Positions 1 to 59,186 of a stretch of 59,186 nt of DNA are shown here, piece by piece (positions within the stretch are counted from its first letter, which is position 1; each line of letters begins with the position of its first letter). Source of the DNA: Aplysia californica (Eukaryota). The position numbers were made by a program, and so were the translations under genes. Where the stretch lies: the NCBI RefSeq assembly GCF_000002075.1, contig NW_004797702.1:560468-619653 (forward strand), in the 5' to 3' direction. The notes below the pieces were generated by a model. That model was not told the origin of the DNA. It worked only from the letters and a program-made list of their open reading frames with translations, and did no database searches.

Positions 1-163
1 TCACCCCGGATGAGAATAGCCACTTCCAATGGAAAATGGATCTAGATTTTCTAGACTACATCTAGATCTAGACTAGATATCTAGATCTAGAATCTAGATT
101 AGAACTAGATATAGAAATCTAGATTTTAGATTAGAATTAGATGGAAGAAGTTGAAGAACTTAC

Positions 164-203
164 TTGAGGCCGATGACAGCAAATCTGTCACCACCCTGGC
201 CAT
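164..203 (-). CDS. possible first coding exon of a gene divergent from POLG (MARVVTDLLSSAS...)
   Basis: aagATGG Kozak context, 40 nt open, followed by gtaagt; the rest would lie outside the window. Confidence 0.3.
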
Positions 204-690
204 CTTTCTGATAGTTTATATGTCAGTGGGAAACTGTCACTGGAATCACTGATTATGAAGTCGGCAAGGCCGCTTGGCTTGAACAAAAACACTGCTAATG
301 ACTTTCGTAGACAAGAGACATCATCATGCTAAACCGAACACTTAGAATCTAGATTCTAGTGAACTTCTCTGAACACTAGCCTGAACTCTTTGCTTGACTG
401 ACCTCACCTCTCACCATGCAAACTGAAAACAGAAAGTTCACTTTCAAGGGAGGTCACTGTAGTCTACATTGAATTTTGCAAAATACGGATCAAAATCAAA
501 ACAAACCAGCGTGAGGAGAGGAGAGGAGGCGAGTGTGTTTGAGTTTGTTTGACTTCAAAATGTCAATTCAGCTTGTGTTGTTCTAGATCTATATTTCTTC
601 CTTTTTGTATGCAAATCAAATCAAATTTAAATTACCCTGTAAAATTTTAACAATGAATGTTCTTTCTGAGAAAACACTTAGAAATCTAGA

Positions 691-2036
691 CAGGTCTATC
701 TTGGCGCAATCAGGCCCCATCTCGAATACGGATCCAGTGCCTGGATGACTGCTGCAAAGACTCACAAAAATACACTCTGGAAAAAATGCAAAACCAGGCT
801 CTCCGAAAAATCACTGGAGCAATGAGGTCAACACCTATAGAAAAGATGGAACAAACAACATCTATAGTGGCTCTGCAGAGGAGATGGGAATTCAAGGCCC
901 TCTTACTTTTAGTACATACACCAATAGTGGCAATAGCCATGGACTTGGAGGAACATATTATCATATACTACACACAAGAATAGCCAGATCAAAAACCACA
1001 AGACTTAAAAGATCCAACTTCATCAAGGAAAGCAGAAAAATCCAAAGATCCCTACAGGACCATCTACCAGCCACAGTCAACTTGCTGAACCATACCCCAG
1101 AGGCACCATCATGGGAAAAGAAAAACACAAACATAATTATACACAAGTCCATTCCTATGTTCACCACAAAAGATGACAACTGCGACCTGAGCAAGAAATC
1201 CCTCACACTGTCCATGCTTGAACAAAGATACCCAGGAGAAACATGGATAAGGATTTATACGGACGGATCTGCCACTCGTGCTGTGAAAAGAGGAGGAGCC
1301 GGAGTGTACGTACTGTTCCCGGATGGACGACGACAAGCAGAGGCAGTCCCAACAGGGCGACATTGTTCAACTACAGGGCAGAGACGGAGGCTCTAATACC
1401 TGCAGCAAACATCATCAAAAATGTGGTAGATCCCCAAAGCCAAGTAGTATTCCTAACAGATGCCATGTCAGTACTGCAGGCAATCAATTCCGGCAAACTA
1501 CCAAGGCTACGAAAAGTAATTGAGGACATCCCATGTTTGAGGGTCATGCTGCAATGGATTCCATCACACTGTGGTGTCATAGGAAATGAGCAGGTAGACA
1601 GGATGGCCAAACTAGGAGCACTGAAAGAGCAACCAGACAACAGCGTTAACTTCACAGAAATAAAAACTATTATAAATACACTATTTAAAGCACCTCAGAC
1701 ACCAGATAGCTACCATACATGAGCTGTCCCGCCAAGAACAAGTGATTATCTTCTGACTAAGAACACAACACACAAGACTGAGACGACATATGTACAGATG
1801 TTTTAGACTAGTACAATCACCAAAATGCCTGTGTGGAGAGGCGGACTGAACTGTTGAGCACATCCTTCAGCACTGCAAGGCACACAGGGCCCTGAGACAG
1901 GAAACGTGGCCAACCCCACTGACGCTACTAGAGAAGCTATACGGGAAGACAGATGAACTGAGCCGGACGGTCCAATTTATGACAGATACACCAGACTTCA
2001 AGTGTGATGCGATCGAGAAGAAAAAAAAAGAAGAAT
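691..2036 (+). mobile_element. 5'-truncated, frameshifted non-LTR retrotransposon (RT thumb, RNase H, Zn-knuckle; I/Ingi/Nimb-group-like)
   Basis: YLGAIRPHLEYGSSAW; QNQALRKITGA; IYTDGSA; VFLTDA; LQWIPSHCGVIGNEQVDRMAK; CLCG...EHILQHC; GAA/A-rich tail; several frameshifts and stops. Confidence 0.9.
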
Positions 2037-2457
2037 GTTTTTTCATTAAAAACAATTGAAATAAAGTTCACTTCATACAATCAATCAATCATTAATTTAC
2101 TCTTTTTGAGAGTGTCAGTGATAACTCATGCAGGGCACAGTCGAGGCCTGTGACAAACTGGTATACTTCCAAAACTGCCGGTCTAGCCATACTGTGTCTT
2201 AGGTTAGGCCATATATTTGACAGATACCTGTTGAGTACACTGGTCTCATTAGATCTAGACTAGTAATTATAGTATTATTCAGGTAATACCGCAGTGTTGC
2301 GGTCCCGGAAGTCGAGTAAAAAAGCTGACTGAGTTGCCAGGGTGAAAGACCCATTTTGGACTATTTTTTGGTACTATTTTATTGTTTTTTAGTGTGCTGA
2401 GAACAGTTTTGGTACTAAAAATTAAAAACCGTCACAAACCAAAGTCACCTTCAAAGT

Positions 2458-2537
2458 TCCCGGGTTTGAATGCGGGTGGCGACGGAAAATTTTCTTCTAT
2501 AAAATTGTCTCCTTTCACCTCCTTTCCCGCTCTCTAG
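2458..2537 (+). mobile_element. SINE family A internal fragment
   Basis: degenerate B box + ...ttttcttctataaaattgtctcctttcacct matches 7512-7590. Confidence 0.65.
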
Positions 2538-3234
2538 GATGTAGCGCACACTAAATTATGAGATGATCTTGTTTTCCATGACAACAGTTGTTTCATCATC
2601 ACATCAGAGAGATTATATGCCTAAAAGCACCTTTTTTTTGGTTTATAGATTTGTAGGCTTGATAGATTATTATGAAAAGTCTTTCTCTGTGAGAATGAAC
2701 AATAGAGGTCACATTACGATCACTTTCAATTTAAATTTCTGTCTTAAGCTTGTATCACCCTCCACTTTGGATGTAGGATGTAGCGCACACTATATATATT
2801 ATTATTATACCTGGACCACCCTTGAAATCCCTGCGTATTGTTGTGGGTGTATTTGTTGAATAGACCTTAGCCTTGAAAAGGAAAAAACAAAGGGGGGGGG
2901 GGGCATGATACTTGAGTAAAGATTATACACAAGCTTAAAATCCTGTCCTTATTAATTTATTATGTTGAAAATTCTTCTGTAAAAATAGTAATTTAAATTT
3001 ACTAATACTCATGATGCACATGGCACTATGCTTTTAATCATCAAACTTTGAAAGTTTCAAAGGTCATCTATTCAAATCTTGCTGTGCTTTTATTTTCCTT
3101 TATTGTGTCAGTTTGATGAAAAAAAACAATGCCAAGGTCAATTAATAAATGCTGTTTGGTTGTTTTGTTCATTTGATGTGGTAATTGTTATTATTATTAT
3201 TCATATTATTTTTGTCTCTCCTACTCCCACAGAT

Positions 3235-3339
3235 TTTCCTACCAACTAAAAAGTATTAGGTGTGTCACGCACGCTCATATGACCTTATGCAGTTGCGAGC
3301 TCCGCAAAACCCTCTACTATAAAAAAATAATTTAAAAAA
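3235..3339 (+). mobile_element. 5'-truncated SINE family A 3' end at the POLG acceptor
   Basis: matches the SINE tail (7888-7977); 14-bp TSD ctactcccacagat at 3221-3234 / 3340-3353. Confidence 0.9.
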
Positions 3340-3379
3340 CTACTCCCACAGATATCTTCGTGATCTGAAAAATCATGAC

Positions 3380-3960
3380 ATGATGTCTTTGAGTAGTGTT
3401 GGCAGTCTCAAACAGCTTACACAAATGTCTTGGTGTCAATATCAGTGGTGTCGCAATCTGATTTGTCAGAAGCGATGGTCTTCTTCTTCACCTCGGTTCA
3501 ACTCTGTCAATATTCAAATGCTCACAGAGAGTTTGCACCAACAGATCTTCAAAACAAGTAGTAAAATTAGTAAAAATGAGTTAGGTAAAGGAGACTTAGA
3601 GAAGGTCCATAGTCATCTGAAAAAACATGGCCTATCATCATCTGGATTTTCATCCACTCTTCCGGAAGTGAATCTCAGATTGCCAGACCTACATGGTCAG
3701 AATATGAATGAGCATTTTGAACACATTGCGAGACAACAGGCAGCCCCCTACAGGACACTGGTCGAAGAACTTGCTGGTGCCTCTCTACCTCCCATGCCAC
3801 GTGAATGGAACAGATGTAGAGGCTGGACAAAGTACAACAAAGATGGGACGTTTGAGAGTGTACCTTTCCCTGATGACCATGGTCTTGTTTTTGACATTGA
3901 GTGTCTAGTGCCAGAGGGTCAGTTCCCCACCATGGCGACGGCTGTTTCATCAAAACACTG
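3380..3960 (+). CDS. POLG: POLG coding exon 1 (presequence, NIQML, ExoI)
   Basis: ATG 3380; [11 protein letters not shown]...GWTKY...LVFDIEC...ATAVSSKHW; donor gtaagc at 3961. Confidence 0.92.
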
Positions 3961-6900
3961 GTAAGCTGAAAGGATTTCTATTTAAAATTATCATGTAACC
4001 TTTCAAAATGAGATGTTAATTGGTCACTTTTAAGGACAAGCGGGCTAACCCAGATTTCAGGGGTTTCCAGAAATCTTGACCTACACCAAATTTGGCATTG
4101 ACCTCTAAAGGAGAAGTTTGGTTTCATTGGTGTGTTTATTTGTTTGGTTATAGAGAAAACTCTCCCTGCCTGTTAAATATCACATCAGAGAGATTATATG
4201 CCTTAAAGCACCTTTTTTTGGTTTATAGATTTGTAGGCTTGATAAAGGTCCACTTTGGACCTGTTTTTCACTTTGAAAAAGAAAAAAATGTACTAATTTT
4301 GATTTATTCCATTTCAAAAATTACCTTTTTGATAAAGGACAGTATTATTAACAAGCTAGAACAGCGGTCTCATTCTTTCATTGTGAAACTAGGAGAAAAG
4401 AATGATGTACAGTTATCATAATTTCACTGGCTCGCATGGTCTGTTGTCTTTTGAGAGTGTTTATTATACATGCCTTTGTAAACAGTGACATTTGATTCTT
4501 TGAAAAGGATTGTGATATTATAGTTTCTGTATGTTCCATAGAGACTATAATCACTCTGAATGCCTTCTTTCAAACATATTGATTGCTTCCTCCTCAGGTA
4601 CTCATGGGTTAGTGACTTCGTCTTAGAAGATACTTTTCGATGGGCAGACTCCCCACAGCTGAAAGATCTGATACCCTTGGAGACAAAAGATGGAAGCATT
4701 GTCCCGCCCCTGAAGGAGTGGTCGTCTCGTCTGATCATCGGTCACAATGTTGGGTTTGACAGATCTTTTGTAAAGGAGCAGTACCTAGTTGAGGCAAGAA
4801 CAAAAAGTCTGCTTTTTAAAAAAAAATCTGATCCAGTGTTACAAATATATATTCAATGCCATTGTCTACTCAGTTTATCAGTACACTTTATATAGAGATT
4901 CCTTTCTTTATGAAAGATAGAACATCCATAAACATTTTATGGTTAATGCTGCTGCTTTTGCTTATAAAGTTTTATTTGGCAATTCCTTGGTTATTGTAAT
5001 ACATGGTAGCAGTGGCGGTGGGTGAACCTAGATTTGGGTGGGGCTTAGGTTTCTTCCACTTCTTTACCACCAAAAAGCAAGCAATAAGAACAACACAGTG
5101 ATGATTTTTCTATACTCATGGCGAGCCACGGCATTTTGAGAACCATTCAAACGAGAAGAGTCATCTTTGTCTGCCATCTCTTTGTTCTACGTTAAATTCT
5201 TCTGGATGGTGGGGACGAAGCCGTTTCACCTCCAAATTTCTCTAATTAGTTTTTATTTGATTATTGTTAAATCTCAGCGGCACAAACACACAGCACTCCA
5301 AACACACACCGTGTATGAGGTGGATAGGGTCGTATTGTTGCTGAAAATAGAACGCGCCTAACAAAGGCTCAATGGGTGCATAGGTAACTGTGTCACTGGG
5401 GGAAAGTGTGTCGTAAACTTTCACCCCATTGTCAGGGCTTGGAGAGCGTGAGCCCTCTGTGCAGTGTTCTTTTTTTCAAGTATTCTACCTTTTTACAAGA
5501 GGAGTTTCATTAAGGAGAGACCGTGGGAACGGGCTAGTTGATTGCTGAGCCCTAAAGACATTTGATTGGCTGTTAGGTTACTATAGTTGTAAGCGGGGAC
5601 AACATTGATTGGATAAACGAGCAAGCTGCCTAGTTGATCACTCTGTGTTCATTGCGTTCGATCAGAACAGTTTCAACTGCTTATTTCGTTATTTTCATTT
5701 GCTTTGGGATAGACTTGGGGGGTGGGGAGGGGGGCTCAAGCCCGTGAGCCCTTCACTACCCACCGCCACTGCATGGTAGGTTACTTCCGATGGTCGACTG
5801 CCTCTGACTTGAAGGAAAATATCTTATGCTTTGTATTAGGAATGCATTCAGTTGCTTTGTATACTTCCTCTAACATTTCTATTTATAGATAAAAGTGTTT
5901 TTACTTGTTGTGTTGCATAGCCCACATATATATAACAATGTACCTCTGTAACTAAATCAGTGCTTATCAACCTAGGGTGATTTTGTATTTTTTGGTTAGC
6001 AGTGGGGATCACCCGGGCTGTGACAGGTGTTATTTTATGTCCTGCTTGGAAATTCATGTAGGTGGGTGGTACAAAGATTTTAACATCTTAAAAGTGACGT
6101 TGGCCATAAAAAGGTTTAAAATCATTTATACCAAGTTATACCATTTTTTTGTTTTTTTGTTCAGGGTACTCAGCTACGGTTTTTGGACACAATGTCAATG
6201 CATATTGCGATCTGTGGCCAAACAAGTTTTCAAAGACTTCTTCATCGAGCAAGTGGAAAAGAAAGCAGCAGGAAGGAAGTGGTTGAGCATGCTCAGCGGC
6301 AAAAACTCTTTAAGATGGCTTCGGTTCGTTCCAATATTGTTAAAATTCAAGTACACTACTATTGATAGAAAATGCAAATTCTATTGTTTTAGTCTTTGTT
6401 TGGTGTCTTAGTTTAAATGCTTTTGCTTATGCCGTGTGGAATTTATCTGTGTCTTATAACGTAAACAATGCTAAAACCAAGAGAGATTCCCACTAGCTGT
6501 GCACATCCACAAGTGGAGGTGGAACTTTTGAATGCTCAAAATGTGGCAAACTTTTCTCTGCCAGAATTGGTTTCGTTGGCCGTAGAAAAAGCCACCTGTC
6601 GTCTTAACCTTTAAGTCTACTAATTCTTCCATTTTGTTTTAGAAATATTCTCTTCTTCAGATGTATTGGTCATCACAGACATTGATGGATGAACTTTTAT
6701 TATTTTAACTTATATAAAAAAGAGTATAAAATATTGAAGTCTCAGGGATTGCTATTGTCTTCTAGAAGTAAAGGGCATTGTGCTATTGCTGCCTGACTTT
6801 GAGGCTAAGTTTACCCCTGTACGGGAATGATCAAAACTTTTCGCTGATTTAGGCTCAGATGTAAATTTCCAAGGATTACTTTGTTCATTTTTAATTTCAA

Positions 6901-9900
6901 TTTTGATATTGGAAAGTGCCAGAAAACAAGTGTACCTTTGAAACATTTCTCAGGAGGAGTAAAGTTTATAGCACTGAAATTGTTTGCTCTTTGTTGTTTC
7001 ATCCTCACGACTGCATTGAAGAGTGACGAGTGGAAGAAGATAAGCAGTATGAACAACCTGAGAGATGTGCACCAACTGCATTGTGGTGGGGAGGCCATTG
7101 AGAAAAGCAAGCGGGACGTCTTCATGGATGGCACCATGATGGATGTCAGAGAACAGTTCCAGGTCAGGTGTCTTTATTTGCATCTTAATGAGAGATTTAA
7201 CATCTGTAAAAGTAACGTAAGACAAGATGAGAAAATTTTTACTCGTTGTCTATTGTGAGTCTGGGGTTTTATTTCAGTGTCTTCTTCAGTGGTTAACGGT
7301 ATTGATAAATACTGACATACCCATACACATCGCAACTAACCAAGTACATACATATATGAACATACGAATGTGAATTTGAAGTTCGCCTGAAGTTTTTGTC
7401 AGTTCATCAATTGAGCAATTCTTTACCCTTGACTGTGATTAGTTGTCACAAAAGCTGAAGGGGGGGCTCTTGTGGCCTTGAGGTTAAGGTGTTCGCCTCT
7501 CATTCAAAGGCCCCGGGTTCGAATCCGGGTAGCAACGGGAAAAATTTCCTTCTCTAAAATTGTCTCCTTTCACCTTCTTTCCTTCTCGCTTGCAATTTTC
7601 TGTCGTCTGCTTTTTCTCCACTTTCTCCCCCCCCCCCTTCACCCCCTTTGCCCCCTCCACTGGGCTCCTGACTCTTTCTGCAGCGTTTCTACTGCTACTC
7701 CTTGGCTCCTTACTGCTATCTTTCAGCCACACCCCTGGTCTTCTGGTAGGAAAAATCTACACCTAGCCTTCTTGGACAAGGGCGAAAAATCTCTGAGGTC
7801 CCGTGTGCAAGCTGTGCATGATAAAGATCCCTTGATGGTCCAAAATCGATAAGAGTAGGCTTCGGTCGCCACCTCGGCAAAATTCAAAATTTCCTACCGA
7901 CTGAAAATGTTAGGTGTGTCCATGCGCTCATATGCTTATGCAGTTGCGAGCGCTGTAAATCACTTACCATAAAAAAAAAAAGCTGAAGATATTAAAAAGA
8001 TCGCAATTTTTATCAGTTGCTGGTACATGTCTGATGCACATGATGATTGAGTGCCTGTTTTCCAACTAGTTTATAATATGATCAGCAATACAAAGTCAAT
8101 AACTAGGGCAAATGTGTTGTGTACTTCCAGGACTTGATGACGTACTGTGCTAATGATGTGAAGGCAACCCATGAGGTCTTTGCAAGTCTCTGGCCACAGT
8201 TCAAAGAAAGGTATTGGAAAATTTTTCTTGGCTGTACAGAAAGAGTAAAAACACATGTAGATATACATAGAACGTAAATTTTATGTGTCATGACGCTGTG
8301 GAATCAGGCGCTCGTCAATTTGTGGACATTTGGAGTTATTTATATCATCTTAAAGGTTATTCATTTGCCTTACTTTTAATGAAAAAAATACCCATCTTGA
8401 ATAGAAATCAAGATATTTCCGATTGAAGGAGGTGAGGACGCCTGGTTTCTGTGGGGAAATAAGCGAGAAAATGGCTGTCAATAGTTTGGTAACTCCAATT
8501 GCTAAAGAGTCCTTGAAAAATGACATATTTTGTGCCTTTAATCAATGTTTTTCAGTAAAATTCACACAAAAATATGTTTTTATATGGACGTAAAAGGGGT
8601 TGAGCTAAAAGACAAAAATTTGATAAAAATTGCCATACTAGCGGAAAAATGCCTGTTTCTCCGATTTCATTATTTTGACGAGCGCCTGATTTCACCACGC
8701 TGCCTCAAGTATTACTTTTTAAAAAATTCAATAAGAAGAGAAAAATAAAGATGACAATAACACTGGCATACAAGTTTTCAAAAAGTTTCTGCTTCGGGGA
8801 TTAAACAACTTTTTTTATAAATGGATTTGAAATATTTGATTGACTTATACACTTTGGGGTATTACTTCTATAAATACAAATCAATCCACTACATTCATGT
8901 GCTGTGGCTGTGCTGCAGGAAGAGTCTCACTATACATCTGGAGATGTTCATTCCTACACAATTCAGTTTGCATATAATGATGGCATGTTATTTGTTCTGT
9001 TATGCAAGAAGTTGCAATTTTCAGATAAAGGATCCATGACATGTTTCTCCTACTAGGACTGAGCTGAATGTTTGTATTTTGCACAGATTCCCCCATCCTG
9101 TGACCCTTGCAGGAATGCTGGAAATGGGAACTGCTTATCTCCCTGTGCTGGACACATGGCCAAGATACATCCAAAGCGCCAACAACACCTTTGATGAGAT
9201 GGAGAGAGAGCTCAAGAAGCTCCTTATGACCCTGGCTGATGATGCCTGCAGGTTGCTTCAAAATGACGAGTAAGGAAAGTCATAAGTTCATTCAAGAGGC
9301 CATTTTGAAACTGGTGCCAGTAGAGAACTGAGATTGCCATGGAGACTTTGTTTATAATGGACATTATCCAACTTTCAATTTAGTTATCCAAAATTGTTTT
9401 TGGACATAATGGTCCTCTGTGATTCATCCTACTTTTAGAGGCTTTTTGTCTTTGTTGTAATTTTGTCTTTATTGAATCCAATATAATGTAGCACAGAGCG
9501 CTAAACAGTGTTAGTTTGGTCTTGAGTTAGAAGCTTAATTAAGCTTAATCATCATTTTTCCTTTTATTATTTTCTTATACTGATTTTACAATTGTTTATG
9601 CTAGTGGGTAGAAAATGAAATTCAAATGTATGGATTCATAGATAGCAAATCTGATTCCAACTATTTGCCATGTCTCGGGAATTCAAATTGCTTTGAAAAA
9701 CAGATATATATGCCTACCTAAGTGTATGTGTCTTTGTCTTTTTTACTTAAAGTGAAGACCAAACTGCTCTTCTGCAGGATCTTCTTTGAATACACTACGT
9801 TTTTGATAGAATAGTGCTGTTCTCACCTTTGGCCACCTTCTTTTATTTGTACTGTCAAACCTGTGTAAAACAGCCACCCATTGTCAATGAGAAAAGTGGC

Positions 9901-12900
9901 CTTATAACACAGGTGGCTGTCTTAGGCAGGATAGGCAGGATGGATCAAAATGAAGAAAGTAAATCCTTCTCATCTGAGGTTCAAACCAGGGCTGATCTCA
10001 GGCTTTGGACTGCTGTTAGGCTAATTCAAAAGGGTTTTTGTTTTCTTTTGAAAAAGGGGGATGGGTGGTGTAAGAAAGTTTTTGTGTTGTTGTTTTTTGT
10101 TGATTAGCATTCTTTTTGTTGCTGATTTTGTACAAGGGTAATATAAGCCAACTATTATGTATGTAAGAGGAGAAAGACAGAGAGCCACAGTAAAACAACC
10201 ACACGGGTCGTCACCACTCGGAGAACGAACAACGCTTCTGTCGCAAGTTCACATCAATGTCCATTGTTACTTTGTTACAGATTAGGTAAACAGTAAACAA
10301 AACAGTGACTGAGTCACCTCACTCACGATGCGTGCATGAGTTGTGGGCGGAGCTTATAGGTTTTGACGGATCACGCTTCACTCAACAGCAGTTGAAAATT
10401 TATTGTTAGGCCTACCCCTTGGTCAGCTTGGGTAAACATTCACTGGAGGGACTAACAATGACGACAGGTGAATGGGTTATGACAGCCCATCCATAGCGTG
10501 AGGGCTGATTCAAAATTTATGTCAAAGGGTCAGGTAATGAGTGACCATGCCTGGCCGCCTGAGACAGATAAATTTGACCATGGGTTGATAAAATAAGGTG
10601 GCTGCAGCAGCGTTGAACAGGTGACCGTTTTACACAATTACATTATATGGAAAAAATGCAAGAGGGGGAATGGAAAGTGGCCGTGTTATACAGATGCCAT
10701 TATGGGAGGTTCGACTGTAATTCTTTTAATTACTTTTCGCCACAGCCTGAAAGAATGATGGTTCTGTCATCACATTTATTTGTTTTGCAATAAAGTGAAA
10801 AAAACTTTGTCTTCTTGTTTTTGCCAGGTATAAGAACGACCCTTGGTTGTGGGATCTAGATTGGACAGTATCAGATTATCGTCTTAAAAAAACAGCAGGG
10901 AAATCCTTGGAAATGGAAGATCCTTTTGACTCAGTTGATCACGATGCTGATGTTTATCCCGATTACTTGAGAGTGACAGAGGTTAGTGTTGTTTCTTGTT
11001 TGTTTCCATATATAAGAAGATAACATTTTTATTGTGACTCCTTGTTTACTTTCCCGAGTCTGTAATGGATGAAATCGTTCTAAAACATCTTTGTTTTTTG
11101 TTTTTTTGCACTAGTATTTTTGTTTTCCAGTTCTTTCCAAGAATGGTATAAACTATTTGCTTAAGATTTGTGTGTGTGTGTGGGGAGGGGGGGGGGGGGG
11201 GGGAAAGGGGGTGATACAAAGCTCAGGTAGCATTTTGATTTAATTGTTCAATGTTGTTTATCTCCCTTGATGTAGCCTGAAATTCATACCAAAGGAAATT
11301 TGTATATTATGAAAAGATTTCAGCTTCCCATCAATTTCAATTTCGCTATGCATATGCTAAGCTGTACATTCACATGCACNNNNNNNNNNNNNNNNNNNNN
11401 NNNNNNNNNNNNNNNNNNNNNNNNNNNNNNNNNNNNNNNNNNNNNNNNNNNNNNNNNNNNNNNNNNNNNNNNNNNNNNNNNNNNNNNNNNNNNNNNNNNN
11501 NNNNNNNNNNATGGCTACGTATTGTTGAGGAGAAAAATACTTGGCTCCGTCATGGGGAAAAAAGCAATTTTTTTTTTGAGGGGGTGGGGGGAGTGATTGT
11601 TTCTACAAGTGATTTTCTTGAACAAGATAGATGGGCATTTTTTTTTTCTGTGAAAGTAGTAAAGTAAATAAACAAATTATACTTTATTGAGCCCCGAAGG
11701 GAGATTTGGGTTACAATGGCAAATATACATGAGATATATAATTAAACACACAAATATATGAATATAGAGGAAACCAAACACACAATATCGCACCAATGCA
11801 AAACAATTTCACAAACATGCCTTTGCTGGTTGCCAACAACCGTGCAGCGCCCTGTTTTTTTAGATAGGGTTATCATGTCTTACTCAAGGACACACCCCAG
11901 TGACCCTTTTCTCTGCTATTTCTGTCTTTCATTCTTATTTTTTCCCAGCACTGAATGGTTATGTTGATGTGCTTCTCTTGATTCAATCACTCAAAATAAA
12001 AGTAAAATTGTCTGTGTTGTCAGGGTGACCATGTGGCAGAAGAACACAGAAAAACAGTGAGACAAGTGTACTCATCTGCATCAAGAATACCCAAAAACCC
12101 GACATTTATGCCAGGCTACCCTGCGTAAGTGCTTTGATTACTTGAGCAAGAAATTATTTCTTAAATCTATTCTTTGCCTCCAAGTCCAATTCTGTTTGAA
12201 ACTATCATGACAAAATATCAAAATAGAATATTGTTTATTGCTATAAAAATTCTCAATTAATTGGATATGTAATGTATGTCCATTCTATCAATATTGATGC
12301 TGCTCAAACATGTGCGAAGACAATTTTACGTTTCTTTGATTTCGCACAATTTTGCCAAGCCTGATTTTTTAAGGTCAATTTTGAGCGACCATATCTTGGG
12401 CATCTCTTAACATAGATAAACCATTAATGTGTCAGATGATGCAGAATTTATTTAGTTTTAAATTGGTACGCTGCATGAGTTGGTAACGCGAAGCTTTAAC
12501 ACGATGATTGGGCGACTACTTTTTCAAGTTTCTTTTGGACGCTGCTGTATTTTTGGGGGCTTTGCGTTGCTTGTTTTGTCATTTTAAAAAAATGGATTTT
12601 TGATCTTTTATTCTTATTCTCAATTTGCAGTTTTGTAAATAATTTCCCTTCTTTCTGCCAGATGGTATAAAGACTTGTGCCCGAGGCCGAATGATGAAGA
12701 TTTTTATCCGGGCCCTTCAAACATCAGCAGTCAGTGCCGCGTTGCTCCAAAACTGATGCGCCTCACTTGGGAAGGTTTGTTCCCGCTATAACTCCGCATT
12801 CTACTCCTTTTACAGTCTAGGCCTAACTCGCTAATACCTGTGTGTGAGGAAGTTTATCAAGCAGCAACCGTTCGCTGGCAGTATAGAGAGGCAAAATTAC

Positions 12901-15900
12901 ATGTTTAATAAGAAGCATACAGCTCGGCTAAGGAATGACGGTGTGATGACGGACATCATGTATATATAGGTGTTCCTTTTTGTACATTGGCAAAATCTGG
13001 CAGTAATAGAGGCTGGAAGTTTAACAGGGTTTGACTGGGCTTTGTATATTAGTTGATCTTATTTACCAAATAATATTGAGACTTAATTTTGAAATGGTTG
13101 TGAATGTTTTGTATAAATTGGAAAAGGAAATGTGAGCGGAATACATTTTTTATCAGTCATATCTCATTTTGTGCTATTAAGTGTATCCTTATGCCGTGAA
13201 TATAGGACCAGTTCACTACTGTTTTGCCTGAACTTTCATATAGCTATAACTGTTGTTTTTTTAAAAGCATTCTTAGCTGCACCCTTAAAACCTAATTCTT
13301 TTTTGCTTGTGTGTGGAAGGATGTGGTTTTTGTTTCCTCTGTTCAGCAGCCCTCTGAAGAAACTTCTTGACTGCCATGTTGGACGTCAATACTGTATTTT
13401 CATTAAACCAATGGTGTATCACTGAAAGCTATGAAACATTTATCTTTTTTTTTTTTTAGAAATAAAAAATAACTTATACATCTCAGGATTCCCGGTACAT
13501 TACCACACCAAACACGGATGGGGCTACCTTGTGCCATATCATGAGGAGCTGACTGAGGTAGAAATGGAACTACGAGAGCAAGACACAAGTCCAGAAGATG
13601 AGCACAGATTTCCTCTGCAGTAAGAGTTTTTGTGTGGATTCTGTGGACTCAAGTAGGACTGTTTCTTGCTCTGCCACTCTCAACTAATGCAGCCTGCCAG
13701 ACATGCCCCAAGACTTGACGTTTTACCCATTCTGTTTCTATTAGGTTATTTTCATTTTAATGAAAAACTTTTTTCTTGCAGTAGCAGACACTGAAATCTC
13801 AACCTGATAGTTGTGCATTGTCAAGTGAAAAGTAAAGGGGTGTTTAGTTTTAACGCCCCTATCAACACAATAAGGTTGTTTTAGGGGATCTGAATTTAAC
13901 ACATTCTGTCTCCGATAAGACCATTCCAAATGGGTTGTTGGCGCTCATATGACCTTATGCAGTTGCGAGTGCAGTAAAACCACAACTAAAACAACAACAA
14001 ATGGGTTGAGAAACTTGAAAACTCCACAAAATGACCTCAATTCAAGAATTCCCTGTCTGGGTTTTGAATCAGGGCCATATGCTCCATAGTCCAGCATGAT
14101 ACCGACTGAGCATATGGAATGCCCTTTGTCAAGAAAATCTACATACAAAATAAATTGTGTCATAATGGAGCAAGATTGTTTGGTTTCTTTTTACTCGGAG
14201 TGTAAGTCATTTTTTAACATCACCTCCTTCATACTTGCAAGTCAGTATGTCTTTTACTTACTACTGTACTGAGTTCAGCTTTTCACAAAAATGATGATTC
14301 TTTGATAGCAGAGCAGTTTTGTATTCTTGTCTTGTTTATAGAGGATGTGTAGCTTTGAATTGTTTTTAGAAAGGTGTTACTGGTGGAAACAGGAATATTT
14401 CATGATTAACTCACTTCAGACGGGTCACACAACAGTTGCGTGACCCCCGCTGCGACGCTCGCGACGGGTCTCACAAGCCCTGCGTGACCAACTTTGGAAT
14501 TTTTTTTCCGCTCTACAAATCACGCACGGATCGCGAGACCCGCCTCGTACCCTTGTTTGGCCAAGCCTGAGCTACTTAGACTTCGTTTCGTATCTCTGGG
14601 GCCGGTAGTTTTTAAGTTATTGAAGGTGAAGGACAGTGACCCCAACTGGGGTTGAACAGACCGGAACTCGCGCTTTGTTTTTTTCTATACAGCTGATAGT
14701 AATCCGACAGTCGCGTCGTAGTAACGGTCGAAGAAGTCGCATGAACAAGAATCACATAATTTCACTGTTTTCTATACTTCTGTGCGTTTTACTAGTTCTA
14801 GTGTCTCAGAATATGATGTGTCTAATAGTTAAGATCCTGGATATGTACCCGAACACGACCCGAGTCGTAGTTCTAGGGCTAGATCTAGCACTAGTACCGG
14901 TGTTGTTTTTCGCGCAACGAAATAACAACGTCGTGCTGTACATCTGTCTCATGTAATTCAGTGTATGGGTCTGAATCAATGCACAGACCAGCTTTTATAT
15001 TTTCACCAAACACTCGCACATGTATACAAATCAAACCAGAACACTTTGAACTTTTATTTTTGTTGTTGCAGTGAATTTCATTCTACTTGTCACGTCTCTG
15101 GAAATTTTTCGGAAAATCAAATTCATGCCAATTTTTAAAAAATCATACAAATTAAAGTATTAGACTTAGACAACTTTAGTTTTTTGTATTAGATTAAGCT
15201 TGAACGTTACTTTACTGTGTCAAAAAATTATTACAATAGAATAATTCTGAGAGTTGTGGTGATTTATTGAAATACCCCCAAAAATGCCAGTCTGCAACGC
15301 TTGTGACTGGTGAAAGGGCCCAGTCGCAAGTGAGTTAAACCCATACTACCCCTGAAGTTTATAACTGCAGAGCTTACATAAGATTGGCAATGGCTTTTTT
15401 TGTGTGGTGCTCATGTATTATCAACCTTTGTTTTCATAGATGATGCCTCCATGAATGATTCTCATCTCCTGGAAATATTCCTGCAAATGATTATTCATTT
15501 TTTCTGTTTTCAGAGCCTTTCTTTCGTTTGTGAAAGAAAACAATCCATTGGATTATGGGTCTTTGTCGGGTGCTGATGGACTCATGGGGTCACCAGAAGC
15601 TATGAAGCATTTGGATGTAGACTTTGATCAGAAGGCCATGGATACAGATGAAAAAATACTGCATTGGGAGACAGCTTTGAGCAAGAAACCAGTATGTTAT
15701 AGAGTCTACAGCTTTGGATTAGCTTGACGAATTTTGAATATTTGTGGAATAAGGATACAATGGTGGACATGCAGCTTTAAGCTCATCTGAAATATTCTAA
15801 TCTTATATTTAATTATCAGACCTGCCACTCATCCCGATTTAGTCGGGATATCCCGATTTTTTTGCCCCAAATCTCAAGCATCCCAATTTTCCCGATTTCG

Positions 15901-16673
15901 ATCGCGTGTATCCCGATTTTGTGTCTCAGTCTGCTGTTGTGCCGGATTTTTCTAAAAACATACTCTGCCTTCTCTTTTATTTTTATCGCGGGAAGCACCC
16001 ATTGAACCTTTTTTCAGTAGGAACTCGGAGCACTATTTCCTGAAATATCGATGCCGCATTTAGTAGTTGACTCGCCCCAAGTTGTGTGTGATCTTTGCCC
16101 GCACTCAGAATTCTCCAATGATAGCCTGGTAACTGTTACAATTTGAAATTGGGACATACAAATAATCGATAATATTCAAAGTTCCACTGTTACTTTCAAA
16201 ACAAGCCTTGTCCGAGGTCTGGTAACTGTGCGTTCACACTAAACACTCGGACGAGCGACAGTCTAACCCTTACACAACTGCATGTAACTGCGCTGACAAG
16301 ACTAACATACGGCCGTTGTCGTTGCTTTAGTCTGAACGCCTTATGAGGGATAAGAGATTTGTTGGTACATTTGGTCGGTCGGCCGCCGCCGTTATCCAAG
16401 AAGTAGAATGACTGTTGCTCATCCGAGTGTTTTGTGTGAATGCGCAGTCGGACCCGTTAGTAAAATTGTTTCAATTGCGCATTCGCGTCACGTGACATGA
16501 CATCGCCGTGTGAGTTCTTCGTGTCGGGGACGGGGTCAACTTAAGTTCATGTATTTCGGGAGTTATTTGTGGGGGAGGGGGGTATAGACTCTTGGACTAA
16601 GAGTGCTGGACGTGATGCTTCAGGATTTACAAAAAATAATGATTACTCCCACACACACCCGCACACACACATG

Positions 16674-16706
<33 letters not shown>

Positions 16707-19700
16707 ACATGCACGCAAACAAAGAAAGACACAGAGAGGGCATAGGCCAAGTAATTTATGGACACCCCTGGAAAAAAATTTTAAGTTAGCTTTGGCAGTC
16801 ACCTTGGTGATTTGCTGTTGATCCCGATGATCCTGATTTTTTTTCTCCCTGAGATCCTGATTTTGAGGTTTCATAGAGTGGTAGGTCTGAATTGTGTGCT
16901 ATTTTTAGTTCTTTGTTTAAGTCTTTTAATTTTTTAATTTAATCAATTTTTTTTTGAGGGGGAGGCCCAACCTACAATGTATATTTTAAAGACTATGTGT
17001 TTGTTACTTTGACTGACTCAGTCTGTCCAAACAGAGTATGATTATTTTACGTTGATTTTTGCTAGATATTGTGTATTCCAATGTGCATTTAAAATATTTC
17101 GCAATTTTTGTCTGTCCTTTCATAAACTTGCAGGAATGCTCTACGATTGCTATTGTTTGCAGTCTACCATTTATGGTCATGGCTTAGCCATCATCATGTT
17201 AGTGTCCTATTTGATGTTACTGAGACTGGAAGTGATGATATATTTTAGAAGTTATTCTTTCGCTCTTTCTTCAGAGGAAAATCCCAGATCATGTTGGGGT
17301 TGGCCCTTTCAACATTGACATTCCTGGTGTGAGGTTCTACAAAATACCTCATAAGGTAATTTTTTTTCTTCTCATTTCACTTATGGAAGAGATAAAGAGT
17401 TGTGTGAATCTATAGTTTTTGTGCAAAAATGAATGTCTCTACATATCTTCTCACTTCAGAAAGTGAAAAACGGTGCCTGTTTTTTTTGGTTTTGTTTGTA
17501 TGTGTGTGTATTGGGGGGGGGGGGGGGGTATACTATTTAGCGTAATGATTTATGATTTAGAGCTTTAAGCACATAACAAGGCACTTGTTTGTCAGTAAAA
17601 AGTTGAGTTGTTCCCGCATCTGATCTGGACATTGGGGATTGCCTTGTTAGTGAGACAGCTTCCTGGGCCTTCGGCATATTGTGGTAGGGTGGCCAGTTCC
17701 TTTCCACATCGCCTTTACTTCCCCAAATTTGAAGTCAGATACCCATTACTGCTGGGTGGGCAGGAGGGGGCAAAAAAAAATTTGTGTCCAAACTGAGGCT
17801 CGAACCTGGACTTTCCGCTTCGGAGACGAGCGCACTAACCGCTCCGCCATCGCAACTGTTTATCAGTGCTAATGTTATATTTTTGTATGCTGAAACAATA
17901 ATGAATAACTGGTCCTTTGACAGCCCCCCCCCAAAAAAAAAGAGAGAGAGAGAGAGAGAGAAAGTTTAACTTTTGCAATACTATGTTTTCAACAGTAAGA
18001 AATTCATTTACTTCAATATTTGCGATATGAGTTTGTTTTTGTGGTTCAACAGAATGGAGGCCACAATAAAGTTGGCAACCCGCTGGCTCGAGATTACCTG
18101 CTGCGCGCGAAGGACGGGACTCTGAAAGCCAGCACTGGAGCTCATGCCAACAGGGCTTTACTTCTGGGCCGCATGTGCTCCTACTGGAAGAATAACCAAA
18201 AAAGAATCATGTAGGAATATATTCAATTATTGGTGTACTAAATAGCTGTACTTGACACACTGCAGATCATTTGACAGGCAGAGCTCATTGTCTCTTGTTC
18301 TGTCCCTGTAGTTTTATTTTGTTTAAATTCTGAAATTATGCAAACTGAGCCAAAAAAATGTGAAATTTTGCGATTCTGTTACTTCTAACAAAGAATGATA
18401 AAGGAAAATAATCAGAAATTATGCAAAAAATGATCAAATTTGCGGGGTGCTTAAAACGACGGGGACAGCTTGTTGGGTTGCATACTTATGTAGAAATATT
18501 GGAGGAAGGATCTGAAAAATAATTTAGTCCTCAATGTGATTCAAATCTCAAACTTCCATGAGGCAGACAAAGTTTTTGACCTACCAGACTACATTCCGGT
18601 TGACTAAGGTGTAGGCCTACTTGAAGATTTTTTTGCAACTTAGGTTTTGTATAATACCAGGTTCTTCCTATAGCATAAGTACTTATGTTGTCTAGCAGGG
18701 ACAAAATATAAGTTAATTAAGATAAAAGAGTTATAAGAAAGTACTGTTGAGAGAAATTTGATGTTCACTCTGAAGAAACGATGGAGGAACAATGACTGAA
18801 AATGGTTTTTCATCATCAGAGACAAAAACTATTTAAATGCATGTGGTTTAAGAGTGAAAGTAGTTTTTGTCTTTGGTATTTTGAATGTGACTTGTTCTGA
18901 CCAATCCATGGGAAATGTTATGTTTCATCCATTTGCCTATACTATAAATAAATTTAGGAAACCTCATTCAGAGGTAGAATATGGCGATGTCATTCTTCCT
19001 TTTTTTTTTTTAGCAGAGGTTCTCTGATTTGTCTTTTCTCTTGGTCAAGCCTTGCTGTGATAAAACCATTGTGCTCCTTTTCCATCGATCATTATTCAAA
19101 GCTTTGTTCATTTCTGTGGATCATTATTTCAGGGGCCAAATGCATGTGTGGTTGCAGAAGCAAGAGCTTGGCAGGACTTTGAAAAGGTGATAATATATGT
19201 GATAGTAAAAACTAATAATATAATAGATTTGTAAACACTTGGAAGAAGAGATTGGTAGTCACCTATGAGATATATCCAAATTCTTACACCTTGAAAAGCA
19301 AAATGCAACAATAGAGTATGCTTCGAAATGACTATTCAGTGATTGTTTTTCATGAGAGCAATCAGCAACATGTACTTCCTGTTTAAATCACTTCACTATG
19401 AGCAGGCAGATAATGAAGGCAATGTAGAATTATTGAGTAAAGTAATCATCGACATAGTTTGAGCTGTAAAAGATTTTATTTAGAACATTGTATGAAATCT
19501 GCGTGATAAAGTCAAGTCTGAAATTGTTGGTTTGTTTTAAGTAGGCTGAGGTGAAATGATTGTACTTTGCTCACAATTATAATTTTGTGTGATGCCAATA
19601 GCTGTTAGTTAAGACAATGGGAAGAGTGTCTGGGTGATTTTTTATTTTTCAAACCTACTTTCTCCTTTGTCTCCCCCCCCCCCCCACCCCTTTAAAAAAA

Positions 19701-22700
19701 ATTGTGTCAAATATTTCGTATTTGATGTTATCTGGAAAATTAGATGCACAGAAGTGATAATTAAGAGTATGAATACTTGTCTTAGTAATAACACAGAAGG
19801 TATTATCCTTCCAGCCATCCGGACTACAAGTCAGACGGTTTGTATGGTGCCATTGTACCTCGTATTGTCACAGCGGGAACCATCACAAGACGAGCTGTGG
19901 AGCCAACGTGGCTGACTGCCAGCAATGCTTATGTGAGTTTGTGTAGCTTAGAAAAAATCATAATTTCACGCAGTGTGTTGTAGCAAGATTCTTGAAAGTA
20001 AGGCCTTGATAAACTTCTTATTTTCTTCTTCATGTTGCTTCTTTCTGACATAACATTCTGTTTGCTTTTCTGCACGGAAGTGTCAAAAGGACCTTACATT
20101 GTTGAGGGAGTCTTCAATTTTTGGGTAATTTTGATCGACTTTAATTTAGACCATAAAATGTATTTTTTAAAATACTGGTAGAGATACATCTGTGTCAAAA
20201 AGAAGGGACACTGCTTTTCAGGACATAATGACACTGGTTCCTCATTAAAATTTACTCAGGTATTGAGGGCCCTGTAATTAGACTCTTAGATGTTCAGTCT
20301 AGAAGTTGTGTGGCTGATCCCTGACTCAGTTGAGTCCAGTGTATTGTCATTGAGGAGACACAGTATAGTTTTTCTGCTTTTGATAAATATTTTTACAGCA
20401 CCTGCATCTACTAGGGTGGGGGGGGGGAGGGCTGGCCGCTTACTGATTAAAACCGTATCTGGGGGATGATTTAGATTAGTTTGTTCCACTGCACATAATG
20501 GAGTGTTGAATATGATCTATCTTGTACATTGCAAAAACTTTTTTTTTATTCACTTAAAATCAGTCACATTATTAATATTTGAGACAACTGTAGTGGTAGC
20601 TCAACGATGACATTATGATACTGTTTGCCTTTAGACTGACAGGATTGGCAGTGAACTGAAGTCTATGATCCAAGCTCCCCCTGGTCACTGTTTTGTTGGA
20701 GCTGATGTTGACTCACAAGAACTGTGGATTGCAGCTGTTCTTGGAGATGCATATTTTATGAAAGAACATGGTAAGGCTTTTGGGTAGTTGGCGGGTGCTC
20801 TGGTGGGATTTGCTTCTTCTTTCCTATCAAACATCTATCGTCCTTTTCTCTCCCCCTTCTTTTTTGTGTTTTTTACTCTGTTGTAAAAACTCTAATCTTC
20901 GGCACTTGTAAGACCTTATTGTGTTGCAAGTGCTGTAAAACTCTTACTAAAACTAAACTGTTACAGCCTGAGATTATGTTTGCTGGTATGGTTGGTATTG
21001 ATTTGCATGTTTGAATAAAGAAGATGCTTAAAAAGATAATAAAAATGTTGTTTTCTTTTTAGCAAGCTATTGGTGTGACCTCTTTAAAAAAAAGTGTAGA
21101 TGTTTATGGGTGGGGGAGAGGAAATGATACACAGAAAGACATTAGCTCTATATGATTCCTGAAACCTCTTCCCTTTGTTTAAAATTCAGAAGGGGGTGGG
21201 GAGTATATTATTAGGTAGCGTAAACACGGCCTCGCGGGCACTCGCGGCCTTCCGACCGCGTGGTATCGGTAAAATCGGGGTAATTCCGATCGTTGTTTCT
21301 TTGCTCTTTCGCTATAAAACACCAAGTGCCGTACACCTTGTAAAAGTTCAGCTTTTCCTCGTTACAATGGTGTAAGTTGTTTATATGTCTGATTAGTAGG
21401 AGCTGGAAAATCGCCGACGAAAGCGAAGCCCCTCGCTGTCGGAATGCGAGGTCGGCCGGTTGAAAAATTGACACGCGTGCATTCAAATGCTTCGCGGAAC
21501 GAGGGATGATTAAATACCGTCTTTTCATTGGCGGAGAACTGTAGAACTTTAAACGGGCTTTCCCGTGATATAAGTTTAGCCTTTGGCGTCTTTATAGAAA
21601 GCTTTTAAAAATATCGTCAAAATGTTTAAAGTATCCCTTTTTACACAAAATACGTATATTACCGACTTATAACAGGTATTAATTAAAAGATCAGTCCATT
21701 TTCTATTAGAATAAAGTTATTAACTTGGCATTATTTTTCATCAATCCTTCCGCGAGACTAGGAAAGCATGTGACCCTGCACGCGGGGTACACTACAGTAT
21801 AGAGCCGACTCGCTCGCCGCGGGGGCCGGTGCGCCGCCGCCGGGTCAACGCTCGGTGTTTTTGTCGAAATAACGACAGATCATCCTGTTTGAGGCAATAA
21901 AATACTGATTTGTAAAGATCTCACTGTCTTGAAAAAAATTAGGCTCCATATATTTGTTAAAGTGATTGTGCTCTGTTAATGTGGAGATGTTTAGTGCACT
22001 TGGTACTTTTTTATTGTCTGTCAAACATGGGGTTGCAGCCAGTGACTGACTTCAACAAATTTGATCAAATTTTAAACAACTTCAATTTTATTAAAAATTG
22101 ACGGAGAGGTTAAAGAATGGTACCAAAATGCTCAGTGGATATAGGCCTTTCAAATGGAACAGATAAATTTGGCATACAGCAAGTTTGAAAATTCAGTTTC
22201 TGGTACCTAATATTATGTTGCAACATGTATGTGTGATAGTTTCACACAGTGAGCATGAAAACATTCATGTATTTTCTTATTTTGCTGAGATTGATTACCT
22301 ATGTTATTTCACAGATAAAGTCCAAAAGCTAAAAAAATGACCTTGATAGCTAGCTATGAAATCTGTGACAATTTTGATATCTATGAATTGGGAATTTTTA
22401 AATATAGAAAATACAAGGGCTTCTTAAGCTCAGAATCATGAAAATTTGGCTCTGTTGTGCTCTTAAGAATATTGATTTCTACCTTCATTTAATTCTTCAT
22501 GTCAGAAGAGTGTGCGTTTTTTCTAAAAAGTGATGCTAAGATTGGGCCACAAGAATTGTATGATATTCTATAATAGATTATTATTATTACTATTGTTGTT
22601 ATTATTATTATTAATGATATTTATTTCTTAGATATCTTGATTTCCTAGTTTTAGTGAGCCCTGGTATTTTCTATATAAACAATTTCCCAACATGTCTGGT

Positions 22701-25700
22701 ATGCCTTGTAACCTTATTTTCTTTGTTTTCGTGATTCAGAAAGGTGCTTCACTCCATATATATATATGCATACCTAAAAATATATTGGGAAAAGATTGCC
22801 TCCTTTCAAACACATATTTGCCAGCTTGGCTCTTTGCAAAGTTCCTTACCTTTTGTACAACTATTAAAATTGAACTAAGGTATTAACTGCGTTAAGAAAA
22901 ATATCTTATGATCAGAGTGTTTGATCTGTTATTGTATTGTGGGTAGGATGCACAGCTTTGGGCTGGATGACGCTTCAAGGGAACAAGGCAGACAAAACAG
23001 ATTTGCATAGTAAGACTGCGGAGATTGTCAGCATCAGCAGAGATCATGCAAAGGTAAGTTTATGTGAGTGAGAAGAATGCTTTTAAATAGATAGTTTGTT
23101 TTTCGTTTTGGAACAGATGTGAAGGGTCTGCGGAATTAGGAGGATTCTGAATCAAGGTACAGTTTATAAATACCTGACATCCTGATAATTTAAAAACTTT
23201 GACTTTACCATTTTAAATGCTTTTTACCACAAAGAGTCCATGAGCCACATCCTTGCTTTCATGCAATTGTGAAAACGGTATTTAAACTATACTGAAGATT
23301 ATCTAAATGGTCATGGTAGTGAATGTGTATTTTCTACTAATTTTATTATATTTTTTATCAGCAAAAATGGTTTGTCTAGTTCCAGCCTGACATAATAGCA
23401 TAAGCTCCACTGCCTGTTCCTGATCTCTTTTCTAAAAATGTCCTGCTGAAAACCTTTTGTTAGAAACTATAAAAGATGTATGAGATATTCCAAATATTTT
23501 AAGATTTTTTTTGTTTGTTTTCAAACCTTTGACATAGCTTTTGCAATACCTGTAATACTTCTTCTCTTGCCATCTTTAAGGAGATATTTATTTCTGAGGT
23601 TTTGTATTGAGTTATGGAAAATTTGTTTGTACTTTTTTTTGACTCTTTCAATTCAGGTGATGAACTATGGTAGAATATATGGAGCTGGACAAACTTTTGC
23701 GGAGCGTCTGCTGATGCAGTTTAACCCACAATTGAGTTCTCAAGAGGCTAAGAGGAAATCTGGCAAGATGTACAAACAGACGAAGGGCCAAAGAAAGTAT
23801 GAGCACTTGTGGTTCTTGAGTCTTTTGGCCAAGAATGTTTTGGTTTTGAGAAAGTACAGTTTAGATTATGAAAATTCTCTTTATCAATGACAACAACATA
23901 ATGAGCTCTATACTGATTAGATAACAAAGTTATTTTCATTTTCAGGAATTTAAAAGGGTGTATTTGAACCAATGAAGGTAGGAACTATTTTGCTTTGAAA
24001 GATTTCAGAATTCTACACTGAGTCTTCATGTGTTGGTACTGTAGTCCAATTGTTTATTGAACAGATAAAAATAGAATAATTTCAAATGGCTGTTACATAG
24101 TGTGATTGCCCAGTTATATTCTGTAGGCTGTGCCTTATATAGGCCAATGATGTGTTCGAAATATTGGGCCGATGCTCTTCTGTATTTCTCGACAGATAAA
24201 GATCACCTCGGACTTGATTAAAATGTTCCAACTTTAGGATTTTTTTTTTTCAGTGCCCAAGGACAGTGGATTGGTGGATCGTAAGTTAATTGTTTGTTTG
24301 CTCTGTTGTACATGAGCTTAACAGCTAGATTGCCTCTTACAATGAAGATTATTTGTTGCTGTCCAACCGTTATATGTGAGGCAACGTGGTGGAATCAGGC
24401 TCTCGTCAATTTTTGGGCATGTAGAGTTATTGTTATCATCTTAAAGCTTGTTCACTTGTCTTTATTTGGATGAAAAAATATCCATTTATCTTGCATACAA
24501 GTTGAGATATTTGCGAATAAAGGAGGTGAGGGTCACCTGTTTTCAGAGGTAAAATTAGTGAGAAAATGGCAGCCAAAGATTCGTTATTTCCTTAGCTTAA
24601 GAGTCCGTGGCAACTGAAAGTTTACATTTATTGTACATTTAATCAGCGTTTTTCAGAAAAATCCACACAGAAATAAGTTCTTAAATGGGCATGAAAGGTG
24701 GTAAGCCAATAAACGAAAATTTGACAAAAATTCACAAACCTGCAGAAAAATTCAAGTTTCTTCACTTTGATTATTTTGACGAGAGCCTGATTCCACCACG
24801 CTGCCTCACATATAATCTTTCAACTTACTACACACATAGAATAAAAAATTCTGAAATGACAGCTGTGTGTCCTTACTTTTTAGTTTTTGATGTCTCTGCA
24901 CAAGTGTTTTTTGTTGAGTATTTTTGTGGTGCAGTTTGGGGGGAAGTCTTTTGTTTTAATGGAATTTCAACTTTTTTTTTCTCCTTAATTTCTAGTTTTA
25001 CTTCATTCTTAATTTTTAGAAAATTTCTTTCAGAACGTTTCATCTGTTTTTTTTTCATCAATTTCTCTTTTCATCTATAGAATTATCATACCTTGATGAG
25101 GTTTGGTTTTTCAAATGGAATTATAATCTTCCCTGAACAAAGTAAGTCTCATTTAAATTGACTGTTTTCATCTCCATGAATTTACCGCCCAAAAAGTCAT
25201 GACGTACGTGCATAGCTGCCCACTGTCCCGGGCCATCCGTATTTTGTACGGATTTTCTTGAAAAATCGATGTTGTCCCGGATATACGGATTTTGACCGAC
25301 GGTCCCGGAAAATAACAACTTGGCAAGCATACTTCTAAAACAGAAAAATTAGCCTTCTGTTGCTCGGGAAAATTGTAGTTTAACTATACACGCATGTGGT
25401 TTAACTATGCACACCCACCTCATGTAGCGATCCAACTTGCACTCTGGTCGCAACTCTCTGCTCTGCGCCTCGACCGCTACTCAGGCAGTCTTCAAAAGTN
25501 NNNNNNNNNNNNNNNNNNNNNNNNNNNNNNNNNNNNNNNNNNNNNNNNNNNNNNNNNNNNNNNNNNNNNNNNNNNNNNNNNNNNNNNNNNNNNNNNNNNN
25601 NNNNNNNNNNNNNNNNNNNNNNNNNNNNNNNNNNNNNNNNNNNNNNNNNNNNNNNNNNNNNNNNNNNNNNNNNNNNNNNNNNNNNNNNNNNNNNNNNNNN

Positions 25701-28700
25701 NNNNNNNNNNNNNNNNNNNNNNNNNNNNNNNNNNNNNNNNNNNNNNNNNNNNNNNNNNNNNNNNNNNNNNNNNNNNNNNNNNNNNNNNNNNNNNNNNNNN
25801 NNNNNNNNNNNNNNNNNNNNNNNNNNNNNNNNNNNNNNNNNNNNNNNNNNNNNNNNNNNNNNNNNNNNNNNNNNNNNNNNNNNNNNNNNNNNNNNNNNNN
25901 NNNNNNNNNNNNNNNNNNNNNNNNNNNNNNNNNNNNNNNNNNNNNNNNNNNNNNNNNNNNNNNNNNNNNNNNNNNNNNNNNNNNNNNNNNNNNNNNNNNN
26001 NNNNNNNNNNNNNNNNNNNNNNNNNNNNNNNNNNNNNNNNNNNNNNNNNNNNNNNNNNNNNNNNNNNNNNNNNNNNNNNNNNNNNNNNNNNNNNNNNNNN
26101 NNNNNNNNNNNNNNNNNNNNNNNNNNNNNNNNNNNNNNNNNNNNNNNNNNNNNNNNNNNNNNNNNNNNNNNNNNNNNNNNNNNNNNNNNNNNNNNNNNNN
26201 NNNNNNNNNNNNNNNNNNNNNNNNNNNNNNNNNNNGGGGGGGGCAGCTATGTATGTGGGTGGTTGGTGGGTGCTCTGGTGTAGTTTGCTCCTTCTTTCCT
26301 ATCAACATCTATCGTCTTTACCTCCCCTCCTTCTTTTTTGTGTTTGTTACTCTCTTGTAATGTAACACCTCTAATCTTTGGCACTTATATGACCTGATTG
26401 TGTTGCAAGTGCCGTAAATCTTACGAAAAAAAAATCTTGAGATATATATGTTTTCTCAGGGAGAGCTACATGTTTAACGCCCTGGAGTCTGTGGCAAACT
26501 CGGAGCAACCTTTGACCCCTGTGCTGGGCTGTCGGATCAGCAAAGCTCTCGAGCCCCAGTTTGTGCTGGATGATGTTAGTGGTGATGTTTTTGCAGATCT
26601 GTTCATTGGTTCCGTTTGATCTTGGAAGATCATACAATTTGATAAAATCTCTTAATTTTTCATGAACATGACACTTAACATTGATTAAAATAATGAAAAT
26701 AGTAATATGTAACAATAATAATTTATACAATAATAATAATTATTGTTATTGTAATAATAATGATAAAAATGTAATTAATTTGGTGATGACAATATTATAA
26801 TTGTTTATTGGAAACATTGTCTACTTCTTCACATCTTTTCCAGTAGTCAGATGTTGCTTCTTGGACCTTTATGTAATAAAACACACTGTCTCTTGCCATT
26901 CTGCCTACCTGAGTTGTTTCAGTTCCTCGCCCGGTTTCTATGTCCTTTTCCTATCTTCTGGTAGGTCTCCCCCTTCCTCTTTTGCCTTTTACTATTACTT
27001 CCTGTACTACTACAGTGGAGTCCATTTATAACGAGTCCTGAAATAACGAGAAGTCTGTTATAAAGACACTGTTCGAAAACCCCGGGTTTTTTTTCCTTCT
27101 TTATCTTTGTAAATAAAATACTGCTATAGTGCAATCAGACAAACACGCAAGTCAGTTATAGCGGAATGTTGCTGCTGCTGTGCACAACGCAGGCCAATTA
27201 TGCATAATGTAAAACCTCACCAGTTGAGAAACTTGTTGGTGATCTAACAAAACAAAGAATGGGAGAGCCCACGTGAGCCAACAATGAAGGCCGGAGCGAA
27301 TGAGTGAGGAGAGTATGACAGGCACAGAAAAGCAGAACGCATTGCATGATAGGCCAGCCTAGTCTAGCTAGGCCTACCTTGCCTCTCACTTCTCTGATGC
27401 AGGAATGGAGAGGTCACAATTCACAATGCTGTGATGGATGGAGTGAGTATGTGACGTGGGCAGGGTTTGGTATGTATCCAATGTGCGCAAGCAGACGGAA
27501 CGCACCACAGGGTGTGGTGGGGTAGGGGACAACACAGTGGGCGAGTTAGCATGGAGTCCTTTCTTTATGATCGCTAGCGCATAGCTGTCAACATCGCTAG
27601 TTAGAGAAAGAAACCTGATTCGATTTTTGATCAAGTAAGACCTAGAGGTCACGTTTAACAAAATCATCACCAGGTGAGATAATAAAAAGATGCAAACAGA
27701 GCACCTAACTCATATCATTTCCCTTGAGTTTATCACTGGATCCCCTATAACGAGAATCCTGCTTTAACGGACATTTCATACTGGTTCCCTCCTCGTTATA
27801 ACGGGATTCCACTACTAATATTAATGGAACCTGTTTGTATAGTGCATTTTTACTTCGCTTGTGTTCTGTGTACTTTACAGCAAAGTTCGAATGAACATAC
27901 ACTCACATTCATCTATACCTTAATTCAGAAATATCTGTGGTTTCTTTCCCTAGGACTCGACCCTTTCTCACTTCTTTCACTCACCTCTCATGAGTGTGCA
28001 CATGACTGACATGAATATGAATACAGACTGTCACACACAGACACATGCATACACCCACTCACTCAGCTACATTTTTGGTTTTATCTCAGCCTATATATAT
28101 AAACTTTGACAAATGAGTGAAATTTCAACATTCCAAAGCTTACCGTACCAATTCTTTCTGTCTGTCAGTTTTTGACATCCAGAGTGAACTGGGTGGTGCA
28201 GAGTTCGGCTGTGGATTACCTGCATTTGATGCTGGTGTGCATGCGGTGGCTTCTCTCCTCCTACAACATCAAGGGCCGCTTTTGTGTAAGCATTCACGAT
28301 GAGGTGCGCTACCTGGTGACCAGTTCGGACAAATACCGCGCTGCCCTGGCGCTTCAGATAACCAACCTCCTCACCCGCTCTATGTTTGCTCACAAGCTTG
28401 GCATGGAGGATCTGCCTCAGGTGAGACATGATGCCTGAAAATGTTTGCTGTAGCTTTCCAATTTTCCTTTCTTTTTGTCGTGGAAACTTACTGTAGCTGT
28501 TATCGATCCTCTGTCAGTTACCAGTTTTGTTAAGCTTTGTTTGATGTAGTAGAGAATTAGGCTCAGAAACTGGGATTGTTTCTCTCTCTCTCATTCAGAT
28601 GGACATTGGACAGGTAGACTGGCTCAGCTTGTTGAAGATTATGAACTAAATTTCCTATGCAAATTTGGATTCTTCGTGGTTGATTACATATATTTTGACA

Positions 28701-30179
28701 CCAAAATCATAAATTTGCTCTACTGCCTCATGCTATGGGACATTATAGGGTTGCGCATACCGGCAATGGCGGCCATCTTGAAAAATGGAGGCCATTTTGA
28801 AAAAAATGCGTGGTAAACATTCAATTTATGAATAAGCATGTCATAATGGATATGTGTGCCAATTTTGGTGCTTGTATGATGATGTGAATGATTCGGCCGA
28901 TTTTTGCAATTAGCTGCCCCACTACTAGCTTTGTCTTTGTTGAAATGTGCACCCTTGAGGACATATGAACTACTTAAATATAAATTCATGTCAGTGCATA
29001 GTGGATGTTAGAAATCATGGGCCCAGAAAATTTGGTTTCCAGTGCTTTGGCAATTCAAGGAACCTTGTTGTCTTTGGATGATAATGGCAACACCTTCTCA
29101 CTTCACCCGGGTTTTTTTTTCTGCAGTCGGTGGCTTTCTTCAGTGCTGTTGACATTGATTCCTGCCTCAGGAAAGAAGTGACCATGGACTGTGTGACCCC
29201 GTCAAATCCCCATGGTCTTCACAAAGGCTACAGGATCCAGCCAGGTAAATTCTGCTGTTTTGCTATCCCCTGTTTGAATTCTGACTCCTTCCACCCTGAA
29301 AAAAATGCTATTGGTTGTTACAGTTACTGGAGAAAAAAGTCTGTCTTCAAAAATAAAGTTTTAAGAATTCAACAAAATGGGGTACTCCTTTTGGTTATGG
29401 CAGAATTTTGCAACAGTATAAGAAGACTACACAAATGGCCGACTTCTTTGCTCAAATCTTGTGTGGTATGACGTACGCATGATATCAGAAGAATTACTTT
29501 ACCGATTAAAATTGAAATCCCAGTTTACCGAGTACATGAACTGCTTGATGAAAGTTAATTGTAACGACCTCTCGGCACAACTTATGATTTAATTTTCCAT
29601 GACAGCAGAGAATGTAGATACATTTTTTTTAAAAATAGGAGCTGAAATAAATTCCAAACTCCTGTTTTACTGTCGAGGGAAAGAAACAAAGTGACAATTG
29701 ACTGTAAAGCATGTCTTTCAGTGGTTGCAAAGTTAGCTTATTTTAGAATGAATTCTATTTCATCATAAATTATACAGTGCTTTGTATCCAGTGCTAAAAC
29801 TTTGTCTTTGGTTTTGGAAATACTGGTTAGCTCTGTTGATGTGGCGTGACAGTTGACAAAGGTGCAGAGTGACCACACTTCAGGTCCACGGAGGTACTTT
29901 TGTAAGCTTAGTTCGTGACGAGTTAGAAAGAGTCACCATTGTGTCCTTGCTGTTGGATCTTATTCTTTTTTAAAAACAACTTTTCTGAAAATAAGTCCCT
30001 GATCTAAGATTAAAAGTTATCAAAAATGGGACTGGTCTGACGAAAGGGTCATGTTTTCTGTTGTGTTCTCTTTGATGCGAAGTGCCAGTAGAACCATGCC
30101 TAATGTTTACCCATCTTTCTGTCCAGGGGAGGCTCTTGACATATACAGCATACTGCAGAAGACCAATGGGAAACTCTGA
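3380..30179 (+). CDS. POLG: DNA polymerase gamma catalytic subunit (mitochondrial), 23 coding exons, ~1125 aa
   Basis: Manually spliced exons give a continuous 3378-nt frame with consistent phases. Motifs: ExoI LVFDIEC, Exo[11 protein letters not shown], ExoIII YCANDV, Pol[14 protein letters not shown], Pol[15 protein letters not shown], PolC SIHDEVRY. The acid-free N-terminus resembles a mitochondrial presequence. Confidence 0.97.
4015..4245 (+). repeat. dispersed repeat fragment
   Basis: 4015-4180 matches 39215-39360 in reverse; 4180-4243 matches 2598-2663. Confidence 0.75.
4598..4793 (+). CDS. POLG: POLG exon 2 (ExoII), GC donor
   Basis: cag|G TAC TCA TGG ... [20 protein letters not shown]|gcaaga. 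Confidence 0.9.
5010..5771. mobile_element. hAT-type MITE
   Basis: TIR CAGTGGCGGTGGG; perfect 8-bp TSD catggtag. Confidence 0.92.
6165..6323 (+). CDS. POLG: POLG exon 3
   Basis: [18 protein letters not shown]...; donor gttcgt is the least certain boundary. Confidence 0.85.
7022..7162 (+). CDS. POLG: POLG exon 4
   Basis: [17 protein letters not shown]...VREQFQ|gtcagg. Confidence 0.88.
7461..7977 (+). mobile_element. full-length tRNA-derived SINE (family A)
   Basis: A box tggccttgaggtt, B box ggttcgaatcc, poly-A tail, TSD aaaagctgaag (7450-7460 / 7978-7988). Confidence 0.92.
8131..8210 (+). CDS. POLG: POLG exon 5 (ExoIII)
   Basis: [17 protein letters not shown]. Confidence 0.93.
8282..8707 (+). 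mobile_element. ~430-bp TIR MITE (family D)
   Basis: TIR core gtggaatcaggcgctcgtcaa; copies at 24371-24814 and ~34400-34686. Confidence 0.85.
9087..9269 (+). CDS. POLG: POLG exon 6
   Basis: [20 protein letters not shown]. Confidence 0.93.
9852..10717. mobile_element. pogo/Tc1-mariner-type MITE
   Basis: TA|ctgtcaaacc ... ggttcgactg|TA; a related left end lies at 44531-44580. Confidence 0.75.
10828..10981 (+). CDS. POLG: POLG exon 7
   Basis: [12 protein letters not shown]...; donor gttagt. Confidence 0.9.
12024..12124 (+). CDS. POLG: POLG exon 8
   Basis: ...[14 protein letters not shown]; donor gtaagt; phases fit neighbours. Confidence 0.88.
12662..12774 (+). CDS. POLG: POLG exon 9
   Basis: WYKDLC...[13 protein letters not shown]. 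Confidence 0.92.
13487..13619 (+). CDS. POLG: POLG exon 10
   Basis: [16 protein letters not shown]. Confidence 0.92.
14410..15334 (+). mobile_element. non-autonomous piggyBac-type element (family E), 925 bp
   Basis: TTAA|ctcacttcagacggg ... cccagtcgcaagtgag|TTAA; near-identical copy from 50601. Confidence 0.9.
15514..15691 (+). CDS. POLG: POLG exon 11 (variable spacer region)
   Basis: ttttcag|A GCC TTT...AAG AAA CCA|gtatgt; phase 2 in and phase 0 out bridges exons 10 and 12; weak homology. Confidence 0.78.
15817..16889. mobile_element. hAT-like non-autonomous element with 6-bp TSD; internal (CA)n
   Basis: TIR cagacctgccactc / gagtggtaggtctg; TSD aattat/aattgt; repeated subterminal TCCCGATTT. 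Confidence 0.8.
17275..17355 (+). CDS. POLG: POLG exon 12
   Basis: [18 protein letters not shown]. Confidence 0.9.
17600..17858 (-). mobile_element. tRNA-derived SINE (family B)
   Basis: minus strand: A box tggcggagcgg, B box ggttcgagcc, then cacccagcagtaatgggtatctg resembling a conserved invertebrate SINE central domain. Confidence 0.75.
18053..18210 (+). CDS. POLG: POLG exon 13
   Basis: [11 protein letters not shown]...DGTL...[10 protein letters not shown]. Confidence 0.93.
19133..19186 (+). CDS. POLG: POLG exon 14
   Basis: [17 protein letters not shown]. Confidence 0.87.
19815..19932 (+). CDS. POLG: POLG exon 15
   Basis: [29 protein letters not shown]. Confidence 0.95.
20635..20770 (+). 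CDS. POLG: POLG exon 16 (Pol motif A)
   Basis: [32 protein letters not shown]. Confidence 0.95.
20782..20958 (+). mobile_element. ~180-bp retroposon (family C), SINE-A-like 3' tail
   Basis: GGGTAGTTGG...ttctttcctatcaaacatc...gtaaaactcttactaaaactaaa; five copies in the window. Confidence 0.8.
21213..22208 (+). mobile_element. ~1-kb non-autonomous DNA element (family G), ends AGGTAGC...GGTACCT
   Basis: end-to-end homology with 43219-44186. Confidence 0.85.
22947..23053 (+). CDS. POLG: POLG exon 17
   Basis: [11 protein letters not shown]...TDLHSKTA...SRDHAK. Confidence 0.95.
23657..23796 (+). CDS. POLG: POLG exon 18 (Pol motif B)
   Basis: [23 protein letters not shown]...TKG. Confidence 0.95.
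24254..24280 (+). CDS. POLG: POLG exon 19, 27-nt microexon
   Basis: T-tract + cag|T GCC CAA GGA CAG TGG ATT GGT GGA TC|gtaagt supplies the conserved WxGG(S/T) before ESxMFN. Confidence 0.87.
24371..24814 (+). mobile_element. ~440-bp TIR MITE (family D)
   Basis: near-perfect ~38-bp TIR tatatgtgaggca.cgtggtggaatcaggctctcgtcaa. Confidence 0.9.
25211..26251. mobile_element. hAT-like element spanning an assembly gap, 6-bp TSD
   Basis: TIR catagctgccc / gggcagctatg; TSD tacgtg/tatgtg. Confidence 0.7.
26257..26434 (+). mobile_element. ~180-bp retroposon (family C)
   Basis: same 5' start GGGTGGTTGG and A-tail. Confidence 0.8.
26460..26574 (+). CDS. POLG: POLG exon 20
   Basis: ESYMFNALE...[14 protein letters not shown]. 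Confidence 0.94.
27013..27814. mobile_element. Tigger/pogo-type MITE
   Basis: TA|cagtggagtccatttataacgag ... ctcgttataacgggattccacta. Confidence 0.8.
28169..28420 (+). CDS. POLG: POLG exon 21 (Pol motif C)
   Basis: [18 protein letters not shown]...[10 protein letters not shown]...DLPQ. Confidence 0.96.
29127..29244 (+). CDS. POLG: POLG exon 22
   Basis: [30 protein letters not shown]. Confidence 0.95.
30127..30179 (+). CDS. POLG: POLG last coding exon
   Basis: [20 protein letters not shown]. Confidence 0.92.
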
Positions 30180-30287
30180 TCTGATGGTGTCATACGGATA
30201 GTTTGCTTGTTCATCTACTTTCACATTTATTTTTGGCTATTATTCCCCCCCCTTCCTCCCTTGTGTTGACAAAGTCAGCTACCTTTC

Positions 30288-30297
30288 AATAAATAAA
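30288..30297 (+). terminator. candidate POLG polyadenylation signal (overlapping AATAAA)
   Basis: aataaataaa ~110 nt after the stop, followed by a GT/T-rich tract. Confidence 0.6.
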
Positions 30298-30357
30298 AAG
30301 AAAACTTACATGACAAAAGGATGTGTTTTTTCATGATTCTAGAACACCTCAGTATTT

Positions 30358-30533
30358 TTTAGTTTTAGTAGAGGTTTTACGGCGCTTGCGACTGCATAAG
30401 GTCATATGAGCGCCAGAAGATTAGAAGTGTTACAAGAGAGTAACAAATGTAAAAAAGAAGAAGGGGAGATAGGACGATAGATGTTTGATAGGAAAGAAGG
30501 AGCAAACCACACCAGAGCACCCGCCAACCACCC
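30358..30533 (-). mobile_element. ~180-bp retroposon (family C)
   Basis: 14-bp TSD acacctcagtattt (30344-30357 / 30534-30547). Confidence 0.88.
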
Positions 30534-31610
30534 ACACCTCAGTATTTGCTTATGTAATAAAGACAAAACAATTAAGAGCAGTTCTTAAAAAAAATTACTT
30601 CCTTTTGCCTGAACTGCTCTCAATTCTGTTGTCTTTTAACATAATATAAGCAAATGCATGGAAGGCGTGCACCGCACCTTCACAGCTACAAATTATGTTC
30701 TATGTGGGTGAAAGATGTACACAATACAGAAGCTATGGGGGGATGTTGCACCTGGCAAAGGGAAGGGGAGGTTTATGTATGTACTGGTTAGTTTATCAGG
30801 CTAAAAGTAGGGCAGAAAAAAGAAAGAGAAAAGGGACAGGTAATGAACGACGATGCATCTCAATACCAGCTTTTGGGCGGAGAGGGAATCTTTTGGGCTC
30901 ATGTACCTTGTTACTCTCAATGATGACAAAAAATGAGTTTGCTTTCCATTGTGCATGCAAGGTGATTTGAATCTGAATTTGAAACAATTGTTGGGAAAAA
31001 TTTTGATCAGGCTTTTCGAGACGTGCTGGTCACATCCATGTGGGTGTTCCAGAATTCTGTGTGTGCTGCCACTACTACAAAGACAATACAGTGGTTCGGT
31101 CAGTGATTGGTATATATTCAGGGTTAATGCCTAACTGACTTCACAATTTTCCTGAGGGCTCATTCAGGGTTCTGACTAGGCCAGGGCAAGATCGACGGCA
31201 AAAAGACTCGAGGCCTCGATTCCAAAACTGAAAAAGAGTCGAGGAATCGACTCTGATTTTTGAGTTTGGAAGCTGCTTCAAGTGGGCTGTTTAGAGAGGC
31301 CATGACTTCAACACTGCTAAAAATAGCTCTTAAGATCGAGACCTCGAGTCTTGAACACTGCTGNNNNNNNNNNNNNNNNNNNNNNNNNNNNNNNNNNNNN
31401 NNNNNNNNNNNNNNNNNNNNNNNNNNNNNNNNNNNNNNNNNNNNNNNNNNNNNNNNNNNNNNNGGAGGGAGAGAGAGAGAGAGAAGGATACAACCCATGG
31501 CCAGACTTTGACATTTCACGATTAGTTCACGATTAGTTCACTCTTGTACATTGTTGCCCTTTTCGGGGGTGGGGGTGGGGGGCTCTCATGCTTGTACAAC
31601 GTGGGCCAGT

Positions 31611-31618
31611 GCGTGTGT

Positions 31619-31697
<79 letters not shown>
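31611..31697. repeat. (GT)n microsatellite
   Basis: about 40 GT units. Confidence 0.95.
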
Positions 31698-31699
<2 letters not shown>

Positions 31700-32633
31700 G
31701 CCTCCCTTCTATCACTCTTGCCAATGCGTGGGGCACAGGCTCCTTCTCTCTTGCACTATCAAGGCCTAGTGCACGCCGAATTCAAATAGTGAAAAAAACA
31801 ACCTAAGTAAACAAAACTCAAAACAATTAATTTAACTTGGTAATCGGGCCTTAAAATGGGTTCCCCGCGTAACTAATGCAAATTTTGGGTCGCTGATCAC
31901 GAAAATCTTATTATTTCTTAAATTTGGCCAATATTTAAGAAATTTTTGGCATGCATTTTTAACTCCGCCTAGGCCAACATCAAAGAAGCCGCCTTATGCG
32001 CCGGATCAGTCCCGTCCTGGTGCGGTGTCTGTTTTGAAGCAAAAAACTCGACTGTGGGGTGGGACAGCCCTAGGCCTAGGCCTATCCCACGACAGGACTG
32101 TAATAGTGAGGTACAGACTTAGATTCTTGCCTCGATTCTCGGAGTCTAGGCTAGGAACCAGGCTTTAAAAAAAGGAGACGGGAGGCGTCGACCCTGGGCG
32201 GAGTCGAAGCTTAGAGTCTGGGAACATGGAACAAGATCGATTCTTTGAGTCCTCATTTGGAGTCGAAAGAATCGATCCCAGAGTCGATCTTGCCCTGGCC
32301 TACCCCAGATACTTCTTTTCTTCATCCGGTGTCTGGTCTGGAGCAGACATTGACGATCATGGTATGTAGCCCACTCCTTCCTGTCGTCTGTCTTCCTGAC
32401 CAGCTCGGTTTTTCTCTTCGTGTCATTCGTTGCAAAGTAGGTCAGGTCATCTGAGTGTGTTGTTCTTTGTCTTCCTCTGCTCTTCTTTCACTCTATCTTT
32501 CATCACGTCCTTATGCAGTTGCGAGCGCCGTAAAACTCTTACTAAAACTTAATTTAAAAAACCCTACAACGACAGCAGTTCGTCTAGTCCATTTGATCTA
32601 TTTATGTGGCCAGATTATGTAATTGATAAAAAT

Positions 32634-33362
32634 GGAAGGAGTTCCACAGAGGGCTGGCCGACCAACAACACACGAAAGAGGGGATATTTTGAGCGAGGTA
32701 TACCCTAACCCTAACCTTAACCCAAAACCCTAACCCTAACCGGGGGGTTCTCGTGGCCTACAGGTTAAGGTGATGGCCTCTCATTCAAAAGGCTCTGGGT
32801 TCGAATCCGGGTAGCGACCGAAAAAAAATTTCTTCTCTAAAATTGTCTCCTTTCATCTCCTTTCCTGCTCTCTAGCAATGTTCTGTTGTCTGCTTTCATT
32901 TCCACTTTCTGTCCCCACCCTCTCACCTCTTTTGCCCCCTCCTCTGGGCTCTTGACTCTTTCTGCAGCCTTTCTACTGCTACTCCTTGGCTCCTCCTTAC
33001 TGCTGTCTTTCTGCCACACCCCTGATCTTCTGGTAGGAAAGATCTACTCCTAGCCTTCTCGGACAAGGGCGAAAAATCTCGGAGGGCCCGTGTGCAAGTT
33101 GCGCACGTTAAAGATCCCTTGATGGTCTAAATTCGATAAGAGTAGGCTTCGGCCACCATCCGGGCAAAAATTCAAAATTTCCTACCAACTGAAAATATTA
33201 GGTGTGTCCCGCGCGCTCATATGACCTTATGCAGTTGCGAGCGCCGTAAAACACTGTACAAAAACAAACAAACATAACCCTAACCCTAACTCTTGTATAG
33301 ATTGCTCAGTGGACCTTGTCACGGTAAGTGCCGCCCCCCCCCCCCCCTGCGGACCTCCTCCC
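32634..33362 (+). mobile_element. GG-start TIR MITE (family H) containing CCCTAA repeats and a SINE
   Basis: both arms match 55823-56273 in reverse. Confidence 0.75.
32742..33275 (+). mobile_element. full-length tRNA-derived SINE (family A) inserted in CCCTAA repeats
   Basis: colinear with 7461-7977; TSD aaccctaaccctaac (32726-32740 / 33276-33290). Confidence 0.92.
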
Positions 33363-33998
33363 AATGCTCAATATCTACATGGAGATGGCAGAGAAAAAAT
33401 CTCGTCACGGATGGGTGAGATCAAAATGCAGTAATCAAAAAGATGATTCTTCGAAATCTTTTCAATTTGCACCAGTGTTGCCGCATCTACGATTTTACAG
33501 TGGGTGGTGGTTCAAATGGCGGGCACCAAGAAAAAAAGAAAAAAAAGAAAGAAAAAGAAAGAAAGAAAGTATGTTTAAAAATTAAATATTTGTAAAAACC
33601 GTCTTGCTTTCTCCGATACATTTTAACCCCCCNNNNNNNNNNNNNNNNNNNNNNNNNNNNNNNNNNNNNNNNNNNNNNNNNNNNNNNNNNNNNNNNNNNN
33701 NNNNNNNNNNNNNNNNNNNNNNNNNNNNNNNNGACCCTGGGCGGAGTCGAAGCTTAGAGTCTGGGAACATGGAACAAGATCGATTCTTTGAGTCCTCATT
33801 TGGAGTCGAAAGAATCGATCCCAGAGTCGATCTTGCCCTGGCCTAGTTCTGACTCCATGAGATATATATATATAGTTTAAGTGAAAATTGGATTCAAAGA
33901 TTTACATTCTCATGTGAAATGTCTTTGCACCTTATTTGTAAAGTTCCCCAAAAATGTCAAGTCAGATGGAGCCTTTTGATGCAGCGTGCAGTGCGTCT

Positions 33999-34184
33999 TT
34001 TAAAAAAAATAGTTTTAGTAAGAGTTTTACGGCACTTGCAACACAATAAGGTCATATAAGTGTGGAAGAATAGATTGTGCTTCAAGAGAGTAACAAACAC
34101 CAAAAAAAAGAGGTGAGATAAGGACGACGGATGTTTGATAGGAAAGAAGGAGCGAACCACACCACAGCACCCACCAACCACCCA
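33999..34184 (-). mobile_element. ~180-bp retroposon (family C)
   Basis: 12-bp TSD tgcagtgcgtct (33987-33998 / 34185-34196). Confidence 0.88.
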
Positions 34185-34399
34185 TGCAGTGCGTCTGTGT
34201 CAGCCGTGTATACGTGTTACTCAGTCTTCACAAGTGGAGTTAGAACTCTGTCACTAAGGGGGCACGATCTGTGACATTCTACTGAGGTGACCAGCTCATT
34301 TCCATGGGGATATCTGCTACTCCTGTTTTCTTTTGAATTTATTTGTGTTATACTTGATCTTGTATTCCTATGCCCAGCATCTTCCTTTCCATTACTTTT

Positions 34400-34686
34400 T
34401 GTGTTATCCTTCATTTCACAAAAAATTGCAATTTTCAGTTTCCAAGGATTTTCAAGCTATGGAAAGTACCAAACTTTGGAGGCCATTTTCTCGCTAGTTT
34501 CACCTTTGAAATCGGACGACCCTTACCTCCTTCAATCGCAAATATTTCGACTTGCGTTCAACATAGATGGCTATTTTGTTTCACCAAAAGCAAGGCAACT
34601 AAACATGCTTTAAGATTATTATATCAATAACTCCAAATGGCCAAAAACTGACGAGCGCCTGATTCCACTGCGTCGCGACACATATA
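34400..34686 (-). mobile_element. partial MITE (family D)
   Basis: gacgagcgcctgattccactgcgtcgcgacacatata end plus internal homology; left limit approximate. Confidence 0.7.
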
Positions 34687-35370
34687 CACTACCTCTGTCG
34701 CAAGTAAAATGAGGAAAGTTCTTTCTTTACTCACCTTATAAAGCGGTATCAAACATATAATAATCATAAAGATCTGTATTTCATTGATAGCTCATATTGT
34801 TTATTGCGTAAGAACCCTCCACAGAGTATTGGCTCAGAATGTACAGCCTTGCAAGGGGAAATAAGAAAGCCTGAACACAGCAAAATCATTTTGCGAGTGA
34901 TCTATGCTAGTCATAGCAAGCCTGCAAGTTCTAATCATGCACTCTGAACATTTTAACAAAATTAAACAAACAAATAGTCCTCATGTAAAGAAAGTACAGA
35001 AACATTTGTATAGAAAATAGGAAATTTTAAAGGTGTAGAGATACGTCATGTTTTAATCTGAGAAATCAAAGGGGCTGCTAAAACAAAGAAGACAATGGGA
35101 TCAGTATAACTAGATACCATTTCCAAGAAATGAAACGGGATCGTAGCACTAGCACTGAAAAATACACACAGCTGCCATTCCCTCAAACCTACTCTCAAAT
35201 TCATTTGGCATTCTCAACAAATCAGGGGACACAACAATTCAATTGGGGGTGAGGGGGAGGGGATATATAATATATATATATTATTGTACTGAGGGAAGAA
35301 AAACTTACAGCTGGTGTGCTGAAGTGGTAGAGACAATAAAAGATTGCTAGCACTGTAACAGTGAAACTGC

Positions 35371-35551
35371 TTTTTTCTAGTTTTAGTAAGATTTTAACAG
35401 CACTTGTAACACAATTAGGTCATGTAAGTGCCGACAATTAGAGGTGATACAAGAGAGTAATATACACAAAAGAGGAGGAAGAGAGATAAGGATGATAGAT
35501 GTTTGATAGGAAAGAAGGAGCAAACCACACCACAGCATCAGCCAACCACCC
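35371..35551 (-). mobile_element. ~180-bp retroposon (family C)
   Basis: 13-bp TSD acagt(g/a)aaactgc (35358-35370 / 35552-35564). Confidence 0.85.
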
Positions 35552-37941
35552 ACAGTAAAACTGCCTGAATTAAGAAACTTTAGAGTCAATTGAATATTTT
35601 CTGCTCTTTCCCATGTCAATTACATAAACATTTTATGAATTTGAAAGCGGCATAGAAAATGTGAAGGTCTTATTGCATGTGTAGCGTGTAAAATTTTAGC
35701 AACATAAGCCTCAAGACATAAACAATCATTTTACTTACGAACAATCGTTTTACTGACATAAAGGTAAAATTGCTTAGAGAAACTCAGAAGTGAGATGAAA
35801 AAGTATCACAACTGTAAAACCAAAATAAAGGAAACAGTTAAATGGATTCTGAGAAGTTGCATCCTAAACGAGTCATGTACTACTAAAGGGGAAATATGAC
35901 AGGGATTTTCAAATCACACATTAAAGAAAACAAAATGGCCATGCAATGCGAACATAAATGAATAAGGAATAAAGGAAAGTTATTTTCACAACAACTAGAC
36001 AGTAAACTTTTGAAAAAATGACACACTTTGAGGTTAGTGTGAAGCATTTTAGACTGAGCTGAAAAACAGATTTTACCACAGATCTTGAAATAGAAAATAA
36101 AAAAGAACCATATTCACCAACAGAAACAATACAAGATAAAAACATAATAGCGAACAGAGGCCAAGTTCTTAAGTTTGTTAGTGATAGCAGGACAACAGAA
36201 TACAGGTTCATTCTCTAAATTTTTAGCCGCCAACTCAACAAATAATACAAACTAAGTACCATATTGACAAAAATAATATCAATGCAACACTGACAACGTG
36301 CCCTCAATATTCACCCTTAATCAAGAATGCCTGTCCACTGCCATTTTAGTTTTACAGGCAGTGTAGATTATTGTCTTTGTAAACCATTCCCAAATAAAAA
36401 CTTCTACCATTTTGCAAATTGTCAGCCACTCATGTCACTTATTCCATTATTACAAAGAGTAGCAAGCAAAATGGCCATCTGAAACAATCAAATTTTCAAG
36501 ATTTTTGTTGATTTGTAAACGAGGAGTAAAAGTTTATTGTATTCTGAAACTCTCCAAAGCAACAGTGTTTTAAAGATCTTTCCTTTCATTTCCTTCAGTA
36601 CTTCACATTCCTTGGACTATGATGCCCTGTACGCAAAATCCTCACAAGACCACAAGACTTTTTTTTATAGGCTGATTGCTAAATTCCACCAAAATAAATA
36701 GGACTGCTGTGGACAATATTCTTGAAGGCACATGCACAGGCAACAAATCTTTAAAACAAGATGGTCTTAATGTCAATTTCTTTACTCTTACTGGAGACTT
36801 ATATTTCTTTCTCTCTGCATAGTAATATCAATTTTGCAGTGTCAGACGGGAAAAATAGCGTTGATTGGATTCATGTTTTTGCATTCTTTTTAAAAACAAT
36901 CACAACTCCACTTAAGTATCAAGACAATCGCCAGGAAATGGCAAATGAAAATCAATATCAAAGACACATTGAGAAGGACAAACCGAGAGAGCACTGACCT
37001 CATATCAAAATGTGGACAAATATTTTTACAATAAGGCCTACATTTTTTATGCCAGTGGTCGCTTTGGTGCATTAAGATACAACCCTGGGAAACGGGGGAT
37101 GATTTTATCTCGTTCTCTGAACGCTTCTTTCACGCCCAGTGTTCAGTCAAGGGACCAAGCACCTAACATTCGATATGCCCTACTTAGTAGGTAATACGGC
37201 ATTAACTTTTGTCAAAACGAACTCGAGAGAGGACATAGTCCTTCATGCAGTGACTGTCACAATTCCAAATAATCAAAAACATTGATTAAAATTATGCTCA
37301 ATGAGCAACATCAGTAAAGATGTGCTCCAAACAGGATGAAACTTGTATCAACAAAACTTTCACAGTTGACAGAACATGTGTATCACAATTTATATCTCAA
37401 CAAAAAAGGGATTTAAAATGTCTGGGAAATAAACGGGAGGGACATGTTCCATTTATCAGTTACACACAGAGTTTATGTAGCATACAATTACAATGTTCCC
37501 TTGTAAAGATCACTTTATCATCATTATAAAATACCCTCAAGATGATCCACATGTCCACCCTGCAGGTAAAATATTTTTCTTCACCCTGCCAACAAACTTC
37601 AGAGGAATGAAAATATTTCCACTCACTTCATCCCTTGAACATGATGCATCAAAAGAACAAAATATATCAACAATCAGTCAAAATTCGATTCGGGCCACTA
37701 GAAATGGAACTGTAAAATTGCTCTAAATTTCCATTGTTGTTCTGCATGTTATGCAAAAATAGCATTTTCAGGAGGGGTAGAATCTATTATAAAAAGAATA
37801 GGGGGGTGAGGATTGGGGAGGAGGGTCGAATTCAGACCCCACCCACAATTTAGCTATTGAATTGAGGCCATTATACAGCTTCATTCTTAGCAGACAAAAA
37901 CCTCATTATGATCGACCTGAGAAGCACAGGAGAATGTGCCT

Positions 37942-38119
37942 CTATGAAACAAAAGATGTAGGAAGACGCTCCTTATACATGAAGGCAAGACTCTGAGCCG
38001 CCAGGAGGAGAGACTGTCGCCTGGAGACGCCGGACAAAACCATTTGCCAGTCTGCATGGCCGATGTGAGGTTGAGCTTCCTCAATAACTTCTCCGATTGT
38101 CACTGCTAGACCAGCCCAC
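37942..38119 (-). CDS. PRRC1: PRRC1 last coding exon
   Basis: WAGLAVTIGEV...MYKERLPTSFVS-TAG. Confidence 0.92.
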
Positions 38120-41100
38120 CTGAGATTTGAAAGGAAATGCAGACTCTTGAGTAAATTTGACATCACACTTGTGTCTGAAGACACATTCTGTATTCAGCAG
38201 CGCCTCGGTTCTATGTTCACATCTTTCAAACTCAATTGCTCTTAACAACAGATTCCCTGTATACATGATGAACTTTAATTAAGGTTCGTTGGATCTAGAT
38301 TTTATGTGATCTACATTCAGCATTCAATAGGTCTGGAATTTTAGATTCTACTTATCTACACTAATGCTATGAGGCTAAGACAAACTAGATTGAAATTACA
38401 GAGACACAGAGTTGCAACCTACTAGCCTCCTGAGTTCAGAGGGGAGGGATATTTGGTTATGTGAGCTAGAGTAGCCCAAATAAGGGCTGTGCCTATTTGG
38501 GCTACTTAAAACCTAAATGAGGTCACTCTTAATGAAATACTGTGGGGGAAAAAAGTAGCCTACCAATTGATCATCTACTTTGTAAAGGAGAGTATTAAAA
38601 AAATTAAGGAACAAGAACCACAGAAACAGCTTTCAAGAACATTCACCATCCTGTACCTACAAATGTAAACGTTACCTGCCAACAGAGCACAATAATGTTA
38701 CTTACTTCAAAGGGTAGTCTGAGGGTGTCTTGTCCTGAGCCTTCAACACATACTCAGCTGGGATGAGAGTAGGCTGGGAGAATGTCTGGAGCTCTATGCC
38801 ATGAGAAGGATCTTTCAGTACAAGACAGCTCATCTCAAACCACCTGTCAACCCAACAAAAGCAACCATGAGGCGTTATGGTCGTTTAAATTTTAAATTCT
38901 GTGACAGAAGAAGGACAAAAGCATATCCAATATATCCCATCTTCTGCCATATCGCAGAATTCAGCAACATGAGGCAATACAATTTTCGGGAAACCTTGAG
39001 TACAAATTATTAAGAAAAGATCACCCTTATACTATTTGCCCACATATTCAGTTCTCTCTTGTTACCACTTGTACTATAAATATAGCACATTATAACTCTC
39101 TAATGTTCAAAGACACAAAAAGAAGAAATTGGTCGCTTTGAAGCACAAGGGGGCTATCCCGAAAAATGCTGTTTAGAGAAAATCGGAGGTAAAGTTTTAG
39201 CCCCTTGTTCAGTTTCTTTAAAAGCCCAGGAGAGTTTTCCCTATAACCAAACAAATATCCACACCAATGAAACCAATGCCCACTTTTAGTGCAGGTCAAG
39301 ATTTCTGGAAACTCCCGAAATCTGGGTTAGCCCGCTTGTCCTTAATAGTGACCAATTAAACCTGATCAATGCTCGAGGGAAGTAGATAGAAATATTGGCC
39401 CAACTTTGGGTAGAGAAAACCAAAACTCTATGGGGAAGCCTGAAGGACCTGCAGCGAACAGCAATCTTCGCACTAGAGACCGAGACGTCCATTTAACAAA
39501 TTACACCCTAACTTGCCTGCGATCATCCGGGAATTCCTTTACGTGCTCCACCCTAACTCGCCCGGAACCATCCGCGCCGACCTAGCGTCTTTAGAAACAG
39601 AGTCTCGCAGACTCTGGGGCCGAGATTTTGATTTGCATAGTTATTGCAAAAAGTTTTTTCTTTCGTTTAATACCGAAATGAAATTTTTCGGGCCAGTAGT
39701 TTTAGTATTAGAGCGGATCGAAGTGCGATCGCGTTATCGACACTTCGAAGGTGTCTCGACTTGTTGAAAGGCGACACAATTGAGTTTGAAAACAGAAATA
39801 ACGATGGATTTGAGCAAAACCAAGCATATGATAAATCAGACGACTCAGATTTTGAAGAAAACGCTGTAGCAAGAGTTTGGGGCAATTGAGATTGATCAGA
39901 CGTAGAAAATCTAGAATTTAGAACTAGGGCCTGACCGCCAGGCCGAGAGTGAGAGTGACGGGTCGGACACCCTGACTGAACTAAAGTTAGAACATTTCCA
40001 ACAGTTTGCGCATACATCAAGTTATATTTTTCTGAAACTACATTCAGTTTGCTTTTTAACTTTCATTTTTTCAGGATTTTTGGAATTTGTGTAGTATATT
40101 TTAAATGTGATTTTTTAGACGCTCGTATTCTCGGGAGGTGGGTTCCTTCCCCTTGCTTAGGATCTAACAATGGACTTCCCGTCCAGGCCCTTAGGGTGTA
40201 ATGTGTCAAAGATGAATGAGAAGAAGAAGAAAGATTTTGGTCTGTTAACTCTTTTCCTACCAGACCAAAATTCACCACTTTTCCCTGACCTTACATTTAC
40301 CACTTTTCCCTGACCTTACATTTACCACTTTTCCCTGACCTTACATTTACCACTTTTCCCTGACCTTACATTTACTACTTTTCCCTGACCTTACATTTAC
40401 TACTTTTCCCTGACCTTACATTTACTACTTTTCCCTGACCTTACATTTACTACTTTTCCCTGACCTTACATTTACTACTTTTCCCTGACCTTACATTTAC
40501 TACTTTTCCCTGACCTTACATTTACTACTTTTCCCTGACCTTACATTTACTGTATTAGAAACCCACTGTACATGATAAAGAGTAGAAAACACAAACCTGT
40601 CTGGCAAAATCTCAACGATGAAACCCTCCACAGACACCACAGTTTGACCATCAGGAACACTCCCACTTTTTCTGAGATTCGAAATCCTCTCCTCAGCCCC
40701 TTTCAGTCCCGCTGTGAAACCGACTGGCTGGGCCGCTGTGGTAGCCTGGCTGGCCTGAAATACAAAAATCATTGCATGTGAAAAGATTCCATACCTTTCT
40801 GTTTAAAAATTGGTTGAAGTCTGATGCCAAACTTGACCTAGTAAGTCATTATAACTTGAGTAAGTCATTATAACTTAAGAGATTGTGACCTTTTATAAGG
40901 GCACCAGTTGGAAAGAACAATCAGGAAAGAAAGAGCAAACAGAAACAGGTAGCCGTCTCAGATTTGAACTTCATCTTTTCACATCACAGCAACGAGCAAA
41001 TGAAATAATAAATTATCAACAAAAAGGTTGTTGAGTTTTTTAGACATTTCAAACGCCAATGAAAAACATGTATAGTATTTTCCAAAACACAAAGAATGGA

Positions 41101-44100
41101 AACACTATTCTAGGAAAATGTTTAAATATACATGTGCACATTACTTTTACAGAAAGCAAAACAATACAGCTCCCCCTCCATGCAAGTTTCAATCTACTTT
41201 AACTACTTACTTTTCCAGTAACAGTTGCCTTCCCAAACACAGACTGAAAAGCTTCTCTCACAGGCACGACTTTGTTGTCTTTTGTTGATGTTACAGCAAC
41301 TTCAACATCACCACCTGAGTCTGTGAAAAGATAAAATAGAATGGAGGAAAACTTGTTTTACTACCAACACAAAATTTTTTTACTTCTTATTATACTGGGT
41401 GATTCCAAACGAATGAACCGATTTTTATAGCACATATCAGTTCTCATGCTAATCACCTGGCTCTTCTAATTCTTCTGTACAGACTTCTTGCCACAAACAC
41501 TGCTTGCATTCCTATTTGAAAGTAAAAATGGCGCACATCGGTACCAAATTTGCTAGAATTACTTTACTACTCGGCTTGCAAGTGATCAATAAATGCAGAT
41601 CTAGTCTTGCGGATGGCTAAATGCTCTTGCAAAACGTAAACACAAAAATGACTCAAGAAAGGCAGAAAATTTTGACTTAGATTTGTAGGTTATTCGAAAT
41701 TGTGAACAAGATGAGGGACAGAGGGAATAAGAGAAATGAGAAGAGTGACACGATCGAAGACCTGGGGTTTAAAGAATGTCACGAGGGGGCTAGATCTAGA
41801 AAGTGAGTCCATTAACACTGAGACACAAGACTGCTGTCCTGGGTAACGAGCTTAGCTGAAAATCAATTCTGACAGTAGGACCTTGATGTACTTACTTGTC
41901 TGTTTAGTAAGAGTTTTACGACGTCCGCAACTTCATAAGGTCAAATGAACACGCAAAACACAAGTTGGTAGCATTCACAACAGTTCACTGCATGGCTTAG
42001 CTCAAACCAGATTTCAAATGTTAAAAACTTGAGGTAAATAACAATTTAAAATGATAACTTGCTTAAAATCAAAATAACTGTTTTTATAATTTTACGAGAA
42101 GTCAAATGGCCTTTATAAAATCGAGTATTTTGTTGGGACCAGTGACGGAGAACAGATATTGCAATTTTTTGCATTTAAAATGATTCCTTCGGTCTCTCCA
42201 AAGTCCTGACATTCTCTTAAAATGTGCCTAATGGTAAAATCTGTGTCGCATCCAACACAAAACGGTTTTTCATCTCCATGTAGGAGGTACTTATGTGTTA
42301 AGAAGGTGTGTCTGACACGTAATCGAGTAAAAATGACTTCATCTCTTCTGGGGAGGCCCGAAGGTTTTTGTAGACCCAGTTTGGGCTTGATGTTGTGTAG
42401 TTTATTGTTGGTTTGTTTATTCCAATGTGTCTCCCACAGGCTGGTGATGTACGGTACTTACTAATTACTTGTTTCATGCCAGGATCCAATGTAGTTATGA
42501 CAGATTCCATTGAACTCTGAAACACACAAAAGAATAATATATCAACCCTTTAAAAAATCATTTAAAATTGAATAACGCAGTGAGAAATTTTAAAACAATA
42601 AATGCAACTTAAGTTGTGAATACAAAAACAGAAGTCAAAGAAGCAGAGATGACAAATGTAATATCAGTTTGGTTTCAAATTTGGCTGACTTGATCTTGCC
42701 TTTTGCAGCCATGAGTCCATATATAAAACATGCCATGACCTGGTAATAAGGCAGCGAAAAGTTGAGAAAAAAGCAAGCACTAACAGCAGTCATGGGATCA
42801 TAAAGAGTTAGTCCCCCCCCCCCCCCCCTATTTGAGGTAGACTCTACCAGTTTAAACTGTTAGCTTACATAATCAGTGCTTGAGACTGCTTATGAGAGTG
42901 GCCCAAAAGGGGTATTTATGTGAAAATACAACAATTTCAAGCATTGTGCAAATTGCTCATTGGTGATTTCTTGATTAACTATTTAAATTTACAAGGCTAT
43001 TTTTTAATCCTGGTCTATGGGTTATTTGTCAGCGATGATGTTCCCAAATTGTTGAAACAAGATATCTTAAAAATATTCTGTAGTTGTATAACACTGGTTT
43101 GCAGGAATCTAAAGAAAAGTTGAACTACAAACAGCTCATCAATATCCCCAGGATGCAAAGAAGAAAAAAGAAATCTAAAGAAAACACAGGCTACTTTGAC
43201 TAAATATCACATATGTCTAAGTAGCGTAAACACGGCCTCGTGGGCACTCGCTGCCTTCCGAGCGTAGGGTATCAGTAAAATCGGGGTCATTCAGATCGCT
43301 GTTTCTTTGCTCTTTCGCTATAAAAAAACCCAAATACTGTACACCTTGTAAAAGTTCAGCTTTTCCTCGTTTCAATGGTGTAAGTTGTTCACATGTCTGA
43401 TAATTTGGAGCTGGAGAATCAGCGTGGAAAGCAGAGCCCCTCGCGGTCGGAATGCATGGTCGGCAGGTTCAAAAATTGACATATGTGCATTCAAATGCTT
43501 AGCGGAAAGATTGATGATTAAATACCGTCTTTTCATTGGCATAGAACTGAACAGCTTTGTACGTGCTTTCCCCTGTTATATTTTGGCCTTTGGCTTTTAA
43601 ATAGAAAGCTTTTAAAAATACCGCCAAAGTTTTCAAAGATCATTTTTTACCTAAATATGTAAAATGCCGGCTAAAAAAAGGTACCAATAGAAAGATCAGT
43701 TAATTTTCTAATAGATTAATGTAATCGGCTTGGAATTAGTTTGCATCAATCCTTACCCGAAACTCAGAAAGCATGTGACCTCCCTCGCGGGGAGCACTCG
43801 GTACACTACAGTATAGAGACGATGTCCCAACCGGGTCAGTGCACGGCATTTTTGTCGAAATAAAGACAGATCATTGTGTTTGAGAATTTGTAATGATCTT
43901 ACTGTCTTGAAAAAAATTAGGCTCCATATCTATGTTATAGTGACTGTACTCTATTAATGTGGAGATGTTTGGTGCACTTGGTACTCTTTTATTATCTGTC
44001 AAACATGGAGTTGCAGCCAGTTAGCAACTTTAGCAAATTTGATCAAATTTTTAACAGCTACCTTTTTTTAAAACATTGACTGAAAAGTTAAAGAATGGTA

Positions 44101-47100
44101 CCAAAAAATCTTAGGAGACATAGGCCTTTCATATGGAACAGATAAAATTAGCATACAGCTACTTGAAAATTTAGTTTTTGGTACCTTTGTTTTCTCCACC
44201 ATTTTGTTGACTAGACTGTTGCCCGAGATCCACCCAAAGAGACCCTGACCACCACCCTGAGGCTTGACAATTTCTTGCTCTGGGGCAGGCTGGGGTGGAG
44301 GCACTTCACTCTTTCCCTCATGGGGAATCTGTGGAGATTCTGGGAGGGTTGGGGACAGGAGTAATAGCCAATCAATACTTGGGCACACAAGGAATGATTT
44401 CCAGAGTCAGATTTCAACATTTCACACTGGGAGCATGCTCTCTTTTACCCGTTGATACGATAAGCCATCATCACGACAATATGGCATTCTGTTCTGCACA
44501 CACACACAAAAAAAAGATGTCAATCTAAAATACAGTCAAACTTGTCCAAGACAGCCACCCATTTTCGAGGAGAAAAGTGGAAATTCTTACAAGGCTAGAA
44601 CGGTCATGCCTTTGACCTCGAAGAATACTACAAGGGAGCAGTTTACGACACCGTGATGAGGCTGCTGTCTCCCTACCTGGGGTGTGGACATCGACTATAC
44701 ATCGACAATTTCTACACTGCCCCAGTCCTCCTGATAGACCTACTTACCAACAAGACAACAGCATGCGGCACTGTCAGACTCAACAGGAAGGGACTGTCGA
44801 AGGAGATGGCGGGGAAAAAGGTGTTGAACAAGAAGGGAGAAGTAAAGCTCATGACAACGGGAACGATGAATCATATCAAGTTCATGGATCGACGCGAAGT
44901 CAACATCTTGACATCCATCCACTCTGGCGGTATGAGCGACACGGGACGGGCAGACAGAGCCACCAGGGAGCAGAGAGCTGTCGACAGGTCGGATCAGATG
45001 GTCCAGTACAACTCATTTAAGCGGAAGACACTGAAGTGGTGGAAGAAAGTTTTTTTCCACTTCTTTATGTTAGCAGAGCTCAACGCCTACCTGCTGTACA
45101 AAGAGTCGACTGCACAGCCCATCAGTCACCGTATGTTCAAGCGAGAGCTGGCCAAGGAGATGGCGAGACAGATTACCCCTCAAAAGCCTTCAAGACGCAC
45201 CAGCCTCCAGCCTGGAGATTCTTCAATACATCGTCTTACAGCCAGGCACTTCCCCAGCAGAGTCCCTCGTCGTGCTGGCACCGTAGAGCAACCAGGGAAA
45301 AAGGTCAGACCTGCCACTCGACTCTGCATTGTTTGCACCACCAGCACAGGAAAGAGGAAAGCCGCGGGTGATGGTCGGAAGAGGAAGGAAGCGATAGCTG
45401 AGTGCGTCCACTGCAATGTAGGCCTCTGCCTCATGCCATGCTTCGAGCTGTACCACTCAAAGAAGGACTACAAGAGGGCCTACCGCAGACTCCAAGGCAC
45501 TGACGACTCAACTGAAGCCTCTCCCTCTGACGACTCAACTGAAGCCTCCCCCTCTGACGACTCAACTGAAGCCTCCCCCTCTGACGACTCAACTGAAGCC
45601 TCTCCCTCTGACGACTCAACTGAAGCCTCTCCCTCTGACGACTCAACTGAAGTCTCTCCCTCTGACGACTCAACTGAAGCCTCTCCCTCTGACAACTCAG
45701 CTGAATCCTCCCCACGCAGTTCCTCTTCAGACTAGGCCAACTGTCCCTTTCAGGACAACGAACTGTCCTTTTTAGGACAACCCCCCCCCTAACGAAATCG
45801 GAAGTACCGGGCCTCATCGTGGCTTAGAGGTGAACATTCATGCCTGAACTGCATGGATGGCCAACTGCAGTACTACGTAAAAAAAAAAAAGAAAGGGAAA
45901 GCTCTCAAAGTTCTCACCTCTTTTTTCTGTTTAAAAACCCCCCCCACTAAATTACAGAACTAACAACAAAATCCACCTTTTTTTTCTTCCTTTCTCCTTT
46001 TTAAAATCTTTTAACTGCAGTAAATAATTACCAAAGCTTAACTTCCACCCAAAGAATCTGAAATAACATTCTTCATTCATTTCAGTTCCAAAAAAGTACA
46101 ACTTCTATGTTCTTCCAGAGTACAAACTGCTTGTATTTCATTCCAATTAGACACACCCCCTTCAATAATTTCAGCGAAACTAGGTGTTTCCCTGACCTGC
46201 CGCGGCACGCTTGCTTGACCGGTGTCTGACCCTGGCGCCCCGCGGCACAAGCTCGCGGGCGACGCAAGTGGGTCATCGATCCATAAGAGCCCTCTTCCGG
46301 TTAACCCCGCAGGACTAGAGTTAAGGGTTAAACACCCTTGAAACGTCAACAGCCAGGATTACATCATAAATTCAACCCCTGGCAGTCAGTGAGTACAAAA
46401 AGACTTAAAAAGAATGAAAACTAGACATTTCCTTCAAACACTAACTTACCTGGGGCAGCTGATGACACTGGGGACCTGACAGGTTGGCTTGGAGTTGAAG
46501 ATTTTGTAACTGGTGTCTGTGGTGTCTATGACGCATGAGAAAAGAATTCAATGAAACCAATCTAATTGCTGACTGAGCACCTAAAATTTCAAACAACGAC
46601 AAACCCCAGGATTTCTATTATGTAGAAACGAATACCTAAATTATTTTAAAGAGTGTGTAACAACCCCCCCACACACACACACACACCAATTTTGTAAAAA
46701 TATTGAATACAAAATGACATATATTGAAAAAACATAATATAAATAAATCCTTCTACACATATAAGCAGTCATCAGGACTGTCGGTAATTTTTAGCATGGG
46801 GACTGCTTGCTTATGATATTCTATATCCATGTGGCAACACATATATGCTTTAACACTCTATGATGTAGAACAATACATACGTTGCTGGCATAGCAGACCA
46901 AATGAGTCACATAAAGACTAGCTTACTATATTATAGCTTGAACAGGATAGTGTTTTCTATATACGAAAACTTATTGTTGTTGGATTGATAATAACAACAA
47001 CAAATAATTTATTTGTAAGTTCAGGGACATTGTCTGTAAATTAAGTGAACACGGGTATCAAATACAAGTTCCTTTTCCTTAAAATTCATGTTGCATTGCA

Positions 47101-47938
47101 GCATTCAGGAACTTGAGTTTTCAAAAGAAATATTCAAAGTATATAAATACACAATTTATGCAAAAAGAAATCTGTTTAACCTTTGTTGCCATATGGTCCT
47201 CAGATAACAGATTAAGCATGTAAATTACAGGAATATGCCCCCCCCCAATACTGCACAAATATCACAATATCTTCATAATTATCAGAAGGAAAAGTCATTA
47301 TAATACAAATAGAAGAATACAAAAGTCTAAGAGACAACATTAATTAGGATCATCATGGCTTATGCCATGGTTTCACAATTTTACTTTCTTATCCATTAAC
47401 ATCACATAACATTCTACACAAACACCGTCTTTCTTACCCCTGGAGATGAGGAGGTTGTTTTCGTCAAAAATGCTGGTAGAGGAGATGGAGCTTCTAATGT
47501 AGGTGGAACTTGAACTTTGGGAGGTGTGGCTTAGAAAATAAAATGTTGAAATGCAAAATGAATGATGAAGTGTTTAGCATCAATTATATGATCTCTTGCT
47601 ATAATACTACCAGTATCAACTTTCTGAGGACAAGGGGGAGTGGGGGAGAAATCATGTACAAACTTTGGGCACAGAACTTTCTAATAAGTTAACATTTCAG
47701 TGAACTAAAAAATAATTCTTGATCACTATGAGATTTATAGACAAATTAATTTCACAATTTAAAAGTGTACAATTACAGATCCAACATGTTTGTAAAATGT
47801 TAATGAAGACTAAAGCAAAATAATACACCTACTGCCAACAGATGGGGGTAAGCTTGCAGTAGCTTCTTTCTCTGCCTGTACGGCTTCTTCATGAGACACC
47901 ATTTCTGGCTGCTCTTCACACGCCTCTTCCATCATCAT
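37942..47938 (-). CDS. PRRC1: PRRC1 (proline-rich coiled-coil 1)-like, 9 coding exons, ~355 aa
   Basis: Starts MMMEE with in-frame stops upstream; Pro/Ser-rich N-half; C-half matches recalled PRRC1 motifs: ESVITTLDPGM, SGGDVEVAVTS, AQPVGFTAGLKGAEERI, VEILPDRWF, DWQMVLSGVSRRQ, MYKERLP. Exon phases are consistent (1068 nt). Confidence 0.92.
38706..38843 (-). CDS. PRRC1: PRRC1 exon 8
   Basis: WFEMSCLVLKDPSHGIELQTFSQ...TPSDYPL. Confidence 0.92.
39497..40205. mobile_element. piggyBac-like non-autonomous element
   Basis: ttaa|caaattacaccctaa ... ttagggtgtaatgtg|tcaa; internal acidic peptide remnant (DKSDDSDFEE). Confidence 0.6.
40275..40549. repeat. 25-bp minisatellite x11
   Basis: unit c(c/t)acttttccctgaccttacattta; 4 copies ccac then 7 copies ctac. 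Confidence 0.97.
40597..40754 (-). CDS. PRRC1: PRRC1 exon 7
   Basis: AAQPVGFTAGLKGAEERISNLR...VEILPD. Confidence 0.93.
41211..41320 (-). CDS. PRRC1: PRRC1 exon 6
   Basis: SGGDVEVAVTSTKDNKVVPVREAFQSVFG. Confidence 0.92.
42462..42516 (-). CDS. PRRC1: PRRC1 exon 5
   Basis: SSMESVITTLDPGMKQVI. Confidence 0.92.
43219..44186 (+). mobile_element. family G copy whose end overlaps the PRRC1 exon 4 donor
   Basis: colinear with 21213-22208; terminal GGTACCT at 44180-44186. Confidence 0.85.
44185..44339 (-). CDS. PRRC1: PRRC1 exon 4
   Basis: ...GLFGWISGNSLVNKMVEKTK|gtacca. Confidence 0.87.
44653..45735 (+). pseudogene. piggyBac transposase C-terminal half with acidic repeat tail
   Basis: Lacks the N-terminal half, and the KP..YN..MGG segment before VDRSDQ appears deleted in frame. 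Confidence 0.75.
45500..45713 (+). repeat. 27-bp coding minisatellite, 7 full + 1 degenerate copies (DDSTEASPS)
   Basis: unit ctgacgactcaactgaagcctctccct. Confidence 0.95.
46450..46525 (-). CDS. PRRC1: PRRC1 exon 3
   Basis: TPQTPVTKSSTPSQPVRSPVSSAAP|gtaagt. Confidence 0.78.
47438..47529 (-). CDS. PRRC1: PRRC1 exon 2
   Basis: TPPKVQVPPTLEAPSPLPAF...|gtaaga. Confidence 0.78.
47833..47938 (-). CDS. PRRC1: PRRC1 coding exon 1
   Basis: acceptor ttccag precedes 47972; ATG ATG ATG GAA GAG...GGC A|gtaggt. Confidence 0.8.
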
Positions 47939-48129
47939 GGAATCCTTTCAGTAAAGTAGTCAGGCTCTGACTCTGGAAATACAGAAAAGTACCAACAAGG
48001 CTATGAAAATTTAGTACAAAACAAAAAGTCAATATATATACATATATTATATATATGTGCCTTCTGGATAAACTTGATTGCACAGCTTCACCCATATCTC
48101 CACATCGCTGTCCTAGTATTAGATGATTA

Positions 48130-49310
48130 TGATGGGTTTGAACGAGGTGAGGAGACTGATAGCAGCAGCGCTTGGCCTTGAGGATGCCTACTATGGGGTT
48201 GAGTATGATGTCCTTTTGAGAACAATGATCAGCCTGCTCGTGATATGGGTAGGTGAGGCACTGCTGAAGAGGAGAGTTGCAATGCGACTGGGAAACTGGA
48301 CTTTTGACATAAGAAGCATCCCACCAGTGTTGCTGCAGGGGTCAGTACTCGCACCAGTGTTATTCAACATATACACTGGAATCACTTCAGGATAACTGGA
48401 ACGCCCAGGGTGTGTGCTGAGCTTTGTGGATGATGTCCTTGTATACAGTCAGGGGGAGGACCAGCAAGAAACAGCTAACACAGTGCAACAGGAGCTGGAT
48501 CGAATTGGGCAATGGTGTGTCGGCCACAACGGCAAACTCCAAACTGACACGGCCTATTTGCTGTGGTGCTCACTGAATAATCACGCAGTGAAAGCAGAGA
48601 TGCCCAGTCACCATCAACAGCAGGGTCCTGAAGCATGCTGCATGAGCACTCACTGAGGTATCTAGATATTACTTTCAATATATCACTCCCTAGGAACGAT
48701 CACGTAACCACGATCAACACAAAAGTCATTAAAGGTCTGATTGCATTGAAAACCATGGCGTGTTTTAACAGAATGCCACAGAGAATTTTAGCCACACTGA
48801 GCCAGACTCTTGTGCTGTCGGTGATAGACTATGGCCTCTGTCTCTTCACCATGTCAACATCGCAGCAGAAACACTTTGAAAGAATTCATAATGAAAGTAT
48901 GCAGACACATCCTGCAAGGCTATGCGCCATCTCCTGGACCTCTCACACATGGTAGAACGCCACAAGACAGCTTAGGTGAAAGTGTAATTGAGAGTCAGCG
49001 CCGATAATCAGCACCTAATGAATGACAAAGTGGGAAGAACTGTACGCACATGTCTGCTTAGAGGGACAGAATGGATGAAAGAGGAAAAGATTTTTGCAAA
49101 ATTCTGTGAAGTGCAAGACATCTGAAAGGGCAGCCAAAGGGTCAGTGTCACTGACACGCTTAGGCAGTATACTCGAGTAGTAGTAACCTTAGGCAGATAA
49201 TGTCATGAGTGGCCAGAAGGGGCAGCGAATGCCGAGGTACAGACGCTGAAAGAGAAGAACAATGAACATAATATATGGATCAGTACAGCATGGGGTAAAC
49301 TCTGGATGTC
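48130..49310 (+). mobile_element. decayed non-LTR retrotransposon RT fragment
   Basis: LEDAY, QGSVLAPVLFNIY, FVDD (YADD-like), LRYLDITF and VIDYG motifs spread over broken frames. Confidence 0.85.
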
Positions 49311-49937
49311 CAATTACAATTGTTTTTCACACTGGCCTCAGTGTTACTGACATTAACATGATGAAAACAAATATTTACCCTGTATTGTCTCAGACTCAGA
49401 GCAAAGAACAAGGAGCTTGATCTACAGTCACTGAGTCGCAATGAAAGTGGTTTTCAAAATCCAATAAAATTTAACTTTTCTGGCCAAAACAAGATTTAAG
49501 AGCCAACTAAGAGAAGGACAGGACAGCTAAAATAACAGCAGAGCAAGGATCACGACTTATCTTCACAAAACACACCAAAACACAGCCTCAATAATAATCT
49601 TCAAGCATTTCGAATACCCAACAATCACTTTCAGTGTTTTTGGTGTCCTATTTGGGAAAAAGCAAATGGCAACCACCAAAGCATTTTGTTGGTTTTTGTC
49701 AGTTCGTATACTCTTCCTAGATTTGCTGAACTAAACAATTTCCCATGACAATTTTGGCCTGTTGGAGATGTTTGGTTGGAAATGGCTGACCAGGGCAGAA
49801 AAAAGTCGGTTGGAGTCAAAATTTAAAAAATTCTGGAAAATTGCCACAACACTTGACTTACAAGTCCGCATAGTAATAGAGCGGAACTTATCAAAAGGCA
49901 ACTGTGGAGATTTTGTAACTTTCCATCTTAGATCAGG

Positions 49938-50357
49938 CGATCAAATTGACCAAAACAAAGTTAAAAAATGATGTTAAAACACAAAAGTAAATTAAATTGG
50001 TTGTCTACAAAGATGCTACGACTATTTAACTTTTCGAATCGAGCCGAACTACGCGGGTCGCCATTTAGTTTTGCCCGGAAGTTCTCGCGCTACTCCTCTC
50101 TCTCTTTCTCTCTCTCTCTCTCCACTGTCCACAGACAAAATTGTACGCTTTTAGTAGGCTACAGTTGTAATAGAACGTTTGTTCACGGCACAGATTTCTC
50201 CAATTTTTCTGTTATCACAGTGTAGAATTCTGTGGTTTAGGGTGAACGCAAAATTTGTTGGCCTAGATCTAGGCTATAATGGTGAATGCGCACCGGGTGA
50301 GAATAGCCAAAAGACTCGCCTGCACTATTCTCACCCCGGTTGAGAATAGAGGTGGCC
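49938..50357 (+). mobile_element. family F partial copy
   Basis: colinear with the 3' part of 51465-52222 but without the nested MITE; ends gtgagaatagaggtggcc. Confidence 0.8.
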
Positions 50358-51464
50358 TACACACATACCAGCCACTCCATTCGTAATTATTATCAACAAA
50401 CCTCGAGAATGGAAACCGTTCAGAGAAATAGAGTTAAAGTTTATTTTCACGAACGTACGGAGAAATAGAGCCGGCCTATCATATTAAGGAATACTGAAAT
50501 TTCCCATTGTTGTGCTTCCCGGTCGAAGTAGGTCAGCCCTATATATATATATATATATATATAGATATATAGGCCTGCGCGCTTCCAGGCCCAGGGTTAA
50601 CTCACTTCAGACGGTTCACACAACAGTTGCGTGACCCCCGCCGCGACGCTCGCAACGGGTCTCACAAGCCCTGCGTGACCAACTTTGGAATTTTTTTTCC
50701 GCTCTACAAATCACGCACGGATCGCGAGACCCGCCTCGTACCCTTGTTTGGCCAAGCCTGAGCTACTTAGACTTCGTTTCGTATCTCTGGGGCCAGTAGT
50801 TTTAAAGTTATTGAAGGTGAAGGACAGTGACCCCAACTGGGGTTGAACAGACCGGAACTCGCGCTTTGTTTTTTTCTATACGGCTGATAGTAATCCGACA
50901 GTCGCGTCGTAGAAACGGTCGAAGAAGTCGCATATGAATAAGAACCACATAACTTCGCCGTTTTCTATACTTCTGTACGTTTTACTAGTTCTAGTGTCTC
51001 AGAATATGATGTGTCTAATAGTTAGGATCCTGGATATGTACCCGAACACGGCCCGAGTCGTAGTTCTAGGGCTAGATCTAGCACTAGTACCGGTGTTGTT
51101 TTTCGCGCAACGAAATAACAACGTCGTGCCGTACATCTGTCTCATGTAATTCAGTGTATGGATCTGAATCAATGCACAGACCAGCTTTTATATTTTCACC
51201 AAACACTCGCACGTGTATACAAATCAAACCAGAACACTTTGAACTTTTATTTTTGTTGTTGTAGTGAATTTCATTCTACTTGTCACGTCTCTGGAAATTT
51301 TTCCGAAAATCAAATTCATGACAATTTTTAAAAAATCATACAAATTAAAGTATTAGACTTAGACAACTTTAGTTTTTTGTATTAGATTAAGCTTGAATGT
51401 TACTTTACTGTGTCAAAAAATACTTACAATAGGGTAATTCTGAGAGTTGTGGTGATTTATTGAA

Positions 51465-52222
51465 GAAAAAGTGGCTATTCTCACTCGCCGGAAGTTCTCG
51501 CAAGATCTACTCCTCCCCTCTTCTCTCTCTCTCTCTGTCTCTTTCTGAATACTGTCTATCGGTGTGGACGATCAAATTGATCAAAACAAAGTTTAAAAAT
51601 GATGTTAAAACACAAAAGTAAATTAATTTGGTTGTCTACAAAGATGCTACGGCTACTTAACTTTTCGAATCGAGCCGAACTACGCGGGCCGCCATTTTGT
51701 TTTGTTCTCTCTTTCTCTCTCCACTGCCCACAGACAAAATTGTACGCTTTTAGTAGGCTACAGTTGTAATGGAACGTTTGTTCACAGCACAGAATTCTAC
51801 AATTTTTCTGTTATCACAGTGTAGAATTCTGTGGTTTAGGGTGAACGCAAAATTTGTTGGCCTAGATCTAGGCTATAACGGTGAACGCGCACCGGGTGAG
51901 AATAGCCAAAAGACTCGCCTGCACTATTCTCGGTGCTTTTTCGGTAGTTCCCACCCCCCTTATTTGAGCCTGACCTACATCTAGATCTAGATATTCGCGG
52001 TGAGCTAAGATATCAAACCTAACAACTGCAAAACATTAAATTATGGTAAAATTCAGGGGGGCATGCCCCCCTGAAACTCCCCTTCCTATTTTTATTAGGT
52101 CAGGGGGGCAAGCCCCCCTGAAACCCCCCTACTCTTGTGGCCCAAACCCGTGAATAAAATTGCGGGGTGGGAACTACGGAAAAAGCGCCCTATTCTCACC
52201 CCGGGTGAGAATAGAGGTGGCC
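51465..52222 (+). mobile_element. 9-bp-TSD element (family F, Mutator-like by TSD) with GTGAGAATA palindromes
   Basis: TSD tttattgaa (51456-51464 / 52223-52231); ends gaaaaagtggc ... gtggcc. Confidence 0.85.
51932..52189. mobile_element. Merlin-like MITE nested in family F
   Basis: 26-bp TIR ggtgctttttcggtagttcccacccc; 8-bp TSD ctattctc. Confidence 0.88.
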
Positions 52223-52440
52223 TTTATTGAAATACCCCTCAAAATGCCAGTCTTCAACGCTTGTGACTGGTGAAAGGGCCCACTTGTGTTGTAGTGTGCG
52301 ATTTGAAGTCTAGCAGGTTTTATGGCTTTTATTATAATGTGAAGTCAGTGAAGTGGAGGGCCGTACACATGATAGCCTCAATGCTCAAGAAGCCTGTAAA
52401 AGATCAAGTCTACGAGTACATGAACATTTGATTTTCTAAT

Positions 52441-52938
52441 GGCCACCTCTATTCTCACCCGGAGTGAGAATAGTGCAGGCGAGCCTTGTGGCTATTCTCA
52501 CCCGGCGCGCGTTTACCAAATTTTGCGTTCACCCTAAACCACAGAATTCTACACTGTGGTGATAACAGAAAAATTGGAGAATTCTGTGCCGTGAACAAAC
52601 GTTCCATTACAACTGTAGCCTACTAAAAGCGTACAATTTTGTCTGTGGGCAGTGGAGAGAGAGAGAGAAAGAGAGAGAGGAGTAGCGCGAGAATTTCCGG
52701 GCAAAACAAAATGGCGACCCGCGTAGTTCGGCTCGATTCGAAAAGTTAAATAGCCGAAGCATCTTTGTAGACAACCAAATTCATTTACTTTTGTGTTTTA
52801 ACATCATTTTTTAACTTTGTTTTGGTCAATTTGATCGTCGACACCGATAGACAGTATTCAGAAAGAGACAGAGAGAGAGAGAAGAGGGGAGGAGTTGATC
52901 TTGCGAGAACTTCCGGGCGGGTGAGAATAGCCACTTTC
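52441..52938 (-). mobile_element. family F copy (duplicate at 56926-57352)
   Basis: ggccac...gccactttc; 9-bp TSD ttttctaat is perfect in the duplicate (56917-56925 / 57353-57361). Confidence 0.85.
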
Positions 52939-53093
52939 TTTTCTACTAATAGTAGAATGATTTAACTTTGACAGGGACTAAGACAAAAGTAAGAAGAGAC
53001 AGGAATTGAAGTTGAAGTATGAAGACGTTGAAGAAAGATAATAGAAGAGAGACAGTCAATAATAGCAGTAGGCCTACTAAACTAAGAGTCACG

Positions 53094-53172
53094 ATCTAGA
53101 TCTAGATCTAGATCTAGATCTAGATCTATATATCTAGATCTAGAATCTAGATTAGATCTTATAGATCTAGAC
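53094..53172. repeat. (TCTAGA)n palindromic microsatellite
   Basis: tandem atctagatctag...; related clusters at 39-140 and 55676-55712. Confidence 0.85.
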
Positions 53173-53298
53173 TAAGACTGTACTGAGTTGTTACTGGGGA
53201 GGTAAATAATAATATTATTGAACAGTACAAGGCATCCAATCACTCCATATTTGTGTCCATAATCCCCGACTCGAAGCTGGACTTTATCAACAACTTAC

Positions 53299-53480
53299 GG
53301 GGAAAAGTAAGCAGCTGATTCTTCAGCCTGATACGCTCCACAAGAACAGTTCAGCTGTGTGACTGTGTGTGTGTGTACAATTTTGACTCAGAATAATATG
53401 CCAGGTAAAACTAATGTGTAAAGACTACTGTGGCAAGTTGATCTGTAAGACCACTGTAGGTCTTCCTTCAGACATCAGGA
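53299..53480 (-). other. candidate non-coding first exon of PRRC1 (duplicated at ~57640-57815)
   Basis: Strong minus-strand donor gtaagt (acttac ending at 53298) in sequence not part of any TE I recognised, upstream of the PRRC1 acceptor; 5' end is a guess. Confidence 0.3.
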
Positions 53481-54025
53481 AAACGCATACATTGCTCAAG
53501 ATGGTTATTACATGCACATTACATTTCAAAAGAATTGAAGCTTTTCTTTTGAATTATACATTTTATTCGTGATAAAGAAGCTCTATACAAAGAATATTCA
53601 ACACATATTCTAAAAAGAACAGTTTGAGTTGGTCTTTTTTGTTTCTTTCCCAAAGAAACACCGAGTTGGCAATTCGATGACACCTCTTTCTACGTGGTTC
53701 TAATTTTTTTTTCTATTTTGTTTTCCCCTTACGAAAGCCATATATTTATTCAATATACTATTTTCAGGATTAATTCAATTGTAATAAACAAAAGCAAAGG
53801 TTGGTTTTGTATTATCACTTTCTCGAATTTGTCACTGTCCAACGAGATCTTGTCCACCATGTTTGTATGTCTTCGCGACCGACGACGCCACCGGGATGAG
53901 AGATGACGGAACTCAGTTACCAAGCCATACGAACGGCTAACCAAGCTCGAGAAGCTGTGCGTATCTACTTACAATTTGACATGACTTATCAATATTGCAA
54001 ACTTTAATTTTTTTATGCAGATCTA

Positions 54026-54285
54026 GGGTAAGATTGAAGAATACCGGACCAGCGGACTGGAACTACTGCTCTTGCCTATGTCTCAACCGTAGGTTAGGAA
54101 TTCATGATTTTTCCCCAGTTTTTAATATTCTTGGAGAATCTCGGACCGGTAGATCTATTCATTAACAATTTGTCCCCACCCCCCTGAACCCCCAACCCCC
54201 ACCCCTCTTTCCTCCAGCTCCCCCCCCCCCCCCCTCCATTCTCGCGCAATTATAATACGAGTGGTCCGTCATTCTTCAATCTTCC
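54026..54285. mobile_element. small TIR MITE
   Basis: aagattgaagaat..cggacca inverted at both ends; degenerate TSD. Confidence 0.65.
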
Positions 54286-54673
54286 CAGATAAAATCATGG
54301 ATAGGGTGAGAATAACAATAGTTACAATACAACGCCCTATACCTATACATACGTTTCGGGCATCATAGGACAACAAAAGTCGCCCGGATCCCTCTCTCAC
54401 TCTGCTGAGAGTGGGAGGCGAATAAAATCACCAACGGGCGGACCAGCTCTCGAGCGAGGGAGACGACTATTATATATTGTATTGTCGGTTTGGGGGAAAA
54501 TCTTATCTTTTGAGCAAATATAGCGTCAGCTTTTAATAGTTGCATATTGGTTCTGTAATGGAAAATTTTACTCCAATCAAAATCAAGAAAATAAATTTAT
54601 AAGCCGAGGGTCAAGGCACTGCATGTCTTCGTGGATTCTGTTAGGGATAATATGTGTGTTGTAAACAAATCCA

Positions 54674-55016
54674 GGTACTCTTCGGGAGAAGTGGTCCCGG
54701 CCTAACTCCCTAAGACATTTAGATCTATACATTATGCACACATCGGAAACAAAACCAGAAGTTGCCTTTCAAAAAAAAGGGGGTGGGGGGTCTCCCTCCT
54801 GCTAAATTCACAAAAAAATACTTTGTGGCAGTTTTTAGTGCCAAAATTGTTCTCAGCACACAAAAAAACCCCCGTTAGAGTAGTGCTGAAAATAGTCTCA
54901 AATAGGTTTGGCAGGCAACTCAGTTCAGGTTTTTTACTCGACTTCCGTTTTTGTTTCCGATTTTTTGTATAAATGTCTATTTAGTTAGGCTGCGACCCCT
55001 TCTCCCGAAGAGTGCC
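54674..55016. mobile_element. Merlin-like MITE
   Basis: ~33-bp TIR gg(t/c)actcttcgggagaag; perfect 8-bp TSD caaatcca; interior homologous to 2305-2440. Confidence 0.85.
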
Positions 55017-55822
55017 CAAATCCAATTCTAACATTGCAATAACATAACTATTACTAACATTATTTGATTAAACAGCTTCAGTTAAGGCTATTTTTTAAAA
55101 CATACTACTCTGGCAAGTAACTTCCTTTCTGAATTTAGAATATTATACACTTGTCTAGGGTTTTGGTGAAGATATGCGTGCATACTCTCAAGATTTTTAA
55201 AAATGAAACGCTAACATTCCCCATGGGAGCCAAAAAAAATCTGCAGCTCGGGGGCATGTCCCGAACGGTCACTGATCTTATATTTCAGTAATTATTTTCT
55301 ATCATCTTATTAGTATTAGCCTACATGTAGATCTATCCTACCTGTTCTCAACACCCAGGTAAGAATAAAAATCCATGGCATTCTCAATCTGGTTGAGAAT
55401 AATATATTCCGGGTGAGAATAAAATGGATATCGTATATTTTTATTTTCATCCCGGGTGAGAATAACGACAGCCTGTACTAAACTTAATAGTAGTACTCTA
55501 GTGTAGTGCCTGACCACGACCACAAACCACGAGTATATGTACTATGATACTTAACTGTCACACCATGGCCACAGTTCACAGTGCATCATTTTATACTACT
55601 ATGACTGAGTATAACATAACTAGATGATAAATTCTATGATCTATTAGTGTTCATGTTTGGCTTTAACTTTAAACTTTAGACTAGATCTAGATCAAGAATT
55701 TTAGATCTATAGTCTATATTATATAGTGTAATAGTCTATAGTGGACGTTTTCTTTTATCTTCTACTTCTTCAACTACATATAGATGTATTAAAATAAGGT
55801 CAATTTCAATATATAAGCCAAG

Positions 55823-56273
55823 GGAATAGTTCCGCAGAGGGCCGGCACTTACTGTGACAAGGTCCACAGAGCAAACTATACAAGAGTTGGTGCACTTATA
55901 GAATAAATCCAATTGATGACTTACATTTTAAATTTGTATATTATTTGCAAACTAGGCAAGCTACCTTTTTTTGAGCAAAGCACATTTGACAGCTCCAGTC
56001 AAGGACAAATTCGAGTCGGGTGGAATCCACCATTTTATACCTACCTTTTTCTGTCGACTATTGAGAATAACGGACTTCTGTTTTGGAGGGGGTGGGGGTG
56101 CAGCAGGTGGGTGCAAAACCAATAAAAAATACCAACAAAGGGGGGAGGTTTCTCTCATAGCCACTATATTTTCCAAAATACTGAACCCGGCTTTTTTGTA
56201 TATATCTCGCTCAAAATATGATCCCCTCTTTTGTGTGTTGTTGGTCGGCCCGCCCTCTGCGGAACTCTTTTCC
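55823..56273 (-). mobile_element. family H MITE, uninterrupted
   Basis: TIR agttccgcagaggg / ccctctgcggaact. Confidence 0.75.
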
Positions 56274-56624
56274 AATAGAAATATTAGAAAAAACATAAAA
56301 TACTCAATTATAAAGGAGATGGATCTTTATGTTTAGGCCCTATAATATTAGGCCTATTTAATAACAGAAATTTCTAGAATATGTGACTACTGCTACTGGA
56401 TTTAAGTTTTCTTGTTCACCTCCCTCACTTTTAAAATAAAAAAATACTTTCTTCAAAGTTTTGAAAATCGAAGTGTTAAATGTATGATGCTTTTTACTTT
56501 TTACATGATAACTAAACCCCCCCCNNNNNNNNNNNNNNNNNNNNNNNNNNNNNNNNNNNNNNNNNNNNNNNNNNNNNNNNNNNNNNNNNNNNNNNNNNNN
56601 NNNNNNNNNNNNNNNNNNNNNNNN

Positions 56625-59186
56625 GGGGTGGGAACTACCGAAAAAGCACCCTATTCTCACCCCGGGTGAGAATAGAGGTGGCCTTTATTGAAATACCCCT
56701 CAAAATGCCAGTCTTCAACGCTTGTGACTGGTGAAAGGGCCCAGTCGCAAGTGAGTTAAGTTTGTCCACTTTGTTGTAGTGTGCGATTTGAAGTCTAGCA
56801 GGTTTTATGGCTTTTATTATAATGTGAAGTCAGTGAAGTGGAGGGCCGTACACATGATAGCCTCAATGCTCAAGAAGCCAGTAAAAGATCAAGTCTACAA
56901 GTACATGAACATTTGATTTTCTAATGGCCACCAAATTTTGCGTTCACCCTAAACCACAGAATTCTACACTGTGATAACAGAAAAATTGTAGAATTCTGTG
57001 CCGTGAACAAACGTTCCATTACAACTGTAGCCTACTAAAAGCGTACAATTTTGTCTGTGGGCAGTGGAGAGAGAGAGAGAAAGAGAGAGAGGAGTAGCGC
57101 GAGAATTTTCGGGCAAAACAAAATGGCGACCCGCGTAGTTCAGCTCGATTCGAAAAGTTAAATAGCCGAAGCATCTTTGTAGACAACCAAATTAATTTAC
57201 TTTTGTGTTTTAACATCATTTTTTAACTTTGTTTTGGTCAATTTGATCATCGACACCGATAGACAGTATTCAGAAAGAGACAGAGAGAGAGAGAGAAGAG
57301 GGGAGGAGTTGATCTTGCGAGAACTTCCGGGCAGGTGAGAATAGCCACTTTCTTTTCTAATAGTAGAATGATTTAACTTTGACAGGGACTAAGACAAAAG
57401 TAAAAAGAGACAGGAATTGAAGTTGAAGTATGAAGACGATGAAGAAAGATAATAGAAGAGAGTAGAGAGACAGTCAATAATAGCAGTAGGCCTACTAAGA
57501 TCTAGAATCTAGACTTAGACTGTACTGAGTTGGTACTGGGGAGGTAAATAATAATATTATTGAACAGTACAAGGCATCCAATCACTCCATATTTGTGTCC
57601 ATAATCCCCGACTCGAAGCTGGACTTTATCAACAACTTACGGGGAAAAGTAAGCAGCTGATTCTTCAGCCTGATACGCTCCACAAGAACAGTTCAGCTGT
57701 GTGTGTGTGTACAATTTTGACTCAGAATAATATGCCAGGTAAAACTAATGTGTAAAGACTACTGTGGCAAGTTGATCTGTAAGACCACTGTAGGTCTTCC
57801 TTCAGACATCAGGAAAACGCATACATTGCTCAAGATGGTTATTACATGCACATTACATTTCAAAAGAATTGAAGCTTTTCTTCTGAATCTTTTGAATTAT
57901 ACATTTTATTCGTGATAAAGAAGCTCTATACAAAGAATATTCAACACATATTCTAAAAAGTACAGTTTGAGTTGGTCTTTTTTGTTTCTTTCCCAAAGAA
58001 ACACCGAGTTGGCAATTCGATGACACCTCTTTCTACGTGGTTCTAATTTTTTTCTTTCTATTTTGTTTTCCCCTTACGAAAGCCATATATTTATTCAATA
58101 TACTATTTTCAGGATTAATTCAATTGTAATAAACAAAAGCAAAGGTTGGTTTTGTATTATCACTTTCTCGAATTTGTCACTGTCCAACGAGATCTTGTCC
58201 ACCATGTTTGTATGTCTTCGCGACCGACGACGCCACCGGGATGAGAGATGACGGAACTCAGTTACCAAGCCATACGAACGGCTAACCAAGCTCGAGAAGC
58301 TGTGCGTATCTACTTACAATTTGACATGACTTATCAATATTGCAAGCTTTAATTTTTTTATGCAGATCTAGGGTAAGATTGAAGAATACCAGACCAGCGG
58401 ACTGGAACTACTACTCTTGCCTATGTCTCAACCGTAGGTTAGGAATTCATGATTTTTCCCCAGTTTTTAATATTCTTGGAGAATCTCGGACCGGTAGATC
58501 TATTCATTAACAATTTGTCCCCACCCCCCTGACCCCCCACCCCCACCCCTCTTTCCTCCAATCTCTCCCCCCCCCCCCCTCCATTCTCGCGCAATTATAA
58601 TACGAGTGGTCCGGCATTCTTCAATCTTCCCAGATAAAATCATGGATAGGGTGAGAATAACAATACAACGCCCTATACATACGTTTCGGGCATCATAGGA
58701 CCCGGCCCCCCACTAAGCGCTCCAGGCAACAAAAGTCGCCCGGATCCCTCTCTCACTCTGCTGAGAGTGGGAGGCGAATAAAATCACCAACGGGCGGACC
58801 AGCTCTCGGGCGAGGGAGACGACTATTATATTGTATTGTCGGTTTGGGGGAAAACCTTATCTTTTGAGCAAATATAGCGTCAGCTTTTAATAGTTGCATA
58901 TTGGTTCTGTAATGGAAAATTTTACTCCAATCAAAATCAAGAAAATAAATTTATAAGCCGAGGGTCAAGGCACTGCATGTCTCCGTGGATTCTGTTAGGG
59001 ATAATATGTGTGTGTGTAAAAAAAAAACCCGGGACCCCTTCCGGGAGAAAGGGGCCCCGGGCCTAACCCCCCCAAGAACATTTAAAAATTTTTTTTTTAT
59101 ACCCCCCCCCTGGAAAAAAAAACCCAAAAATTCTCCTTTCTAAAAAAAAAAGGGGGTGGGGGGGCCCCCCCTCCCCCCAAAATTTC
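56625..59186 (+). repeat. near-identical duplicate of ~52164-54810 after a 100-N gap (probable alternate haplotype)
   Basis: colinear with small indels; the last ~170 nt decay into homopolymer-rich, low-quality-looking sequence. Confidence 0.85.

Follow-up and report, generated by a model that had tools for sequence, protein, structure and literature searches.

A SINE fragment behind a duplicated, probable splice acceptor in the 5′ leader of Aplysia californica POLG

The gene for the mitochondrial DNA polymerase POLG of Aplysia californica carries, within its 5′ leader and shortly before the start codon, the 3′ end of a SINE, and this fragment is carried in spliced POLG RNA. The insertion is confirmed to be both real and expressed. 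The 14-bp target site that was duplicated on insertion contains the AG of a likely splice acceptor, which is now present twice (AG1 upstream and AG2 downstream of the SINE). The reading favored here, to which we assign a probability of roughly two-thirds, is that the fragment and its two weak-context upstream open reading frames (uORFs) are a tolerated, constitutive part of the POLG leader, with AG1 as the default acceptor. The whole 59,186-nt stretch of DNA that was analysed is referred to below as the window, and all positions are counted from its first letter.

The POLG locus and the anatomy of the insert

NCBI lists P0001, an Aplysia californica protein, as DNA polymerase subunit gamma-1, and it contains the Pfam domains PF18136 and PF00476 (mitochondrial polymerase exonuclease, family A). 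The 194-codon exon starting at 3380 matches it with 100% identity. Matching the window to P0001 placed 17 POLG introns exactly, at which point the exon walk ended. The first coding intron (3960 to 4598) is a GT-AG intron of 637 nt; the second (4794–6164) has a GC donor (GC-AG), which is needed to read P0001. An A>G allele is present at 3424, within the first coding exon, in runs X12 and X17.

A neighboring gene lies head-to-head with POLG. Its first exon occupies 164–275 on the minus strand, with the gene start near 263–275, and a downstream frame (L031:2967-3467, minus strand) matches Pfam Ribosomal_L35p with an E value of 2e-10 (68 of 98 frames scanned). This neighbor probably encodes mitochondrial ribosomal protein L35 and would have its promoter region in common with POLG. 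Between the two promoters, at about 740–2030, lies a decayed LINE-like fragment that is highly repeated in DNA-like sequencing runs; its reading frames, labelled by motif, are taken by us to be RNase H-like. The window also contains long dispersed near-identical repeats, 53165–54796 with 57507–59169 (93%) and 14406–15271 with 50597–51464 (97%).

The 14-mer CTACTCCCACAGAT is found at both 3221–3234 and 3340–3353. The two copies are identical, the match can be extended on neither side, and the 105 bp between them (3235–3339) constitute the insert (Table 1). Each copy ends in an AG followed by two bases, which places AG1 at 3231–3232 and AG2 at 3350–3351. The SINE therefore sits 2 nt inside the host exon, behind an apparently intact host acceptor, and splicing at AG2 would remove exactly 119 nt and restore the leader to its pre-insertion form. 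The 14-bp target duplication, the 105-bp insert, the two AGs and the two uORFs had all been located in the initial annotation of this DNA, and every one of these coordinates held when rechecked. Exact repeats of at least 14 bp within 300 bp occur 19 times in the window; the repeat flanking the insert is not a chance one, because both of its ends coincide to the base with the match to the repeat family. Duplication of the flank during assembly was ruled out, as 2960–3234 is single-copy in the genome.

Table 1. Positions of the features discussed, in window coordinates.
Feature	Positions	Strand	Basis and remarks
AG-free pyrimidine-rich stretch, likely host branch region and pyrimidine tract	3137..3230	+	AG-free zone of 96 nt; single-copy flank
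Target-site copy 1 with AG1, likely default acceptor	3221..3234	+	Exact repeat; acceptor use predicted
SINE 3′ end, 5′-truncated, sense, core of 84–85 bp plus A-rich tail	3235..3339	+	Repeat-family match
Target-site copy 2 with AG2	3340..3353	+	Exact repeat; crossed unspliced by POLG contigs in 4/4 runs
uORF1, 18 codons	3279..3335	+	Out of POLG frame; C at −3; inside RNA contigs
uORF2, 11 codons	3287..3322	+	In POLG frame; single TAA (3320–3322) at core/tail border; C at −3
Host mini-uORF, Met-Thr-stop	3375..3383	+	A at −3; stop overlaps POLG start; kept whichever AG is used
First coding exon of POLG	3380..3960	+	ATG 3380, second in-frame ATG 3383; joint 3960->4598 in 4/4 runs
Full-length copy of the same SINE family, reference	32742..33268	+	Repeat comparison; weak tRNA match at 32747–32819

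The repeat is abundant. A first look yielded 3338 candidates in the genome, and all 40 that were scored match. Full-length copies measure about 530 bp (32742–33268 and 7461–7980 in the window). Their tRNA-like head gives a weak match to the Rfam tRNA model that stays under its 29-bit cut-off (15.8 bits, E 2.5), and ARAGORN detected no tRNA. At all 29 other loci fetched the SINE body continues in the 5′ direction; the POLG-leader copy lacks it and departs from the majority at these 29 loci, the closest copies, at 5 of its 84 core positions. Candidate target duplications of 11–15 bp flank 10 of the 29, and several others contain N or have rearranged ends. The missing body, the A-rich tail and the 11–15-bp duplications elsewhere together indicate that the POLG insert is a 5′-truncated sense SINE with an ordinary target duplication.

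The last ∼45 bases of the SINE, which hold both upstream ATGs, are common to copies with several unrelated bodies (L034-L063), as would be expected if this tail had been borrowed from a partner LINE. Among the copies with a recognised segment, the first ATG is present in 58/58 and the second in 57/58, so the uORFs are inherited from the SINE family and did not arise locally; sense landing of any such family in a leader would supply two upstream ATGs. The name 'SINE-A' used in the initial annotation is that annotation's own label. The family may resemble the Nin/Deu SINEs. Its length of ∼530 bp is unlike that of Aca_CORE_1 (338) or Aca_CORE_2 (226). Three short SINE motifs had no match in the four searchable supplement files of PMC4758252, and the family was not identified in the accessible part of PMC5786205.

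The number of comparable landings expected per genome without selection was computed from assumed inputs: 3,338–30,000 copies, 5,000–15,000 leader acceptors, 12 suitable registers and a genome of 927 Mb. The result, 0.2–6, means that the arrangement needs no adaptive story.

The SINE in spliced POLG RNA

Sequencing runs were used to examine expression. Twenty-four were found, none annotated as RNA; six were analysed, and those that are cDNA were recognised by their spliced contigs. Spliced POLG contigs joining 3960 to 4598 were recovered in four of four runs from four studies (X11, X9, X12 and X17). X11 and X12 are further recognised as cDNA because the neighbor's exon 164–275 is joined in both to an exon that lies outside the window, 5.2 kb upstream of it. 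The four spliced POLG contigs begin at 3275, 3275, 3275 and 3278, respectively, all inside the SINE, and each bridges AG2 unbroken with 74–77 letters on its left and 0–1 differences overall. Two of these runs have depths of only 5.7 and 7.3, and since SINE-bearing POLG RNA was recovered even there it is not a rare form. Presence of the SINE tail in spliced POLG RNA, predicted from the sequence at the outset, is thus borne out in all four runs. Splicing of all transcripts to 3352 is incompatible with the SINE held by the spliced contigs, and a transcription start downstream of 3340 is incompatible with contigs that reach 3275–3278.

The 5′ ends of the contigs call for a different interpretation from that of transcript starts. 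The 31-mer 3274–3304 has 126 genomic copies, and the next base differs in 27 of 30 copies fetched; a contig end at 3275 therefore fits a boundary of the assembly graph. The 31-mers starting at 3275–3281 are not confined to this locus either, and its contig starts at 3298 in two DNA-like runs. Locus-unique RNA support accordingly begins at 3298, upstream of AG2 and downstream of both ATGs, so that the presence of the upstream ATGs in the mRNA rests on the contig being unbranched. The loose end that X11 and X12 show at 3271 does not belong to the POLG locus and was traced to another one (G000:C227).

Among the joints listed (15/22 in the four RNA-like runs and 4 in a further set), none leads to 3233 or to 3352 and none is that of an empty site (3234->3354), a result to be read with the fact that contigs cannot show absence. 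POLG exon 1 was not found, and the donor-like sites at 2203, 2283, 511 and elsewhere are unranked guesses. The RNA-like runs show no cover at 2970–3155 (4/4), 3010–3229 (2/2) and 370–589; DNA-like runs also have holes (2350–2459 and 2570–2789), which makes these gaps uninformative. Rare forms are dropped from contigs, and the Logan assembler applies a SPAdes-like graph simplification, according to the accessible part of its description (10.1101/2024.07.30.605881). Such graph clean-up may well eliminate a first exon that is short and runs into a very deep repeat node.

The filled site is bridged in 6/6 runs analysed, including two DNA-like ones with other alleles nearby (248 and 292), which points to an insertion that is common or fixed. 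No empty allele was seen in the six runs, and a metagenome scan for the locus of a relative returned 91 pattern matches with none from relatives. The SINE tail shows no gap in the POLG-linked contigs of the six runs. X7 and X8 show one additional A at 3320; it is on separate contigs and probably comes from another SINE copy.

Choice of acceptor and effect on translation

The two AGs were compared with 17 real POLG acceptors, which have 10–18 pyrimidines at positions −22 to −3, and with 853 intronic decoy AGs. AG1 has 17 pyrimidines in these 20 positions, and the previous AG is 96 nt back; AG2, behind the A-rich tail, has 11 pyrimidines and 9 A's. Only 5 of 853 decoys reach the pyrimidine count of AG1, and 383 of 853 reach that of AG2. 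The 11 pyrimidines of AG2 are nonetheless within the real range, and one real POLG acceptor has 10 A's. A position matrix built from the 17 acceptors gave scores of 2.1 for AG1 (equalled or exceeded by 135/853 decoys, with 3/17 real acceptors below it) and 0.3 for AG2 (211/853 and 2/17, respectively); the matrix is too weak to rank AG1 over AG2, and both scores are low for real sites. Lower still, at −9.8 to −3.1, are the four AGs within the SINE. One of them (3298–99) is crossed by the RNA contigs, and another (3291–92) is crossed unbroken from 3275 by three of the four.

In splicing, the first AG after the branch point and pyrimidine tract is the preferred acceptor. Together with the retained pyrimidine tract, this rule makes AG1 the likely default acceptor for the POLG leader, which agrees with the SINE-bearing RNA contigs. 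The SINE supplies no splice site, and both acceptor candidates are host sequence, which differs from classical exonisation of a transposable element. The exonisation proposed in the initial annotation is upheld in that the SINE, with both ATGs, is in spliced POLG RNA, and has to be recast in that the element contributes no splice site. The alternative-acceptor switch proposed alongside it retains its two AGs; usage of both is not supported so far, in that no contig has a junction at 3352 or 3233, although contigs show presence and not absence.

Translation of POLG is predicted to be affected little by the SINE. The two SINE uORFs end 44 and 57 nt before the ATG at 3380. Weak, short and distant uORFs leak and permit re-initiation, so a mild effect on POLG translation is the likeliest one, and the actual effect is probably of this kind. 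The analysis added two elements absent from the initial annotation: the ATG at 3287 is in frame with POLG, and the host has a mini-uORF of its own at 3375. The latter has a good initiation context and may weigh more on POLG translation than the SINE uORFs.

These observations can be assembled into the following course of events, which is our preferred account. Retroposition placed a truncated sense SINE copy, with a 14-bp duplication, at the likely acceptor, and this copy is present in spliced RNA and in every run analysed. An upstream non-coding POLG exon would exist, and the spliceosome would take the first AG after the branch point, namely AG1; AG2, behind the A-rich tail, would be a minor site at most. 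Ribosomes would mostly scan past both upstream ATGs or re-initiate after the short uORFs. The insertion may have persisted because acceptor and reading frame were left intact.

A different outcome, in which both AGs are used meaningfully so that the ratio of a long leader with two extra uORFs to the ancestral short leader sets POLG output, is considered unlikely. AG2 does retain 11 bases from the original context of the acceptor, and neither its pyrimidine count nor its matrix score puts it outside the range of real POLG acceptors; the assembler's graph clean-up might have removed a short first exon if one was joined to 3352; and the dog merle SINE, also at an acceptor, yields variable acceptor choice (PMC7349775). 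However, the path through AG2 is unbroken in 4/4 spliced contigs even at depths of 5.7–7.3, the sense orientation puts an A-rich tail rather than a T-tract before AG2, the opposite of merle, and there is no sign of regulation or selection. It is also quite improbable that POLG lacks an upstream exon altogether, with transcription starting at about 3230–3275, neither AG acting as an acceptor and the SINE forming the exon's 5′ end. The RNA contigs begin inside the SINE, and no junction onto 3233 is among the joints listed, as such a start would have it; yet the contigs end at the very base at which 31-mers common to several loci lead one to expect the graph to break, and the sequence before 3233 bears acceptor hallmarks (17/20 pyrimidines and the 96-nt AG-free zone). 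The region 3001–3200 is moreover 29% G+C with no CpG, and the head-to-head gene near 263–275 marks where, 3 kb upstream, a common promoter region likely lies. Least probable, and by our estimate very much so, is that the SINE part of the contigs derives from unspliced precursor or from other copies, the mature mRNA being spliced to 3352. Part of the SINE segment, up to 3297, is indeed shared with other genomic copies, but in 4/4 runs these very contigs are spliced across the intron that follows, and 3298–3351 is locus-specific and lies upstream of the cut at AG2.

Comparison with known systems

The merle allele of the dog is the closest known system to the POLG-leader SINE. There, a SINE-Cf is inserted at the boundary of PMEL intron 10 and exon 11 with a 15-bp target duplication, and the length of its tail shifts splicing (PMC7349775). 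In both cases a SINE, tRNA-derived in the dog and putatively so in the sea hare, lies at an acceptor (a probable one in POLG) with a target duplication of similar size (15 bp, and 14 bp for POLG), and acceptor choice decides, or for POLG would decide, whether the SINE is included in the mRNA. The merle SINE is antisense, so that its poly-T serves as the pyrimidine tract and a cryptic acceptor of the SINE comes into play, altering a coding exon. The POLG-leader SINE, in contrast, is a truncated sense copy in a 5′ leader, has an A-rich tail in place of the T-tract, brings no acceptor and is seen in one splice form.

Two further systems share single traits with POLG. De novo Alu insertions in NF1, as presented in the accessible part of PMC3219598, are likewise retropositions into the acceptor AG or pyrimidine tract; they disrupt the site and cause exon skipping, whereas at POLG the host tract and AG are intact upstream and the gene is expressed. 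Introners, according to the portion of PMC11282704 available, resemble POLG in that an AG from the target duplication can allow exact removal of the element, but they are mostly DNA transposons that form new introns with their own donor; at POLG there is no new intron, and the RNA keeps the element. Among the papers listed in a search by titles and the starts of abstracts, with most subscription journals outside its reach, there was no earlier description of the Aplysia POLG-leader SINE. The locus offers a clean natural example of an essential gene that tolerates insertion at an acceptor, the duplication leaving the host acceptor whole and providing a second AG for exact removal. It also provides an easy minigene or reporter pair, with acceptors 119 nt apart, in a model animal of neurobiology.

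The mammalian POLG leader itself received an MIR insertion that gave rise to POLGARF, as reported in the accessible part of 10.1101/2020.03.06.980391. The likeness to the sea hare is that, in the same gene and by an independent event, a leader SINE lies just before the start codon, overlaps a short uORF and offers new starts. The two differ in that, by the same partial source, a mammalian CUG opens a conserved overlapping frame of 260 codons that has been fixed for ∼160 million years, and there is none in the sea hare. No ATG, CTG, GTG, TTG or ACG in 3233–3399 gives an out-of-frame stretch longer than 22 codons, and in the first coding exon of POLG the other frames stay open over 66 and 54 codons at most; dual coding of the POLGARF type, with a SINE start opening a long overlapping frame, is thus not found here. 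A far-reaching proposal, which we regard as very unlikely, would be that the SINE has been kept in the mollusc leader, independently of the mammalian MIR, for the sake of its two acceptors, the ratio of long to short leaders being tuned by tissue or stress and setting the supply of the mtDNA replicase. If true, SINE-borne translational control would have arisen at POLG more than once, in two phyla. The insertion would gain greater importance only if both acceptors were used in a regulated way or if the leader measurably set POLG levels; as a tolerated, constitutive part of the leader, it makes a curious counterpart of the SINE in the POLG leader of mammals.
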